Shown here piece by piece: positions 1 through 64,000 of a stretch of 64,000 bases of DNA. The stretch's first letter is position 1. Each line of letters begins with the position of its first letter. The notes under the pieces are model-generated. The model was not told where the DNA came from. It was given only the letters and a program-made list of their open reading frames with translations, and ran no database searches. The DNA comes from Candidatus Saccharibacteria bacterium UBA6664 (GTDB lineage: Bacteria > Patescibacteriota > Saccharimonadia > Saccharimonadales > Saccharimonadaceae), in NCBI GenBank assembly GCA_002455275.1, contig DKKO01000006.1, forward strand, positions 50,850 to 114,849, in the 5' to 3' direction. Position numbers and translations under genes: made by a program.

Positions 1-154
1 AACTCGTGCCTCGACACATGACATAGAGCGCTTCGAGTAAGCTGGTTTTGCCCGAGCCGTTTGGCCCCAAAATAAGCGTTACGTGTGGGTCAAGCTGCGC
101 CTCAAATAACGCATATGAGCGAAGATTCGCAACTTTTACCTCTGAAATTGACAT
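1..154 (-). CDS. recF: RecF DNA replication/repair protein, N-terminal 51 codons (gene runs off the window start)
   Basis: The reverse complement reads ATG(154-152) MSISEVKVANLRSYALFEAQLDPHVTLILGPNGSGKTSLLEALYVMCRGTS. This is a RecF-like N-terminus with Walker A GPNGSGKT. It is absent from the ORF track because the window edge truncates it. Confidence 0.7.
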   Translation of the reverse strand, partial: MSISEVKVANLRSYALFEAQLDPHVTLILGPNGSGKTSLLEALYVMCRGTS

Positions 155-202
155 GTAATCAGTATACCTTTTTTGCTATACTAATGACAAAGAGGAGAAA
201 TA

Positions 203-757
203 ATGTTTGATACTAAACCCTATGAAGTAAAAATGGACGCAGCGCTGGAACATTTTTCAGAAGAGCTAAAGAAAGTACGCACCGGCCGAGCGCACCCAGA
301 CATGCTTTCAAGCGTGCACGTTATGGCGTATGGCGCACCCATGCCGCTGAACCAAGTAGCAAATGTTACCGTGCCTGAACCTCAAATGCTTTTGGTAAGC
401 CCATTTGACCCGAGTAACATTCAGGCTATCGCTGCGGCGATTCGCGAAGATCAGTCCTTGGGCTTCAATCCAAGTGATGATGGTCGGGTAGTGCGCGTAC
501 CTATTCCTGCGCTTACAGAAGAACGTCGACGTGAAATGGTAAAACAACTCGGCGATAAGGTAGAAGAATGCCGAATTGCTCTGCGAAACGTACGCCAAGA
601 CGGCCTAAAAGACGCCAAACGCAAAAAAGAAGCCAAGGAATTGTCCGAGGATGACGTAAAAGCGGTTGAAAAAGAATTCGATAAGTTAATGCATGAGTAT
701 CAGGCCAAGATTGATACTGCGTTCAAGGCGAAAGAACAAGAAATTTTGACTATTTAG
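203..757 (+). CDS. frr: Ribosome recycling factor
   Basis: 184 aa. RRF-type blocks KVRTGRAHPDML and VRVPIPALTEERRREMVK. SD GAGGAG at 192-197. Confidence 0.95.
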   Translation: MFDTKPYEVKMDAALEHFSEELKKVRTGRAHPDMLSSVHVMAYGAPMPLNQVANVTVPEPQMLLVSPFDPSNIQAIAAAIREDQSLGFNPSDDGRVVRVPIPALTEERRREMVKQLGDKVEECRIALRNVRQDGLKDAKRKKEAKELSEDDVKAVEKEFDKLMHEYQAKIDTAFKAKEQEILTI

Positions 758-1014
758 TTTCGAGTAGCCACGTGCCGACCCGTTGAAGGTTTTGGCTTCG
801 GCACCAGCTTTTTAAGCGCAGTTGTGCTAAGTAAGCGACCGCGGGGTTGAGTAGGCACTGCATCTAATTCAGCGTGTTCGGCAGCAGCCGTGGCCTGAGC
901 TTGACGCATACGACGAGCAGCACTCGCAGCAGCGTATGATTCTTGATCGTAATCTGTTAGAGCATCCATACCAGAGGTAGAGGGTACAAAGGGTTGTGTA
1001 TCTTCGAAAGGCAT
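754..1014 (-). CDS. Hypothetical Ala-rich 86-aa protein, convergent with frr
   Basis: It is the only ORF in the 758-1073 gap. A consensus promoter lies directly upstream on the minus strand. Its stop codon overlaps the frr stop (TAG 755-757 on the plus strand, TAA 756-754 on the minus strand). Confidence 0.5.
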   Translation of the reverse strand: MPFEDTQPFVPSTSGMDALTDYDQESYAAASAARRMRQAQATAAAEHAELDAVPTQPRGRLLSTTALKKLVPKPKPSTGRHVATRN

Positions 1015-1023
1015 TATCTTCTT

Positions 1024-1052
1024 ATTGTAGCATAAACAGTATGAAAAGTCAA
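1024..1052 (-). promoter_or_regulatory. Sigma-70-type promoter for the 86-aa ORF
   Basis: The minus strand reads TTGACT(1052-1047), a 17-nt spacer, TACAAT(1029-1024), 9 nt, then ATG(1014). Confidence 0.6.
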
Positions 1053-1073
1053 TTTAGTGTAAAATAAGAAGTA

Positions 1074-2144
1074 GTGATACAGCCGATTATGTCGTATAAA
1101 CCAGCGCTCGAGCAGGCACTTCGAGAGTCTTTTAGCGAGTTTCGTGGGGTGTTGCCAAGTGTCATCTCACCACAGGCCAAGTGGGCGCTTAGCACTATGG
1201 AAGAATACAGCTTGCGACCAGGCAAGCGAGTACGTGCACTGCTAGCGGTTGCTACAGCAATGCACGATGACACTGTGGCTGAGCGCGACGCGCTTAAAAT
1301 AGGATGCGTGGTGGAGCTGATGCACGACTACTTGCTAATCGTCGACGATGTTATGGATCAGTCCGCCCTAAGACGAGGTAAACCTACCGTCCATTTACTG
1401 TACAAAGCTGAGTACGGCGACGAAGTGAGCGAATTTGAAGCGGAAATGGTAGCGATAAATGTTGGTTTGCTTGTGCAGCATATGGCGAGTTGGCTGTTGG
1501 GAACAATTGATACAACAGCCCAAAATTACGCGCAGCTTTGCCAAATTGTTCATACCAACATCGCGGTAACCGGGCTTGGCCAGATAGACGATACCTACCA
1601 ACAGCTAGGCCGAAATGGCACGAGCGTTGAAGATATAACCCGAAAATATCAACAAAAAAGTGGCTATTATAGTTTCATCAACCCTTTACAGGCAGGTCTG
1701 GCTCTCTGTGGCAAGCACTCAGACAGAGTCAAGCAAGTCGCTGAAGCCTATGGGCTTGCTGCAGGCGTGGCGTTTCAGCTAAATGACGATTACGATGGGT
1801 TGTTTGGCAAGAGTGAAGTAACTGGCAAGGAAAACCTCGATGATATTCGTGACGGTAAATTTACGTTGCTAATTCAGCAAGGGCTTGAGCGTGGAAATGA
1901 TGAGCAGCGCAAAACACTCACGCACCTACTGGGAAATCGAGAAGCAACCACCGAAGATTTGGAAACAGTACGAGACATTTTGACGCAGACAGGCGCCGCC
2001 GACTATGTTCGTGATGAGGCTAGAAAACAGGCTGCGGTAGCTGCGAAGGTGGCTCGAGACGGAATTGATATATGGGGTGAAGCATTTGCTAAAGAGCTAG
2101 AAGCGCTTGCTCAGACAATTTTAGGAAGCTTGGCTCGTGGCTGA
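1074..2144 (+). CDS. trans-Polyprenyl diphosphate synthase (FPP/GGPP synthase family)
   Basis: First Asp-rich motif LLIVDDVMD. Second motif FQLNDDYDG. Overlaps uppS by 8 nt. The start could be GTG 1074 or ATG 1089. Confidence 0.85.
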   Translation: MIQPIMSYKPALEQALRESFSEFRGVLPSVISPQAKWALSTMEEYSLRPGKRVRALLAVATAMHDDTVAERDALKIGCVVELMHDYLLIVDDVMDQSALRRGKPTVHLLYKAEYGDEVSEFEAEMVAINVGLLVQHMASWLLGTIDTTAQNYAQLCQIVHTNIAVTGLGQIDDTYQQLGRNGTSVEDITRKYQQKSGYYSFINPLQAGLALCGKHSDRVKQVAEAYGLAAGVAFQLNDDYDGLFGKSEVTGKENLDDIRDGKFTLLIQQGLERGNDEQRKTLTHLLGNREATTEDLETVRDILTQTGAADYVRDEARKQAAVAAKVARDGIDIWGEAFAKELEALAQTILGSLARG

Positions 2145-2823
2145 TATACCCCAGCACGTTGGCTATATTTTAGATGGTAACCGACGATGGGCAAAATCGG
2201 CCGGATTAGCCAGTATAAAAGGCCATGCGAAAGGTCAGGAAGTATTGCGAGAAGTGCTGTACGCGACATTTGAGCGTGGCGTAAAGTACGTCAGTATATA
2301 TGCATTTTCGACCGAAAATTGGACACGTGATAGCACAGAAGTAAGCTACCTAATGAAAGGTGTGGTAAAAGCACTCGAGCGTTATATGGACGAATTCGAG
2401 CAAAAAGGCGTGCGCATACGACTGCTTGGTGAGCGTGACGGATTACCCGAGACAGTGCAGCAAAGTATTGAAAAAGCCGAGCGACTGACCGTGAATAATA
2501 CGTCGGCGACGCTGGGAATTTGCTTAAACTACGGAGGTCAGCAAGAAATTGTCACGGCAGTTAAAAAAATTGTTCATTCAAACGTAGATGAAGCCGATAT
2601 CACACCAGAAATGATTGCCGAAAATTTATATGCGGCCGATATGCCGGCTTGTGATTTGATTGTTCGTACTAGCGGTGAGCAGCGACTAAGCAATTTTATG
2701 CTGTGGCGAGCTGCGTATAGCGAGCTATTATTCTTAGAGAAAAACTGGCCAGAAATGACCGCTGAGGACGTCGATATCGTACTAGATGAATACGCCAGGC
2801 GAACTCGGCGATTTGGTTCGTAA
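2137..2823 (+). CDS. uppS: Undecaprenyl diphosphate synthase (cis-prenyltransferase)
   Basis: 228 aa. Motifs HVGYILDGNRRWA, YAFSTENW and RTSGEQRLSNFMLWRAAYSEL. Confidence 0.95.
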   Translation: MADIPQHVGYILDGNRRWAKSAGLASIKGHAKGQEVLREVLYATFERGVKYVSIYAFSTENWTRDSTEVSYLMKGVVKALERYMDEFEQKGVRIRLLGERDGLPETVQQSIEKAERLTVNNTSATLGICLNYGGQQEIVTAVKKIVHSNVDEADITPEMIAENLYAADMPACDLIVRTSGEQRLSNFMLWRAAYSELLFLEKNWPEMTAEDVDIVLDEYARRTRRFGS

Positions 2824-2876
2824 AAGTAGTATAATGGTAAGAACGTGAAAATTGAGATGCAAATTTTGGAGGGTAC

Positions 2877-4022
2877 ATGCTGCTGATAGGAATATTGACT
2901 GGGCTCATCATCTTGGTGTTGCTGGTGGTAATACATGAGCTTGGGCATGCGGTAGCGGCACGTCGTAATGGCGTGGTGGTTGAGGAATTTGGCATTGGAT
3001 TTCCGCCTCGAGCATGGGCTAAAAAGCTATCAAATGGAGTGCTATTTACTCTCAACTGGGCGCCACTGGGTGGTTTTGTAAAACTGAAGGGCGAGTATGA
3101 TTCGGCCAACAAAAAAGGCGACTATGGTGCGGCTACCTACTGGCAAAAAACCAAAATTTTGCTTGCTGGTGTACTGATGAACTGGATCGTCGCTGCCTTG
3201 CTATTTACTTTGCTAGCGTTTGTTGGACTACCAAAGATACTGCCAAACCAGTTTAGTGTACCAGGCGACACGAGAATCGATAGCAGTAGCTTGAAGATTG
3301 CGTCTATTGAGAATGGCTCGCCGGCCGACAAATCAGACTTGAAACTTGGCGACGAGTTGCTACTGATCAATGGCCAAGATATTCAATCAGCAACTGAACT
3401 TGCCGAGGCGACAAAAGCAAATCGAGGTAAGACTATCGACATTACGTATTCTCGTGGTGGTGAAGAAGCAATGACGAAAGCAACGTTGCGCGAAGACAAC
3501 AGCGACAACAAAGGGTACTTGGGAGTTGGCTCAACTCAGCGACAAGAGATATACGCCACGTGGTCTGCGCCGATTGTTGGCGTAGGTACAACCGTGCAGC
3601 TAACAGCCGAAACATTCGGGGCACTTGGTAAGGTAGCAACAAGTTTCGTGCAAGGACTCGCGAGTAAATTTAGCTCCGACTCGAATGTAAAAAAGGAAGG
3701 CGACGCTGCTTTGAGCTACGCCACTTCTAGCGTGTCTGGGCCGGTGGGTATTTTGGGTGTGATTTTCCCACAAATGCAAGCTGCAGGCATAAAACCACTG
3801 CTATTTTTGACAGCAATCATTTCGCTTAGCCTAGCGGTGATGAACAGTCTGCCGATACCAGCCCTCGATGGCGGACGTTGGTTTACCATGACCGTGTATC
3901 GCTTGATGAAAAAGCCACTCACTAAAGAGCGTGAAGAGAGTATTCAAACCGCCGGATTTATCGCGTTGCTTACATTAATTGTTTTGGTGACGGTGGCGGA
4001 TGTCAGTAAGCTTCTGGGATAG
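2877..4022 (+). CDS. rseP: Site-2 (M50) intramembrane zinc metalloprotease with PDZ domain
   Basis: HELGH motif near the N-terminus. Central PDZ-like segment (GSPADKSDLKLGDELLLINGQ). C-terminal NSLPIPALDGG. SD GGAGGG upstream. Confidence 0.9.
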   Translation: MLLIGILTGLIILVLLVVIHELGHAVAARRNGVVVEEFGIGFPPRAWAKKLSNGVLFTLNWAPLGGFVKLKGEYDSANKKGDYGAATYWQKTKILLAGVLMNWIVAALLFTLLAFVGLPKILPNQFSVPGDTRIDSSSLKIASIENGSPADKSDLKLGDELLLINGQDIQSATELAEATKANRGKTIDITYSRGGEEAMTKATLREDNSDNKGYLGVGSTQRQEIYATWSAPIVGVGTTVQLTAETFGALGKVATSFVQGLASKFSSDSNVKKEGDAALSYATSSVSGPVGILGVIFPQMQAAGIKPLLFLTAIISLSLAVMNSLPIPALDGGRWFTMTVYRLMKKPLTKEREESIQTAGFIALLTLIVLVTVADVSKLLG

Positions 4023-4770
4023 CACGCGAAAAGCACTCATACTCTCAATTTGGGTGGTTGCTGTATTTTTGGGTGTGCAATTTATACTAAGCTTTGTCTA
4101 TGGCGGAATATTGTATGCCATACCAGCCTTGGCAGACGTAAATGCAGCTGTTAGTGTGACGATTTTTGCTGCACTCGTGTACATATGTAGTTTTCTGATT
4201 GTGACAGGTGTGCCTGTGTTGCTTCATAGGCAAAAAGTGTCGCGTTCGCTGCTTGGTATAGACAGAAACCTGGCTTGGAGCGATATTGGCCTAGGATTTT
4301 TAGCGGTTTTACCATACTTTTTGCTTTCTGCTGGGCTAGTGCTCGTGGTAAGTGCGATATGGAGCGGCCTTGACCCTGAACAGAAACAAAGCATACCATT
4401 TCAAGATTTAACCACCCAACTTGAATACCTAGTGGCTTTCGCGACGTTGGTGGTACTAGCGCCCATAGCCGAAGAACTATTGTTTCGGGGCTATTTACAG
4501 GGTAGTTTACGCAAGGTAATGAACAAATGGTCGGCGGTTGTGCTGACGGCTGTGTTGTTCGGTTCGCTCCACCTGATGGGCGACTTCGACGAGAATGGCG
4601 TGGTGCTTCAATGGGCCGCAGGGATAGATACATTTGCGCTAGGGCTAGTGCTCGCGAGTTTGCGTGAATTTACTGGCTCGGTGTATGCAGGGATTTTGCT
4701 ACACATGCTAAAAAATGCGATTGCCTTTTATTTCCTCTTTATCTATCCGATGATGGCTGGTACTCTATAA
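4000..4770 (+). CDS. CPBP (CAAX-type) intramembrane metalloprotease family protein
   Basis: Multi-TM protein with EELLFRGY, FGSLH and HMLKN motifs. Confidence 0.8.
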   Translation: MSVSFWDSTRKALILSIWVVAVFLGVQFILSFVYGGILYAIPALADVNAAVSVTIFAALVYICSFLIVTGVPVLLHRQKVSRSLLGIDRNLAWSDIGLGFLAVLPYFLLSAGLVLVVSAIWSGLDPEQKQSIPFQDLTTQLEYLVAFATLVVLAPIAEELLFRGYLQGSLRKVMNKWSAVVLTAVLFGSLHLMGDFDENGVVLQWAAGIDTFALGLVLASLREFTGSVYAGILLHMLKNAIAFYFLFIYPMMAGTL

Positions 4771-4776
4771 GATAGT

Positions 4777-6015
4777 ATGCGAGTTTCTAGACTATTCACC
4801 AAAACACTCAAACAAGCACCGGCTGACGAAGTTAGTCGTAATGCGCAGCTTCTTATTCGCGCTGGCTATGTCTATAAAGAAATGGCCGGAGCCTATGCCT
4901 ATTTGCCGCTCGGTATTCGTGTAGTTGAAAAGATTAAACAAATTGTTCGCGAAGAAATGAACGCGATTGGTTCAAACGAGCTGATTATGACCACCTTGCA
5001 ACGACGTGAGGTGTGGGAGAAAACTCATCGATGGGACGAATCGACGGTAGATATATGGTTTAAAACTCACTTACAAGACAAAACAGAGGTGGGCTTGGCT
5101 TGGAGCCATGAAGAACCGATTGTCGAGATGCTAAAGCATTACGTACAAAGTTACAAAGACTTGCCGATAAGTTTATACCAGTTCCAGACGAAGATGCGCA
5201 ACGAGCTTCGTGCTAAGAGCGGTATTATGCGTGGACGCGAATTTATCATGAAAGATATGTATTCGTTTCACACGACGAAAGAAGATCTCGATACGTATTA
5301 CGAGCAGGTTATTGAAGCTTACAAGCGAGTATATGAACGACTTGGCGTGGGCGATGATACCTACGTAACTTTCGCGAGCGGTGGTGCATTTACGAAATTT
5401 AGCCACGAATTCCAAACGATTACCGATGCAGGCGAAGACGTTATTTATCTTCATCGCGAAAAGAATATTGCTGTGAACGAAGAAGTTATTGACGACGCGG
5501 TGAAGGAACTGGGAATTTCGCGCGATGAACTAGAGAAGGTTAAGACTGCTGAAAGCGGTAATATCTTCAACTTTGGCACACAAAAAACCGATGAAATGGG
5601 GCTTTACTACACTGATAAGGACGGTAAGCGCCAGTCGCTGTGGATAGGAAGCTACGGCATTGGGGTGACACGAATGATGGGTGTGATTGCCGAAAAAATG
5701 AGTGATGACAAAGGCTTGGTATGGCCAGTGAACATTGCGCCGTACACGGCGTACTTAGTGTCTATTGGTGAAAACGGAGCAAAGGCAGCCGACGAGTTGT
5801 ACGACAAGCTAACGAGTGAGGGAATAGAAGTACTGTATGATGATCGAGATGAACGACCAGGTGCTAAGTTTGCCGATGCTGAGCTACTAGGAATTCCGTA
5901 CCGCGTGACGGTAAGTGATCGACTGGTTGAAGCTGGTCAAGTAGAGCTACAAACGCGAAAAACAGGTGAACAAACTACTCTTGCAACAGATGAGCTGCTT
6001 GCAAAGTTGCATTGA
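4777..6015 (+). CDS. proS: Prolyl-tRNA synthetase, short bacterial-type form without the INS editing domain
   Basis: 412 aa. Bacterial-type N-terminus MRVSRLFTKTLKQAPADEVSRNAQLLIRAGY. Motif 2 region REFIMKDMYSFH. Motif 3 region GSYGIGVTRMMG. Anticodon-binding C-terminus. Confidence 0.9.
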   Translation: MRVSRLFTKTLKQAPADEVSRNAQLLIRAGYVYKEMAGAYAYLPLGIRVVEKIKQIVREEMNAIGSNELIMTTLQRREVWEKTHRWDESTVDIWFKTHLQDKTEVGLAWSHEEPIVEMLKHYVQSYKDLPISLYQFQTKMRNELRAKSGIMRGREFIMKDMYSFHTTKEDLDTYYEQVIEAYKRVYERLGVGDDTYVTFASGGAFTKFSHEFQTITDAGEDVIYLHREKNIAVNEEVIDDAVKELGISRDELEKVKTAESGNIFNFGTQKTDEMGLYYTDKDGKRQSLWIGSYGIGVTRMMGVIAEKMSDDKGLVWPVNIAPYTAYLVSIGENGAKAADELYDKLTSEGIEVLYDDRDERPGAKFADAELLGIPYRVTVSDRLVEAGQVELQTRKTGEQTTLATDELLAKLH

Positions 6016-6155
6016 CACCAAAGGCTAATAGTTGGTACAATGGGCGTTAGCCTACGCATAGTGCGTACAGGTTTTACAGATGAGAATGCGAGTGCCAAGC
6101 GATAAAAGGCACTTTTTAAAAGACTATTTTGAGACAAGAGAAATAAGGAAATTGA

Positions 6156-6611
6156 ATGAAGAAACTATATCAAATTACCACAGAAGGAAAGAAAGAACTC
6201 GAGGCAGAACTCGAGAAGCTTAAAGGGCGCCGCGGAGAGATTGCCGAAAAGATTGCTGACGCTCGTGATTACGGTGATTTGAGCGAGAATGCTGAATACG
6301 ACGCCGCTCGCGAAGAGCAGGGCTTGGTTGAAAGCCGCGTTGCTGAAATTGAAGACATTTTGCTAAACGCAGAGCTGATTAAAGGTAGCAAAAAATCTAG
6401 CGTTGGCTTGGGCAGCAAGGTTGAGCTAAAAACCGGTAATAAGGCCGTTTCATACCACGTGGTAGGGCCTGTAGAAGCCGACCCAGTAGCCGGCAAAATT
6501 AGCAACGAATCGCCAATCGGCAACGCCTTGATGGGCAAAAAAGTAGGTGACAGTGCTGTCGTGACTACGCCAAAAGGCGACATCAACTACAAAATTGTTA
6601 GCATAAGCTAA
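6156..6611 (+). CDS. greA: Transcription elongation factor GreA
   Basis: 151 aa. Coiled-coil N-terminus with YGDLSENAEYDAAREEQ. SD AAGGA upstream. Confidence 0.93.
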   Translation: MKKLYQITTEGKKELEAELEKLKGRRGEIAEKIADARDYGDLSENAEYDAAREEQGLVESRVAEIEDILLNAELIKGSKKSSVGLGSKVELKTGNKAVSYHVVGPVEADPVAGKISNESPIGNALMGKKVGDSAVVTTPKGDINYKIVSIS

Positions 6612-6655
6612 TCTAGCCTACAAACCTACCTATAATTACGCTATACTAAAGCTAA

Positions 6656-8161
6656 ATGGCAACTCTACAAGATTATCGCGACGAACGGCTGCGCAAATTG
6701 GAGCAGCTAAAAGCTCTGGGCGTTGACGCGTACCCAGCTACGGCTAACCGCACTCACCACACGGGTGAGGTGCTAGAACAATTCGATAGTTTAGTAGGTC
6801 AAACGGTCACTGTTGCTGGGCGCATAATGAGTCTGCGCAAATTTGGGAAGTTGGCCTTTGTTGTTGTGCGCGACGAGAGCGGGCAAATACAGCTCTTTTT
6901 GCACGGCCCAGACGTTGCGCCCTTAGAAGCCAAATCTGGCGTGCTAGGCATGAGCGAGCTAAACTTACTTGATACGGGTGATTTTATTGAAGCTACCGGC
7001 GAAGTGATTACCACAAAAACTGGTGAGAAATCTGTTGGTGTAAAAAACCTGAGATTGCTTACAAAATCGCTTCGACCAATGCCTACCGAACTGACGAACA
7101 AAGAAGAACGCTTTCGTCGTCGTTATGTTGATATGAACGTCAATGTCGATGTGCGCGAGCGTTTTCGTCGTCGCAGTGTGTTTTGGCAAGCTACTCGAGA
7201 TTTTCTGAACGAGCATGGCTTTACGGAAATTAATATTCCGGTGCTCGAACATACTACCGGTGGCGCCGACGCCAACCCATTCGTCACCCACATGGACGCA
7301 TTGGACGACCAACGGTTTTATTTGCGCATAAGCCACGAATTGCCGCTGAAGCGCCTACTCGGAGCGGGGTTTGAAAAAGTCTACGACCTTGGGCCACGTT
7401 TTAGGAATGAAAACTATAGCGATGAACATCTGCCAGAACACATTGCTATGGAATGGTACTGGGCCTACGCGAACTGGCAAGATGGCCGCGAGTTCATGGA
7501 ACAAATGTACAAAACCGTACTCGAAAAAACTTTCGGCACCTTGCAATTCAAGCTAGGTAAGTTTGACGTTGATATGAGTGGTGAGTGGGAAGTGTGGGAC
7601 TACGCCACGGTAATAAAAGACCGCTACGGAATTGATGTGTACGAAAGCTCGCTTGATGATGTAAAGAAAGCTCTTGCCGACAACAAGCTTGAAGTTGAGC
7701 AAACTGAAAACCGTGCTCGTGGAATTGATAAGTTATGGAAAAATATTCGTAAGGATGTGGCAGGGCCAGTATGGCTTATTAATACACCTAAGTTCATTTC
7801 GCCGCTGGCAAAAACCAGCCCAGACGATGAGCGAGTGGTAGAACGTTTCCAGCCAGTTATTGCTGGCAGTGAGTTGGGTAACGGCTTCTCTGAGCTTAAT
7901 GACCCAATCGATCAGTTACAACGTTTCATGGAGCAGCAGGCTATGCGCGATGCAGGTGATGATGAAGCAATGATGCTTGATATAGATTACGTTGAGATGC
8001 TTGAGTACGGTATGCCTCCGGCTTGCGGTTGGGGTCATAGCGAGCGAGTATTTTGGATTTTTGAAGGTGTAACAGCTCGCGAAGGTGTGCCATTCCCTCA
8101 GCTGAAGAGCGAAATAGACGAAACGACGCGTACGATTTATCCAAACGTACGATTTGAATAA
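6656..8161 (+). CDS. lysS: Lysyl-tRNA synthetase, class II
   Basis: 501 aa. OB-fold N-domain followed by a class II core (FRNENYSDEHLPEHIAMEWY, GWGHSERV). TATACT at 6642-6647 lies 8 nt before the ATG. Confidence 0.95.
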   Translation: MATLQDYRDERLRKLEQLKALGVDAYPATANRTHHTGEVLEQFDSLVGQTVTVAGRIMSLRKFGKLAFVVVRDESGQIQLFLHGPDVAPLEAKSGVLGMSELNLLDTGDFIEATGEVITTKTGEKSVGVKNLRLLTKSLRPMPTELTNKEERFRRRYVDMNVNVDVRERFRRRSVFWQATRDFLNEHGFTEINIPVLEHTTGGADANPFVTHMDALDDQRFYLRISHELPLKRLLGAGFEKVYDLGPRFRNENYSDEHLPEHIAMEWYWAYANWQDGREFMEQMYKTVLEKTFGTLQFKLGKFDVDMSGEWEVWDYATVIKDRYGIDVYESSLDDVKKALADNKLEVEQTENRARGIDKLWKNIRKDVAGPVWLINTPKFISPLAKTSPDDERVVERFQPVIAGSELGNGFSELNDPIDQLQRFMEQQAMRDAGDDEAMMLDIDYVEMLEYGMPPACGWGHSERVFWIFEGVTAREGVPFPQLKSEIDETTRTIYPNVRFE

Positions 8162-8221
8162 TTTTCTCAGCTAAGTTTCAGGTAGGAGTACTATACTTTG
8201 CTCACAACAGTAAGGAGTAGT

Positions 8222-8494
8222 ATGGCAAAAGAAGGAACAGAGACTATTGCGAAGAAGGCAAAATCCACTGATACGCCAGACAAAACCGGGGTGCCGAATA
8301 TAAAAGAATTGGAGCTTGCCGTAGCAAATCTTCGCACGGCAGCGATTATTTTCGCTGTATTATTGGCGGTCACAATGCTATGGCTTGGCTGGCTGAATCT
8401 GAAGGTGGCGAGGCTTCATATTGAGCAGAGTACCGAGCAGTATCCAATGATGCAGCAGTGGCAGCAGCGCGACAATAATAGCTGGTATCGCTAG
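8222..8494 (+). CDS. Small single-pass membrane protein (hypothetical)
   Basis: I chose ATG 8222 because SD TAAGGAG lies 4 nt upstream. The ORF-track start at 8198 lacks a signal. One TM segment (AAIIFAVLLAVTMLWLGWL). Confidence 0.5.
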   Translation: MAKEGTETIAKKAKSTDTPDKTGVPNIKELELAVANLRTAAIIFAVLLAVTMLWLGWLNLKVARLHIEQSTEQYPMMQQWQQRDNNSWYR

Positions 8495-8520
8495 CACCGA
8501 CATACTGCTACAATAGCAGT

Positions 8521-10287
8521 ATGAAACGCATTTGGGGGCTACTGGTAGTTTTAAGTGCGCTTGCATCGACGCAAGTTCAGCTTGTGGGGGCAATCGATAC
8601 CCAAAACTTCCATTTTTCGAGCTTCAAAGCAGAGTATCAGCTGGGTCGCGACAAAGAGAAGCGATCGATACTGACGACCAAAGAAACATTGGTTGCTGAA
8701 TTCCCAGAGTATGACCAAAACCACGGCATCGAACGGGCAATTCCAAAGACCTACAATGGTCATAGCACTAGCCTCGATATTGTTTCGGTGCGCAAAGAAA
8801 ATGGCGACCCATGGAAGTTTACTACCTATGAGTCAAATGGCAATGAAGTGTTGCGAATCGGTGACGCAAACAGCTATGTACGTGGCAAGCAAACCTATGT
8901 AATTACCTACATGCAGCGCGATGTTACGCAGTATTTCAAAGATACCAACGACGATGAATTTTACTGGGACACCAACGGCACACAGTGGGCTCAGGCGTTT
9001 CAACATGTTGAAGCAACCATCACCTTGCACGAATCACTCAAAAATGCTCTAACCAGCCAGTTCTCTTGCGCACAAGGCGCCAGTGGCTCAACAGAACCGT
9101 GCGATATTATCCAAAATGAAAACGGTAGCATTAGTATGCGTGCTACGCGACCAATGATGGCGTACGAAAATGCAACTTTCGCGATTGGCTTCAAGCCCAA
9201 CACGTTTGCTCCTTACAAGCCATCGTTTGCCGAACAGGTTGCGATGCTGTGGGGAAGAGCGCAGACGGTGCTTATTCCTCTGGGTATTGTGCTTACTGTT
9301 TGGTTATTTGTAAAAGCCTACAAGATTACTACCAGGAAGAATGAAGTTGGGCCTATCGCGCCTGAATATATTCCGCCGAAAGACATAAGTGTTACGGCAG
9401 CAGCTGTGCTTGGCGCTGGCACTCGTTTGGTCATGGCGGCGCAGCTACTTGATTTAGCGGTTCGACATTACGTAAAACTGTACGAAGTAAAAGAGAAGAA
9501 GTGGTATCGTGCTGCTGAATACGAGATTGAAGTTATAAAAGATGTCAGCAAGCTAACGTGGGAAGAAAAAGAACTGCTGAGTGATAGCTTCGGCAAATTA
9601 CCAGCAGTAGGCGAGCGCTTGAACCTCAAAACACTTAAAAATAGCACATCATACTACTCAAGAACATTGAACAACGATAGCGACTTACAAAAACTCGTTC
9701 GCGGTGATTATGGGCTGAAAAAAGAAGATGTAGCTGCTAAAAAATGGTTCCGAAAAGTTGCAGTGATTCTGCTTCTTGCATCTGTAGTACTATTTTCACC
9801 AATATTATTCGTGCCAAGCATCATCGCCTTTATTTTGTCGTTTACCATGTGGCCACTGACAGACAAAGGCTTGGCGGTATATCGATATTTGGAGGGGTTG
9901 AAACTGTACATTAAAGTGGCCGAAGACGAGCGCATAAAGATGTTGCAGAGCCCCGAAACAGCAGAAAAAGTACCCGAGGCTAGCGAAGCAGCTACTGATA
10001 CGAAAAAAAGGATAACATTATACGAAAAGGTACTGCCGTATGCCGTATTGTTTGGACTTGAAAAAGAATGGAACAAGCAACTTGGTCAATATTATGAACA
10101 GGTGGGCACAGACCCATCATGGTATTCGGGCCATTCAAGCGCGATGAATGCGGCGATCTTTAGCTCGGCGATTAACGGATTTTCGACAACAACCAACTAC
10201 GCAAGCTCAAGTAGCTCAAGCTCTGGTGGCTCGAGCGGTGGTTCTTCTGGCGGCGGTGGAGGCGGCGGTGGAGGCGGCGGCTGGTAG
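8521..10287 (+). CDS. DUF2207-like membrane protein with Ser/Gly-rich C-terminal tail
   Basis: Signal peptide, large ectodomain, TM segments, and the tail SSSSSSSGGSSGGSSGGGGGGGGGGGW typical of DUF2207 proteins. TACAAT at 8509-8514 is followed by 6 nt and then the ATG. Confidence 0.7.
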   Translation: MKRIWGLLVVLSALASTQVQLVGAIDTQNFHFSSFKAEYQLGRDKEKRSILTTKETLVAEFPEYDQNHGIERAIPKTYNGHSTSLDIVSVRKENGDPWKFTTYESNGNEVLRIGDANSYVRGKQTYVITYMQRDVTQYFKDTNDDEFYWDTNGTQWAQAFQHVEATITLHESLKNALTSQFSCAQGASGSTEPCDIIQNENGSISMRATRPMMAYENATFAIGFKPNTFAPYKPSFAEQVAMLWGRAQTVLIPLGIVLTVWLFVKAYKITTRKNEVGPIAPEYIPPKDISVTAAAVLGAGTRLVMAAQLLDLAVRHYVKLYEVKEKKWYRAAEYEIEVIKDVSKLTWEEKELLSDSFGKLPAVGERLNLKTLKNSTSYYSRTLNNDSDLQKLVRGDYGLKKEDVAAKKWFRKVAVILLLASVVLFSPILFVPSIIAFILSFTMWPLTDKGLAVYRYLEGLKLYIKVAEDERIKMLQSPETAEKVPEASEAATDTKKRITLYEKVLPYAVLFGLEKEWNKQLGQYYEQVGTDPSWYSGHSSAMNAAIFSSAINGFSTTTNYASSSSSSSGGSSGGSSGGGGGGGGGGGW

Positions 10288-10330
10288 CTTTGCCAACCTC
10301 TGGCTGCTATACTTAATGTAACAACCACAT

Positions 10331-11248
10331 GTGGAGGGACAAACGGTGGCGGACTCAATAGCGATTAATGTTGAAGGCGTGAGCAAGCGTTTTGGCAAAA
10401 CGTTAGCGCTCGATCAAGTATCATTTCAGGTAAAACCTGCCACCGTTCATGGTTTTTTGGGTCCAAACGGTGCCGGCAAAACAACAACTATCAAGCTCCT
10501 GATGGACTTTATTCGACCATCTAAGGGTAAGCTTGAAATATTGGGTAAAGACACGCGAGCTAATAGCGTGGTACTAAAACGACGAATTGGTTACTTATCG
10601 GGCGATTTTGAACTGTACAACAATCTCACCGGTTCACAGTACATAAAATATATGAGCCATCTTTCAGGAGTGAAGAACCAAAGCCGCACGCTGGAATTAG
10701 TAGAAGACCTAAACGCCGTAATGGACAGAAAAATTGGCTTGCTCTCGAGAGGAAACAAGCAAAAGATTGGGCTGATCGCTGCATTAATGAATGACCCAGA
10801 TATTTTGATTCTTGACGAACCAACGACTGGCCTCGACCCTTTAATGCAACAAAAGTTTTACAAAGCCGTGCGTGACCATGCAAAGCGAGGCAAAACCGTG
10901 TTTATGTCTTCGCACATCCTTAGTGAAGTACAAGAAGTATGTGACCACGTGACATTCATGAAGAAGGGTAAGGTACTCGAAACCGTCGAAGTAAGTAATC
11001 TGCTCGCAAAGGCAACCAGGCGAGTTGTTCTGACCGTAGATAAAAATGTGACGATGATGGCACCGCCAAAGGTGTTGGGGGCAAGCAACGTCTCTCACAC
11101 CAAGCACACTCTCAGCTTTGACGTGCCCCAGGCTGATAGAAAAGTAATGCGCTGGATAGCAATGCAGCCAGTAAAAGATGTAACGATCAACGAGGCTGAT
11201 CTAGATAGTGTATTTATGAATTTGTACGAAGACGAGGAGGAAGTGTGA
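10331..11248 (+). CDS. ABC transporter ATP-binding protein (ABC-2 type)
   Basis: Walker A GPNGAGKTT, signature LSRGNKQK, Walker B ILILDEPT. GTG start; the exact start is uncertain. Confidence 0.9.
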   Translation: MEGQTVADSIAINVEGVSKRFGKTLALDQVSFQVKPATVHGFLGPNGAGKTTTIKLLMDFIRPSKGKLEILGKDTRANSVVLKRRIGYLSGDFELYNNLTGSQYIKYMSHLSGVKNQSRTLELVEDLNAVMDRKIGLLSRGNKQKIGLIAALMNDPDILILDEPTTGLDPLMQQKFYKAVRDHAKRGKTVFMSSHILSEVQEVCDHVTFMKKGKVLETVEVSNLLAKATRRVVLTVDKNVTMMAPPKVLGASNVSHTKHTLSFDVPQADRKVMRWIAMQPVKDVTINEADLDSVFMNLYEDEEEV

Positions 11249-12048
11249 TGTTTAGGAGCATTTTCACTAAAACTCTCTATGACAAGCGTTGGTTTATGTT
11301 GGGCTGGGGACTTGGCGCGGTATCGCTATTGGCTCTGACTGCGGCATTTTTCCCAAGCCTTAGCGGAAACGGCATGGACGCGTTAGTAAAGTCTTTGCCA
11401 CCAGAGCTTGAAGGTATACTCGGTGATGTAGAAGATTGGTCGACATATCCAGGCTATTTGGCCAGTGCAGTGTTTGGCTTACGAGGCGAAATGTTGTTTG
11501 TGCCGATGGCGATACTTCTTGGTGTCGGCCTTGGTATGGGAGACGAATCAAATCGTCGGTTGTATCAATTGCTTGCCAAGCCAGTGTCACGTAGAAGAGT
11601 CGTGCTTGAACGATGGCTCGCCGGGCTCGTGGTTATAGCCGTAGTAACAGGTATCGTATACGCGAGTCTGGTGGTGGTCAGCCCGATGATTGGTGAAGAC
11701 GTGCCGTATGAGCTATTAAACGGGATTACTGTGATTACTGCACTGTTCACGGCTGCGCTATTTTCGCTAACCTATGGCCTTGGCGTTGCTACCGGCCGCA
11801 AAAACCTAGCGATTTTGGTGCCTGTTGTATGGACGATGGGCAGTTTGTTAGTGGATGCGTTTAAGTTGCAAATAGATTGGCTAAAAGACCTCGAGTGGGT
11901 ATCACTACTCAGCTACTACAAAACAGCAGATCTCGTGCATGACGATATTAATCTGAACCATGTGGTGGTACTTGGTTGTATAGCATTGATATCGCTAATC
12001 GTAGCATTAATTGCATTTCAAAATAGAGATATTCACGAGGAGGCCTAG
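11245..12048 (+). CDS. ABC-2 family permease
   Basis: 267 aa and about 6 TM. Overlaps the upstream ATPase at GTGATG, suggesting translational coupling. Confidence 0.75.
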   Translation: MMFRSIFTKTLYDKRWFMLGWGLGAVSLLALTAAFFPSLSGNGMDALVKSLPPELEGILGDVEDWSTYPGYLASAVFGLRGEMLFVPMAILLGVGLGMGDESNRRLYQLLAKPVSRRRVVLERWLAGLVVIAVVTGIVYASLVVVSPMIGEDVPYELLNGITVITALFTAALFSLTYGLGVATGRKNLAILVPVVWTMGSLLVDAFKLQIDWLKDLEWVSLLSYYKTADLVHDDINLNHVVVLGCIALISLIVALIAFQNRDIHEEA

Positions 12049-12049
12049 C

Positions 12050-12760
12050 ATGATAGAAATTCAGAATATTACCAAAACATACGGTAAAAAGGCGAATGCA
12101 TTTACCGCGCTTGATGACGTAAGTTTTACTGTACCAAGTGGGGCTAGTGTTGCGATTGTCGGCAAGTCAGGATCTGGCAAAAGCACGCTGATGCACATAA
12201 TGAGCGGGCTCGATAAACCATCTAGCGGTTCAATCGTGGTAGATAACCAAGATATTTCACAACTAAAAAGCAAAGCGCTCGATAGGTTCCGTGCAGAGAA
12301 AATCGGCTTTATTTTTCAAGCGTTTTTCGTGCAGGCAAATGAAACCTGTATGCAAAATGTTAGTCTACCACTAGAGATAGCACGAGTAGCTCGAGGAAGC
12401 CGAAAAAAGCGAATCGCTGAAGCATTGAATCAAGTAGAACTAAGTGAAAAGGCAACCACTAAGGCTCGCAATCTTTCTGGTGGTCAAAAGCAGCGACTTG
12501 CGATAGCGCGTGCAATCGTAAACAAACCAAGTATTATTTTCGCCGATGAGCCTACGGGTAACCTAGACAGCGCTACCGGTGAAAAGGTAGAAAAACTGTT
12601 ATTCGAATTTAATAAGCAACTTGGCAGTACACTGGTTGTTGTAACACACGACGCAGACTTAGCGAAAAAATGTGACATGCAAATTCACATCAAAGATGGT
12701 TCGATTACACGAATAGAGACAGCGAAAAAGAATGTGCCAGCGAAAGGAGGTGCGAAATGA
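12050..12760 (+). CDS. ABC transporter ATP-binding protein (MacB/LolD/FtsE-like)
   Basis: Start moved to ATG 12050 ([12 protein letters not shown]) because SD GAGGAGG precedes it. Walker [10 protein letters not shown], signature LSGGQKQR, Walker B IIFADEPT. Confidence 0.9.
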
Positions 12761-14133
12761 GAATGCTTGATATCATCACGCGCGCCGGACGTAGCCTCAA
12801 GAACGCCAAGGCGCGGACACTTCTGACCAGCTTAGCCATTGCTGTGGGGGCATTTACCTTAACGATTACCTTAGCAGCGGGCAATGGTATCCGCGAATAT
12901 ACCGACCGATTAATTGCGAATAATTTTGACCCTGCCGAATCAATCGTCGGGCGTGACAAAGAAGTAGAAAACACAGGCGCACCCGATACATCGCCGAAGG
13001 AATATGACTCATCTGTCGCCAATGTATCTTTTGGCGGTGGCGGTGGTAGTATGCAGGTAAAGCAGGTGACCGACAAAGATATTAAAGAGCTCAAATCACT
13101 TTCGTATGTAGAGTCTGTTCGGCCAAATTATGAAATAGCTGCACGCTATATTACCCGAACTGGACAGAAAAAGTATACGCTCAGTTTGCAAGCCTACAAC
13201 CCTGGTCAGAAACCAGAAACCGAAGCCGGCTCGGCACCAACCACCGATGTGGTAAAAGGCACCGTCTTGTTGCCAAAAGAATACGTGAAGCTACTTAAGT
13301 TTGACTCTGCCAAAGACGCGATAGGTAAAACGGTGAAGGTGACGATTGAACGACCGTTTACTGAAGAGACACTAAAAGAATTTGTTGCGCAGTCGATGAT
13401 GGGGCAGGCGCCTACTACACAACCAACCCAAGAGACAAAGACAATTAGTCTGAAGGTAGCGGCGGTTACGAAAAAAGGTGCTGCGGCACTTTCACCAGCG
13501 GGGTTGCCTTTGCTCCTTAATGCCAAAGATGCAAAGAGTATGTACGACTACACCACAAAAGGGACCAACCAGTACGGTAAATACCTGTACGCATCTGTTC
13601 GAATCAAGGGCGGTGAGAATGATACTACGGCAGCTGCTGCCAAGAAAAAGCTGAAAAAGCTCGATTATTACGTAATGACGAGCCAGGAGCTACAGCAGAC
13701 AATTGGCCAGTTTGTCGACGTGCTACAAATACTGGTTGGTGTGTTTGGTGTGATTACGGTTATCGCCAGCGTGTTTGGCATCATTAACACAATGTACATT
13801 TCGGTGCTTGAGAGAACCCGTGAAATCGGGCTTATGAAAGCACTTGGTATGCGAGGACGAAGTGTCGCGTGGTTGTTCAGGCTCGAAGCAGCGTGGATTG
13901 GCATGATAGGTGGTGTGCTGGGCGCTTTGGGAGCGTTTGTCTTAGGCGTGTCGCTCAACCCATGGATTACAAAGACGCTCAGTTTAGGCAAGGGTAATGA
14001 TTTACTTATTTTTGACCTTGCACAAATTGTTGGCTTGATAGTGATTCTTACCGTGGTCGCAATCGTCGCCGGTTGGTTACCTGCGAGAAAAGCAGCCAAG
14101 CTCGACCCGATCGAAGCCCTGCGTACAGAGTAA
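12757..14133 (+). CDS. FtsX/MacB-type ABC permease with large extracytoplasmic domain
   Basis: N-terminal TM, an ectodomain of about 270 aa, and a C-terminal FtsX-like 3-TM bundle (ERTREIGLMKALGMR). ATGA overlap with the ATPase. Confidence 0.85.
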   Translation: MRMLDIITRAGRSLKNAKARTLLTSLAIAVGAFTLTITLAAGNGIREYTDRLIANNFDPAESIVGRDKEVENTGAPDTSPKEYDSSVANVSFGGGGGSMQVKQVTDKDIKELKSLSYVESVRPNYEIAARYITRTGQKKYTLSLQAYNPGQKPETEAGSAPTTDVVKGTVLLPKEYVKLLKFDSAKDAIGKTVKVTIERPFTEETLKEFVAQSMMGQAPTTQPTQETKTISLKVAAVTKKGAAALSPAGLPLLLNAKDAKSMYDYTTKGTNQYGKYLYASVRIKGGENDTTAAAAKKKLKKLDYYVMTSQELQQTIGQFVDVLQILVGVFGVITVIASVFGIINTMYISVLERTREIGLMKALGMRGRSVAWLFRLEAAWIGMIGGVLGALGAFVLGVSLNPWITKTLSLGKGNDLLIFDLAQIVGLIVILTVVAIVAGWLPARKAAKLDPIEALRTE

Positions 14134-14134
14134 A

Positions 14135-14163
14135 TTGACTTTTATTAGCGTAAGTGGTATAAT
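14135..14163 (+). promoter_or_regulatory. Consensus promoter driving a leaderless mRNA
   Basis: TTGACT(14135-40), a 17-nt spacer, TATAAT(14158-63), 6 nt, then ATG(14170). Confidence 0.7.
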
Positions 14164-14169
14164 GGATTT

Positions 14170-14856
14170 ATGGCTATTCATCCAGCAGATAGGATTATCG
14201 AACGAACTGACCACAGCTGGGCTAACTTAAATGCCGCATTTGGTGCGGTCTTGGAGGAGCACCCGCCTGCACGAGTGCTAGACGTAGGAGCTGGTGATAG
14301 TGACTTTGCCGAAGTTAGTATTGATGGGGGTAGGAGCGTTGCTCGGCTCGATCCTGACTATGCAACAAATCCACCTGCAGGCCAAGATTGGCATGTAGGC
14401 TCTGCAGAAGCAATTCCTTTTCCTGATAAAAGCTTTGACGCGGTCATCAGCGCATTTTTGATGCAGCATCTATCGCCCGAACAGCAGGCAGAAGCAATCC
14501 GGGAAATGATTCGAGTTACTGTGCCACATTCAGAAGAATCACTCGGTGCTGTGGGTATTTACCCGGTTTACCAAGAATCAAAACTTGATCGCCAACTTGC
14601 TCGCGATGGTCTTTCGCATACGGTAGTCCAGCGATTAAATTATGAAGCTTTTGAGCGTTTACCGATAGGTGTTAAGCGAAAATATCCCACAATTTGGATT
14701 CCGCACACAACACTGCTTGACGATGGCAACACTATAGACAGGCTTTCAAGAAGTATAGCAGAGAGCGGTGCTTTAAATCGGAGACAAAATCTTCGTGACA
14801 TAGGGCGTCGCATGGTTATGCGGTCTCAACAGACAAATATATCGCACGTCAGGTAG
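14170..14856 (+). CDS. Class I SAM-dependent methyltransferase
   Basis: SAM-binding motif VLDVGAGDS, followed by FDAVISAFLMQHL. Confidence 0.75.
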   Translation: MAIHPADRIIERTDHSWANLNAAFGAVLEEHPPARVLDVGAGDSDFAEVSIDGGRSVARLDPDYATNPPAGQDWHVGSAEAIPFPDKSFDAVISAFLMQHLSPEQQAEAIREMIRVTVPHSEESLGAVGIYPVYQESKLDRQLARDGLSHTVVQRLNYEAFERLPIGVKRKYPTIWIPHTTLLDDGNTIDRLSRSIAESGALNRRQNLRDIGRRMVMRSQQTNISHVR

Positions 14857-14918
14857 ACTATACAGCTTATATCGCTTATGTTACAGTAATACTGTAAATC
14901 GTTCATCTACACAAAAAT

Positions 14919-16700
14919 ATGAGTAACAAGGTGGTACAAGTTGTGCTTGGTGGCGTGCTTTCGTTTGTATGCGCGCTGGTTTTGCATAGTTCTGCGCACG
15001 CGGCCACCATTAGCCCTAGCGTCACTACTGCAACGGGTGGACCAACCGACTGTACGCTTGATGATGCATTTGCTGCAGCCCAAACCAACGCTGCGGTAAA
15101 TGGATGTCCGGCTGGGCAGGCTTACCCAGTAGTGGACGTTATCTCGCTTGGGTCTGCTATTTATCATATGCAACAGACCATTACCAACGACGAGGCATTT
15201 TCTGTAAACGGAGTAAGCAAATCTGCATCTCGAATCGTGCTCGATAATGATTTGTCGCCCTCTTGGTTTCTCGATGCTACAGTGGCCCACCCAGGCAGCG
15301 AGACACACGCATTTACTTTTCAGAATGTAACAATCGATACGCCTGATTACACAAATTCCCGGATTGTTATAAATGGCGACTCGATAGCTTCTCTTACAGT
15401 TCGCCATGTTAACTTCGTTAGTACAACTCTTGGTCAGGCAGGGACACAAGTACTCGCGGCTAATGACAATAGTACGGTAACGATTAGCTACGATGATGTC
15501 ACTACATGAGCAATAAGTATCAGCCAAGACGATACTGCACAAGTAACTACTACCATTGGCGACTCTAGCTTTACCAGTGACGATTCAGTATATCTAGGCC
15601 TCATCACTATTTTCTCTACGTCAAGTCGAGCGGGTGATACTACTATTACAGATAGTGAACTCGACGGCAAAAACTCTATGTATTATGGTTTATTGCACTA
15701 CAACACTAATGCAAATGCCCGAGTAGACTTTGAGAATTCTAGCGTTACAAATGTACCAGTTGGACTAAGCAATGTTGAATGTTTGCTCGATAGTGCCCTT
15801 AGTGCTGGGTCGTTATATGTGACGAATTCAATGATTGGTGGAAATATGAAAATTGGCCTTAACCTTGGATGTGGCCATGCACGGGTTCAAGACTCAACGT
15901 TTAATGACATTGATGGAAGCGCGGTGGTGGCGCATACAAATTCTACCAATGTGGCAACTACTCGGTTTAACAGCCGCTTTGAATCGTACAATACAACCTA
16001 TGTGAACATTCGCCCAGACGATAGCTACTACAGTGATTTTGCGTATGTAATGCCAGCAGTAAATTTGAACGCAGTAATTTTGATTGAAACAGACAACTCG
16101 GGAACAACTGCTACCGGTTCACGAATCGATATTACTCACAATACTTTCGCTAACAACACGCTCGGCTCTTACCCGAATATTCGTTTTAATAGCGCAGCAT
16201 CACTTGCCGTGTTTGCCCTACGCAATAATGCGTTTGAGGGTACGGCGATAAACGGCAGTTACAGTGCCACCGCCAACACTGTTTCAAACAACCTTACCAC
16301 CGCTACCGCGCGGAGTGGGATTGCGCACGTTGAAGATTTGGTACTGGGCGCATTAGCTGATAATGGGGGAGCCGCTGAGATTGGCGTAAATGGTGCAGGG
16401 GGCAATGTGCTAACCATGCTGCCGTTGGCGGCAAGCCCCCTCATTGACGGTGCGCCGTACGCAGGGCAAAATTCGGACGAACGAGGAGTAACTCGAAGTT
16501 TAATGGGCGCCTATGACGTGGGCGCGGTAGAAATAACAGAAGCCGAATACGAGGCGTTAGGCGACGTATGGCCACTGCCAACAGCGCCCGATTCTGGCGT
16601 TGGTGTAGCTAGTTCCGACGTCGCAGGCCGCGTTTTACCTATTGCTGCTGTGTTCATCATGGTCGCAATTGTGTTGGTTCGTCGAACTCGCCAAAGTTAA
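14919..16700 (+). pseudogene. Secreted, C-terminally anchored beta-helix surface protein interrupted by one in-frame TGA (15507-15509)
   Basis: ORFs 14919-15509 and 15678-16700 share a frame. My codon-by-codon read shows 15510-15677 is open. Signal peptide ...HSSAHA. N-terminal CTLDDAFAAAQTN motif. C-terminal LGALADNGG...LPLAASPLIDG motif. Terminal TM followed by RRTRQS. Confidence 0.6.
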
Positions 16701-16740
16701 TAGAGTGCACTTGAGGGGTAAATGAGGTATAATCTAAGCC

Positions 16741-17985
16741 ATGTTAGATATTCGTTTTATTCGTGAGAATGCAGAGAAGGTTCAGGAATCAGCCAAACAA
16801 AAAGGCTACGATGTTTCGATAACAAAGCTTTTGGAGCTTGATGATTCTCGGCGTGGCGTGCAACAACAGCTGGATGAACTACGTGAAAAACGAAATGCAA
16901 ATGCTGCGAAAATGAAGGGTGGTAAACCCGATGAAGCAACTATCGAAGAGGGTAAGCAGATCAAGACTGAGCTAGCTGAATACGAGAAGCAATTCGAGTC
17001 TATCGATGGCGAGTTCCAAGGCCTACTTTCAGCAGTGCCAAACATTACCCTAGAAGACGTGCCGCTGGGTGGCGAAGAAGACAGTGTAGAGATTAAAAAA
17101 ATTGGTGAACAAAAAACTGGTGCAGTCGATCATCTTGATTTCGCTTTAAAGAGAGATTGGGTAGATTTTGAGCGCGGTGCAAAAGTAGCTGGCGCGAAAT
17201 TTTACTTCCTGAAAGATGAGCTTGCGCTATTAGAGCAAGCGCTTATCCAGTACGGCATCAATTTTGTCACCCAAAAAGGCTTCCGTTTTCTTACGGTGCC
17301 ACATATGGTCAATAGCCAAACAGCTGAAGGAGCCGGCTTCGCACCGAAAGGCGACGCCAGCGGAAACGAATATTTCGTGGAAGATACAAACCTGACCATG
17401 ATTGGAACCGCTGAAGCTCCGTTGACTGGTTACCACGCCGGCGAAATCTTAAATGAGGACGAGTTGCCACTTTTGTACGCAGGATTAAGCCCTTGTTACC
17501 GAAAAGAAGCAGGTACGTATGGCAAGCACACACGTGGGCTATTTCGTGTGCACCAATTTAACAAACTCGAGATGTACGCCTTTACGTTGCCAGAACAAAG
17601 TAAAGAAATGCACGAGCGGATTTTGCAGCTAGAAGAGGAGCTTTGGCAAAGCCTCGGTATTTCGTACCATGTTATCAATATTGCCGCGGGCGATTTAGGG
17701 TCTCCTGCTGCGAAAAAATATGATCTTGAGTATTGGTCTCCGGTTGACGGTACGTACCGTGAGCTAACCAGCTGCAGTAATTGTACTGACTTCCAGGCGC
17801 GCAATTTGAACATTCGTGTTCGTCGCAAAGACGGTACTGTTGAAGTCGTTCACACCTTGAATGGTACCGCTATATCACTAGCTCGTGGCTTGATTACAAT
17901 TCTAGAGAACTACCAAAACGAGGATGGCACACTCAACGTGCCTGAAGCTCTTAAACCTTACTTTGGCGGTCGAGAGAGGCTATAG
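16741..17985 (+). CDS. serS: Seryl-tRNA synthetase
   Basis: 414 aa. Coiled-coil N-arm and class II core (FRVHQFNKLEMY, LNGTAISLARGL). TATAAT at 16728-33 is followed by 7 nt and then the ATG. Confidence 0.95.
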   Translation: MLDIRFIRENAEKVQESAKQKGYDVSITKLLELDDSRRGVQQQLDELREKRNANAAKMKGGKPDEATIEEGKQIKTELAEYEKQFESIDGEFQGLLSAVPNITLEDVPLGGEEDSVEIKKIGEQKTGAVDHLDFALKRDWVDFERGAKVAGAKFYFLKDELALLEQALIQYGINFVTQKGFRFLTVPHMVNSQTAEGAGFAPKGDASGNEYFVEDTNLTMIGTAEAPLTGYHAGEILNEDELPLLYAGLSPCYRKEAGTYGKHTRGLFRVHQFNKLEMYAFTLPEQSKEMHERILQLEEELWQSLGISYHVINIAAGDLGSPAAKKYDLEYWSPVDGTYRELTSCSNCTDFQARNLNIRVRRKDGTVEVVHTLNGTAISLARGLITILENYQNEDGTLNVPEALKPYFGGRERL

Positions 17986-17987
17986 AA

Positions 17988-19118
17988 GTGAAACGTACGG
18001 TTCGTCAACTCACGAGTTGGCTATACCTGTATGTTGTTAAACCCATACTATTTCAGCACAAACCGGACGGCGTGCATTCGTCGATGGTGCGACTTACGGC
18101 TTTGGTTCAACGTATTCCAGGGGTGCGAGTACTGCCAAAACTATGGGCATACCAAAACCGTGAGTATCTGGGTCAAACTATACACGGTGTATATTTTTCA
18201 AACCCAATTGGCTTAAGTGCCGGCTTTGATAAGCAAATTAGCATGGCGCGCATGATTAAGGCGGTTGGTTTTGGTTGGATGACGGGTGGATCGGTGACCT
18301 GGGGCGAATACAAAGGGAATGACGGTGCGTGGTTTTATCGGTTGCCAAAGTCGAAATCGTTGGTGGTAAATGCAGGTCTTCCGAGCGAAGGAACCGCCGT
18401 TGTAGCTCAACGGGTTTCTGCCTACAGTAAGCAAACTTTTAAGGATTTTCCTCTGTCTGTTTCGGTAGCAAAAACCAACTCAAAAGCGACTGCAACTGAC
18501 GATGAAGCGGTCGAAGATTACTGTGCGAGCTTGAAAGAATTTGATGCACTAAAAAACGTAAAAATGCTTGAGATTAATATAAGCTGTCCCAATACGTTTG
18601 GCGGCGAGCCGTTTACTACGAAGGCCCGGCTAGAGAAACTACTTTCGGCGGTAGACGCTTTGCAGCTCAAAAAACCAGTGTTTATTAAGATGCCAATAAA
18701 CTTACCAAAGAAGGAGTTCGATCAACTGCTAAAAGTTATCACCAAACACATGGTCACAGGTGTAACCATTGGAAACCTTTTTAAAGATCGTCGGGCAGCA
18801 AAGCTAGAGGATGTTTTACCAGAGTATATAAAAGGTAACTTAAGCGGAACGCCAACACGCGAGGTTACTACAGAGCTTATTCGACATACCTATAAAAAAT
18901 ACGGAGACAAGCTAACTATTATTGGTGTTGGCGGGGTAATGAATGCTGATGATGCGTACGAAAAAATCTGTGCCGGTGCTACATTGGTTGCACTCATTAC
19001 CGGGTTGATTTACGAGGGGCCCCAGCTAGCCGGCACGATAAACTACGATTTGGTGAAGAAATTGCGACGAGACGGCTTTAGTAATATATCGGAAGCTATT
19101 GGCAGCGAAAGTCACTAA
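17988..19118 (+). CDS. pyrD: Dihydroorotate dehydrogenase-like flavoenzyme (class-2-like scaffold)
   Basis: Class-2-like N-terminal extension and FSNPIGLSAGFDK. Active-site loop EINISCPNTFGG. C-terminal IIGVGGV. GTG start. Confidence 0.75.
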   Translation: MKRTVRQLTSWLYLYVVKPILFQHKPDGVHSSMVRLTALVQRIPGVRVLPKLWAYQNREYLGQTIHGVYFSNPIGLSAGFDKQISMARMIKAVGFGWMTGGSVTWGEYKGNDGAWFYRLPKSKSLVVNAGLPSEGTAVVAQRVSAYSKQTFKDFPLSVSVAKTNSKATATDDEAVEDYCASLKEFDALKNVKMLEINISCPNTFGGEPFTTKARLEKLLSAVDALQLKKPVFIKMPINLPKKEFDQLLKVITKHMVTGVTIGNLFKDRRAAKLEDVLPEYIKGNLSGTPTREVTTELIRHTYKKYGDKLTIIGVGGVMNADDAYEKICAGATLVALITGLIYEGPQLAGTINYDLVKKLRRDGFSNISEAIGSESH

Positions 19119-19183
19119 TTGTTTGTGTATAAAACAAGGAGTATAATAAAGGTACAACATCCTTAAACAAAAAGGAGGGGTAC

Positions 19184-19558
19184 GTGATTCAATCTATCAG
19201 CGTAACAGGAGTTCGACTAGACCTCGACGACACAACAAAAAAATACGTAGAAAAAAAGATTGGACGGCTCGACAGATTCTTGCCTCGGCATGCGCGAAAA
19301 AGCGCAACGGCTGAGGTTATTTTAAAAGAAGTTAATCGCAGCCACGGCAACAAATATGAAGCCGAGGTAGTGCTTCGCGTGCCAGAGAAGCAGCTTACTG
19401 CAAAAGATTCTACCTTGAACGTTCTAGCGGCGGTAGATATCGTCGAAGCAAAGCTTTCTGGCCAATTACGAAAGTACAAAGAGACTCATACTGCACACGA
19501 AGGCAAGAGTCGCCGAATGCTTAGTCGATTCAAACGAAGCTACGCGCGCGAACAGTAA
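19184..19558 (+). CDS. hpf: Ribosome hibernation promoting factor / RaiA family (short form)
   Basis: 124 aa with an S30AE-type N-terminus (ISVTGVRLDLDDTTKKYVEKKIGRLDRF). SD AAGGAGGGG precedes the GTG start. Confidence 0.85.
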   Translation: MIQSISVTGVRLDLDDTTKKYVEKKIGRLDRFLPRHARKSATAEVILKEVNRSHGNKYEAEVVLRVPEKQLTAKDSTLNVLAAVDIVEAKLSGQLRKYKETHTAHEGKSRRMLSRFKRSYAREQ

Positions 19559-19653
19559 TAAAACTTCTTCCGACCTCTTTTATATATACTTGAAACAGAG
19601 TATAATATGTAGAAGTTTAGACAGAAATTTCCAAGAAGTAGAGGGACGAGAAC

Positions 19654-22284
19654 ATGCCTACATTGAACCGGCAAAAGGTTTTAACAAAGATTTTTGGTGA
19701 CCCGCAGAAGCGGATTGTAAAGGGTCTTCAGAAAAAAGTAACCGCAGTTAATCAGCTCGAGGACAAATACAAAAAAATGTCCAAACCAGAGTTGAAAAAG
19801 CAAACCGACGTATTGAAAAAACGTCTGGCAAAGAAAGGCACCAAGCTTGACGATTTATTGCCAGATGCATTTGCATTGGTGCGCGAAGCAAGCGACCGCG
19901 TGCTTGGCATGCGGCACTTCGATGTGCAGCTAATCGGTGGTATGGCTCTGCACGAAGGTAATGTTGCAGAAATGAAAACCGGTGAAGGTAAAACGTTGGT
20001 GGCAACGCTACCGGTGTATTTGAATGCGCTGGAAGGCAAGGGTGTACACGTGGTAACAGTGAATGATTACTTGGCACAACGTGACGCCGGTTGGAATGGT
20101 GAACTCTACGACTTTCTTGGGTTATCGACTGGCTGTATTATCAACGACGCATCCTTTTTGTACGACAAAGATTACGACAATGAAGCTCACGACGATCCGC
20201 GTATGCGTAAATTACGTCCTTGTACCCGTAAAGAGGCCTATGCTGCAGATGTAACGTACGGCACCAATAACGAATTCGGGTTTGATTACTTGCGCGACAA
20301 CATGGTGGATGATGTCGAATTGCTTCGCCAACGCGAGCTGAACTTTGCGATTGTCGACGAGGTAGACTCGATTCTTATCGACGAGGCACGAACACCGCTT
20401 ATTATTAGTGCACCTGCTGCAGAAAACCCGGATAGCTACTACCAGTTTGCGAAAGTTGCTGCCAAATTAGTGCCTGAGGATTACATTTTCGACGAAAAGC
20501 GACGGAGTGTTTCGTTGAGCGATGAAGGTGTTGATCGCGTACAAAAAATGTTGGGTATAAAAAACTTATTCACCCCAGAATATGTTCGAACTGTCTATCA
20601 CCTTGACCAAGCCCTAAAAGCACAGGTAGTATTTCAGCGAGATAAAGACTACGTAGTAACCAATGATGGTGAAGTGATTATCGTCGACGAGCACACTGGT
20701 CGTTTAATGCAGGGCCGTCGCTATAACGAAGGCCTGCACCAAGCAATTGAAGCCAAAGAAGGCGTGGCCGTGCTCCAGGAAAGCATGACTCTTGCGACGA
20801 TTTCATTCCAGAACTATTTCCGTTTGTACAACAAATTGAGTGGTATGACCGGAACTGCATTTACCGAGGCAGAAGAGTTTCAACAGATCTACAGCCTCGA
20901 CGTGGTACAGATCCCATCTAATCGGCCCGTTATTCGCGACGACAAAGATGATTTGATTTTCAAGACTGAAAAAGGCAAGTTAAAAGCTGTTGCTGAAGCG
21001 ATAAAAGTACACCACGAAGCAGGCCGTCCAGTGTTGGTAGGTTCTGCATCGATTGCAAAGAACGAGCTTATCGCTGCATGGCTCGACAAAGAAAAGATCC
21101 CTTATGAGATATTGAACGCGAAGAACAACGAACGTGAGGCGGCAATTGTTGCTAAGGCTGGTGAAAAAGGCGCGATTACGCTTGCGACAAACATCGCAGG
21201 TCGTGGTACCGATATCAAACTTGCTCCTGGGGTAAAAGAACTCGGTGGTCTCGTGGTAATCGGTAGTGAGCGTCACGAATCCCGTCGTATCGATAACCAG
21301 CTTCGTGGTCGTGGTGGACGACAGGGAGACCCTGGTGAAACACAATTCTTCGTAAGTACCGAAGACGATCTGATGCGTATTTTCCAAGGTGAACGAATTG
21401 CAAGCCTGATGGATCGACTGGGTGTCGACGAAGAAACGCCAATTCAAAACAAAGCTGTTTCTCGTACACTTGAAGCTGCTCAAAAACGCGTGGAGGGCTA
21501 CCACTTTGATACACGTAAAAACGTGGTGCAATACGACAACGTGATTAATCGACATCGACGTGTGGTATACACGATGCGCCGCAAGATTCTTGAAGGCGAC
21601 AACATCAAGCCAGAGATAGAACGACTTCTACAAGAAAAAATTCGTGAATTAACTGTATTACCAGCCCGTAATAACCCGAATTTCTTTGATGAATTCGAAG
21701 CAGTCTTCGCTGCGGCGAAAACAACTGAGCTAGAAGAGATTGGTGCAATTAAAAAAGATAAAGCTCGCTTTGATACAGCGCTCGAATTCGCACAGAAAAT
21801 GTATGATGACAAAGAAAAAGAGATTGAATCTGACGCATTACGCCGAGTAGAGCGAGATGTCTACCTACAAGTGCTTGATACATTGTGGATGCAACACCTT
21901 GAAAACATGCAGCACCTTCGAGATGGAATTCACTGGCGAAGTGTTGGCCAGCGTGATCCGTTGGTTGAATACCGTAGCGAGTCTCAAAAATTATTTGATG
22001 GCTTGCAGGCAAACCTGCGAGATGAAGTACTTCGAGCGGTTATGCACGTACATAGGCACGATGCAATTGCGTCTGGTGATGAACAACACGATACTGAACT
22101 TACTCGACTTGCAGAAACATCTGTTGAACGTGGTGTTAACGAAATCGACAGTGGTGAAGTAAACCGTGATGACGACTTTAAGGTAACGAAAGTAAAAAGT
22201 AACGCCGAGCTGAATCGACAGAAAAACGCAGCTCGCAAGAAGAAAAAGTCACAACGACAAAACCGTAAAAAAGGCCGTAAGTAA
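19654..22284 (+). CDS. secA: Preprotein translocase ATPase SecA
   Basis: 876 aa. Motifs MKTGEGKTLVATLP, DEVDSILIDEARTPLIIS and TNIAGRGTDIKL. Lys/Arg-rich C-terminal tail without Cys. Confidence 0.97.
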   Translation: MPTLNRQKVLTKIFGDPQKRIVKGLQKKVTAVNQLEDKYKKMSKPELKKQTDVLKKRLAKKGTKLDDLLPDAFALVREASDRVLGMRHFDVQLIGGMALHEGNVAEMKTGEGKTLVATLPVYLNALEGKGVHVVTVNDYLAQRDAGWNGELYDFLGLSTGCIINDASFLYDKDYDNEAHDDPRMRKLRPCTRKEAYAADVTYGTNNEFGFDYLRDNMVDDVELLRQRELNFAIVDEVDSILIDEARTPLIISAPAAENPDSYYQFAKVAAKLVPEDYIFDEKRRSVSLSDEGVDRVQKMLGIKNLFTPEYVRTVYHLDQALKAQVVFQRDKDYVVTNDGEVIIVDEHTGRLMQGRRYNEGLHQAIEAKEGVAVLQESMTLATISFQNYFRLYNKLSGMTGTAFTEAEEFQQIYSLDVVQIPSNRPVIRDDKDDLIFKTEKGKLKAVAEAIKVHHEAGRPVLVGSASIAKNELIAAWLDKEKIPYEILNAKNNEREAAIVAKAGEKGAITLATNIAGRGTDIKLAPGVKELGGLVVIGSERHESRRIDNQLRGRGGRQGDPGETQFFVSTEDDLMRIFQGERIASLMDRLGVDEETPIQNKAVSRTLEAAQKRVEGYHFDTRKNVVQYDNVINRHRRVVYTMRRKILEGDNIKPEIERLLQEKIRELTVLPARNNPNFFDEFEAVFAAAKTTELEEIGAIKKDKARFDTALEFAQKMYDDKEKEIESDALRRVERDVYLQVLDTLWMQHLENMQHLRDGIHWRSVGQRDPLVEYRSESQKLFDGLQANLRDEVLRAVMHVHRHDAIASGDEQHDTELTRLAETSVERGVNEIDSGEVNRDDDFKVTKVKSNAELNRQKNAARKKKKSQRQNRKKGRK

Positions 22285-22314
22285 CTAAACTCTGTGGGCA
22301 GAAAGTAAAACTAC

Positions 22315-23601
22315 GTGAAACATACAACGCAGGAAGTTAAGTTGAAAAATGGCGCAAGCGGACTATTGATAGACGTACCTGGCGCAACCGTAATGAGTTT
22401 TCAATTCCAGTTTCGTGCCGGCAACCGCTACACGAAAAATAAAGACATCTACGAAACCGCGCACATCATGGAACACATGGCCTTTGGCGCGAACGCTCAG
22501 TTTAAAAGCGAGCACGAATACGAAGCAGAGTTTACGAAAAACGGTGCGTACCACAATGCCTATACCTCAGACTTAAGTATGGTGTATGTGGCGGACTGCG
22601 CAGATTTTGAGTGGGAACGGATTTTGCAGCTTCAGCAAGTAGCAATCTGTCAGCCACGATTTAGCGAAGAAGAATTAGAAGCCGAAAAGGGAAATGTACG
22701 CAGCGAATTAACCGGATTTTTGAACAATCACAATCGTGTGCTTTGGCCAAAAATTCAACAAATGCTGGGTGAGGATACGCTTACATTTTGGCAGCGGCTT
22801 CAAACAATTAGTAACGTTAGCCTTGCCGACATCAAAGAGCATCACAAGCGTACTCACACCGCCAAGAACATGCGCTTTGTCATCGCCGGAAAGTTGCACG
22901 GCCGAAAAAGTGAAATTATTCGGCAACTTGAAACGTGGGAACTACGCGAAGGCGAACGATTTAGCGTACCGCGCGATGAGCTTTCAAGTGGAAACGCTAC
23001 TCTCATTCGCCGCAAAGAAGCATCAAACCTTACGTTTGGTTTGAGCATGATGGTGCCACGCGAAATTAGCGACGATGAATCTGACGCGATGGACGCACTT
23101 GATCATATTCTTACTGGTACAACACACTCACGTATTTTCGGAGCTGCTCGTGCTAAAGGTTTGGCGTATCACATGTTCTCTGATACGTCTGCTGGTTTTC
23201 ATGATAGTAGCTGGGACTTTGGTGGTCAGGTGAATCTTGAAACCGCAGGTCCGCTATTTGACATCATCGTGCGAGAAATTCAGTGCGTGCTAGACGGAAA
23301 AATTACTGAAAAAGAACTTGAAGCTGCCAAGTCATATGCGCTTGGTCGTCACCAAATGGGTGCACAAACCGTATCGCAAATTAGCAATTTTTATACCAAT
23401 CGTTATTTTGCCGATGGTGTAGTAAAAGATTATGAAAAAGTGCCACATGCCATCAATCACATTACCCGCGACTTAATGATGACAACGGCTCATTCGTTTA
23501 TCGCACATGGCACGTGGGTGCTGGCAGGTGTAAGCAGCGGTGAAAAGCAAGACATTGTAGAACTAGCAGAAAAGTTCGACACATTATTTCATCAGGCGTA
23601 A
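22315..23601 (+). CDS. M16 (pitrilysin/insulinase) family zinc peptidase
   Basis: Inverted zinc motif HIMEH (HxxEH). 428 aa. GTG start. Confidence 0.8.
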   Translation: MKHTTQEVKLKNGASGLLIDVPGATVMSFQFQFRAGNRYTKNKDIYETAHIMEHMAFGANAQFKSEHEYEAEFTKNGAYHNAYTSDLSMVYVADCADFEWERILQLQQVAICQPRFSEEELEAEKGNVRSELTGFLNNHNRVLWPKIQQMLGEDTLTFWQRLQTISNVSLADIKEHHKRTHTAKNMRFVIAGKLHGRKSEIIRQLETWELREGERFSVPRDELSSGNATLIRRKEASNLTFGLSMMVPREISDDESDAMDALDHILTGTTHSRIFGAARAKGLAYHMFSDTSAGFHDSSWDFGGQVNLETAGPLFDIIVREIQCVLDGKITEKELEAAKSYALGRHQMGAQTVSQISNFYTNRYFADGVVKDYEKVPHAINHITRDLMMTTAHSFIAHGTWVLAGVSSGEKQDIVELAEKFDTLFHQA

Positions 23602-23610
23602 ACTAGCAGT

Positions 23611-24909
23611 ATGAGGATAGCGATTGCAGGGTTTGGGAAAGAGGGCAGGGCTAACTACGACTATTGGAATACACCCGACAACGAACTGACAATTGTAGAT
23701 GAACGTGAGCAGCTGACTGACCTTCCGACTGGAGCTGCAACCATACTGGGCGAAGGCGCATTCGGCAAACTAGCCGAATTTGATATGGTAGTGCGAACAG
23801 CCAGTCTTCGGCCAGACAAAATTGTAACCAATGGTAAGATTTGGAGCGCTACGAACGAATTCTTCGCTAAATGTGAAGCGCCAATCATTGGAGTAACAGG
23901 TACAAAGGGTAAGGGAACAACTTGTAGTTTAATCGCGAGTATTCTTAGAGCTGCAGGCAAAACCGTGCACTTGGTAGGTAATATCGGAGTGCCTGCACTA
24001 GCCGAACTAAATAATATACAGGCCACTGATATTGTAGTGTTTGAGGCAAGTAGCTTTCAGCTATGGGATATCGAGAAGTCACCGCAAACAGCCGTTGTAC
24101 TAAAAGTAGAGCAAGACCATATGGACGTGCATCACGGCATGGAAGAATACATTACCGCTAAAGCCCAGATAGTTCGCTACATGACCAGCGACCAAACGGT
24201 ATACTACCACCCAACGTACCAATTTTCTCGACGAATCGCGACCATGTATGAAACTGCGAAAGCAAAGCGCTACGGTATAAAAGACGACAGCGCTGCGTAT
24301 GTTTCTGACGGGTCATTTATGCAAAACGACGCTGTAATCTGTTCGCTTAAGACAATGCAAATTCCGGGCGAGCACAACATTGAGAATGCTTGTGCGGCAA
24401 TTTCTGCGAGCCTTGAATATACGCAAGATTTTCAGGCGATTGAACAAGGCTTACGGAACTTTGACGGGCTTCCACATCGACTTAAGTTTATTCGTGAAGT
24501 AAATGGTGTGCGCTACTTCGATGATAGTTATTCATCTGCTCCAGCAGCAGCCATTGCTGCTGTCCGAGCGCATAGCGAGCCGCAAATTATATTACTTGGT
24601 GGTTACGACAAAGGTGCATCCTACGAAGAACTCGCACGTGAAATAAAGCAAAGTAGCGTCAAACATGCCGTGCTCTATGGCCAAACACGCCAAGCAATTC
24701 GTGACGCACTAGTGGGGGCAGGCTTAAGTGACGGTACCAGCTTTAGTGTGCTTGATAGTACGAACTTCGAAGAAATTGTAAATTTTGCGGTATCGAAAGC
24801 AGAGCCAGGTGACGTCGTGGTGCTGAGCCCGGCTTGTGCGAGCTTCGACATGTTCACAAATTTTACCGAACGTGGTGAGAAATTTATCGCAATCGTTGAA
24901 GAGCTATGA
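23611..24909 (+). CDS. murD: UDP-N-acetylmuramoyl-L-alanine--glutamate ligase (MurD family; the D- versus L-Glu specificity is unresolved)
   Basis: Mur ligase P-loop GVTGTKGKGTT, C-terminal domain, MurD-like N-terminus (IAIAGFGKEG). Confidence 0.88.
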   Translation: MRIAIAGFGKEGRANYDYWNTPDNELTIVDEREQLTDLPTGAATILGEGAFGKLAEFDMVVRTASLRPDKIVTNGKIWSATNEFFAKCEAPIIGVTGTKGKGTTCSLIASILRAAGKTVHLVGNIGVPALAELNNIQATDIVVFEASSFQLWDIEKSPQTAVVLKVEQDHMDVHHGMEEYITAKAQIVRYMTSDQTVYYHPTYQFSRRIATMYETAKAKRYGIKDDSAAYVSDGSFMQNDAVICSLKTMQIPGEHNIENACAAISASLEYTQDFQAIEQGLRNFDGLPHRLKFIREVNGVRYFDDSYSSAPAAAIAAVRAHSEPQIILLGGYDKGASYEELAREIKQSSVKHAVLYGQTRQAIRDALVGAGLSDGTSFSVLDSTNFEEIVNFAVSKAEPGDVVVLSPACASFDMFTNFTERGEKFIAIVEEL

Positions 24910-26186
24910 GCTACAAATCACCATACCAAGCATTCGTATTTGAATCATATAGCTATGACAGCACAACAGGCGTAGCCGAGTTCCATTATAGCTTCGACGA
25001 GCAACGAGAGTTTGTAGAGCAAGTTACGTTTTCGGCGTCGTCGCACTACGATGAAATAGCCCTTGAGAACGCCTTGCAGTTGGCGTTCATACTTGCTGGG
25101 GTTTCATACTATAAAGCATTTCCTACGCAGAGAGTAATCGTAAAAAACGCTAGTTTTACAGAGGAACAAGCCGCTTACTTTACTACTGTATATCACCAAG
25201 GCCTGAGCCAATTTGTGTACGAGAATGGCCTTAATCCGAATGATATTGCCGGCTTTGAGGCAACGACAACTGGGCCTACAGCAAAGGCGGAATACACTGG
25301 CGATGGTACGCTACTACTACAGAGTGGGGGAAAAGACTCATTATTACTTGCTCAGCTACTTCAGTCAAAAAATATTTCTTATACACCTTGGTATATTTCA
25401 CAGTCAGCCTCAATACCCGAAGTAATAAAAACTCTACCGTATGAAGTATCACACCCAATTCGTCAGGTAGACGTGGAGGCGCTGAAAGCCGCAAACCAAG
25501 ATGGCGCGCTGAACGGGCATGTGCCAATAACGGCAATCTTACAAACTTATGCGGTAATCGACGCAATTTTACAGGGCAAAAATACGGTGCTTGCTGCAAT
25601 TGGGCACGAAGGTGAAGAACCACATGCGCGCATAGGTGACTATGCCGTAACCCACCAATGGTCAAAAACTTGGCCTGCCGAACAACTACTTCAGTCATAC
25701 GTTGAGAAATATGTTGGCGTGATTCGAGTTGGTTCCCCGCTACGTGCCTACAGCGAGTTAAAAGTTGCAAAGTTGTTTGTTGAATATTGCTGGGAAAAGT
25801 ACGGACGGCAATTCTCGTCATGTAATGTGGCAAACTACCAGCTAGGACACGATAATCACAACCTAAACTGGTGTGGAACTTGCCCAAAGTGCGCCAACAG
25901 CTTCTTACTTTTTGCAGCGTTTGTTGATGGAGGCGAACTAGAAAGTGTATTTTCTGAAAATCTATTCAAAAAACCTGAGCTATCAGAGTATTTTAAAGGT
26001 TTGTTGGGCATAGATGGAGTAATGAAGCCATTTGAATGTGTTGGCGAAGTAGATGAGCTTCGGGCAGCCTACCACTTAGCCTTGGCTCAAGGCTATGATG
26101 GCCTTGCGTTTGATGTGCCATCTAGCACGTTTGATATGGATGCAGAGTACCCGGCGCAAGCATGGGCTCTACAGATGATACAATAA
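24906..26186 (+). CDS. PP-loop (SGGKDS) ATP-pyrophosphatase-fold protein, candidate MurL-type UDP-MurNAc-L-Ala-L-Glu epimerase
   Basis: 426 aa. PP-loop LLLQSGGKDSLL. ATGA overlap with murD. Cys-rich CGTCPKC segment. The MurL assignment is an inference from gene context plus the adenylating fold. Confidence 0.45.
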   Translation: MSYKSPYQAFVFESYSYDSTTGVAEFHYSFDEQREFVEQVTFSASSHYDEIALENALQLAFILAGVSYYKAFPTQRVIVKNASFTEEQAAYFTTVYHQGLSQFVYENGLNPNDIAGFEATTTGPTAKAEYTGDGTLLLQSGGKDSLLLAQLLQSKNISYTPWYISQSASIPEVIKTLPYEVSHPIRQVDVEALKAANQDGALNGHVPITAILQTYAVIDAILQGKNTVLAAIGHEGEEPHARIGDYAVTHQWSKTWPAEQLLQSYVEKYVGVIRVGSPLRAYSELKVAKLFVEYCWEKYGRQFSSCNVANYQLGHDNHNLNWCGTCPKCANSFLLFAAFVDGGELESVFSENLFKKPELSEYFKGLLGIDGVMKPFECVGEVDELRAAYHLALAQGYDGLAFDVPSSTFDMDAEYPAQAWALQMIQ

Positions 26187-26193
26187 AACAGTA

Positions 26194-27267
26194 ATGCAAC
26201 CACTTGAAAAACGTACTCAGGCTCTGGCAAGCGATGTCCAAGCTGCCATGGAGCGCCTACGACTTAGTGAAAAACGTGCCCAGCTTGCAAAGCTCGACGA
26301 TGAGCTGGCCGTTCCTGAAATTTGGCATAATCCAACGCATGCGCAAGACATAAGCAAGCAAGCGGCTAGTTTGCGAATGCAGATAGAACCATGGGACGTG
26401 CTACATGCACAGCTAGCGGACATCGCTGAACTAATTGAACTTGGCGATGCTTCCATGCAGGCAGAGTTTGAAACGCAGCTCGATGCACTCGAAAGTGAGT
26501 TTGCTGCTCGTAAGAAAGAACTATTATTCAACGGCAAATATGATGACCATAACGCAATTTTGCGCATTACCGCTGGCGTAGGTGGTACCGACGCACAGGA
26601 CTGGGCTGAGATGTGCGAGCGTATGTATCTTCGCTGGGCTGAGAAAGCTGGCATGGAAACCAAGCTTGTTGAACGATCAACTGGTGAAGAAGCCGGTATA
26701 AAAACATCAGTAATTGAAGTAGTAGGGCCGTATGCCTATGGAAAACTACGCTCTGAACATGGCGTGCATCGGCTGGTTCGCTTGAGTCCGTTCAATAGCG
26801 ATAATTTGCGACAAACCAGCTTTGCGCTCGTGGAAGTATTGCCGCAAATCGATGCACCGGACGAAGTGCAATTAGAGGAAAAAGATTTAAAAATTGATGT
26901 GTACCGCGCAGGTGGTCATGGTGGACAAAGCGTTAATACGACAGATAGCGCGGTTCGGGTAACCCATTTGCCAACGAATATTGTCGTAGCCATTCAAAAT
27001 GAACGAAGTCAACTACAAAACAAAGAAACCGCCTTGAAGATTCTGCGCTCGAAGCTTGCACAATTACAAATTGAACAGCACGCCGAAAGTCTAAGCGAAC
27101 TAAAAGCAGGCGAGAGTGCAAACTGGGGAAGTCAAATTCGTAACTATGTACTGCACCCATACACTTTGGTAAAAGATACTCGTACAAAGTATGAAGATAA
27201 CGACGCAAAATCGGTGCTGGACGGCAAACTCGACGAATTTATGGTGGCGTACCTAGAGCAACCCTAA
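26194..27267 (+). CDS. prfB: Peptide chain release factor 2 (contiguous ORF, no +1 frameshift site)
   Basis: SPF tripeptide (VRLSPFNS) and GGQ (AGGHGGQSVN). 357 aa from a single ORF. Confidence 0.93.
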   Translation: MQPLEKRTQALASDVQAAMERLRLSEKRAQLAKLDDELAVPEIWHNPTHAQDISKQAASLRMQIEPWDVLHAQLADIAELIELGDASMQAEFETQLDALESEFAARKKELLFNGKYDDHNAILRITAGVGGTDAQDWAEMCERMYLRWAEKAGMETKLVERSTGEEAGIKTSVIEVVGPYAYGKLRSEHGVHRLVRLSPFNSDNLRQTSFALVEVLPQIDAPDEVQLEEKDLKIDVYRAGGHGGQSVNTTDSAVRVTHLPTNIVVAIQNERSQLQNKETALKILRSKLAQLQIEQHAESLSELKAGESANWGSQIRNYVLHPYTLVKDTRTKYEDNDAKSVLDGKLDEFMVAYLEQP

Positions 27268-27312
27268 CTAATTTCTGCTATAGTTAAGCCAGAAACGTAA
27301 GCGGGAATAACT

Positions 27313-28422
27313 ATGCAAGAAAATGATGGTACTACACCAAATGAAGCGAAAGTTGATGAAACACAGCCGGTAGTTAATCCTCAATCGTCGCCTGAATCAA
27401 CCGTACATATTGTGCCTAAGCCGCTTATCGCAACGCCGGCCGCTCCTATTGCAAGTACTTCGCATAATTCACCAGGGCTATTAGTGCTTCAGTGGCTCAC
27501 GTATGCGTTCTGGGGTTGGACAGTGCTCGCGTTGGCCTGGCTAACTGTTATGAGCATAAACTACTTTATCGATACTTCCGCTGGCTCTGGTTACTTAGAC
27601 GGCATGATTGCGTACTCGTTAGCAGCGGTTATCGTATTGTTTGTTATATCACTGGTGTGTGATATTTTTTACGCTCGACAAGAGCCAGAACACAAAACCG
27701 GTGCCGCTATGGTAATAATGATAATCCATACCGTAATTTTTGCACTGTTTGGAATTGGTTCGCTTATTGTGGCAGTGTTTGCTATCGTGCGTATGCTGAT
27801 TGGCGACAGTGCGTACGGAGATAACAGTGGGCCACTCAGTACGCTTATTAGTTTCATTATAGTTGCGGTTGTGTATGGTATGACGCTGATTCGAACGCTT
27901 AACCCGAAATGGTTCAAACGAGCGGCGCTGGTATATTGGGTGTTTATGATTGTAGTAGTGGTAATAGTAACCGCACTTGGTATTGTGGGTCCTGCCGCTC
28001 AGGCACGTTTCACCAGAGACGACAGGCTAATATCAGATAATCTTGGACAAGTAAGTGCGGCCATTAACGACTATGCAAACAGTCAGACAGCATTACCGAA
28101 GTCGCTAAATGATATAAAGGGTGATTTGAAAGGTGACGCTAAGCTACTGCTTACTAAGAACCTGGTTGATTACAAGCCGCTAGGTATGAGTGATGATATT
28201 TCGAAAGTTACTACTCCAGCTACCGACACAACCACAGACCAGCCTCGCTTGTATACATTTGAATATGATTTATGCGTGACCTACAAAGCCGAGAGCGACT
28301 ACTACAGTACTTACACTACGCCAACCTCAGGTCAGCGCGACACAAGCCCAAGCACGTACGCTCACAAAAAGGGTAAAGTTTGCTACGAATTAGCAACTCG
28401 CTACCAAAGTAGCAGCTTCTAG
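27313..28422 (+). CDS. Hypothetical polytopic membrane protein with C-terminal extracytoplasmic domain
   Basis: Low-complexity N-terminus of about 50 aa, about 6 TM segments, and a C-terminal soluble part. No motif recognised. Confidence 0.6.
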   Translation: MQENDGTTPNEAKVDETQPVVNPQSSPESTVHIVPKPLIATPAAPIASTSHNSPGLLVLQWLTYAFWGWTVLALAWLTVMSINYFIDTSAGSGYLDGMIAYSLAAVIVLFVISLVCDIFYARQEPEHKTGAAMVIMIIHTVIFALFGIGSLIVAVFAIVRMLIGDSAYGDNSGPLSTLISFIIVAVVYGMTLIRTLNPKWFKRAALVYWVFMIVVVVIVTALGIVGPAAQARFTRDDRLISDNLGQVSAAINDYANSQTALPKSLNDIKGDLKGDAKLLLTKNLVDYKPLGMSDDISKVTTPATDTTTDQPRLYTFEYDLCVTYKAESDYYSTYTTPTSGQRDTSPSTYAHKKGKVCYELATRYQSSSF

Positions 28423-28457
28423 ATAGCGGCGACGCTTATGCTATAATATGTACAGTA

Positions 28458-29153
28458 ATGATTTTGTTAGATAGGGTAACAAAAACATACGGCAAAAGCA
28501 TGAAGCCTGCGCTTAGTCGTATTAGCTTGCACGTCGAACCGCGCGAGTTTGTTATTCTTGTGGGAACTAGTGGCGCCGGTAAATCAACCCTTCTAAAGCT
28601 TCTGACACGCGAAGAGAAACCGACCAGTGGCAAGATTGTTGTAGGCGGCATCGACTACGATCACCTAAAAGATAAGCACATACCGCTGCTTCGACGCAAA
28701 ATTGGCGTTGTCTTTCAAGATTTCAAATTGCTACCACAGCGAACCGTATATGAAAACGTGGCTTTCGCGCTAGAAATCGCTGGTATGACTAACCGTGAAA
28801 TCAAAAGCACAGTGCCGAAAGTTATCGAACTGGTTGGGCTAACAGGCAAGGAAAAGAGCTTTCCGCATCAGCTGAGTGGTGGTGAGCGCCAGCGAGTAGC
28901 GATTGCGCGCGCCGTGGTGCGTCAGCCAAAAATTTTGATTGCTGATGAGCCAACCGGAAACCTTGACCCAAAGCACAGCTGGGACATCGTGCGATTACTT
29001 GAAAAGATTAATCACTATGGCACGACTGTTCTATTAACTACCCACAACGTTGAAATTGTGAACAAGCTTAAACGGCGAGTGGTGACGCTTGACCATGGTA
29101 AAATCACCAGCGACCAAGCGCAAGGAAGCTATCGACAAGGAAGGGCCGCCTAG
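28458..29153 (+). CDS. ftsE: Cell-division ABC ATPase FtsE
   Basis: Walker [30 protein letters not shown]. Directly followed by ftsX. Confidence 0.9.
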   Translation: MILLDRVTKTYGKSMKPALSRISLHVEPREFVILVGTSGAGKSTLLKLLTREEKPTSGKIVVGGIDYDHLKDKHIPLLRRKIGVVFQDFKLLPQRTVYENVAFALEIAGMTNREIKSTVPKVIELVGLTGKEKSFPHQLSGGERQRVAIARAVVRQPKILIADEPTGNLDPKHSWDIVRLLEKINHYGTTVLLTTHNVEIVNKLKRRVVTLDHGKITSDQAQGSYRQGRAA

Positions 29154-30130
29154 TGGCACGCAAGCTCGACGCTAAGGCTTTTGCTCAGCAAAAGCGCAAA
29201 CGACGCCAATGGCTGACATTTATTCGTATGTGTCGCTACGGTGTAAATAACTTTAGCCGTAACGCGTGGTTAACAATAGCTGCGACTGCCGTTATGACCA
29301 TCACGCTACTCATCGTGTTCGCAACATTAGCAGCCCGAAGCACGCTAGTTACTACCGTAGAGGATATTCGTGACAAAGTGGACATGTCGATTTATCTGAA
29401 GACCGATGTTGAAGATGGTGCGGTGGAAACAATTCGCAGTGATCTAAAGCAACTATCAAGTGTTACCGATGTTTCCTATGTGTCACCAGAGGAGGCCCGT
29501 GCCGACTTCGCTAAACAAAATGGTAAAAATGCCGATACATTGAGTGCGCTCAATGAAGCAGTTAACAAGTTTCCTGGCACGATTCGTGTTAGCTTGGTGG
29601 ATATTAACGACACCAAACAACTTGATAACTTCGTGAAGAATAATGAAACGTTGAAAGCAAACATCGACCCAGATAGAAAGCCGTCGTTCGCGGGCGAGCG
29701 TCGCACGGCTATTCAAAACATTGCTCGTACGGTTACCTTTGCCGACCGCGCTGGTTTGATAGGTAGCATTGTGTTTATCGCGATTTCATCACTTATCGTG
29801 TTCAACACCATTCGTATGGCGATTTTCAACCGAAAAGACGAGATAGAAATGATGAAGCTTATCGGTGCTGATAAGAGCTTTATTCGAGGCCCATTTATCG
29901 TAGAGGCGATTGTGTATGGCTTTATCGCGGCGATTATTGCTACAGGTCTTGGCATGCTCGGGTTGTTCTCGGCGCGTAGTAAGCTACTCGATTACGGTAT
30001 TGCGATTGGTCCAACGATAGATTACGCCGTGGCGTACATCGGCTTTATACTACTTGGCATGATTTTGCTTGGTGCTATAATAGGTGTAGTTTCGTCGCTA
30101 TTGGCAACACGACGATATTTGAAAATTTAA
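29153..30130 (+). CDS. ftsX: Cell-division ABC permease-like FtsX
   Basis: 325 aa. N-terminal TM, an extracellular domain of about 120 aa, and a C-terminal 3-TM FtsX bundle. Abuts ftsE. Confidence 0.88.
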   Translation: MARKLDAKAFAQQKRKRRQWLTFIRMCRYGVNNFSRNAWLTIAATAVMTITLLIVFATLAARSTLVTTVEDIRDKVDMSIYLKTDVEDGAVETIRSDLKQLSSVTDVSYVSPEEARADFAKQNGKNADTLSALNEAVNKFPGTIRVSLVDINDTKQLDNFVKNNETLKANIDPDRKPSFAGERRTAIQNIARTVTFADRAGLIGSIVFIAISSLIVFNTIRMAIFNRKDEIEMMKLIGADKSFIRGPFIVEAIVYGFIAAIIATGLGMLGLFSARSKLLDYGIAIGPTIDYAVAYIGFILLGMILLGAIIGVVSSLLATRRYLKI

Positions 30131-30138
30131 ACAAAAAA

Positions 30139-30168
30139 TTGACAAAACAATAATGCTTATGGTAAAAT
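30139..30168 (+). promoter_or_regulatory. Promoter for the CHAP hydrolase gene
   Basis: TTGACA(30139-44), an 18-nt spacer containing TGG, TAAAAT(30163-68), 8 nt, then ATG 30177. Confidence 0.55.
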
Positions 30169-30176
30169 ACATCTAT

Positions 30177-31343
30177 ATGAAACAGCGGTCCACCACACCA
30201 GTTTCAACCTCTTTCGCCACTCGTGCAGCGCTTGTGGCCGCTTCCATACTTATGATGATTGCAGCGCCTATCGCGATTGCTCCTCAGGCTAAAGCAGATA
30301 AATATGATGAACAAATCGCAGCTCTGCAAAAGCAGATTGATGCATACAACTCTCAGGCAAGCAAGCTCGGCAAAGAACGTCAGACCTACGAAAACCAACT
30401 CGCGAAGCTTAACAACGAAAAAGCCCAAATTCAAGCCCAAATCGATATCTCACAGGCTAAGGCAGATAAGCTGCAGCAGCAAATTGAAGAAAATCAGCGA
30501 AAAATTGAAGAAAACAAAGAAGCTTTGGGTGTCATTATTGCTGATATGTATGTCGACGATAACATTACACCGCTCGAGCTACTTGCAAGTAGCAAAAACA
30601 TTGGTGATTACGTTGACAAACAAGCCTATCGTGAGTCAATCCAAGATACACTAACCCAGACAATCGACCGAATTAATGCGCTAAAGAAGAAGCTTGAAGC
30701 GCAAAAGAAGGCGGTTGAACGTGAACTCGCTCAGCAAACCCTAGCGCGCAATGCCTTGCAAGAAAAAGAGAACGAAAAAGCTAACTTGATTGCGAAAGTT
30801 CGTGGTCGAGAAAGCGTCTTCCAAAACCTATCTGCTAAAGCAGAACAAGAAAAGCTAGAAGTACAGCGTGCACAACAGGCAGCAATTGAAGCTGCGATGA
30901 ACGCAGGCGGCGGTGGTACCTTCCTTCCTGGTGATCCAAACAAGGGTGGCTATCCATGGCAAGCAGGCTGCTACGTTGATGCAAACGCAATGTCATCTGG
31001 TGCTGATCCACTCGGATACGGCTGTCGTCAGTGTGTAAGCTACACTGCCTGGAAAGTTGGTCAACGAACAGGTAATTTCCCACGCTATTGGGGTAATGCG
31101 AACATGTGGCCAGGTAGCGCTCGCGCTTCTGGTTACTCGACGGGCTCAACTCCACGAGCACACTCTGTTGGTGTTATTTCAGCTGGTCAATACGGTCACG
31201 TAGTATGGGTAGAGCGCGTCAATGGCGACGGCACAGTAAATATTAGCCAATACAACTACTACAATGCGGGTGGCCCAGGTTGGGGCAACTACAGCGAAAT
31301 GCGTGTCCCCGCATCAACCTACGACACTTACATATACTTCTAG
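30177..31343 (+). CDS. Secreted coiled-coil + CHAP-domain peptidoglycan hydrolase (PcsB/CwlO-like architecture)
   Basis: Start set at ATG 30177 (MKQRSTTP...). Signal/TM segment, a coiled coil of about 200 aa, and a C-terminal CHAP domain with Cys (CRQCVSYTAW) and His (YGHVVWVE). Confidence 0.8.
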   Translation: MKQRSTTPVSTSFATRAALVAASILMMIAAPIAIAPQAKADKYDEQIAALQKQIDAYNSQASKLGKERQTYENQLAKLNNEKAQIQAQIDISQAKADKLQQQIEENQRKIEENKEALGVIIADMYVDDNITPLELLASSKNIGDYVDKQAYRESIQDTLTQTIDRINALKKKLEAQKKAVERELAQQTLARNALQEKENEKANLIAKVRGRESVFQNLSAKAEQEKLEVQRAQQAAIEAAMNAGGGGTFLPGDPNKGGYPWQAGCYVDANAMSSGADPLGYGCRQCVSYTAWKVGQRTGNFPRYWGNANMWPGSARASGYSTGSTPRAHSVGVISAGQYGHVVWVERVNGDGTVNISQYNYYNAGGPGWGNYSEMRVPASTYDTYIYF

Positions 31344-31363
31344 TGATTGGTATACTAGAACAA

Positions 31364-32542
31364 GTGAATAATAGGGTAGAACTAACAAAACTAACGCTCG
31401 CGTTTGGTGTACTGCTGGTGCTAGCACTTGGCTTTATTGCTGGTACGCGTAGCGACGAGCTGTACCGTGCTCTCGCTCCTGCGGTAGGGGTGAAGGTTGA
31501 TGATAAATTGAATCTCAGCGATGTTGAGTTCACCTACAGTCAGCTTACTTCACACTTTAACGGCAATCTAGATAGTGATAAGTTGCTTGAAGGTGCTAGC
31601 AGAGGGCTTGTAGAGGCTGCTAATGACCCTTACACCATTTACATGAGTGCTAAAGAAGCTAAAGAGTTCGAAAAAGACTTAAGCGGAGATATCGGTGGCG
31701 GTATCGGCGCCGAGATTGGCATTCGCAAAGGTCAACCAACGGTTATACGCACATTACCTGAGAACCCTGCGCAAAAAGCTGGTATCCACGCCGGTGACGT
31801 AATTATCGCGGTAAACGATGAAGTAACTATAGACTGGGATGCGGATAGCACGGTGAAGGTAATACGAGGTGAAATCGGCACAACGGTAAAGATTACCGTG
31901 CGTCGTGGCAATGAGACCAAGAAGTTCTCTATTACTCGTGCAGAGGTAAATAACCCCAGCGTGCAGAGCAAAATACAAAACGGTGTCGGTGTACTCACCG
32001 TTACGCGTTTCGACAACGATACTGCTGATTTAACCAGGCGCGCGGCTGAAAAATTCGTATCAAAGCGAGTTAAAGCAGTCGTACTTGATCTACGTGGAAA
32101 TGGTGGTGGCTTCCTTGATGCAGCGCCACGCGTTGCTGGCTTATGGCTGGACGACAAGGTGGTAGTGACTACTCATAACAACACGAGCGACCAAGAATTG
32201 CGCGCCGAGGGTGACCCTATATTGAAAAATATTCCAACAGCGGTACTGGTAAATGGAAGCACTGCTAGCGCGGCAGAGATAGTTGCTGGTGCTATGAAAG
32301 ATTACAACGCTGCGCAGCTGGTAGGCGAGCGCACCTTCGGCAAAGGCACCGTGCAAGAAATTGTGCCGCTTCGAAATGGAGCACAGCTGAAAGTCACTAT
32401 CACTCGTTGGTTTACGCCAAAGGGCAACAACATCACAAAATCAGGCATCAAGCCAAATATTTCGGTTGATTTAACGCAAAAAGACGTCGATAATAACCGC
32501 GATCCACAACTCGAGAGAGCCCTAAAAGAACTTGGTGTGTGA
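31364..32542 (+). CDS. S41 C-terminal processing peptidase (Ctp/Prc family)
   Basis: PDZ (PAQKAGIHAGDVIIAVND), VLDLRGNGGG, catalytic Ser region STASAAEIVAG and Lys region GERTFGKGTVQ. The start is uncertain (GTG 31364 or GTG 31343). The ORF-track start at 31280 overlaps the upstream gene. Confidence 0.85.
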   Translation: MNNRVELTKLTLAFGVLLVLALGFIAGTRSDELYRALAPAVGVKVDDKLNLSDVEFTYSQLTSHFNGNLDSDKLLEGASRGLVEAANDPYTIYMSAKEAKEFEKDLSGDIGGGIGAEIGIRKGQPTVIRTLPENPAQKAGIHAGDVIIAVNDEVTIDWDADSTVKVIRGEIGTTVKITVRRGNETKKFSITRAEVNNPSVQSKIQNGVGVLTVTRFDNDTADLTRRAAEKFVSKRVKAVVLDLRGNGGGFLDAAPRVAGLWLDDKVVVTTHNNTSDQELRAEGDPILKNIPTAVLVNGSTASAAEIVAGAMKDYNAAQLVGERTFGKGTVQEIVPLRNGAQLKVTITRWFTPKGNNITKSGIKPNISVDLTQKDVDNNRDPQLERALKELGV

Positions 32543-32585
32543 TAAAGGTTGTGCTTTGTCAATAATCGAGGTAGTATAGAGCTAT

Positions 32586-32966
32586 ATGACCGATAAAAAA
32601 CGTATTTTGCTCGTTGAAGACGATGAAACACTGAGCGAGGTGTATCGTTCACGACTCGACCTTGAAGGCTTTGAGGTTAAGGTAGTCGCCAACGGCGAAG
32701 ATGCACTTTCAACCGCGATGGAATACAAGCCTGACTTGATTTTGCTCGATGCGATGATGCCGAAAATTAGTGGCTTTGACGTGCTCGATATTTTGCGAAA
32801 CACTCCTGAAACCACCAACATTCGCGTAGTGATGCTCACCGCACTGAGTCAGCCAAAAGACAAGCAGCGTGCCGAAGAACTCGGAGCAGATGATTACTTG
32901 GTAAAATCACAGGTGGTAATAGGTGACGTCGTGGCACGCGTGAAGCACCACCTCGGTATCAAATAA
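32586..32966 (+). CDS. Stand-alone response-regulator receiver domain (CheY-like)
   Basis: 126 aa. Acidic pocket VEDDE, phospho-acceptor LILLDAMMP, conserved Lys in DYLVKS. No output domain. Confidence 0.88.
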   Translation: MTDKKRILLVEDDETLSEVYRSRLDLEGFEVKVVANGEDALSTAMEYKPDLILLDAMMPKISGFDVLDILRNTPETTNIRVVMLTALSQPKDKQRAEELGADDYLVKSQVVIGDVVARVKHHLGIK

Positions 32967-33013
32967 ACGATACAAGCTGGCATAACAAATAAGTTTATGC
33001 TATTATATAGCTA

Positions 33014-33157
33014 ATGAGTACTGAATTTGATGACGTGCATGGCACGTTTTTTCTTGACCACGGCTGGGTTGAAGTTCAGCCCCTGGTCATTTTGCCACCC
33101 TGCGAGAGTGAGCTTGGGTTTGTTGCGGGCCTTGCGCTAGCACTTGAAGATGCCTGA
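33014..33157 (+). CDS. Possible 47-aa small protein (below the ORF-track cutoff)
   Basis: ATG 33014 to TGA 33155-57 reads MSTEFDDVHGTFFLDHGWVEVQPLVILPPCESELGFVAGLALALEDA. TATTAT at 33001-06 lies 7 nt before the ATG. No homology recognised. Confidence 0.3.
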   Translation: MSTEFDDVHGTFFLDHGWVEVQPLVILPPCESELGFVAGLALALEDA

Positions 33158-33178
33158 GCGCAGAAAAGCATGAGCATA

Positions 33179-33207
33179 TTGACAAAATAGCTATTTTTTG
33201 CTATAAT
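33179..33207 (+). promoter_or_regulatory. Consensus promoter driving a leaderless mRNA
   Basis: TTGACA(33179-84), a 17-nt spacer, TATAAT(33202-07), 6 nt, then ATG(33214). Confidence 0.7.
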
Positions 33208-33213
33208 GTAGCT

Positions 33214-33531
33214 ATGACGAACATTGAAACAAACACAAGAGCGACAATGCCACTCCCATCGGATAAAATACCTTCAGCGAGTGAATTAAAATCTACTGCA
33301 CTGGATGTTGTACGTGAAGCGCGCAGGTTGCGACGTCGTGCCGTATTGAGTAGGATTACGCTTGGTCTCATTGCACCTGAAGGCCCACGAGATTCAGCGC
33401 CTGGCGATATCGACCCAGAAGCGCCACTTGGCTATACCGATTCGGGTGAACCTAAGAAAGTAACCAATCTTCACATTGTAGACCCGGAAGGTAAAAAGCC
33501 GACCAAAGTAATCAAAGTAAAGAACTGGTAG
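33214..33531 (+). CDS. Hypothetical 105-aa protein
   Basis: ORF directly behind a consensus promoter. Charged and Pro-rich. No motif recognised. Confidence 0.55.
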   Translation: MTNIETNTRATMPLPSDKIPSASELKSTALDVVREARRLRRRAVLSRITLGLIAPEGPRDSAPGDIDPEAPLGYTDSGEPKKVTNLHIVDPEGKKPTKVIKVKNW

Positions 33532-33541
33532 GAGAATTGCA

Positions 33542-33835
33542 ATGACAAGTGAATTTGGTCCTAGTCCATCACACGAACATACCGAACAGCCAGAAGGCGT
33601 GCCAGCTATTTTAACTCATGATGGTGCAGACGTGGCAGGATACGTGATTGATGTAATGCGAGATGCCGAAGGCAATGCTGTTCGCTATCGCTTTGTGTCG
33701 GAAGATGGTGCTTTGGGCACGGTCGTGGCAGTAGGCGATCCGGTACTAACACTTATGGGCGAGCCCGACTTCGATAATAAAACGGGGCGAGCTTCTCTCG
33801 AAGACCGTTTAGACGGCGACACTACTGAAGAATAA
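33542..33835 (+). CDS. Hypothetical acidic 97-aa protein
   Basis: Lies 10 nt after the previous ORF, with GGAG upstream, and is followed by a strong terminator. Confidence 0.55.
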   Translation: MTSEFGPSPSHEHTEQPEGVPAILTHDGADVAGYVIDVMRDAEGNAVRYRFVSEDGALGTVVAVGDPVLTLMGEPDFDNKTGRASLEDRLDGDTTEE

Positions 33836-33853
33836 TAGAAATTGCTGCAACTA

Positions 33854-33878
33854 AAATCGCCTCCGATGGAGGCGATTT
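33854..33878. terminator. Bidirectional intrinsic terminator
   Basis: Perfect 11-bp stem AAATCGCCTCC / GGAGGCGATTT with a GAT loop, A-run 5' and T-run 3'. It sits between the convergent 33542-33835 (+) and rpmA (-). Confidence 0.8.
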
Positions 33879-33893
33879 CGCATAAAAACTAGT

Positions 33894-34166
33894 TTACTCG
33901 ACTACTACTTGAGTACGAGGGGCGGTTTTGCCAGTAAAGCGACGTACCTTTACCTTTTTGAAGGCAACAGTGCCGTCTTGAGCAGCATGAATAGTGAAGT
34001 TGCGACTCATAAAGGTGCCAGGACCTGCAACTTTGGTGCTGCCTGTTTGGCGTACTAATACTTCGCCTTCAGAGACTTTTTGGCCACCAAAACGCTTCAC
34101 GCCGAGACGTGCACCAGCATTGTTGTGGATGTTCTTACTTGAACCACCAGCTTTGACGTGTGACAT
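33894..34166 (-). CDS. rpmA: 50S ribosomal protein L27
   Basis: 90 aa starting MSHVKAGGSSKNIHNNAGARLGVKRFGGQ. SD AAGGAG upstream. No rplU next to it. Confidence 0.92.
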   Translation of the reverse strand: MSHVKAGGSSKNIHNNAGARLGVKRFGGQKVSEGEVLVRQTGSTKVAGPGTFMSRNFTIHAAQDGTVAFKKVKVRRFTGKTAPRTQVVVE

Positions 34167-34248
34167 AGCTGCTTACTCCTTAGGTTGCTATTAATCAATC
34201 TGTACAATTGTACTAAAGTTTCATCGTTTTTGCAAGAGGTGAGGTGGC

Positions 34249-35403
34249 TTAGATTTTTGTAAGAACCAGTAGCTGCCGGGCAACTATTTGGTCTTCACGA
34301 AAATATAGAAGCTCACGCGACCTTACGTGGGTAAGCGCGTGTTCGCTATAGCCAAGCGAATCAAGATTTTCAACCAGAGGTAAATGAGTAAACATGCCTC
34401 TCCCATCACGCCAGGCGGGCACCGCAAGGCACAGTGGCGTGCCAGGGCTAAGTTGGCCAGCGATGTTTTTAAGAAAATTCGAGATGATATGGTTACAATT
34501 TCCCCGTACTTCCTTGAGTTTCATGCTTGATGGTGGGGCAGAAAACGGTTGTCCAAGGTAGGTTTCGGCCACCACGGCATCAATCGGCTTCTTCCAGCTT
34601 GCTGTCATGGCGTCGGCTTCTTCCAGTGTGGCGTCAGTTGAAAGCGCATACTTTTCTTTGAGCCATTTCATATTTATCTCGCTGTATCGAACCATTTTTT
34701 CAGCTAAATCAGTACCATATACGTCGTGTCCTAGCAGGGCAGCTTCCTGCAATACAACACCAGTGCCACAGAACGGGTCGAGTACACGCCCCTCATGCGT
34801 TCCAGATAGGTTTACCATCATCAGCGCAAGCTTTGGTGGCAACATGCCGACAAAAGCATCAGTTTTTGGCCGTGCTTGGTCGCGGGCAGCAAACGCTTCG
34901 AAGTCTTGCACTTGAGTAACTTGCCCAAGTACTGTTTCATTGCCAACTTTAATGCCCACTAGCTCCATGCCAAGAGGTGAAGTGAGGGAGTTGTGGTAGG
35001 TTTGCGCGCTAGAAAGCTCTGCGTGCGTATTTGGGATAACTCGAACTGAGCGACCAGCGTTCTTCACGACTTTTTTCAGCGAAAGCATGTTGGCGTTGAT
35101 ACGATCTATCGGCATGTCGAAACCATACAGGCTAATGCCAAGTTTTAGCTTACCCTCGGGGACGTATTGCAGATGTTTCGGAAGCTCTCGCCGGCAGTAA
35201 TCGAACACTTTTTGTGGGTTGGCTGTCGGCAGGGTTGTAAGATGTTTCGCGACCTTTGTGGTGCCACCCAAACGCTCCAAAGATATGTCGGCATCGACAA
35301 AAGCAAATTGATCGGCGAATGGCTCAATTGTTTGCGCACCAAAAACTTGCTCAAGCTCGGCCAAGCCTAGTGCAGGTTGTCGTCCTAAAATCGCGATTTG
35401 CAT
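34249..35403 (-). CDS. SAM-dependent (probably RNA) methyltransferase, UPF0020/Trm11-like
   Basis: Start set at ATG 35403 (MQIAILGRQPALG...). SAM motif VLDPFCGTGVVLQEAALLG. The 47-codon N-terminal extension in the ORF track overlaps the divergent promoter region. Confidence 0.7.
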   Translation of the reverse strand: MQIAILGRQPALGLAELEQVFGAQTIEPFADQFAFVDADISLERLGGTTKVAKHLTTLPTANPQKVFDYCRRELPKHLQYVPEGKLKLGISLYGFDMPIDRINANMLSLKKVVKNAGRSVRVIPNTHAELSSAQTYHNSLTSPLGMELVGIKVGNETVLGQVTQVQDFEAFAARDQARPKTDAFVGMLPPKLALMMVNLSGTHEGRVLDPFCGTGVVLQEAALLGHDVYGTDLAEKMVRYSEINMKWLKEKYALSTDATLEEADAMTASWKKPIDAVVAETYLGQPFSAPPSSMKLKEVRGNCNHIISNFLKNIAGQLSPGTPLCLAVPAWRDGRGMFTHLPLVENLDSLGYSEHALTHVRSRELLYFREDQIVARQLLVLTKI

Positions 35404-35451
35404 ACTATTAGTAGTATACGGCAAACAGGGAGGCAATGTATAATGAAAGAT

Positions 35452-36495
35452 ATGTCGCTTAGAGGTTGGATTAGTGCGGTTACTTTGATACTGTTGGGTG
35501 TCATAGTATTCTTGGCTCGCGATGAGATTGTACACGCGTGGCACTTGCTCGGCAGCGTTAACCTTTGGATCTTGGCGCTTCTTTTCCCGCTACAGCTAAT
35601 AGCGTATTACGCCGCGGGCGAAATGATATTTAGCTATCTTCGTTCTAAGGATGCGATTAGCAAAGTAAAACGTGTCACGCAAATGCGAATGGCGCTTGAA
35701 ATGAATTTTGTAAATCATGTGCTACCAAGCGGAGGGGTCAGTGGTATCTCGTATATGAGCTGGCGTTTGGGCAAATACGGTGTTAGCCCAGGTCGGGCTA
35801 CGGCCGCGCAAGCAGTTCGTTATGCTATGGGCCTGCTGGCTGCCATGGTGTTGGTGGCACTTGCGGTATTCGCTGTTACGATAGACGGCAATATCAACCG
35901 TTGGATTATTCTTATTAGCGCCGGTATCGTGTCGATTATGGGTTTTGGCACCATAGGCCTAGTGTACTTGGTAAACAGCAAGCAGCGCATGGAAGATTTG
36001 TCTGCTTGGTTAAGTAAAAGAGTGAACCACTTTGTTTCAAGATTAACCCGCGGAAAAAAGCGTGTGGTATTGCGCGAAGTGAAAGTGCTCGAATTTTTTA
36101 CGGACATCCACGACGAATACAATAGTCTGAAGCGAGATCGACGTATTTTGCGACAACCATTTTGGTGGGCGGTGGTATTTACATTGGCAGACGCGAGCTT
36201 GTTTGCTGTAACGTTTTGGGCACTTGGTCAAAACGTAAACTTCGCGCCGGTGCTCATTGCATACGTGTTGGCTTCTATCGCGGGGTTTATTGTGGTTACC
36301 CCGGGTGGAGCAGGAGCGTATGAAGCAATCATGGTGACATTTCTCGCAATCGCAGGTATCAGCTCGGGCGTAGCAATCGCAGGTATTATTTTGGCGCGCG
36401 TCGTGATTTTGTTTACCACCATTGCACTTGGCTATTTGTTTTATCAACACGCAGTATTTAAGTATGGAAAAGGAAACAGTCCGATTAAGCGTTAG
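35452..36495 (+). CDS. UPF0104 / lysylphosphatidylglycerol-synthase-TM-like (flippase-like) membrane protein
   Basis: About 8 TM. Family-typical VVTPGGAGAYEAIMV. TATAAT at 35439-44 lies 7 nt before ATG 35452; an alternative ATG is at 35443. Confidence 0.7.
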   Translation: MSLRGWISAVTLILLGVIVFLARDEIVHAWHLLGSVNLWILALLFPLQLIAYYAAGEMIFSYLRSKDAISKVKRVTQMRMALEMNFVNHVLPSGGVSGISYMSWRLGKYGVSPGRATAAQAVRYAMGLLAAMVLVALAVFAVTIDGNINRWIILISAGIVSIMGFGTIGLVYLVNSKQRMEDLSAWLSKRVNHFVSRLTRGKKRVVLREVKVLEFFTDIHDEYNSLKRDRRILRQPFWWAVVFTLADASLFAVTFWALGQNVNFAPVLIAYVLASIAGFIVVTPGGAGAYEAIMVTFLAIAGISSGVAIAGIILARVVILFTTIALGYLFYQHAVFKYGKGNSPIKR

Positions 36496-37567
36496 CGACT
36501 TTGTCGCGCTTACTAATCAGACGCTCGAGTATGCCTACCCCAGCGTCGAGGTTGAAGGTGAAGTGGCGAGCTTTAAAGTAAACCAGCAAAAATTTGTCTT
36601 CTTCGACTTAAAAGATGATAACTCGAGCGTTGGCTGCTTTATGACCATCTGGCAGCTTCGACAGCCAATCGAAGATGGTATGAGGGTCATTGTTACGGCA
36701 ACGCCGAAGCTTACAAACTGGGGTAAGTTTAGCCTCACCGTGCGGGCTATTCGTCCGAGTGGCGAGGGGAGCTTGAAGAAAAGCTTTGAGCTACTAAAGG
36801 CAAAGCTTGAAAAAGAAGGGTTGTTTGCTTTAGAGCGCAAGCGAGCATTACCGCCCCTACCAAAACGTATAGCGGTGGTAAGTAGCACTCAAGCAGCGGG
36901 CTACGCTGACTTTATAAAAATTCTCAATGATAGATTCGGTGGTTTACACATCGAAGTCGCTCATGTGCAAGTGCAAGGTGAGGTTGCTGCCGACCAAATG
37001 ATTCGTGCTATCAAACATTTCAACACACAGGAAGAACTGGCTGATGTATTGGTACTGATTCGTGGAGGCGGAAGCGCCGATGATTTAAGCTCGTTCAATG
37101 ATGAACTATTGGTACGCGAAGTCGCGGCAAGTCGTATACCTGTGCTTACCGGTATTGGCCATGAAACAGACGAAAGTCTGGTTGATTTGGCTGCGGACGT
37201 ACGTGGGGCAACCCCAAGTAACGCCGCGCAGATTCTTGTGCCAGACAAACGTGAAATAGTGCAACAGGTGAGCCACTTGGTGCGAGGTATCATTCCGACT
37301 GTAGAACACGCCATTGAACTTGAACAACAGCAATTACGACAAATGCTTGAGGCAAGTATGCAGGTGTTTCATTCGCGTATTGAACTAGCCGAGAATGAAC
37401 GAAACGCTCTTGAGCGAGTTCTGGCACAGCTAGATCCCCGAGCCGTTCTGGCGCGTGGCTACAGTATCGTTCGCGGCAAGATTGAAGCAGGACAACGTAT
37501 AGAGATTGAACAACTAACTAAACAGATTACAGCGGAGGTAACCAATGTCAAAAGCATCAACAATTGA
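36464..37567 (+). CDS. xseA: Exodeoxyribonuclease VII large subunit
   Basis: Start at ATG 36464 (MEKETVRLSVSDFVALTNQ). OB-fold N-terminus, catalytic core (RIAVVSSTQAAGYADF, LIRGGGS, GIGHETD), coiled-coil tail. Confidence 0.92.
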   Translation: MEKETVRLSVSDFVALTNQTLEYAYPSVEVEGEVASFKVNQQKFVFFDLKDDNSSVGCFMTIWQLRQPIEDGMRVIVTATPKLTNWGKFSLTVRAIRPSGEGSLKKSFELLKAKLEKEGLFALERKRALPPLPKRIAVVSSTQAAGYADFIKILNDRFGGLHIEVAHVQVQGEVAADQMIRAIKHFNTQEELADVLVLIRGGGSADDLSSFNDELLVREVAASRIPVLTGIGHETDESLVDLAADVRGATPSNAAQILVPDKREIVQQVSHLVRGIIPTVEHAIELEQQQLRQMLEASMQVFHSRIELAENERNALERVLAQLDPRAVLARGYSIVRGKIEAGQRIEIEQLTKQITAEVTNVKSINN

Positions 37568-37742
37568 GGAGAAAATGACTGAGCTACGAGCTCTCGTCGC
37601 ATGGTTTGAGAGCGATGAATTTCAACTAGAGGCCGCATCGGCCAAATTTACCGAAGCCAGCAAACTCGCAAAAGAAATCGAAGAAGATTTAGCGAAACTA
37701 AAAAATACTGTTAACGTGCTGAAACAATCATTCGATTCATGA
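37545..37742 (+). CDS. xseB: Exodeoxyribonuclease VII small subunit
   Basis: 65-aa helical protein overlapping the xseA 3' end, in the typical xseA-xseB arrangement. Confidence 0.85.
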   Translation: MSKASTIEEKMTELRALVAWFESDEFQLEAASAKFTEASKLAKEIEEDLAKLKNTVNVLKQSFDS

Positions 37743-38248
37743 TTTTACTTTGGATAGTTTTCGCGATAGCACTTGTATTCGCAGCAGTTGTAGCCGTGGG
37801 TGCGCCATATGTGCCAAGCAAACGAAAAGATCTCGTCGATGCATTTGATGAATTGTACCCAATTTCGAAAAATGACTTGGTATTAGACATTGGTTCGGGC
37901 GATGGAATAGTACTACGCGAAGTTGCCAGGCGTGGTGGTAGGGCAGTAGGCATCGAAATTAACCCGATATTGGTACTCATAAGCAAGTGGCTGTCACGAA
38001 GCGATGTACCGGTGCATACGCAGCTCGCAAATTTGTGGCGATTTAATTTTCCCACCAGCACAACACTCGTGTACGTGTTTGGTGAATCACGTGATATAGG
38101 GCGCATGAGCAGAAAAATTCAGTCTGAAGTAGACCGGCTTGGCCACGATGTGCGGGTGATGAGCTATGGCTTCGAAATTCCGGGCGCTAAACAGCTCGCC
38201 AGAACCAAAACACATTTTCTCTACAAGTTCAGTCCTTTACAGAAGTAA
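37739..38248 (+). CDS. Membrane-anchored class I SAM-dependent methyltransferase
   Basis: N-terminal TM, then VLDIGSGDGIVL. ATGA overlap with xseB. Confidence 0.7.
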   Translation: MILLWIVFAIALVFAAVVAVGAPYVPSKRKDLVDAFDELYPISKNDLVLDIGSGDGIVLREVARRGGRAVGIEINPILVLISKWLSRSDVPVHTQLANLWRFNFPTSTTLVYVFGESRDIGRMSRKIQSEVDRLGHDVRVMSYGFEIPGAKQLARTKTHFLYKFSPLQK

Positions 38249-38270
38249 AAAGCACAAGTATAATGACCGC

Positions 38271-38930
38271 ATGATACCAGTTTCTCGAACTCACGAACAC
38301 GGCATGAGTGCCGGCATTATTACAGCAATCGTACTTCTCACTATTGGTGTGATTGGCATGACAGGTCTTGCCGTATGGTCATTTGTAAATTATCGCGACC
38401 AAAAAAGTAACGTCGATGCCAAAATCGCTTCAGCAGTAGCGGAAGCCGAAAAAGTGCAGGCTGATAAAGACGAAGCAAAATTCGCCGAGCGCGAGAAAGA
38501 ACCAAACCGCACATTCGCTGGCCCGGCCGATTACGGTCAGCTAAGCTTTAGTTATCCAAAAACGTGGAGCGTGTACGTAGAGAGTGACATTACTAATGGC
38601 GGTGACTTTGAAGCCTACTTAAACCCGATTTCCGTGCCACCTGTTAATCCTAAGCAGCGTTTCGCCCTTCGTGTCACAATACTCGAGAAAGAGTACAACG
38701 AAGTAGTTGATGACTATTCAAACCTTGTTGAAGATGGCGATTTGCGCAGTCGTTCGTTTAGTGCCAATGGTCAAAATGGCACACGCCTTGATGGTAACTT
38801 CTCTAAAGACATTCGTGGCGCAGCTGTGCTGTTCAAAATTCGTGACAAAACCGCGGTTATTCAAACAGATGCAGATACCTTCAAGTCTGATTTCGAAAAG
38901 ATCATTAAGACGATTAGCTTTAACCAATAG
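38271..38930 (+). CDS. Hypothetical membrane-anchored extracytoplasmic protein
   Basis: Start set at ATG 38271. TATAAT at 38259-64 is followed by 6 nt and then the ATG. One TM (IITAIVLLTIGVIGMTGLAVW). Confidence 0.6.
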   Translation: MIPVSRTHEHGMSAGIITAIVLLTIGVIGMTGLAVWSFVNYRDQKSNVDAKIASAVAEAEKVQADKDEAKFAEREKEPNRTFAGPADYGQLSFSYPKTWSVYVESDITNGGDFEAYLNPISVPPVNPKQRFALRVTILEKEYNEVVDDYSNLVEDGDLRSRSFSANGQNGTRLDGNFSKDIRGAAVLFKIRDKTAVIQTDADTFKSDFEKIIKTISFNQ

Positions 38931-38997
38931 AATCACACAATTCTAGCTGCTCATGCTTGGCATGTCATAGTACCACCATGCTACACTAGATGTAGCT

Positions 38998-39729
38998 ATG
39001 GAGGCCGCCAAGGGGAATAATAACAGAGGTGGGAGCAACCAATCAGACTTGTCGTCGGTGGTTGTCGCGGCTCATGAACTCAAATCGCCATTAGTGCTTA
39101 TGCGCCAACTCGCATTAGACATTGCTAGCGGCAAACTTTCAAATGAAGAACAGCGACGAGTAGTTGATCAATTAGTACACGTCAGTGAAAAAGGCTTGCG
39201 TCTTACGAGCGACCTAACTCGAGCGGAGGCCGTACAGTCGGTACTATTTGATATGCAGCCGGTCAATGCAATCAGCGTGTGCGATGACGTAGCCGATGAG
39301 CTTGCGGGCCTATATAATGCGCATGGCCGTAGCCTTAAGCGTTCACGTATCCGTGCCTTACCACCCGTTGTGGCGAATCGAGACTTGTTACGGCGTATAT
39401 TGGTTGGTTTCGCCGACAACGCACTGCATTATAGCGACATAGACGGTGTAGTAGAACTGCACGCGCAGTTGCTGCGTGATAAAAAGCTTGTGCGCCTCGG
39501 TGTACGCGATTACGGTCCGGCGCTTTCAAATAAAAACTGGCGACAACTTGTGCGAAACCTCGGCGCTACTCAGCCAGTGCAGGCGAGACCGCAAAGCAGC
39601 GGGCTTGGGCTGTACATCGCACATCAATTTGCGGTAAGCATGAATGGCCGAATCGGCGCAGTGCGGCATCGCGACGGCGCATCATTTTACGTAGAATTAC
39701 CAATTTCGCAACAGCTTACACTGCTATGA
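38998..39729 (+). CDS. Minimal cytoplasmic histidine kinase (DHp + CA domains only)
   Basis: The H-box AAHELKSPL starts about 25 aa from the N-terminus. N box ADNALHYS, G1 VRDYGPAL, G2 GLGLYIA. No TM or sensor domain. Confidence 0.85.
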   Translation: MEAAKGNNNRGGSNQSDLSSVVVAAHELKSPLVLMRQLALDIASGKLSNEEQRRVVDQLVHVSEKGLRLTSDLTRAEAVQSVLFDMQPVNAISVCDDVADELAGLYNAHGRSLKRSRIRALPPVVANRDLLRRILVGFADNALHYSDIDGVVELHAQLLRDKKLVRLGVRDYGPALSNKNWRQLVRNLGATQPVQARPQSSGLGLYIAHQFAVSMNGRIGAVRHRDGASFYVELPISQQLTLL

Positions 39730-40103
39730 GCGAAGCGGTTCGTGTAGTAATTGTTGAAGACGACACCTGGCTCGCCGAGCACTATATGAGAGTTCTGCGA
39801 AGAAGTGGCTACGAAGTATATCATGCACCACATGCGCTTGCAGCAATTGATGTGATTGACCAAGTAGTGCCAGATGTTATCGTGCTCGATGTGCTGCTTA
39901 CGGGTACTACGGCGTTAGCATTGTTGCACGAACTACAGTCGCACGAAGATTTGGCGAATATTCCGGTAATACTTGCGACAAATTTGGCAGACCAAATCGC
40001 ACTCGACGACGTAGCATCGTATGGCGTGAGGCGAATCGTCGACAAAGCCAGTATGCAGCCCGAAGACATAGCTATCGCCGTGCGGAGTGTGGCAAAACCA
40101 TGA
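39726..40103 (+). CDS. Receiver-only response regulator
   Basis: 125 aa. VEDD, phospho-acceptor VIVLDVLL, Lys in IVDKAS. ATGA overlap with the kinase. Confidence 0.88.
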   Translation: MSEAVRVVIVEDDTWLAEHYMRVLRRSGYEVYHAPHALAAIDVIDQVVPDVIVLDVLLTGTTALALLHELQSHEDLANIPVILATNLADQIALDDVASYGVRRIVDKASMQPEDIAIAVRSVAKP

Positions 40104-40777
40104 AGATAATTCGTACCAAAGCAATTGTGCTGCGCCGCACCAACTATGGCGAGGCCGATAGGGTTATTCAATTACTTACCCCCGAGCATGGCAAAATCAG
40201 TGTTATGGCTAAAAGCGTGCGTCGTGAGAAAAGTAAACTCGCAGGCGGCATAGAATTATTTGCACGCTGCGACGTCACAATCTCTACGGGGAAAGGAGAG
40301 TTAGGTATTCTAACAGGTGCCAGGTTAGAGAAGTTCTATCGAAATATTTTAAGCGATTACGACCGGTTGCAATTTGGCTATGAAGTAATAAAGCAAATGA
40401 GCAAGGCTGCCGATGCGCTCGATGAACCGGCATTTTTTGAGCTGCTTGACCAAGCACTGGCCGCGCTCGACGATACTGATCTGCTTTTGCCCGTGCTCAA
40501 AACATGGTTTTGGCTACAGCTTGCGATATTGCTGGGGGTTGGGGTGAATCTAGCTACCGATGACAGTGGCATGAAGTTGGTTGAAGATGCGCGTTACAAC
40601 TTTGATGCGAACTCCAGCGCGCTGGTATTTCACGAACAGGGCCAGTTCACTAGTGACCATATTAAATTGCTTCGCATACTTAGTGCCCAGCCACCAAAGG
40701 TGGCCATGCATGTAGCGAATATTGAAAAGCTTATCGATGATTGTCTATGGCTCGCCGAGCGAGGCGTCGCGCATTAG
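40100..40777 (+). CDS. recO: DNA repair protein RecO
   Basis: N-terminal OB fold, MKIIRTKAIVLRRTNYGEADRVIQLLTPEHGKISVMAKSVRR. ATGA overlap with the receiver gene. Confidence 0.88.
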   Translation: MKIIRTKAIVLRRTNYGEADRVIQLLTPEHGKISVMAKSVRREKSKLAGGIELFARCDVTISTGKGELGILTGARLEKFYRNILSDYDRLQFGYEVIKQMSKAADALDEPAFFELLDQALAALDDTDLLLPVLKTWFWLQLAILLGVGVNLATDDSGMKLVEDARYNFDANSSALVFHEQGQFTSDHIKLLRILSAQPPKVAMHVANIEKLIDDCLWLAERGVAH

Positions 40778-40809
40778 TACCTCACGACGATAAACGGTAT
40801 CATAAGTAC

Positions 40810-41733
40810 ATGACTACACGAAAAAAACTACTCGTATGTATCGGCATCCCGCTGGGACTTCTTGCCATTCTGTTTATATACGCCCAAATACTTGCTTCAC
40901 ATTTTAATAAAGAGCTCTCGACCTATATTGAAGACAAAAAGGGAGCATATGCAGTACTCGCAAAGTCGTATCAGAAGGATACTGAGACGATAAACAAAGA
41001 GTTTGTGCGCATCGCAAATGACAAATCAAAGCCTGCCTTTATTGATAAAGTAAAAGCTCACCAAAAGCTATTCGCACAATATAACGAACAGATGAGCCGT
41101 ATTGCAGAAGGTGATACAAAGTTTGTTGCGTTGCTCGACAAAAAGAAGCCGGCCCTTTCAAAGAACTCGTTTTTTGCAGATCTAAACCCCACGTACAATA
41201 CGGCGTTGAAGAAACAGAAGAAGCTTGAAGATAGTATTGCTTTACTAGAACGGGGAGTACTAGCCGAAAAATTTATGGCCACCGAGCACGAAGCCTACTT
41301 CGCAAATATGGCGAAAGCACAAACCTTTATTTCACTCGAGGCGCTTACCAAGCTTATTAATGGCCTGGCTTCAATTGGCGAGGATCCAGCAGTGAAGCAG
41401 CAGAATAAGCTGAGCGAGTATGAGCAAGCCACGGAAACAATTATTCCTGGACTTGAAAAAATCTTGAAGGCATCACCAATGCCCGAACATCCCTATTACG
41501 AAAAAAAGCGTGCGGAAGCTTTAGAGATGCTCGGTACAAGCAAGAAGGCATTTATGCTGTATGCCGAGTCATTGAAAAACGGCGATCAAGATGCAAAGGC
41601 GAAGGCAGACGCGCTTGTAAATAAAGATGACAAATTGCTAAAGTATCGAACGATAGTTGGCGAGAGTTTGCTTGCACCATATTTCGATATTGGTATTATG
41701 GCGCGCGAAACAAAAACAATCTTTTCTCTGTAA
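40810..41733 (+). CDS. Hypothetical membrane-anchored helical protein
   Basis: Start set at ATG 40810 (MTTRKKLLVCIGIPLG...). One N-terminal TM, then a Lys/Glu-rich helical ectodomain. Confidence 0.6.
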   Translation: MTTRKKLLVCIGIPLGLLAILFIYAQILASHFNKELSTYIEDKKGAYAVLAKSYQKDTETINKEFVRIANDKSKPAFIDKVKAHQKLFAQYNEQMSRIAEGDTKFVALLDKKKPALSKNSFFADLNPTYNTALKKQKKLEDSIALLERGVLAEKFMATEHEAYFANMAKAQTFISLEALTKLINGLASIGEDPAVKQQNKLSEYEQATETIIPGLEKILKASPMPEHPYYEKKRAEALEMLGTSKKAFMLYAESLKNGDQDAKAKADALVNKDDKLLKYRTIVGESLLAPYFDIGIMARETKTIFSL

Positions 41734-41771
41734 ATATTGCATTTTACCAGTAAATATGTTATTATATACAT

Positions 41772-42389
41772 ATGACTTCGCATGCAACATTTCGAGATCG
41801 GCTACACACTGCCTATGAGCATCACGATGCTTTATTGCAGGCACAAAAACTTAGTGTAGAGCCACGCCTCGGACAACTTGCGATTCTTGTATCTAGCTGG
41901 ACGCGCGATGACATTCCTATGAGCCCCGAAGCGCAGCGTGGGGCTATGGAAGAAGCGGCCGAATACTTGGCAGAGAGGGCTCAGCAAGAGGGTGTGTACG
42001 ACGATATCGATATTCGTCACCATGCAACCAAGGCCACATTGCTCGATGCCATTGAAGACGATGAAGTAGCAGGCATTACGCTCGTAGGCCATGGTAATAT
42101 CTCGACGTTCCACACTGCAGATGCTTCAAGCTTGAAGTGGTTTACTGCGGCAGCGCACACCGACCATTTAAAACAGGGCGGCATTGAACAGCGTATGTGC
42201 GGTAGGGTATATAAAGGCGAAGCAGCACTCGGCACGTTTTTGGTTGCTGACCAGCGAAATATTTTGGCAGCAGCAGGCACAAATGTCGGTGATTTAGTGG
42301 ATGACGAAGAGTTTTTCGTACCGGTGTACCAAAAGCCACAAAATACGCCTGATGAAATTCAGGCGCTTCACGAACGATTTATAGGATAG
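41772..42389 (+). CDS. Hypothetical 205-aa protein
   Basis: Clean ORF with an AT-rich -10-like sequence just upstream. No confident motif. Confidence 0.55.
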   Translation: MTSHATFRDRLHTAYEHHDALLQAQKLSVEPRLGQLAILVSSWTRDDIPMSPEAQRGAMEEAAEYLAERAQQEGVYDDIDIRHHATKATLLDAIEDDEVAGITLVGHGNISTFHTADASSLKWFTAAAHTDHLKQGGIEQRMCGRVYKGEAALGTFLVADQRNILAAAGTNVGDLVDDEEFFVPVYQKPQNTPDEIQALHERFIG

Positions 42390-42391
42390 CC

Positions 42392-43204
42392 TTATATCTC
42401 TTCTGGTGGGTCTACGACCATTCGTTTCAGGCGATCCACAAGTGATTCATTTCCACCGCGAACAGAAGGCCTACGAAAACGTGGTCGCGGGGTGGGATTC
42501 ATACGAGTTGAAAGTGGTGGCGCGTCTTCGTCGAAGTCTGGTGTGGCTGATGGCGCAAATACCTCAAGTGGTTTGTACAAAGGCGCTACTGCGCGAGGCC
42601 CATACATAGTGAGCCATCTCATCATGGCTGATTTATCGCGTGGAGATACGTCTGTCGATGGCGGCAAAGCTTCTAGTAACTCATGCGCGGCACTTGCGTC
42701 CATCCATGGCGAACCATCGCGCACTTCTTCGCCGCGCCAGTGCAAGTACTCTAAGCCGTTTTCTATGTGCAGGGGCATTCTACTAAGTGGTGAGTTTACA
42801 AAGGTTGCTTGCTGACGAGCAGCAACACCAAGCACGCCTCGGGCAACATGGTGTATGAGCTGTAGGTGACGCTGCGGAACTTCGGGTAGGGGAGCTACGT
42901 CTCTGTGTGCATTTGGAGCGTGTTGATGGGTCAGAGTATCGATTGTGTACTCGGTTGCCCCAGCTTGGTCGCCATCACCGCGAAGAATATGTGCAGTTGC
43001 AAGCATCGTCCAGTAGTCTAGCCGCAAGCCGACCGTTTCATGTACTCGCACTTTAGAATCAAGTTTTACTAGGGCGTCGTTTACACGACCTTCGCCCAAG
43101 GCTTTTTCGGCAGCATCAAGAGTGTCGCGAGTGTATTGTGCCACATTTAACAGATACGGTTCGCGATATGCAGGGATAGCTTCACCTCTTGGTCGACCTA
43201 TCAT
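42392..43204 (-). CDS. Hypothetical 270-aa protein
   Basis: One of only six minus-strand CDS in the window. Its stop lies 2 nt from the stop of the convergent plus-strand gene. No motif recognised. Confidence 0.55.
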   Translation of the reverse strand: MIGRPRGEAIPAYREPYLLNVAQYTRDTLDAAEKALGEGRVNDALVKLDSKVRVHETVGLRLDYWTMLATAHILRGDGDQAGATEYTIDTLTHQHAPNAHRDVAPLPEVPQRHLQLIHHVARGVLGVAARQQATFVNSPLSRMPLHIENGLEYLHWRGEEVRDGSPWMDASAAHELLEALPPSTDVSPRDKSAMMRWLTMYGPRAVAPLYKPLEVFAPSATPDFDEDAPPLSTRMNPTPRPRFRRPSVRGGNESLVDRLKRMVVDPPEEI

Positions 43205-43233
43205 CTTACCATTATACCATAAATTAGTGTAAT

Positions 43234-43722
43234 TTACAAGTTTTCGTCGTGTGATCTCGAAGGCAGCTTGGCACCAATAGCTTTTAGTAGGGCAGCGCCA
43301 CGTTTGCGGTAAGCTTCCAGGTGTTCACGATCTGTTAGAATCACGGCTTTTTCCTTGGTGTTAGCAAGCATTTTGGCCCACTTTTCTTTATCAATTACAT
43401 CGCTTGCGGCAATTCGGGCGCCTAACGCACCTACAGCGTGAGAAACCACCTCATATACTCGCCCCAGGTGCTTGCTGCCAAGCAGCTTGGTTAAGGTTTC
43501 TTCATTTACCTCGCCATCTTCTTGTTGTGCTAGTTTGCATGCTTGCTCGAGTGCAACAGCAAAATGGTCAACATTCTTTGTAATGGTATTATAAGCTGCT
43601 AATGAGCTCTCAGCTTCTTCAAGATTGCCTTGACGCATCAGATCCATCGCGTCTGCGACCACTTGTGCCATTTGCCGTGGTTGGCGCTCGGGCATATCAC
43701 GTGGGTCAATGTCGTGGTTCAT
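43234..43722 (-). CDS. Hypothetical 162-aa helical protein
   Basis: Upstream partner of 42392-43204 on the minus strand, with a 29-nt gap. Shares a 61-bp divergent promoter region with glyQS. Confidence 0.55.
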   Translation of the reverse strand: MNHDIDPRDMPERQPRQMAQVVADAMDLMRQGNLEEAESSLAAYNTITKNVDHFAVALEQACKLAQQEDGEVNEETLTKLLGSKHLGRVYEVVSHAVGALGARIAASDVIDKEKWAKMLANTKEKAVILTDREHLEAYRKRGAALLKAIGAKLPSRSHDENL

Positions 43723-43783
43723 GGTGATTTTACTATGCGTCTACCTCCGAAAATATGCAAGGGTCTGATATACTGTGAACAGT

Positions 43784-45079
43784 ATGAACAAAGAGGTAAA
43801 ACTAGAAGATATTGTGAGCTTGGCGAAGCGCCGAGGCTTTATTTACCAGGGTAGTGAAGTATATGGTGGTTTAAGTGGTACATGGGATTACGGCCCTCTA
43901 GGTGTAGCCCTGAAGCGCAATATCATGAATCTTTGGTGGCAAATGTTCGTGGAAGACCGCGATGACATGTACGGCGTAGACGCGGCGATTTTGATGAACC
44001 AAAAAGTGTGGCAGGCAAGTGGTCACGTAGATACGTTTACCGACCCATTGGTAGAGTGTAGCAATTGTCATGCACGTCATCGCCAAGACAAGCTAGAAGA
44101 CGCGAATAAGTGCCCTACGTGTGGCCAAACTGGCACGTTTGGCGAAGCACGTGCATTCAACATGATGTTTAAAACCAATGTTGGCCCGGTGGCGGATGAG
44201 TCTAGTATTTCGTATCTTCGTCCAGAAACCGCCCAAGGTATCTTCACGAATTACAAAAACGTCGTAGATAGTTTTTACCCAGATTTGCCATTTGGTATTG
44301 CGCAGCAGGGCAAGGCATTTCGCAATGAAATCAGCCCACGCGATTTTGTATTCCGAAGTCGTGAGTTTGAGCAGATGGAAGTAGAATATTTCGTGCACCC
44401 AGAAAAGTGGGAAGAAGCCTTCGAGCAGTGGCGCAAAGACATTGAAGTATTCCTAGATAAACTTGGTCTGCCACGCGAAAGTGTAGAGGAAGTAGAAGTG
44501 CCGGAAAATGACCGCGCACACTACTCTAAGCGCACGATCGATTACGAATTTGCATTCCCGCACGGTAAAGATGAGTTACTGGGCCTAGCGTATCGAACTG
44601 ATTTCGACCTAGGCAACATTCAGCGAGTCAGCGGTAAAACTATGGAATACCGTGTGAAGGGCAGTGACGAAACATTCGTGCCGCATGTAATCGAGCCAAG
44701 CTTTGGTGTAGAGCGTGCGCTGATGGCCGTGCTAACAAGCGCTTACCGCGAAGACGAGCAAAATGGTGAAAAGCGAATTTACCTTGCACTTCCAGAGCAC
44801 CTGGCACCAGTGAAATATGCTGTAAGCCCGCTGCTAAAAAACAAGCCAGAGCTGGTAGAAAAAGCCCGCGAAGTGTACCAAATGCTGAAAAAGAAATACG
44901 GCGCTGTGATGTGGGATGACAACGGCAACATTGGTAAACGCTACCGCCGCCAAGACGAAATCGGCACGCCGCACTGTGTGGTGATAGACTTCCAAACGCT
45001 AGAAGATGGTACCGTGACTGTGCGCGATAGGGATACGACAGAACAGAGGCGAGTTGAAGCTACGGTCCTGTATCAGTAA
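43784..45079 (+). CDS. glyQS: Glycyl-tRNA synthetase, alpha2 dimeric type
   Basis: Start at ATG 43784 (MNKEVKLEDIVSLAKRRGF...). TGATATACT extended -10 at 43766-74. Class II motifs (FRNEISPR, PSFGVERA). Confidence 0.93.
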   Translation: MNKEVKLEDIVSLAKRRGFIYQGSEVYGGLSGTWDYGPLGVALKRNIMNLWWQMFVEDRDDMYGVDAAILMNQKVWQASGHVDTFTDPLVECSNCHARHRQDKLEDANKCPTCGQTGTFGEARAFNMMFKTNVGPVADESSISYLRPETAQGIFTNYKNVVDSFYPDLPFGIAQQGKAFRNEISPRDFVFRSREFEQMEVEYFVHPEKWEEAFEQWRKDIEVFLDKLGLPRESVEEVEVPENDRAHYSKRTIDYEFAFPHGKDELLGLAYRTDFDLGNIQRVSGKTMEYRVKGSDETFVPHVIEPSFGVERALMAVLTSAYREDEQNGEKRIYLALPEHLAPVKYAVSPLLKNKPELVEKAREVYQMLKKKYGAVMWDDNGNIGKRYRRQDEIGTPHCVVIDFQTLEDGTVTVRDRDTTEQRRVEATVLYQ

Positions 45080-45108
45080 ATAATTAATACTGATATAATA
45101 AAATTACT

Positions 45109-45783
45109 ATGCAATCACCACAATGGAACTACTATCTCGGTTTTTACACAAATGGCCTCAGAGACATTGATAATAAGCTTATTTTCGACGACATTACTAA
45201 CGCATATAAGAAAAGCGGCTTTGAAGATCTAGATACCTTGCTCAGTTCTCCAGAGAGTGAGAAAAACGGACCTCGCGTTAAGGTTGAGTCGTCCATGTCA
45301 GGAGTTAATATGTGGTTTGGAAGTGAATTTATATTCATACCCCTGCGTCTTGAACAACCCAAATCGTTAAGTAAAGAAACGATTGTCAAAAACTTAGATT
45401 CGATTTTGAAAAACTCAAGCATTGTCGGCAAGTTGCAAGCACGTTCACTACAGGTACATATCAGTGGCGAAGGAAGCATTGAGGAGTCTGACATATTATC
45501 CAGCAGCAACTCTGATCTGAAGTCATTAACTCAGGGTAAAAAGGATACTTTTGCCTTTGAAACCTCTGGTCCTAGCGGTGAGGGCGAAAGTGGTGAGATA
45601 CGACACAAGATAGAAATTAAGAAGGAAGACGCTGATCAATATTCGTACGAGATTGAAAGTGTACTAGATATAGCTGCCGAAAGTGGGCAATCGGTTGACC
45701 AGCTACCGTCATTAATTAGCAATATTGACATGAAGGCCCAAAAGAATGAGCTCTGGGAATCGGCAGAACAACTTATTCGTTGA
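45109..45783 (+). CDS. Hypothetical 224-aa soluble protein, first gene of the low-GC cassette
   Basis: My count of the first 120 nt gives about 37% GC, against 50-56% in sampled housekeeping genes. TATAAT at 45094-99. No motif recognised. Confidence 0.6.
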   Translation: MQSPQWNYYLGFYTNGLRDIDNKLIFDDITNAYKKSGFEDLDTLLSSPESEKNGPRVKVESSMSGVNMWFGSEFIFIPLRLEQPKSLSKETIVKNLDSILKNSSIVGKLQARSLQVHISGEGSIEESDILSSSNSDLKSLTQGKKDTFAFETSGPSGEGESGEIRHKIEIKKEDADQYSYEIESVLDIAAESGQSVDQLPSLISNIDMKAQKNELWESAEQLIR

Positions 45784-46375
45784 GGAAGATCGGCAGGCAT
45801 TAGCGTCGAGTAGAAATCAGGCTCGTAATCGCAGTCGGCTCGAAGCAAATTATTTTTATGGCTTAAACCAAGCCGAAGAGTCGATTCGTAATCTTGAAAC
45901 TGATTTCGAAGCTAGATTCAAAGCATTCGAACTCGATAAGCAGAAAGACATAGAAAAGATCAAAGTTGAAATCGAGTCCGCAAAGAGCGAGGTTCGACAA
46001 GCCAGAAATAAAATACTTGAACCGTTAGCAGTTTTTGTGGGTTTATTTACCTTTGCATCAATAGCATTTCAGACTTTCGCGCAGATTAGGGAATACATAC
46101 TCTGGATGCCAATCTTAGTTATTGTCTTGGGTGCTATGATAATCTTCGCTGGTCTAGTAATTCATGCGAGTTCAATAGATGCAGATGTCTCCAAAAGGCG
46201 AACGTATACAGGACTGCTAATTGCTACGGGTTTGATTTTAATTATCGCGGGAGGGGCGTATTATGGAGCGGCAACGGATATTATTGGGCGCGAAGATTCA
46301 AAGTATTGTATTCGATTAATTAAAGATGAAGTCGAGAATAATCCGTGGGATCTGTACTGTAAAATTAAGAGGTAG
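45746..46375 (+). CDS. Hypothetical coiled-coil + 3-TM membrane protein, second gene of the low-GC cassette
   Basis: Overlaps the upstream gene by 38 nt. N-terminal charged coiled coil (EARFKAFELDKQKDIEKIKVEIESAKSEVRQARNK), then three hydrophobic helices. About 36% GC in 120 nt counted. Confidence 0.6.
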   Translation: MSSGNRQNNLFVEEDRQALASSRNQARNRSRLEANYFYGLNQAEESIRNLETDFEARFKAFELDKQKDIEKIKVEIESAKSEVRQARNKILEPLAVFVGLFTFASIAFQTFAQIREYILWMPILVIVLGAMIIFAGLVIHASSIDADVSKRRTYTGLLIATGLILIIAGGAYYGAATDIIGREDSKYCIRLIKDEVENNPWDLYCKIKR

Positions 46376-46385
46376 GAGGCAGCTT

Positions 46386-46766
46386 ATGGCATACGAAGGC
46401 ACAAAACTAGCGGATTTTGAACCGCGAGAAGGCGTGAAAGAATTAGAAATTATCGACCTGGATGTTGGCACGGGTGAAGAAGTGCGCCCTGGCGCGACGA
46501 TTACGGCGCACTATACGGGAGCGCTGTGTAAAAACGGCATTATATTCCAAAGTAGCCATGATTTTGGCAAGGCAATTACATTCCCGCTAAATGGCGTAAT
46601 AGCTGGCTGGACGCAAGGTGTGCCTGGTATGAAAGTTGGCGGTACACGCCGGCTAATCATCCCAGCCGAAATGGCCTACGGCTCTAGCAGCCCCGCGAAA
46701 AACATCCCCGCGAATAGCGATTTAGTATTTGATATTGATTTGATGGAAATACCAAAGAACGGCTAA
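46386..46766 (+). CDS. FKBP-type peptidyl-prolyl cis-trans isomerase
   Basis: Start at ATG 46386 behind SD AGGAGG. Motifs HYTGAL...G..FQSS, VIAGWTQGVPGMKVGGTRRLIIPAEMAYG. Confidence 0.88.
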   Translation: MAYEGTKLADFEPREGVKELEIIDLDVGTGEEVRPGATITAHYTGALCKNGIIFQSSHDFGKAITFPLNGVIAGWTQGVPGMKVGGTRRLIIPAEMAYGSSSPAKNIPANSDLVFDIDLMEIPKNG

Positions 46767-46768
46767 AT

Positions 46769-47713
46769 ATGAGCATTGAGCGCCTAGATTACGACGGCGA
46801 CATTCGGCCAGTTTTAGAACGCGTATGCGATGCATATCAACTTGGTAAATTAGAGGCGTATGAACTAATCGAAGTTGGATTCGAAGACTACAACGTGAAA
46901 ATTCATGCTTCAAAAGGCAATGTAGTGGCAAAGATTTTTTCTAAACAACGTGACGAAGCTGAAATTCGCAGAAATGTTGCGATACTGGAAGCACTCGATT
47001 CAAGTGATGTTGGCCACCCGAGATTGCACCATCAATCGAACGGAGAAATCTACTACGCAGACCCGAGCGGTCTAGGAATGGTAGTGATGGATTACATAGA
47101 CGGTACAACTTTCTATGAAACGCGTGGAGTACCAACGCCGCAACAACTGAAGCTGATTGCGAGCGAGGCAGTGAAGATAAATAAGTTAAAAATTGAACCT
47201 GAATTTATTTTCGACAAGTGGGCAATTCCTAACATTCATTGGATGTATGAAAAAATTAAAAGCGAAATACCAGCGAATATGGTAGATATTTTAGAAAATG
47301 TACTGAAACGCTATGACAAAATAGATACTAAAATGCTGCCCACATGTTTTGTACACGGAGACATTATTAAAACAAACGTGATTATGGGTGAAGACGATAA
47401 GCCATATATCATTGATTTTTCTGTTTCCAACATTTACCCAAAAATTCAAGAAGTAGCGGTTATGGCTGCAAACTTATTGGCTGATGATAGCACTACTTTG
47501 GAATCTCGTGTCAAAGCAAGTATTGCAGCGTATATAAATGCCGGCGGAGAGCTGAATGATTATGAGCAAGGTGTTGCATATGACTATTCACTCGCTGGAG
47601 TAGCAATTGAATATATGGGCAGTATATACGAGCGAATTTACAATAATGAAGAAGGTGACGAAGTAGACTATTGGCAAAGTCTTGCTGAACATACGTTGAT
47701 TGAGGCTGTATGA
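46769..47713 (+). CDS. Phosphotransferase-family kinase (APH / homoserine kinase II-like)
   Basis: Catalytic loop FVHGDIIKTNVIM and IIDFSVS (DFG-like). Confidence 0.75.
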   Translation: MSIERLDYDGDIRPVLERVCDAYQLGKLEAYELIEVGFEDYNVKIHASKGNVVAKIFSKQRDEAEIRRNVAILEALDSSDVGHPRLHHQSNGEIYYADPSGLGMVVMDYIDGTTFYETRGVPTPQQLKLIASEAVKINKLKIEPEFIFDKWAIPNIHWMYEKIKSEIPANMVDILENVLKRYDKIDTKMLPTCFVHGDIIKTNVIMGEDDKPYIIDFSVSNIYPKIQEVAVMAANLLADDSTTLESRVKASIAAYINAGGELNDYEQGVAYDYSLAGVAIEYMGSIYERIYNNEEGDEVDYWQSLAEHTLIEAV

Positions 47714-48228
47714 AAATTATTAAAGGTGATGTGAGCTGGACAGATACATACGCTGAATTTTGTCAGCCGATTTATCAAGATGCCTATGCTGCGCCAGGGT
47801 TGGGTATACCCGCTGAACTATTTTCAAAAGAAGAGTTTGAAGACGAAAGTACTATGGTGTATTTTCGTAATTTTTTCGAAAACAACACCACTTGGCTGGC
47901 GCTGGATGACGACGGAACTTTGCTTGGCGGAATCGGCGCGAGCGATACCGACCCGGTGCATCTTTCGGGATTTTACGTAGCCGTTGATAAACAGGGCAAG
48001 GGGATTGGCCGCGAACTGTTCAATAAAGTGCTCGAATTTGCCGCTGGTCGCGAGATTGAACTAGACGTAATGCGCCACCGCACACAAGCGATAGAAATGT
48101 ATGAACACCTGGGTTTTGAGATAGACAAAACTGCACCACCACGAATTTACGGCTGGCAATACCCAAGCGAGGAGGGCAGGCTGAACGGCTCTGGCGTGAT
48201 AATGCGTCGAAAAGCTGAAAAGGCTTGA
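47710..48228 (+). CDS. GNAT family N-acetyltransferase
   Basis: Acetyl-CoA motif VAVDKQGKGIGRELF. ATGA overlap with the kinase gene. Confidence 0.8.
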   Translation: MKIIKGDVSWTDTYAEFCQPIYQDAYAAPGLGIPAELFSKEEFEDESTMVYFRNFFENNTTWLALDDDGTLLGGIGASDTDPVHLSGFYVAVDKQGKGIGRELFNKVLEFAAGREIELDVMRHRTQAIEMYEHLGFEIDKTAPPRIYGWQYPSEEGRLNGSGVIMRRKAEKA

Positions 48229-48372
48229 TTGTCTAGCTTGACACAATTTAGTACACTGTAGGTAAGCACGTAAGTCCGCACCCACAGCGAGGCCTGCCCC
48301 AAGGGAAAAACTCGCCACCGGCACTGCGTAACATTTGGGGACTTTTATTAACAATTAATAGGAGTTCTTACA

Positions 48373-48546
48373 ATGTCTAAATCGACAAAAGAAGAGCAAG
48401 AACAGATGGGTAAGGAATGGTATGAGCTTACTCACAAGAACTGGCGTGCCTGGGGCAGCTGGTTCAGCTGGGGTTCACCAGTAGGATTGGGACTGTTTTT
48501 TATCGAAACAGCCGCAGCCATCTGGATACTCGCCCAAGTGTTCTAG
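48373..48546 (+). CDS. 57-aa Trp-rich small membrane protein (below the ORF-track cutoff)
   Basis: SD TAGGAG at 48359-64, ATG 48373, TAG 48544-46. Sequence MSKSTKEEQEQMGKEWYELTHKNWRAWGSWFSWGSPVGLGLFFIETAAAIWILAQVF. A strong terminator follows. Confidence 0.5.
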   Translation: MSKSTKEEQEQMGKEWYELTHKNWRAWGSWFSWGSPVGLGLFFIETAAAIWILAQVF

Positions 48547-48552
48547 CGAAAT

Positions 48553-48578
48553 AACACCCGGTAAGTACGCCGGGTGTT
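48553..48578 (+). terminator. Intrinsic terminator
   Basis: 9-bp stem AACACCCGG / CCGGGTGTT, an 8-nt loop, then ATTTTAA. Confidence 0.75.
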
Positions 48579-48615
48579 ATTTTAATGAAAAGAGTTCCTG
48601 CGCTATACTAATAGC

Positions 48616-49251
48616 ATGAAATTACTACTGACATCTAGCGGACTTTCAAAGCGAGCAATTGGTGAAGCTTTGCAACAAATGGTAGGCAAGCCAGCAAGCG
48701 ACTGCAAGGTAGGCTTTGTGCCAACAGCCGCTAACGTAGAGCCATACAATAAAACATGGCTGATTGCTCAGTTTCAGCAACTGCAACGCTACGGTTTTTA
48801 CGATATAGACATAGTAGACATTAGTGCTGCTGGCGTAGATTGGCGCGGCCGATTGGCTGATGTGGACGTGCTGTGGTTGAGCGGAGGCAATACGTTTCAC
48901 TTGTTGGATCAGGTGCGAAAAACCGGCTTTGATAAGTGGCTGAAAGAAAATATCGAAAGCAAAGTATTTGTGGGCGGCAGTGCAAGTACGATGGTTATGA
49001 CACCAAGTATAGAGATTGCGCTACCGATAGACGATAATTCTATGGGTTTGACTGATTTGTCTGGCTTGGGCTATGTAGACTTTGAAATAAATGTGCACTG
49101 CGACGAAGCAGGGCTGAATGCTACAGAGGAATACGCAAAAAACAGGCCGAACGATGTGTATGCGCTCGATGATCTAAGCGCGTTAAAGATAATTGACGGT
49201 GATGTAGAGGTAATATCTGGCGGTAGCTGGAGACTCTACAAAAAGCAGTAA
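48616..49251 (+). CDS. Peptidase S51 (dipeptidase E-like) family protein
   Basis: MKLLLTSSGL..., LWLSGGNTFHLL, GGSASTMV. TATACT at 48604-09 is followed by 6 nt and then the ATG. Confidence 0.75.
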   Translation: MKLLLTSSGLSKRAIGEALQQMVGKPASDCKVGFVPTAANVEPYNKTWLIAQFQQLQRYGFYDIDIVDISAAGVDWRGRLADVDVLWLSGGNTFHLLDQVRKTGFDKWLKENIESKVFVGGSASTMVMTPSIEIALPIDDNSMGLTDLSGLGYVDFEINVHCDEAGLNATEEYAKNRPNDVYALDDLSALKIIDGDVEVISGGSWRLYKKQ

Positions 49252-49583
49252 TGGCCTACGATACAACGCTTGAAGAACGAATCGACGAGGTAGTCGGCAG
49301 TTGGGGCTTAGACGTGCCAAAACGTAAAATGTTTGGCGGGCTAGGCTATTTTATCAATCGTAATATGGCATTTGGCATAAAAACAGACGAGCTGATAGTA
49401 AAAGCGGCTGAACTTACCGTAGAAAAATTGCTGCAAGAGCCTGGGCTAGACTACTTTACCTATGGTGGGAAAAGTATGAAAAGTTGGTTGCAAGCTGAGG
49501 CGGATGTACTTGATGAAGATAACTTGAAGCGACTTCTAGAGATAAGTCGTGACTACACGCTAACATTGCCACCAAAACCTTAG
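49251..49583 (+). CDS. TfoX N-terminal domain protein
   Basis: 110 aa. KRKMFGGLGYFINRNMAFGI is typical of the TfoX/Sxy N-domain. Confidence 0.7.
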   Translation: MAYDTTLEERIDEVVGSWGLDVPKRKMFGGLGYFINRNMAFGIKTDELIVKAAELTVEKLLQEPGLDYFTYGGKSMKSWLQAEADVLDEDNLKRLLEISRDYTLTLPPKP

Positions 49584-49624
49584 ACATCATATTTTTGACA
49601 AATATGTGGTAGAATTGCTAAATA

Positions 49625-50092
49625 ATGACAAAAGAAACTGGTGAAGAGCTTTTGGTGGGAGTCGAGAGCGCGCTTTTAGATACCATGGAGGCGCATGATA
49701 AGTTGTGTCGTGACTTGGGCTTTTTACTTTTTGATACCGTAAAGGTTCGGAAATCAAGACCAATAAACGATAGTGAAGTGCTTACAGTGGTGGACAATTT
49801 GGCTTTTCAATTCTCGACACTTGTAGAGGTAATGAGAAGCCATGACTTTAGTTTTGATGACGGCATGGTGGCAAAAGTATGGTCTGACGATATAACAAAA
49901 CTACGTGAAGTGATGCGCGTGCTGCTACAAAAAGAGCTTGAGGGCACGCAGACCGCTGACGTTGCGTCTGTCTTAGGAATTCTCACGAACATCGAAAACG
50001 ACTCGGAAGACAAGATAGAATCAATAGAAATAGCGTACAAACAGAATCTTGAGCATGATATTGGGCTTTTCTCGGAGCAACTAAGACAATAG
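49625..50092 (+). CDS. Hypothetical 155-aa acidic helical protein
   Basis: Clean ORF. Extended -10 TGGTAGAAT at 49607-15. No motif recognised. Confidence 0.55.
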   Translation: MTKETGEELLVGVESALLDTMEAHDKLCRDLGFLLFDTVKVRKSRPINDSEVLTVVDNLAFQFSTLVEVMRSHDFSFDDGMVAKVWSDDITKLREVMRVLLQKELEGTQTADVASVLGILTNIENDSEDKIESIEIAYKQNLEHDIGLFSEQLRQ

Positions 50093-50096
50093 GCGT

Positions 50097-50717
50097 ATGG
50101 CTGAAATACTGGTAATGCGGCACGGTCAGACCGATGGCAACAAAAAGAAGGTACTGAATCAAGCGCCTTGCCCAGGGCTAAATGAAGCAGGCAGACAGGA
50201 AGTCTTTGATAAAGCTTTTACCATGGAAGATATACATCGGATCTGGACAAGCTTTATGTGGCGAGCACGCCAAACAGCCGAGATAGCAGGGAAGCTTCAT
50301 GGTGTAACACCTGAAATTATGACAGGACTACACGAACGCCATCTTGGGATACTGGAAAATATGTCTGTCGAGCAAATCGATGCACTTAAGATTGTAGGCA
50401 AAGAAGACATAATTCATGCAAAAAACGGTACACGCTATGTGGAAGGTAAGTATGGGGCGGAGTCATTCGACGCTACCGTGGGACGAACCGGTAGAGCCTT
50501 GAAGATAATTCGTCGCAAACTAAAACTTGGCCAAAGAGGTTTGATAGTAACGCATGGTGATGCCGGCCTGGCGCTTTGCGCGGCTGCATCGGGCGTGCCA
50601 ATGCGAGAGGTGATAGATGTATTTCACTTTGAAAACGCGGGCGTTGCTACCATCGATGACGCAGGCAATGTTTCGTACGAGGGCATGCCGGTGCTCGAAA
50701 GTCGCCGTAGCAACTAG
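50097..50717 (+). CDS. Histidine phosphatase (phosphoglycerate mutase-like) family protein
   Basis: RHG motif LVMRHGQTDGN and distal VTHGDAG. Confidence 0.8.
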   Translation: MAEILVMRHGQTDGNKKKVLNQAPCPGLNEAGRQEVFDKAFTMEDIHRIWTSFMWRARQTAEIAGKLHGVTPEIMTGLHERHLGILENMSVEQIDALKIVGKEDIIHAKNGTRYVEGKYGAESFDATVGRTGRALKIIRRKLKLGQRGLIVTHGDAGLALCAAASGVPMREVIDVFHFENAGVATIDDAGNVSYEGMPVLESRRSN

Positions 50718-50755
50718 CCCAGATGCTATACTAGGTGTAGTAAACGGGGGAACAA

Positions 50756-51376
50756 ATGACGAAACAGCAACAATTTCAGCTGGTAGAATGGATGCTTGCT
50801 TTGCTGGTGACAGCGCTAAGCTTTTTTGTATGGTTTAGCGTGCGAGGTGATGGCAATTTGAGTATATATGATGTATTTCCACCTCTAGGTCTGATTGCGT
50901 TCGGGCTGATGTGGACACACTACATTGGTGGTGCATTGCGACGAATGTGGGGGATAAAGAAGCAGAGCAACGATGTGTATTGGAGTGTTTCTACCGGCGC
51001 CGTGTTGGTATTGATAATAGCACACCCATTGCTGCTGAACTACGGGTTGATACAAGATGGCCTGGGGCTACCACCGGCAAGCTATTCGGCTGCATACCCA
51101 GGCAAGGAAGCAATATTACTACTTGGAACGCTATCGCTTTTCGCATTTTTGGCCTTCGAGCTGCGCCGATGGTATGGCACTCGAAACTGGTGGCATATTG
51201 TAGATAAAATTCAGCTTGTTGCAATGGCAGCAATATTTACGCACGCACTAATACTAGGCAGGGAACTGACGGTAGGATGGTTTCAGGTGGTGTGGTGGCT
51301 GTACGGAATTAGCCTGGTAGCGGCTGTGACATATAGCTACTGGTATGATAAGCAAACAAACGCGAAGGAGGCATAG
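50756..51376 (+). CDS. Polytopic membrane protein with four intramembrane His (possible b-type haem / ferric-reductase-like domain)
   Basis: About 6 TM. His residues in WTHYIGG, IIAHPLL, WWHIVD and FTHALIL. The function is an inference. Confidence 0.45.
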   Translation: MTKQQQFQLVEWMLALLVTALSFFVWFSVRGDGNLSIYDVFPPLGLIAFGLMWTHYIGGALRRMWGIKKQSNDVYWSVSTGAVLVLIIAHPLLLNYGLIQDGLGLPPASYSAAYPGKEAILLLGTLSLFAFLAFELRRWYGTRNWWHIVDKIQLVAMAAIFTHALILGRELTVGWFQVVWWLYGISLVAAVTYSYWYDKQTNAKEA

Positions 51377-51377
51377 C

Positions 51378-51839
51378 ATGGAAGAGAATAATTCGAACTC
51401 AATAAAATTCGTGGTACTAATGGTGGCGGCAGTGCTGCTGATTGTGGTGGGTGGACTCGCCTGGATGGTGTTTGGGCAGAAAGATAACGATGCCGATGAC
51501 ACAGGTGGCTCAAGCGCAACAAACAAGACAAGCTCGAATGATAGTGATTCACAATCGGTGGTCGCGGCTGAGAGCGTAGAGATTGTATTTACCGACGATG
51601 GCTTTGACAAAAGCAGCTACGGTGTTAAAAGTGGAGGTGAGGTAACGGTGAAGAACAATTCATCGGGGGATCTGCAATTTTCGTCTGACGACCACCCAAC
51701 ACATCTTGACGACACAGAACTCAACCTAGAGGTCTTAGCGGCAGGTGAAAGCATCACTTTTTCACCAGAAACCACGGGCACATGGGGAGTACACGACCAT
51801 TTGCACGACCAATTCACCACAACTCTCGTTGTGAAATAG
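51378..51839 (+). CDS. Membrane-anchored cupredoxin-like domain protein
   Basis: Start at ATG 51378 (MEENNSNS...). One TM, a Ser/Asp linker, and a C-terminal beta-sandwich-like segment with His cluster DDHPTH...WGVHDHLHDQ. Confidence 0.55.
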   Translation: MEENNSNSIKFVVLMVAAVLLIVVGGLAWMVFGQKDNDADDTGGSSATNKTSSNDSDSQSVVAAESVEIVFTDDGFDKSSYGVKSGGEVTVKNNSSGDLQFSSDDHPTHLDDTELNLEVLAAGESITFSPETTGTWGVHDHLHDQFTTTLVVK

Positions 51840-51884
51840 CCAAATTTGCTACAATAGATTTATACAAAAACGGAGGGAAGTGCT

Positions 51885-54128
51885 GTGTTAGGAAAGTTTG
51901 AAGGCGCACCGAAATGGCTGCGAATATTGATACCGACAGCGTTGATAGTTGTTTGGTTTGGCGTGTCGGCTGTCGGCGGCCCATACTTCGGTAAGATTGA
52001 GGAAGTTGCCGATAATGGTTTTGCTGGATTTTTGCCAAAGAGTGCTGAATCAACGAAAGTTAATAAGCAGCTCGAAAAGTTTCAGGACGACACCACGCTA
52101 CCTGCGATTGTTTTGTTTCATAGCGATAAAAAGTTTAGCAAAGCAGATGTAAGCACAATTGATAAAACCGCAGAAGAACTTGAATGTGCGGAAGGCATAA
52201 GCGAGGATCCAAGTCCAGCCGTACTTTCTGAGGATGGCAAGGCGGTGCTGGTCGCAGTACCTGTCGACTCAGGCTCCGAGCTAGAACTTGTGACGGCAAA
52301 CATCGAAAGGATATATAGTGAAGTTGACATAGAAGGTGCAAGCTTTCATGTTACTGGCCCGGCCGCGTTTGCTGCTGGTTTGAACAAGGCATTTGCTGGA
52401 ATCGACGGGATACTGCTGCTTACTGCGCTTGCTGTTGTGTTTGTGATTCTAATTGTGGTATATCGCTCGGTTCTATTACCAATCATCGTGCTATTAACCA
52501 GCATCTTTGCACTAAGCGCCAGCATCATGCTGGTGTGGTGGCTAGCTAAAAACGATATTGTGTCGTTGAACGGCCAGGTACAAGGCATACTGTTTATATT
52601 AGTAATCGGCGCGGCGACTGACTATTCTCTACTTTTCGTGTCGCGCTTCAGAGAATCATTATACGAAAACGCCAGCAAACTTCACGCAATTGCGGAATCT
52701 TACAAGGGCGCGTTTGAACCAATTATCGCTAGTGGGGGAACGGTCATTGTAGGCTTGATGTGCTTGTTGCTATCTGACCTAGAATCGAACAAAGCACTTG
52801 CACCAGTGGGTTCTATCGGCGTGGCATTCGCGATGATATCTGCGCTAACATTTTTGCCTGCAGTGCTGTATGCGTTTGGTAGAGGAAGTTTTTGGCCATT
52901 TATGCCAAGCACTGAGCCAAAGCAAGTTAAGAAGCACAAAGAACGACTTGCTAAAGGTCTATGGCACAAAGTAGGTAATTTAGTGCAAACGCACGGTCGT
53001 GCAGCCTGGATTGCAAGTACTGTCGCGTTGCTTGTGCTCGCCATGTTCTCGACGCAGTTAAAAGCGGATGGCGTGGAGCAGAGCGATTTGATACTAGGAC
53101 AATCTGATGCACGTGATGGGCAAGAAATTTTGAATGATCATTTCCCGGGTGGTTCGGGTAGCCCTGTGCAGATTGTGGCGCAGGATGATAACTGGGAAGA
53201 CGTCGTGAAATTGGTGGACGCCGACAAAGGCATTGATGGCATTGTGGCGGTAGCAATCAACAGCCCTAGCGGTACAATGCCTGTAGGCAAAGCAGCCGAT
53301 GAATTCATGAAAGAGTTTCGGGCAAAAGTTGAAGCTGAGGCAAATATTCCAAAGCAAACGCCAAACTACGAATTGATAATCGACTCGGCTGTCGATAATG
53401 CGAATCCATTTGGCGCATCGCAGGCAAGGTCGGAAGACGGGCAAATTTTACTGCAAGCAACACTTTTGAAGGAACCAGATAGTCAGTATTCAAAAGACAC
53501 CGTTGTGCGACTCCGCGACAAGCTTGACGATGTTTCGCGTGATGTATTAGTGGGCGGTCCGACCGCAATTCAACAAGATACAATTACGGCTTCTAAGCGA
53601 GATAGGGAAATAATCATCCCTACGGTGCTTATCGCAATAACCATCATCTTAATGGTGTTGTTACGCGCCGTAGTTGCACCACTGCTACTACTCGCAAGTA
53701 CTGTACTGTCTTTCGCGGCAACACTCGGCGTAGCCGCGCTGCTATTCAACGGAGTAATGAACTTTCCGGGCGCTGACCCGTCGGTTGTGCTATTTGGCTT
53801 TGTGTTCTTGGTAGCGCTTGGAATAGATTACAATATTTTTCTAATGACTCGCGTGAGAGAAGAGACCGTTAAGCATGGCACAGCAAAGGGCGTGATAAAA
53901 GGTTTGGTAGTTACCGGTAGTGTAATTACGAGTGCAGGTATTGTACTAGCAGCCACGTTTGCCGCATTGGGTGTGATACCAATTTTGTTCCTCTTCCAAA
54001 TCGCTTTCATTGTAGCATTCGGTGTGCTGCTCGACACATTTGTCGTGCGTTCGCTACTTGTACCGGCGCTCATTCGTGACATTGGACCATTTGTATGGTG
54101 GCCGTCGAAATTGAAAAGCAAGAAATAA
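51885..54128 (+). CDS. MMPL/RND-superfamily transporter
   Basis: 747 aa. Two 6-TM bundles, each followed by an ectodomain. GAATDYSLLFVSRFRE and LGIDYNIFLMTRVREE. SD GGAGGG 7 nt before the GTG start. Confidence 0.88.
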   Translation: MLGKFEGAPKWLRILIPTALIVVWFGVSAVGGPYFGKIEEVADNGFAGFLPKSAESTKVNKQLEKFQDDTTLPAIVLFHSDKKFSKADVSTIDKTAEELECAEGISEDPSPAVLSEDGKAVLVAVPVDSGSELELVTANIERIYSEVDIEGASFHVTGPAAFAAGLNKAFAGIDGILLLTALAVVFVILIVVYRSVLLPIIVLLTSIFALSASIMLVWWLAKNDIVSLNGQVQGILFILVIGAATDYSLLFVSRFRESLYENASKLHAIAESYKGAFEPIIASGGTVIVGLMCLLLSDLESNKALAPVGSIGVAFAMISALTFLPAVLYAFGRGSFWPFMPSTEPKQVKKHKERLAKGLWHKVGNLVQTHGRAAWIASTVALLVLAMFSTQLKADGVEQSDLILGQSDARDGQEILNDHFPGGSGSPVQIVAQDDNWEDVVKLVDADKGIDGIVAVAINSPSGTMPVGKAADEFMKEFRAKVEAEANIPKQTPNYELIIDSAVDNANPFGASQARSEDGQILLQATLLKEPDSQYSKDTVVRLRDKLDDVSRDVLVGGPTAIQQDTITASKRDREIIIPTVLIAITIILMVLLRAVVAPLLLLASTVLSFAATLGVAALLFNGVMNFPGADPSVVLFGFVFLVALGIDYNIFLMTRVREETVKHGTAKGVIKGLVVTGSVITSAGIVLAATFAALGVIPILFLFQIAFIVAFGVLLDTFVVRSLLVPALIRDIGPFVWWPSKLKSKK

Positions 54129-54148
54129 ATTGATACGCTAGGGAGACT

Positions 54149-55123
54149 ATGACTGATACGCAAACACCAACTGATATTTTCTTGTGGGCAAACCAAAATG
54201 ACGGCATAAAAAATGAGCTCGAGCTTGAACTATTTGTGTTCAATAAGAACTACACGCCGTATTCTATGAAGTTTTCAAAAGACCTAGAGCACCAGCTGCG
54301 CGCGATGTTTATTTACGATGTAATAAATACTATAAACTTTGGAGCAGGCACTGGCTTAAGCGTTCGCGACTACGAATTATCAGAGGCGGAAGATAATGTT
54401 TTACTACGAACGGAACTAGAGAAAGTTGAGCGTGCAAAAACGCTGATCAATTTACTTGAACACGAGCGGGGCACTATTGAACCATTTTCTGAAGGCGATC
54501 ACGAGTTCAAACGCATAAAGGGTGTGGCCCTACGTTGTACGAAAAGCGACGGCAGTGACGCGTTCTACATAGTGAAGGCAGTGCAGCAAAGCAACGTGCT
54601 TGCGGGCGCCGTGAGCTGGGAGCTAACCGGTGGTACATTGGCACCATTTAAAGCTGACGTTGGCGTAAAAATGCCAAACGACAACCAAGTGATGGTAGTA
54701 GGTAATGACATATTTATTTTCAACCAAGGCAAGTTTGAAAAACTATTCCAGTACGAATTCAAAAAGCAACTACTAGCAGACGAAAAGGTAGCGGAGATTG
54801 AAAAAGCCTACAAACTGAGCTTTCCTGAAGGACTGGATTTGCAAAGCTTGGTGCGTGAGCGACGTAAGATTGTAAACAAGTTGCAAAAACTTGAAGTCGG
54901 CGCAGTAACTCAAGAGCAGGCGATAGAGTATGCAGACACCATGGAGCTGGAGCTTATGAGTGACGAAAAGGACCAAATTATTATCATGGATGGCCGAGAT
55001 CTCGACATGTTTGTGAATTTGATCAATGAAGATTACATTACGAGTGAGCTAACAGGTAAGCGCTACGAGATTAAAAGCAAGAAACTACTGGGTGAGCCCG
55101 AGGGTGAACCTCCTCGTGGCTAG
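54149..55123 (+). CDS. DUF4868 (Kiwa KwaB-like) family candidate
   Basis: 324 aa, soluble, no catalytic motif. The overall length, the central block VVGNDIFIFNQGKFEKLFQYEF and the C-terminal block FVNLINEDYITSELTGKRYEIKSKK match my recollection of DUF4868 proteins. This needs HMM confirmation. Confidence 0.45.
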   Translation: MTDTQTPTDIFLWANQNDGIKNELELELFVFNKNYTPYSMKFSKDLEHQLRAMFIYDVINTINFGAGTGLSVRDYELSEAEDNVLLRTELEKVERAKTLINLLEHERGTIEPFSEGDHEFKRIKGVALRCTKSDGSDAFYIVKAVQQSNVLAGAVSWELTGGTLAPFKADVGVKMPNDNQVMVVGNDIFIFNQGKFEKLFQYEFKKQLLADEKVAEIEKAYKLSFPEGLDLQSLVRERRKIVNKLQKLEVGAVTQEQAIEYADTMELELMSDEKDQIIIMDGRDLDMFVNLINEDYITSELTGKRYEIKSKKLLGEPEGEPPRG

Positions 55124-55141
55124 TAGTCTATAATTAAATAG

Positions 55142-56662
55142 ATGAATCAAACGCTCGCGCTCGAAATAATGCTCGCTGGTCACAGCGTGTTTTTGACTGG
55201 TCCGGCAGGAGCGGGAAAGACCTATGTACTAAATCAATTTATAAAGCTTGCCAAACATGAAGGCAAGCATGTTAGCGTGACGGCCACCACTGGCTTGGCG
55301 GCGTCACATCTGGGTGGTACAACCATTCATAGCTGGAGCGGAATAGGCGTGCACGATGAATTGCCGCCGAACTTTGCTGAACATGTAAGCAAGGGACGAC
55401 GTGAAATCATCGAAAAAACGGACATATTGATAATTGATGAGATTTCGATGCTGCATGACTTTCGACTTGATATGGTGGACGAAGCCTGCCGGCTGATTCG
55501 CAAACAGCCTGATAAGCCATTCGGCGGAATTCAGCTGATAATGAGTGGTGACTTTTTCCAATTGCCCCCAGTGAATAGAAACGATGCGAGGCCCGGCAGT
55601 TTTGTGGTAAATAGCGTAGCGTGGCAAGAGCTCAACCCAGTCGTGTGCTACCTAAACGAGCAATTTCGTCACGACGATGAAAAATTAAGTGAAATTTTGC
55701 AGGCGATGCGCGAGCAAGACGTGCGCAGGCATCACGCCGAAACATTGCTTGCTCGGGCGGAAACTACTCCACCAAGCGGCTTACTTTACACCGAGCTGCA
55801 CACGGTGAACGTGGATGTTGATAAGCAAAACGAAGCAAAACTCGATGAACTCTCTGGTGATGAGATGATATATACGCAAAGCACCACAGGTAGTGCAAAT
55901 TATGTTGAGAATTTGCAGCGCTCGGTTCTAGCCCCTGCCACATTACGACTTAAGCAAGGTGCGTTGGTGATGGCGGTGAAAAATGACATGAACAAAAAGT
56001 ACGCCAATGGTAGTATTGGCACCGTGGTAGATTTTGACCCAGCCACCGAATACCCGATTGTTGAATTTACTAATGGTAGGGAAGTGACCATGCAACCTGA
56101 TACGTGGGAGCTTCGCGATGGTGACAAAAAGCGCGCCAGCATAACGCAAATTCCGCTTCGCTTGGCGTGGGCGATAACGGTACATAAGAGCCAAGGAATG
56201 ACGCTAGACGCTGCCTTAATCGATCTACGAAAAGCATTTGTAGAGGGTATGGGCTATGTGGCACTAAGTCGCGTGCGAAACCTCGACAGCCTCTACTTAA
56301 AGGGCATTAACCGTATGGCGCTGCAAATCAGTGAAGACGCACACACGATAGACAGCTTGCTACGATCGAAATCCGCTCAGGACGCGAAGGAATTGGCTCA
56401 TTTAGAAAAGAATGCTTCAAAGCGGGCTGCCATGCCTGCGAAGTCAGCTGTAAAATCATCGAATTGGAGCGAAAAGATTGAAAAAATGCGTGAGACTTAC
56501 CCAAATGCGTATCGACCATGGACAACAGCTCAGGATTCTGAACTAAAACAATATTTTGAGAATGGCGCAGCGCTAGCAGAAATTTCAAAAAAGCTTGGGC
56601 GACACAAAGGTTCGATAGAGATGCGTTTAAAGAAGCACTACGGCGAAGACATATCACTCTAG
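55142..56662 (+). CDS. Pif1/RecD-family SF1B DNA helicase with C-terminal HTH tail
   Basis: Walker A GPAGAGKT, Walker B LIIDEISM, Pif1 signature PFGGIQLIMSGDFFQLPPV, TVHKSQGMT, YVALSRV. C-terminal WTTAQDSELKQYFENGAALAEISKKLGRHKGSIEMRL. TATAAT at 55129-34 is followed by 7 nt and then the ATG. Confidence 0.88.
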   Translation: MNQTLALEIMLAGHSVFLTGPAGAGKTYVLNQFIKLAKHEGKHVSVTATTGLAASHLGGTTIHSWSGIGVHDELPPNFAEHVSKGRREIIEKTDILIIDEISMLHDFRLDMVDEACRLIRKQPDKPFGGIQLIMSGDFFQLPPVNRNDARPGSFVVNSVAWQELNPVVCYLNEQFRHDDEKLSEILQAMREQDVRRHHAETLLARAETTPPSGLLYTELHTVNVDVDKQNEAKLDELSGDEMIYTQSTTGSANYVENLQRSVLAPATLRLKQGALVMAVKNDMNKKYANGSIGTVVDFDPATEYPIVEFTNGREVTMQPDTWELRDGDKKRASITQIPLRLAWAITVHKSQGMTLDAALIDLRKAFVEGMGYVALSRVRNLDSLYLKGINRMALQISEDAHTIDSLLRSKSAQDAKELAHLEKNASKRAAMPAKSAVKSSNWSEKIEKMRETYPNAYRPWTTAQDSELKQYFENGAALAEISKKLGRHKGSIEMRLKKHYGEDISL

Positions 56663-56677
56663 GGTATAATAAGAGAG

Positions 56678-57934
56678 ATGCAACCTAACGAAGCGAAGCG
56701 CTTTCCAAAACGATTTTTGTGGGGCGTGAGTACGAGCGCACACCAGGTGGAAGGGGGAACCCACAACCAATGGTCGGTGTGGGAGCTTGAAAATGCGCGT
56801 AGCCTTGCTGCTCAGGCCGAGTATCGCTTAGGCGATCTTGCTAATTGGAATGCCATAAAAAAGCAGGCAAAAGACCCGGCGAACTATGTTTCAGCTAAAG
56901 CCGCTGATCACTTTGCGCGCTACGAAGCCGATTTTGATATTGCTAAAAAATTGAATATGAACGCGATGCGCTTTAGTGTGGAATGGTCGCGAATCGAGCC
57001 GAAAGAGGGCATATGGGACGTGGGTGCGATTGCACACTACAAACGCTACGTTGCCGCCTTGAAAAAACGCGGTATCGAGCCAGTGGTAACGCTATTTCAC
57101 TTTACGTTGCCAGTGTGGTTTAGCGATATTGGCGGGTTTGAGTATCGTCGCAATGTTCCGTACTTTACACGATTCGCGGAAAAAATTTTGTCGGAGCTTG
57201 GTGGTGATGTGCGGCTGGTGATTACCATTAACGAGCCAGAAATTTATGCGACGCAAAGCTACCTGGACGGTCAGTGGCCACCGGCACAACAAAGCAAGGT
57301 ACGAATGTGGCGAGTGCTACGTAACCTGGCGTATGCGCACAACAAAACTGCCGACATGATTCATGGCTTGAGCCGTAGATATAAAGTGTCGATTGCAACA
57401 AATTCTGCTTATACGTATGGCGGTGACGACGCATGGTTGAGTCGTATTAGTGCTGGGGCAGTGCAGTATGCGAGCGATGATTATTTGCTACGAAAAGTAA
57501 AACGACGCTGCGATTTTTTGGGTGTGAATTATTATTTTAGCAACCGCATGTATGGCTACCGAATACACAACCCCGATGAAAAACTAAGTGACATGGGTTG
57601 GGATATGTCGCCCATGAACCTAGAATTTACATTGGAGCGATTGTACGAAAAGTACAAGCTGCCGATTATTATTACCGAGAATGGGTTGGCAGACGAACGC
57701 GACGCGAATCGAAAATGGTGGCTGACACACACGATCATTGCCATGCAAAATGCGATGAAACGAGGAGTGCCGCTACACGGCTACTTGCACTGGAGTTTGC
57801 TCGACAACTTTGAGTGGGCATATGGTAAATGGCCACGCTTTGGGCTAGTGGCGGTAGACCAGCGTACCATGGAAAGAACCATACGCCCAAGCGCGCTGTG
57901 GTTCGCTAAAATCATTAAAAAACTGCAATCGTAG
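56678..57934 (+). CDS. Glycoside hydrolase family 1 (beta-glucosidase-like)
   Basis: Acid/base TINEPE and nucleophile IIITENG. HWSLLDNFEW. TATAAT at 56665-70 is followed by 7 nt and then the ATG. Confidence 0.9.
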   Translation: MQPNEAKRFPKRFLWGVSTSAHQVEGGTHNQWSVWELENARSLAAQAEYRLGDLANWNAIKKQAKDPANYVSAKAADHFARYEADFDIAKKLNMNAMRFSVEWSRIEPKEGIWDVGAIAHYKRYVAALKKRGIEPVVTLFHFTLPVWFSDIGGFEYRRNVPYFTRFAEKILSELGGDVRLVITINEPEIYATQSYLDGQWPPAQQSKVRMWRVLRNLAYAHNKTADMIHGLSRRYKVSIATNSAYTYGGDDAWLSRISAGAVQYASDDYLLRKVKRRCDFLGVNYYFSNRMYGYRIHNPDEKLSDMGWDMSPMNLEFTLERLYEKYKLPIIITENGLADERDANRKWWLTHTIIAMQNAMKRGVPLHGYLHWSLLDNFEWAYGKWPRFGLVAVDQRTMERTIRPSALWFAKIIKKLQS

Positions 57935-57949
57935 GGTACAATAGCGACT

Positions 57950-58936
57950 ATGGAACCTGAAAAGAAAATTGTAGTGATTGGTGGTGGCACAGGAAGCTTT
58001 AGTTTGCTGAGCGCCCTAAAAACCCAAGTTCACGATTTGACCGCGATAGTGAGCATGGCTGACGACGGTGGAAGTACTGGCGTGTTGCGCGACGAACTGG
58101 GCGTGCTGCCGCCGGGTGATGTGCGCCAATGCTTGGTCGCGTTGAGCGACTCACCAAAAATACGAGATTTGTTTAGTTATCGATTTGAAGAGGGTACCTT
58201 TGGCGGCCATTCATTTGGCAACATATTGCTGACCGCACTCGAAAAGATGACGGGCAGTTTTTCGGAAGCAGTAGAAACAGCTTCGGAAATTTTGCGTGTA
58301 AATGGGCGCGTGCTACCCGCGACACTTGATAACGTGCGACTACGCATGAGCTGGGGTGACGAAAGCCTGACGCTGCATGGCGAACGCGTGATAGACGCAG
58401 ACTACTTTGCTCACGATCCACGTAAAGCCATACTGAGCTTGGCGCCAGAGGCGAATGCCAACCCAGCGGCACTCGAAGCCATACGTGAAGCTGACTTAGT
58501 GGTGATTGCCCCTGGAGATTTGTATACGTCGCTGGGGCCACTTCTCGTGATAGACGGCTTTGGTAAGGCGTTGGCCGAGACAAGCGCCACGGTAGCGTAT
58601 GTGTGCAACTTGGTAACAAAGCGCGGGCAAACCGAAGGTTTTTGCGTGAGCGACCATGCGAGCGAAATTGAACGTTTTGCAGGCCAACCAATACTGGACT
58701 ACGTACTGTATAATCACCAGCAGCCAAGCGAGGAAGTGGCCAAGCGCTACGAGCAAGAAAATGCCTATTTGGTAGAGGTAGACCCTGAAAAACTGTCCGG
58801 GGCTCATTACAAAGCAATTGCTGGGGATTTCTTGGGCGACACCCCAGAGGCAGAGCAAGGCGACGTCTTGGCAAAATTGCGCTCATTTATTCGACACGAC
58901 GCCGATCACATTCGCGACGCACTCTTAGAGTTATAA
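57950..58936 (+). CDS. YvcK / CofD-like (UPF0052, gluconeogenesis factor) family protein
   Basis: VVIGGGTGSF and MADDGGSTGVLRDE. TACAAT at 57937-42 is followed by 7 nt and then the ATG. Confidence 0.85.
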   Translation: MEPEKKIVVIGGGTGSFSLLSALKTQVHDLTAIVSMADDGGSTGVLRDELGVLPPGDVRQCLVALSDSPKIRDLFSYRFEEGTFGGHSFGNILLTALEKMTGSFSEAVETASEILRVNGRVLPATLDNVRLRMSWGDESLTLHGERVIDADYFAHDPRKAILSLAPEANANPAALEAIREADLVVIAPGDLYTSLGPLLVIDGFGKALAETSATVAYVCNLVTKRGQTEGFCVSDHASEIERFAGQPILDYVLYNHQQPSEEVAKRYEQENAYLVEVDPEKLSGAHYKAIAGDFLGDTPEAEQGDVLAKLRSFIRHDADHIRDALLEL

Positions 58937-58943
58937 TAGAGAC

Positions 58944-59741
58944 ATGGTTTTATACGATATGGCACCCACCGATTTACAACACGAGCGCGAACCGCGAGAA
59001 GTGGAAACGTTTGTTGCGCTTGATTTAGACCGGACGTTACTGAATAGCGACGCGCTTGGCAATGTTCAATGTGATATATTGGCTGATTTCGGTATTGGCC
59101 AAGATGAGATAGACGCTCACAAAGCCCACATCGCAGCGAACAAGGGCAACTCGTTCCCCGTTGTTAACTATCTTACGGATACCTATGGAAGCGAGCTGGT
59201 GACTAGTTTGCAAGAACGACTGCTAGCTCGAGCTTCAGAGCCTGCTATTAGAGCTGCTCTGCTTTTTGAGGGTGTGATCGAGCTTCTAGATGCTCTAGAA
59301 AATAAGGACGTGCCGTATGGCGTGTTAACGTTTGGCGAACAAGAAAATCAATCGTTTAAACTTCGACTATTTGAACTACTTACCGACAGAGAAGGCAAGA
59401 TACTCTCTGAAATAACCAGTGAAAACAACAAGAGCGATTATATACACCACCAATGGCAGAATACCAGTGGAGTGGGAAGCGGTACATTTGCTATACCGGA
59501 ACACTTTACTCATGATCGGCCGATTACCGCACATCATGTGATACTTCTCGATGACAAAGGCTCGCACTTAGATACCGAGCATAGCGACATAGGTGGTATG
59601 TTGGTAGGCAATCTGCCAGATGAGACTGGTGCATACCCAGAGGGAACGCATAGGTTGGGCGAATTCACGGACGTTGTGAGGCAACTAGCTCAGGGTGAGC
59701 CGTTGCGCTTGCCTGAAGAACTGCGCTACCAAGCGGCGTAA
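58944..59741 (+). CDS. HAD-superfamily-like hydrolase (hypothetical)
   Basis: DxD motif in FVALDLDRTLL and distal ILLDDKG. TATAAT at 58932-37 is followed by 6 nt and then the ATG. Confidence 0.55.
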   Translation: MVLYDMAPTDLQHEREPREVETFVALDLDRTLLNSDALGNVQCDILADFGIGQDEIDAHKAHIAANKGNSFPVVNYLTDTYGSELVTSLQERLLARASEPAIRAALLFEGVIELLDALENKDVPYGVLTFGEQENQSFKLRLFELLTDREGKILSEITSENNKSDYIHHQWQNTSGVGSGTFAIPEHFTHDRPITAHHVILLDDKGSHLDTEHSDIGGMLVGNLPDETGAYPEGTHRLGEFTDVVRQLAQGEPLRLPEELRYQAA

Positions 59742-59790
59742 CAAACCTAATCTTGACTTTTTATACTGCTTATGCTACTATAGTGGTGCT

Positions 59791-59997
59791 ATGAAAGCAA
59801 ACACAAACACCACTAAAAAGTCAGCAAAGCAACTTGCCATGGAGCAAGCCGCTGTATTGCAGACAGAACGTGACTTTAAAGACGCGCTTTTGATGGTATC
59901 AGTTACCGTTAATTTGTTCGTCTTTTGCTTGTGGGTAGCCCTGCAGGTAACAACGCGCTACGACAGCGCGCTGACACTTCTGTTTTTCAACCGTTAA
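59791..59997 (+). CDS. 68-aa small single-pass membrane protein
   Basis: Start at ATG 59791, with TATAGT at 59779-84 followed by 6 nt. One TM (LLMVSVTVNLFVFCLWVAL). The ORF-track start at 59695 overlaps the upstream gene. Confidence 0.5.
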   Translation: MKANTNTTKKSAKQLAMEQAAVLQTERDFKDALLMVSVTVNLFVFCLWVALQVTTRYDSALTLLFFNR

Positions 59998-60023
59998 ATT
60001 GTTGATTTGACAGCGTAGTTTTT

Positions 60024-60054
60024 ACGACGTTCTTCTGCTAGTAGAGGACGTCGT
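60024..60054 (+). terminator. Probable intrinsic terminator
   Basis: ACGACGT(60024-30) pairs with ACGTCGT(60048-54), extendable by C-G, T-A and G-U pairs. Followed by TTCTCTTT. Confidence 0.5.
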
Positions 60055-60087
60055 TTCTCTTTAGGAAAGATGTTTATCCACAAAACT

Positions 60088-60183
60088 GTGGAAAAAAGTC
60101 TGAAAGAAACCTGAAAAAGATAAAAAATACCCTTGCAGTGGGTAGCAGTGGGTATTATAGTAAGGTCAGTGGAAAAAAGTGGG
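60088..60183 (+). promoter_or_regulatory. Phased GTGG(G/A) direct repeats, candidate MraZ operator
   Basis: GTGGA at 60088, GTGGG at 60138, GTGGG at 60148, GTGGA at 60169, GTGGG at 60179. Spacings are 50, 10, 21 and 10 nt. The 12-mer GTGGAAAAAAGT occurs twice (60088-99 and 60169-80). Confidence 0.6.
60133..60161 (+). promoter_or_regulatory. Candidate dcw/mraZ promoter
   Basis: TTGCAG(60133-38), a 17-nt spacer, TATAGT(60156-61). GTGG boxes interleave with it. Confidence 0.5.
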
Positions 60184-60279
60184 TAACACCACCACACAAA
60201 CAAACAACCACTAAACATTAAAAAATAACATCACTCGTAAGCGGTCGAAGGAACGGCGAACAGATACACAGATACGGCA

Positions 60280-60642
60280 ATGGACTATTTCGAACGAAAG
60301 CTCGACGAAAAACGACGGTTAACCATACCATCAGAGCTTCGAAATGAATTTGCCAGCGGTGTAGTTGTAACCCGGGGATTCGGCAACTATCTACACCTCT
60401 ACCCACAACAAGTATGGGACAGGGAAGTAGAACCTGCGCTAGGCGGCAATATCCTAGACGAAACAGTTGCTGATTTGAACGTTCGATTCCGACGCGGTAA
60501 AACTTCAGCTGAGCTCGACCAAAAACAAGGCCGAGTAACGCTAGAGCAGCATCTACTCGAGTATGCGGGCATCGACAAACAAGTCGTGGCCGTTCGAGCA
60601 GGCGCCTACTGGCGGCTGATGGCTACCGAGGCCGACGCGTGA
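60280..60642 (+). CDS. mraZ: Transcriptional regulator MraZ (short, 120 aa)
   Basis: Two SpoVT/AbrB-like half-domains with KLDEKRRLTIPSELR and ELDQKQGRVTLEQHLLEYAGI. First gene of the dcw cluster. Confidence 0.85.
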   Translation: MDYFERKLDEKRRLTIPSELRNEFASGVVVTRGFGNYLHLYPQQVWDREVEPALGGNILDETVADLNVRFRRGKTSAELDQKQGRVTLEQHLLEYAGIDKQVVAVRAGAYWRLMATEADA

Positions 60643-60825
60643 TGAACCTAATGTTGTTGTAACTTAACAACCCAAACGAAAACATACCTCGAGACCACCT
60701 ATCTGGCAATAATGTCGTGGATAGGCGAAACACATTAACCGATCGCTTGAACCTTCCTTACAATACACACCTCCCAAAAAACTCCACCTCACACATAAGT
60801 CTCTCAACCATGTATGACCCGGTAT

Positions 60826-60842
60826 GAATTACACGGTAATTC
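60826..60842. repeat. Perfect palindrome GAATTAC-acg-GTAATTC in the mraZ-rsmH spacer
   Basis: 7-bp arms with a 3-nt centre. It overlaps the first copy of the direct repeat TACACGGTAA (60830-39; second copy 60859-68). Confidence 0.6.
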
Positions 60843-60950
60843 AACCAACTACAAATCATACACGGTAACTTATAAACAAAAACAAAAACAACAAAAAACA
60901 AACAGGCATTTATTGCCAGTTAGGTGATCTCGACTTCTACAGGGCGCGCC

Positions 60951-60994
60951 AGTCAACCTGCCAACCAGCAGAGCTGGTTGCCTGCTGACTTTTT
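60951..60994 (+). terminator. Terminator-like composite hairpin
   Basis: Inner stem CAACCAGC/GCTGGTTG (60962-69 / 60973-80) with a 3-nt loop. An internal loop, then outer stem AGTCA/TGACT, then TTTT (60991-94). Confidence 0.35.
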
Positions 60995-61137
60995 CGGCTA
61001 TTTTGACATTTTTCACCTGCGAGACTTGCTCGCTGTACTATCTGTACAGCTTCGCTCGTTTCTCGGCGATAAAATGCAAACTAGCTCGAAACGCGCTCCT
61101 GTAGAAGCCCTTAATTATAGATGCTATAGTTAAGGAG

Positions 61138-62049
61138 ATGAGTATAAATGAACATCCACCACAAGATGAGCCGAAGGCTCGTTTACATGTTCCAGTATTA
61201 CTCGATACATGCATTGACGTGATGCAGCCTAAGCAAGCAGAGTCATATTTAGACCTAACTGCTGGTTATGGCGGTCACGCGGCGGCATTTTTAGCCAAAA
61301 CCAATGCGTACTCGAATGCAGTGCTGGTTGATCGCGATCAAATGGCGATTAACGAGCTTGCAGTATTTGAACAAAAGGGAGCAACGCTGCTTCATACCGA
61401 TTTCGTGAGTGCCGCACAGGCGCTTCGCGAGCAGGGAAGGCAGTTTGATCTTATCTTTGTGGATCTAGGGGTGTCGTCACCACAGCTCGATAGAGCAGAA
61501 CGAGGGTTTTCTTTTTCAATGGACGGTCCGCTCGATATGCGGATGGACCAGCGCCTTGAAAAGAACGCTGCAACACTGGTTAATACAGCCCGTGAAGCAG
61601 AATTAGTGCGCATCATCACCATGTATGGTGAAGAACGCACCAGTGTGGCAAAGCGAATCGCTAAAGCTATTATTGCTCAGCGACCGTTTTCAAGCACGAA
61701 AGAACTCTCTGACTGTGTACTGGGCACACATCGTGGCAGCTGGCAAAGGACTCATCCTGCTACGCGTACTTTTCAAGCGCTCCGCATTGCCGTAAACGAC
61801 GAGTTGGGGCAACTAGAGACACTTCTAAGATGTATTCCTGACCTACTGACAGTAGGGGGAAGAGTCGGGATTCTAAGCTTCCATAGCTTAGAAGATAGAC
61901 TGGTAAAGCGGTTCTTTAAGGAACACGCTGAGGCAGGCTACGAAGCAGATCTAGATGTTCTGACCAAAAAACCTATAGACGGAGCAACTCACGACGTTCA
62001 CAATCCGCGAAGTCGAAGCGCTAAGCTTCGTGTCGCAGTGAAAAAATAA
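61138..62049 (+). CDS. rsmH: 16S rRNA (cytosine1402-N4)-methyltransferase
   Basis: HVPVLL, DLTAGYGGH, DLGVSSPQLD, FHSLEDRLVK. An alternative ATG at 61147 is better spaced from SD AAGGAG. Confidence 0.93.
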   Translation: MSINEHPPQDEPKARLHVPVLLDTCIDVMQPKQAESYLDLTAGYGGHAAAFLAKTNAYSNAVLVDRDQMAINELAVFEQKGATLLHTDFVSAAQALREQGRQFDLIFVDLGVSSPQLDRAERGFSFSMDGPLDMRMDQRLEKNAATLVNTAREAELVRIITMYGEERTSVAKRIAKAIIAQRPFSSTKELSDCVLGTHRGSWQRTHPATRTFQALRIAVNDELGQLETLLRCIPDLLTVGGRVGILSFHSLEDRLVKRFFKEHAEAGYEADLDVLTKKPIDGATHDVHNPRSRSAKLRVAVKK

Positions 62050-62077
62050 ACACAACAATTGGAAGGAGGCATTTTAG

Positions 62078-62143
62078 ATGCCAATCCACATTCCAGTGCA
62101 AAACCAGTCGGTCGAAACAAAAGTGACCGTCCGGTTCAAATAA
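62078..62143 (+). CDS. Possible 21-codon upstream ORF with a strong SD
   Basis: AAGGAGG at 62063-69, 8 nt, then ATG 62078. Reads MPIHIPVQNQSVETKVTVRFK and ends at TAA 62141-43. Confidence 0.3.
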   Translation: MPIHIPVQNQSVETKVTVRFK

Positions 62144-62232
62144 CGACGTTGGCAATGGGGCGTGCCGTATTTAGGGCGCCCCAGCCAAGTCGGCTAATAC
62201 AAACATAAAAACAAAAACAAACTATCCACCAC

Positions 62233-62580
62233 ATGTCGTATTATTCATCCACCACATACGCTCGTCGGCGCACAGGCATGACGAGAGGGTATAACTCAGT
62301 CGCATTTACGTCCAGTGTAAAGCTTGGCCCCGTGACACATACAGTGCTTGTAGCACTGATGATTACGGTATTAGGCTTGATATACCTGACGCAAGCGACG
62401 AAAGCCACGAGTTACGACTACGAAGCCCAAAAGATAGAGACCAAGATTGCCGAGCTTTCAACTGAGAAAACAGATCTCGAAGTTGAAAACGCACGCCTTA
62501 CTGCACTGGATTCAGTGCGCAACAGTAGTGTGGCTCGCGCGATGACCTCGCCAGGCGCTCCGCAGCACGTATCTCAATAA
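62233..62580 (+). CDS. ftsL: FtsL-like cell-division protein (TM + coiled coil)
   Basis: 115 aa. One TM (VLVALMITVLGLIYL), then a heptad-like segment. In the canonical position between rsmH and the PBP gene. Confidence 0.65.
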   Translation: MSYYSSTTYARRRTGMTRGYNSVAFTSSVKLGPVTHTVLVALMITVLGLIYLTQATKATSYDYEAQKIETKIAELSTEKTDLEVENARLTALDSVRNSSVARAMTSPGAPQHVSQ

Positions 62581-62595
62581 ACAATTATTACCGCT

Positions 62596-64000
62596 ATGCC
62601 GTTTCAATCGATAAGTCACAGCCGTATTCGCATGCTTATTATCGCCTCAGTATTCTTGATGGCGGTGTTTGTGGTGCGACTTTTTTACTTGCAAATTATT
62701 GAGCATAGTAAATATTCTATTTTGGCCGATGCCGAGCAGGTGAAACGACTGACTATTCCAGCAACAAGGGGCGAAATCTACATGGAAGACAACGGCACCC
62801 CAGTGAAGGTAGTGCTAAACGAAACCGTGTATACCATGTTTGTTGATCCAAAAATTATTACTGACCCAGAGGCCGTGAAAGATGTTATACGTGCAGTTGC
62901 TGGAGGCAATGCGGTTGATGGCTTTGCGAAACTGGTGGACAAAAAAGAGACACGCTATCAGGTGGTTGCGAAAAATGTGACACGCCGCCAGGCTGAACTG
63001 ATAAAAAAGAAGGAACTAGCTGGTATTGGATTCCAGGCGGTAGTTCGCCGCGTGTATCCGGAAGGTACATTGGCGGCGCAAACGCTTGGGTTTGTAAACT
63101 ACGACCAAAAAGGTCAGTACGGCATAGAAGGGCGTTTCGACAAGCAACTACGGGGCAAAGATGGTATGCTGCAATCGGTAACAGACGTCAGTAATGTTCC
63201 TCTTACTATAGGTAACCGCAATGTGAATATTCCGGCGCAAAACGGCGCAAATATTGTGCTGACGCTCGATAGAAACGTACAAGCTTACACCGAAAAGGCA
63301 CTTTCTGATGGTCTGCGAAAAATTGGAGCGACCGACGGCAGTGTTATCGTGATGGACCCGAATGATGGCTCGGTGCTCGCGATGGCAAATCTGCCAACTT
63401 ATAACCCCTCTAAATTCACCAAGGTCACTAATGCTAGTGCCTTTAATAATGCTGTAGTGAGCGACCCGTACGAACCAGGCTCGGTAGTAAAGACCTTTAC
63501 TGTAGCAACGGGTATCAATACTAATACAATTACGCCGCAGTCTACGTATGTGAATACCGACTACATCACCATTGATGACCGAACGATCACCAACGCCACG
63601 AAAGGTCAAACTGGCACGATTTCGATTCAGCATGCGCTGACATGGTCGCTAAACACAGGAATGGTGACGGTAGCTCAACGGCTTGGCGGCGGTACGATCA
63701 ACAGACAGGCTCGTAATACCATGTACAGCTATTTCCACGATCGATTCCACTTGGGGCAGATGACAGGTATTGAAACGACCGGCGAAGTGCCAGGTGAATT
63801 GATTCCGCCTACTGCTGTAGAAGGAAACGCAGTGCGCTATTCAAACATGTCATTTGGGCAGGGAATGAACCCAACGATGGTGCAAGTAGCTGCCGGCTTC
63901 AGTTCGCTCATAAATGGCGGAACCTACTACTACCCGACAATTATAAAGGGGAACTTGAATGACGATGGTGACATCGTGCCAGCAGAGCAAAAAAAGCCAC
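62596..64000 (+). CDS. ftsI: Class B penicillin-binding protein (FtsI/PBP2-like transpeptidase), 3'-truncated by the window end
   Basis: ATG 62596 opens MPFQSISHSRIRMLIIASVFLMAVFVVRLFYLQIIEH...ATRGEIYMEDNG. SxxK as GSVVK and SxN as SLN. The frame is open to position 64000, so it is not in the ORF track. Confidence 0.85.
   Translation, partial: MPFQSISHSRIRMLIIASVFLMAVFVVRLFYLQIIEHSKYSILADAEQVKRLTIPATRGEIYMEDNGTPVKVVLNETVYTMFVDPKIITDPEAVKDVIRAVAGGNAVDGFAKLVDKKETRYQVVAKNVTRRQAELIKKKELAGIGFQAVVRRVYPEGTLAAQTLGFVNYDQKGQYGIEGRFDKQLRGKDGMLQSVTDVSNVPLTIGNRNVNIPAQNGANIVLTLDRNVQAYTEKALSDGLRKIGATDGSVIVMDPNDGSVLAMANLPTYNPSKFTKVTNASAFNNAVVSDPYEPGSVVKTFTVATGINTNTITPQSTYVNTDYITIDDRTITNATKGQTGTISIQHALTWSLNTGMVTVAQRLGGGTINRQARNTMYSYFHDRFHLGQMTGIETTGEVPGELIPPTAVEGNAVRYSNMSFGQGMNPTMVQVAAGFSSLINGGTYYYPTIIKGNLNDDGDIVPAEQKKP

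Follow-up and report, generated by a model that had tools for sequence, protein, structure and literature searches.

The window, that is the whole 64-kb stretch of DNA that was analysed, comes from a Saccharibacteria genome of roughly 0.9 Mb. The locus described here comprises three genes on the same strand (Table 1): an MMPL transporter, a gene of the DUF4868 family, to which KwaB of the Kiwa system belongs, and a Pif1-family helicase. The coordinates that the first-pass annotation had assigned to the KwaB-like gene and its neighbours were all correct, as were the two sequence blocks it had quoted (VVGNDIFIFNQGKFEKLFQYEF and FVNLINEDYITSELTGKRYEIKSKK), both of which are present in ORF 54149-55123.

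Table 1. Features of the KwaB-like/Pif1 locus, given as positions in the window.
Feature	Position	Strand	Basis and remarks
MMPL transporter	51885-54128	+	Pfam, E 6e-111; 747 aa; ends 20 nt before the KwaB-like ATG
Shine-Dalgarno-like AGGGAG	54140-54145	+	From sequence; MMPL stop codon (54126-54128) and KwaB-like ATG are 20 nt apart, with the motif in this spacer
KwaB-like (DUF4868 family) gene, KwaA-less subfamily	54149-55123	+	ORF, 324 aa, ATG start, TAG stop
N-terminal domain, residues ~1-179	54149-54685	+	Counterpart of the KwaB Rossmann-like N-domain; alignments A1 and A2
C-terminal DUF4868 domain, residues ~180-312	54686-55084	+	Pfam match at residues 180-302; DNA-binding domain in E. coli KwaB
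18-nt spacer, KwaB-like stop to Pif1 start	55124-55141	+	TATAAT at 55129-55134
Pif1-family SF1B helicase, 506 aa, conserved downstream partner	55142-56662	+	ORF, Pfam, PDB matches
C-terminal tri-helical/HTH-like tail of the helicase, residues 444-499	56471-56638	+	PHROG, sub-threshold Pfam

A likeness to DUF4868/KwaB had been proposed from the sequence, with the suggestion that it be examined by profile searches against Pfam DUF4868 and the PADLOC KwaB models and by structure prediction followed by Foldseek. Both profile searches were significant. Pfam PF16162 matched residues 180-302 above its gathering score (34.2 bits against 26.3, E 3.3e-8), and the PADLOC KwaB model PDLC00233 aligned residues 22-312 with model positions 18-312 of 320 (E 3.7e-14). 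A search of the PDB with the single KwaB-like sequence gave no match; KwaB was reached there only by the family profile A1, which matched the E. coli KwaB structures 9o0i/9mrx with an E-value of 6e-11 (77-316 against 70-317). Foldseek comparison of an AF2 model (pLDDT 88) with the PDB returned KwaB as the sole significant fold (E 2e-13, probability 1.0), in an alignment that covers the full length of the protein over about 320 columns. The TM-score of 0.45-0.5 between the model and KwaB suggests that the predicted inter-domain pose differs between the two proteins. The N-domain boundary in Table 1 follows the definition in PMC11785009, and both the PADLOC and the Foldseek alignments reach into this half of the protein; it contains a DIFLWAN motif that is near-invariant across the KwaA-less clade in alignments A1 and A2. 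The product of 54149-55123 is a full-length two-domain member of the KwaB/DUF4868 family.

The protein resembles E. coli KwaB (9mrx, 9mtn, 9nyu, 9o0i; PF16162) in family, length and two-domain fold, and differs from it in an identity of about 14% by structural alignment, in lacking KwaA and in being paired with a helicase. E. coli KwaB binds ssDNA and dsDNA non-specifically and stalls forks (PMC11785009). Comparison of its DNA contacts N134, R142, R167, D169, K187 and R233 with the KwaB-like sequence showed that one of the six is kept in kind (R167, replaced by K174), which, judged from sequence, would speak against DNA binding. Three conserved lysines (K143, K195 and K244) adjoin three other E. 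coli DNA-contact positions, R142 aligning to a gap; they and K174 are several basic positions kept close to the DNA channel. The KwaA contacts P100, N101, Q103 and Y157 correspond to R107, G108, I110 and L164, with none of the four testable residues kept; these four were compared out of a KwaA-binding surface that also includes R21 and R35, and the same positions also differ among KwaA-linked KwaBs of other clusters.

Canonical KwaA is a protein of about 180-200 aa with 4 TM segments, encoded directly upstream of kwaB and usually overlapping it, and Kiwa defence requires it. The first-pass annotation had reported that the locus lacks KwaA, and this was confirmed across the 64-kb window: none of its four small multi-TM ORFs matched the PADLOC KwaA models at E<=0.1, whereas a genuine KwaA used as a positive control matched 13 of these models with E-values down to 1e-28. 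The place of KwaA, directly 5' of the KwaB-like gene, is taken by the 747-aa MMPL transporter. KwaA was not found at the orthologous loci of other genera either, and KwaA-linked Kiwa relatives appeared only at about 25% identity to the KwaB-like protein.

The downstream gene encodes a Pif1 helicase with a complete core. Its product matched Pfam PIF1 with 131 bits against a cut-off of 25.9 (E 5e-38), yeast Pif1 (5o6b, E 3e-70), human PIF1 (6hpt, E 2e-63) and Bacteroides Pif1 (5ftb, E 4e-50) in the PDB, and a phage Dda-like helicase in PHROG (E 2e-63). The Walker A (GxGKT) and Walker B (DE) motifs, GDFFQLPP, HKSQG and YVALSR, including motifs III, V and VI, were invariant in 12 paired Pif1 orthologues; by its helicase motifs the partner thus reads as catalytically intact. 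All motifs of the known Pif1 and Dda-like enzymes are present in it, and it is distinguished from them by its linkage to a KwaB-like gene and, in most lineages, by the C-terminal tail. The description of this tail as an HTH is suggested tentatively by a PHROG match over residues 444-499 (phrog_323, 'transcriptional regulator', E 2.6e-6), by Pfam HTH matches below threshold and by the tri-helical domain assigned to the Southlakia orthologue (PMC10633639 Table S2). The tail is absent from some Nanosynbacter orthologues (417 aa, seen in L019). The helicase had also been credited with its own -10 box. The TATAAT hexamer is indeed present, but it is not a conserved promoter, because in most relatives the spacer is just 4-5 nt long; it was not among the calls of the promoter scan, and sequence inspection together with the promoter and terminator scan found no -35 element, Shine-Dalgarno sequence or terminator in the spacer.

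Neighbouring genes were tabulated across chromosomal loci dereplicated at under 90% identity, which left 23 lineages. The first-pass annotation had asked whether the pairing with the helicase or with the MMPL gene recurs; the former did and the latter mostly did not. All 23 lineages, and all chromosomal loci with about 1 kb or more of downstream sequence, have Pif1 downstream in the same orientation, while no other neighbour family exceeds 11/23 (RNase HI, upstream of the KwaB-like gene, 11; GlyRS, 10; MMPL, 4). The association persists in a lineage where the KwaB-like protein has diverged to 48% identity, with a Pif1 at 48% identity 5 nt downstream, and in Southlakia, where the gene order is reversed and the two genes still adjoin. 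Adjacency of the KwaB-like gene and Pif1 is therefore conserved and no chance juxtaposition, which supports the pairing that the first-pass annotation had suggested. Spacing is often 4-5 nt among the lineages, which implies co-transcription and possibly coupled translation. The pair is not always one operon: its members are separated by unrelated genes in 26 environmental loci, with gaps of 0.4-2.6 kb. These inserts are of several kinds, pilin-like and prephenate-dehydratase-like genes among them, and frequently have the opposite orientation, so that the idea of a conserved hidden third gene in the gaps was rejected. One chromosomal relative at 50% identity, L198, has no Pif1 on its 8.8-kb contig. 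No description of a Pif1 consistently linked to a KwaB-like gene was found in the literature, and the arrangement appears to be undescribed so far. Saccharibacteria are generally syntenic, and part of the Pif1 linkage may be inherited gene order.

Phylogenetic analysis placed the Pif1-linked KwaB-like genes in a monophyletic, short-branched clade (bootstrap 87-88%) within the KwaA-less clade (91%). Identity of the KwaB-like protein between distant genera was 66%, compared with 72% for GlyRS and 55% for CofD. With a dN/dS of 0.012 and a dN of 0.10, the lowest in the neighbourhood (0.18-0.31 for the others), it is the slowest-evolving gene of its surroundings, and well over 100 chromosomal loci carry it as an intact, full-length ORF. 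The gene is inherited vertically under strong purifying selection, like a core gene. This differs from canonical Kiwa, which is prone to horizontal transfer and associated with mobile elements in over 53% of cases (PMC11785009). The pair had been placed at the end of a stretch of accessory genes; lineages do differ in the upstream region (45-54 kb), yet the pair itself is conserved backbone, as indicated by its conserved position near the mraZ-rsmH-ftsI cluster, the lack of any GC anomaly at the locus and the low dN/dS. GlyRS, CofD and the mraZ cluster also remain in the wider neighbourhood. No phage genes were found near the KwaB-like locus, and the neighbours of the pair gave no PADLOC matches, so that no defence-island context is present.

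Published Tn-seq data for Southlakia, obtained in phage-free co-culture, list both genes, SEML1_0265 and SEML1_0264 of Southlakia epibionticum, as non-essential with flat read counts (PMC10633639 Table S1), and neutral insertions in both fit a conditional role. The 'core family = 0' flag given to the DUF4868 gene in the same study relates to the 921 families of a pan-bacterial set and is therefore uninformative on its conservation within Saccharibacteria. The neutrality of insertions in the helicase gene makes a toxin/antidote model, in which Pif1 would be needed to remove a toxic DNA-binding protein, less likely, though not firmly so, given polar effects on the DUF4868 gene, which in Southlakia lies downstream of the helicase.

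The closest outgroups, at 26-47% identity, are found in recombination/replication modules of temperate phages. There the homologues sit after genes for an exonuclease, a Sak4-like or RecT-like annealing protein and SSB, or, in other phages, after a replication-initiator-like or ParB gene or before RusA; this DNA-metabolism company was seen in at least 6 distinct phage/MGE lineages, and on the chromosome it has a counterpart in the RNase HI gene upstream in 11 of the 23 lineages. The KwaA-less phage and mobile-element proteins (IMG/VR L071, L108 and L113, which are temperate siphophage contigs, and BFVD A0A8S5QWK1) share with the chromosomal ones 27-47% identity, the subfamily (91% bootstrap), an N-terminal DIFxWAN and neighbours acting in DNA metabolism, but they differ in being mobile, in their long branches and phage modules, and in having no Pif1 within 6 kb. 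A tblastn search of the isolated-phage GenBank records in INPHARED returned no KwaB-like homologue, so the phage relatives are known from metagenomic viral contigs only. Viral contigs, scanned for the KwaB-like family with the closer alignment A2, had a KwaB-like gene or a relative of Pif1, but in no case the two within 5-6 kb of each other; uptake of the pair en bloc from a phage is not supported on this ground.

The KwaB-like protein probably acts on DNA together with the helicase, and not as part of a standard Kiwa defence system. To the more specific reading, in which a KwaA-independent KwaB-family protein works with Pif1 as a conditional DNA-transaction module instead of a membrane-triggered Kiwa, we give about an even chance. 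On this reading an ancestral KwaB-like gene settled in the chromosome of Saccharibacteria immediately 5' of the gene for a Pif1-family 5'-3' helicase, and the two have since been co-inherited vertically under strong purifying selection. Through its KwaB fold the protein would most likely bind DNA at ends, forks or recombination intermediates and cooperate, physically or functionally, with Pif1, in which case the module would process or restrain replication and recombination intermediates, possibly including those of incoming DNA.

A true anti-phage or anti-plasmid derivative of Kiwa, fixed across Saccharibacteria, with the KwaB-like protein as effector and Pif1 replacing KwaA as sensor, loader or regulator, is a possible but rather unlikely alternative. 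Homology to a proven defence effector is in its favour, and dispensability of both genes in phage-free co-culture is what would be expected of a defence system. These points are set against vertical, lineage-wide and slow evolution, the opposite of canonical Kiwa, against the lack of defence genes nearby and against the dependence of Kiwa defence on KwaA. Helicases are frequent defence partners, and the Pif1 core matched several PADLOC helicase models (E 1e-18 to 1e-9), among them PDC-S68, PDC-M16, type IV CRISPR RecD and Nhi; what it has in common with them is the generic SF1 ATPase core. The matches cover parts of models of 700-1270 positions, for example residues 3-144 against 610-745 of 1221, and no other component of these systems was found among the neighbours. 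Temperate phages, which often carry defence genes, harbour relatives of the KwaB-like gene, but those copies belong to recombination/replication modules, away from the usual moron positions. The first-pass annotation had also allowed for a different membrane partner, for which the MMPL transporter encoded upstream would be the candidate. That a Kiwa-like system uses it in place of KwaA is very improbable, being in effect refuted by the lack of conservation: the 20-nt spacing on the same strand holds in this genome, but the four lineages with this adjacency are all close relatives of the window, the MMPL gene travels with TM206 and cupredoxin neighbours of its own, and other genera have RNase HI or a different gene upstream.

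Another possibility, which we consider unlikely, is that the two genes are not functionally coupled, their adjacency reflecting ancestral gene order in small syntenic genomes and the KwaB-like protein working on its own, for instance in DNA binding or as a nucleoid-associated protein. The unrelated genes within the pair in 26 loci, the contig of L198 without a nearby Pif1, the phage homologues without an adjoining Pif1 and the persistence of GlyRS, CofD and the mraZ cluster in the wider neighbourhood all agree with it. Retention of Pif1 in every lineage, when each other neighbour is kept in at most 11, argues for coupling, as do survival of the adjacency through the order swap in Southlakia and the divergence to 48% identity, and the tight spacing in many lineages. 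The phage-borne outgroups would also be compatible with a decaying prophage remnant that has no current function; this explanation is refuted by the purifying selection on the KwaB-like gene, sits badly with the intact ORFs and phage-free surroundings, and retains next to no credence.

So far KwaB is understood in one role only, that of effector in a membrane-triggered defence system of two genes, and the published survey tallied KwaA+KwaB operons only. The present evidence argues for a distinct KwaA-less branch that occurs in two settings, the recombination/replication modules of phages and a class-wide chromosomal pairing with Pif1 in Saccharibacteria, and cautions that annotation as 'DUF4868/KwaB-like' alone should not be taken as evidence of defence. 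A more far-reaching proposal, which we regard as doubtful, is that the pair serves DNA surveillance (immunity), coupled to a helicase and independent of KwaA, and is fixed as such a module in the core genome of the whole class. KwaB of Kiwa would then have its origin in a DNA-binding protein from the recombination/replication modules of phages, or a common ancestor with it. If this were true, bacterial Pif1 helicases would have their first dedicated cofactor, and it would be shown that domestication of a defence-type effector can give rise to a vertically inherited system. Few cellular roles are established for bacterial Pif1 helicases, and the KwaB-like protein is a candidate cofactor for them. 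Southlakia, a genetically tractable organism, tolerates insertions in both genes, and the pairing offers a testable role for one of the most conserved genes of unknown function in a phylum with very small genomes.

The product of the KwaB-like gene is a KwaB-like protein. The family had been proposed from its length and two sequence blocks, both of which lie within the ORF, and profile searches and structure prediction bore the proposal out. The protein scored 34.2 bits against Pfam PF16162 (KwaB; gathering score 26.3) and matched the PADLOC KwaB model PDLC00233 nearly end to end (residues 22-312 versus 18-312 of 320, E 3.7e-14). A PDB search with the single sequence gave no match; a profile of 27 family members matched the E. 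coli KwaB structures 9o0i and 9mrx (E 6e-11, residues 77-316). The AF2 model built from this 27-member alignment (pLDDT 88, pTM 0.78) had KwaB structures as its only significant PDB neighbours (9mrx, 9mtn, 9nyu; E ~2e-13, probability 1.0, ~320 columns). The TM-score of 0.45-0.5 suggests that the two modelled domains are posed differently relative to each other. Joint mutation of N134, R142, R167, D169, K187 and R233 in E. coli KwaB abolishes DNA binding (PMC11785009). R167 alone is kept in kind (K174) and conserved lysines adjoin three of the other positions, a residue-level picture weaker than the fold. A search of 90%-identity clusters gave 2,838 relatives; the top 120 all shared at least 68% identity with the protein and a length of ~324 aa, and wherever a source was named the label was Saccharibacteria.

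Features of the window and of compared loci (L numbers: genomic, metagenomic or viral loci; arrows: gene order)
Feature	Position	Strand	Description
TfoX_N-domain gene	49251-49583		small gene
Membrane-protein set	50756-54128		206-aa multi-TM protein, cupredoxin-like protein, MMPL
MMPL transporter	51885-54128		5' of KwaB-like gene; Pfam E 6e-111
KwaB-like gene	54149-55123	+	324-aa ORF
TATAAT	55129-55134		KwaB-like/Pif1 spacer
Pif1 helicase	55142-56662		506 aa, 3' of KwaB-like gene; Pfam PIF1 E 5e-38
547-aa protein	L019:5865-7508		Nanosynbacter
RNase HI	L019:7536-7961		Nanosynbacter
Pif1 helicase	L019:8980-10233		Nanosynbacter, 417 aa
P0122	L198:2932-3948		KwaB-like
Phage order	L071		integrase, exonuclease VIII-like, Sak4-like annealing protein, exonuclease, SSB -> KwaB-like
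Phage order	L113		exonuclease VIII-like, Sak4-like -> KwaB-like
Phage order	L108		RecT-like, exonuclease-FtsK fusion -> KwaB-like
Phage order	L069		replication-initiator-like HTH protein -> KwaB-like
Phage order	L063		ParB -> KwaB-like -> RtcB
Phage order	L054		SSB, VRR-NUC, methyltransferase -> KwaB-like
Phage order	L057		KwaB-like -> RusA

The window system is not Kiwa. Canonical Kiwa requires KwaA: loss of either gene abolishes defence, and KwaB works from a membrane supercomplex that KwaA anchors. In contrast, the KwaB-like gene has an MMPL transporter upstream and Pif1 downstream. In agreement with the reported absence of KwaA, none of the four small multi-TM ORFs of the 64-kb window (an Rce1-like protease, an ABC-2 permease and two unknowns) matched a PADLOC KwaA model at E<=0.1; genuine KwaA, the positive control, matched 13 models with E values as low as 1e-28. 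Of the KwaA-contact residues of KwaB, four could be mapped (P100, N101, Q103, Y157) and all four differ here, a weak test as these positions also vary among KwaA-linked KwaBs. Relatives with KwaA overlapping their start appeared only at ~25% identity, in defence islands with patatin, DUF4145, reverse transcriptase and DUF87 genes.

The helicase matched yeast Pif1 (E 3e-70), human PIF1 (E 2e-63) and Bacteroides Pif1 (E 4e-50). It follows the KwaB-like gene after 18 nt, an interval in which the terminator scan found no credible terminator. The TATAAT read as its -10 box is present but lacks a -35 partner and was not called by the promoter scan. The MMPL/KwaB-like spacer (20 nt) includes an AGGGAG Shine-Dalgarno.

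Neighbourhoods were compared at 48 species-representative genome loci and 80 metagenome loci. A Pif1 orthologue lay downstream on the same strand at every chromosomal locus with at least ~1 kb of downstream sequence, after 4-5 nt in oral lineages (Nanosynbacter, Minimicrobia) and ~20-100 nt in many others, the window's closest relatives included. When the loci were reduced to 23 lineages whose KwaB-like proteins shared <90% identity, each with 4 kb or more on either flank, Pif1 was present in 23/23, the apparent absence at L120 being a cut-off artefact; the commonest neighbours after it were RNase HI upstream (11/23), GlyRS (10/23), CofD (9/23), GH1 (8/23) and MMPL (only 4/23). At the divergent locus L053 (48% identity, 30% GC), a Pif1 48% identical lies 5 nt downstream, and Southlakia epibionticum ML1 has the two genes swapped but still adjacent, the helicase (SEML1_0264) preceding the DUF4868 gene (SEML1_0265; PMC10633639 Tables S1, S2). 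Thus, of the two adjacencies raised in the first-pass annotation, that to Pif1 is conserved and that to MMPL incidental. The pair is not always an operon: at 26 environmental loci it is split by unrelated genes, frequently on the opposite strand (gaps 0.4-2.6 kb). A conserved third component was rejected, these inserts being unrelated.

One chromosomal locus, L198 (50% identity), keeps the GH1-CofD synteny, with P0122 upstream in the same position and a Peptidase_S8 gene in place of Pif1, which was not found on the whole 8.8-kb contig. P0122 groups weakly with P0129, a copy borne on an MGE; a different KwaB-like lineage may have been swapped in, or Pif1 lost. RNase HI, absent from the window, lies directly upstream of the pair at L008-L051, L120 and others, including Nanosynbacter and Southlakia (SEML1_0262), which lends the surroundings a replication/repair character. 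Upstream of the pair in Nanosynbacter, CofD and RNase HI flank a 547-aa protein with a weak, sub-threshold RelA/SpoT-domain match (E 0.002). The HTH-like C-terminal tail of the helicase (~80 aa) is missing in some Nanosynbacter orthologues and present in the window and other oral and environmental lineages (~505 aa). The 206-aa protein (no Pfam or PADLOC match), the cupredoxin-like protein and MMPL co-travel in 6, 5 and 4 of 23 lineages and appear to form a membrane module of their own, not connected with the KwaB-like gene. A TfoX_N-domain gene (competence-regulator family) occurs in the variable upstream stretch; natural competence is known for Saccharibacteria (PMC10633639).

The pair is inherited vertically under strong constraint. 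Placed by the first-pass annotation in an accessory stretch, it instead sits in conserved backbone, just upstream of mraZ-rsmH-ftsL-ftsI in both the window and Nanosynbacter, and locus GC (0.46) equals that of the remainder of the window. Between distant genera, identity was 66% for KwaB-like, 72% for GlyRS, 70% for Pif1 and 55% for CofD. Against the closest relative, dN/dS was 0.012 (KwaB-like), 0.036 (Pif1) and 0.027 (MMPL); against the next relatives, KwaB-like dN (0.10) was the lowest in the neighbourhood (other genes 0.18-0.31). In a neighbour-joining tree (44 sequences, 323 columns, 100 bootstraps) all KwaA-less proteins formed a single clade (91%), and the Pif1-linked chromosomal genes a monophyletic, short-branched subclade (87-88%) out of a poorly resolved phage/MGE bush. 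Canonical Kiwa shows the opposite mode, with a phylogeny that departs from that of its hosts and >53% of loci MGE-associated (PMC11785009). The + strand holds 61/72 non-overlapping window ORFs and GC skew is positive in 31/32 2-kb bins of 1-64000, the cumulative skew climbing nearly throughout, which fits a single replichore with genes oriented along the leading strand.

Representatives at 47-26% identity lay in phage/MGE-like arrays with terminase, portal, SSB, VRR-NUC, RusA, ParB or FtsK-nuclease genes. A viral-contig scan gave ~50 loci with a homologue 38-45% identical, mostly on ~30-kb contigs, consistently just downstream of recombination/replication genes; Pif1 was within 6 kb in none. 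Conversely, Pif1 relatives occurred on 22 viral loci, none with a KwaB-like gene within 5 kb; in 17 of these the match, at 52-58% identity, spans the entire helicase core. Mobile relatives thus exist for each gene, but only the chromosomal clade pairs the two. GC on the contigs with a KwaB-like homologue (41-52%) is Saccharibacteria-like, unlike that of the high-GC actinobacterial hosts of Saccharibacteria. L064-L111 (IMG/VR) are temperate siphophage-like contigs of a populous family that bears the KwaB-like gene alongside integrase, Sak4-like, SSB and terminase genes, mostly ~30 kb and from human samples, whose GC suggests Saccharibacteria-like hosts, not Actinomyces. The viral helicases of L200-L217 (36-44% GC) are tail-less, and in L201 and L217, the two inspected, an exonuclease (phrog_298) comes next, which suggests exchange of this helicase between Saccharibacteria and their phages. 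A 51.9-kb viral contig, possibly a concatemer, carries two KwaB-like copies (L066, L102). L062 (IMGVR_UViG_3300008472_000016), filed as viral, has a chromosomal-type gene (66% identity, Pif1 5 nt downstream) and probably derives from the Nanosynbacter chromosome, as a fragment or as a prophage-flanking region. Homologues were not found in isolated-phage GenBank records, and PHROGs has no family for the protein.

In Southlakia Tn-seq, the helicase and DUF4868 genes were non-essential at all three time points, with flat normalised reads (6838, 6753, 6657 and 2590, 2504, 2503, respectively; PMC10633639 Table S1). Both genes are dispensable in co-culture, and their function is therefore conditional. 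A model in which Pif1 detoxifies the KwaB-like DNA binder is weakened, as helicase insertions were neutral; polar effects are possible.

The best-supported reading, to which we give about an even chance, is a KwaA-independent, KwaB-fold protein acting with Pif1 in a conditional DNA-transaction role. The protein would bind DNA via its KwaB fold and cooperate with the helicase, and the pair may process recombination intermediates, DNA ends or forks, perhaps those of DNA entering the cell. A true defence system, coupled to a helicase and fixed across the class, is conceivable though rather unlikely; it would share the family of KwaB, with a mode of inheritance opposite to that of Kiwa. Inherited synteny, with no functional coupling, is doubtful: the inserts and L198 sit beside an adjacency retained at L053 and, in reversed order, in Southlakia. 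A Kiwa partnered by MMPL, 20 nt away here, is highly improbable given the rarity of this neighbour, and we attach equally little weight to a prophage remnant, with phage relatives on one side and the low dN/dS on the other.

Public databases already label such proteins 'DUF4868 / KwaB-like domain-containing', and the Southlakia gene is listed as DUF4868 (PMC10633639). The Kiwa study covered KwaA+KwaB operons only (PMC11785009). Our literature search found neither Saccharibacteria together with Pif1 nor the terms 'KwaB-like' and 'KwaB homolog', and DUF4868 was seldom mentioned. It therefore appears that neither the KwaA-less subfamily, nor its place in phage modules, nor its class-wide pairing with Pif1 has been described so far, and the pairing is open to direct testing in a tractable Saccharibacterium.
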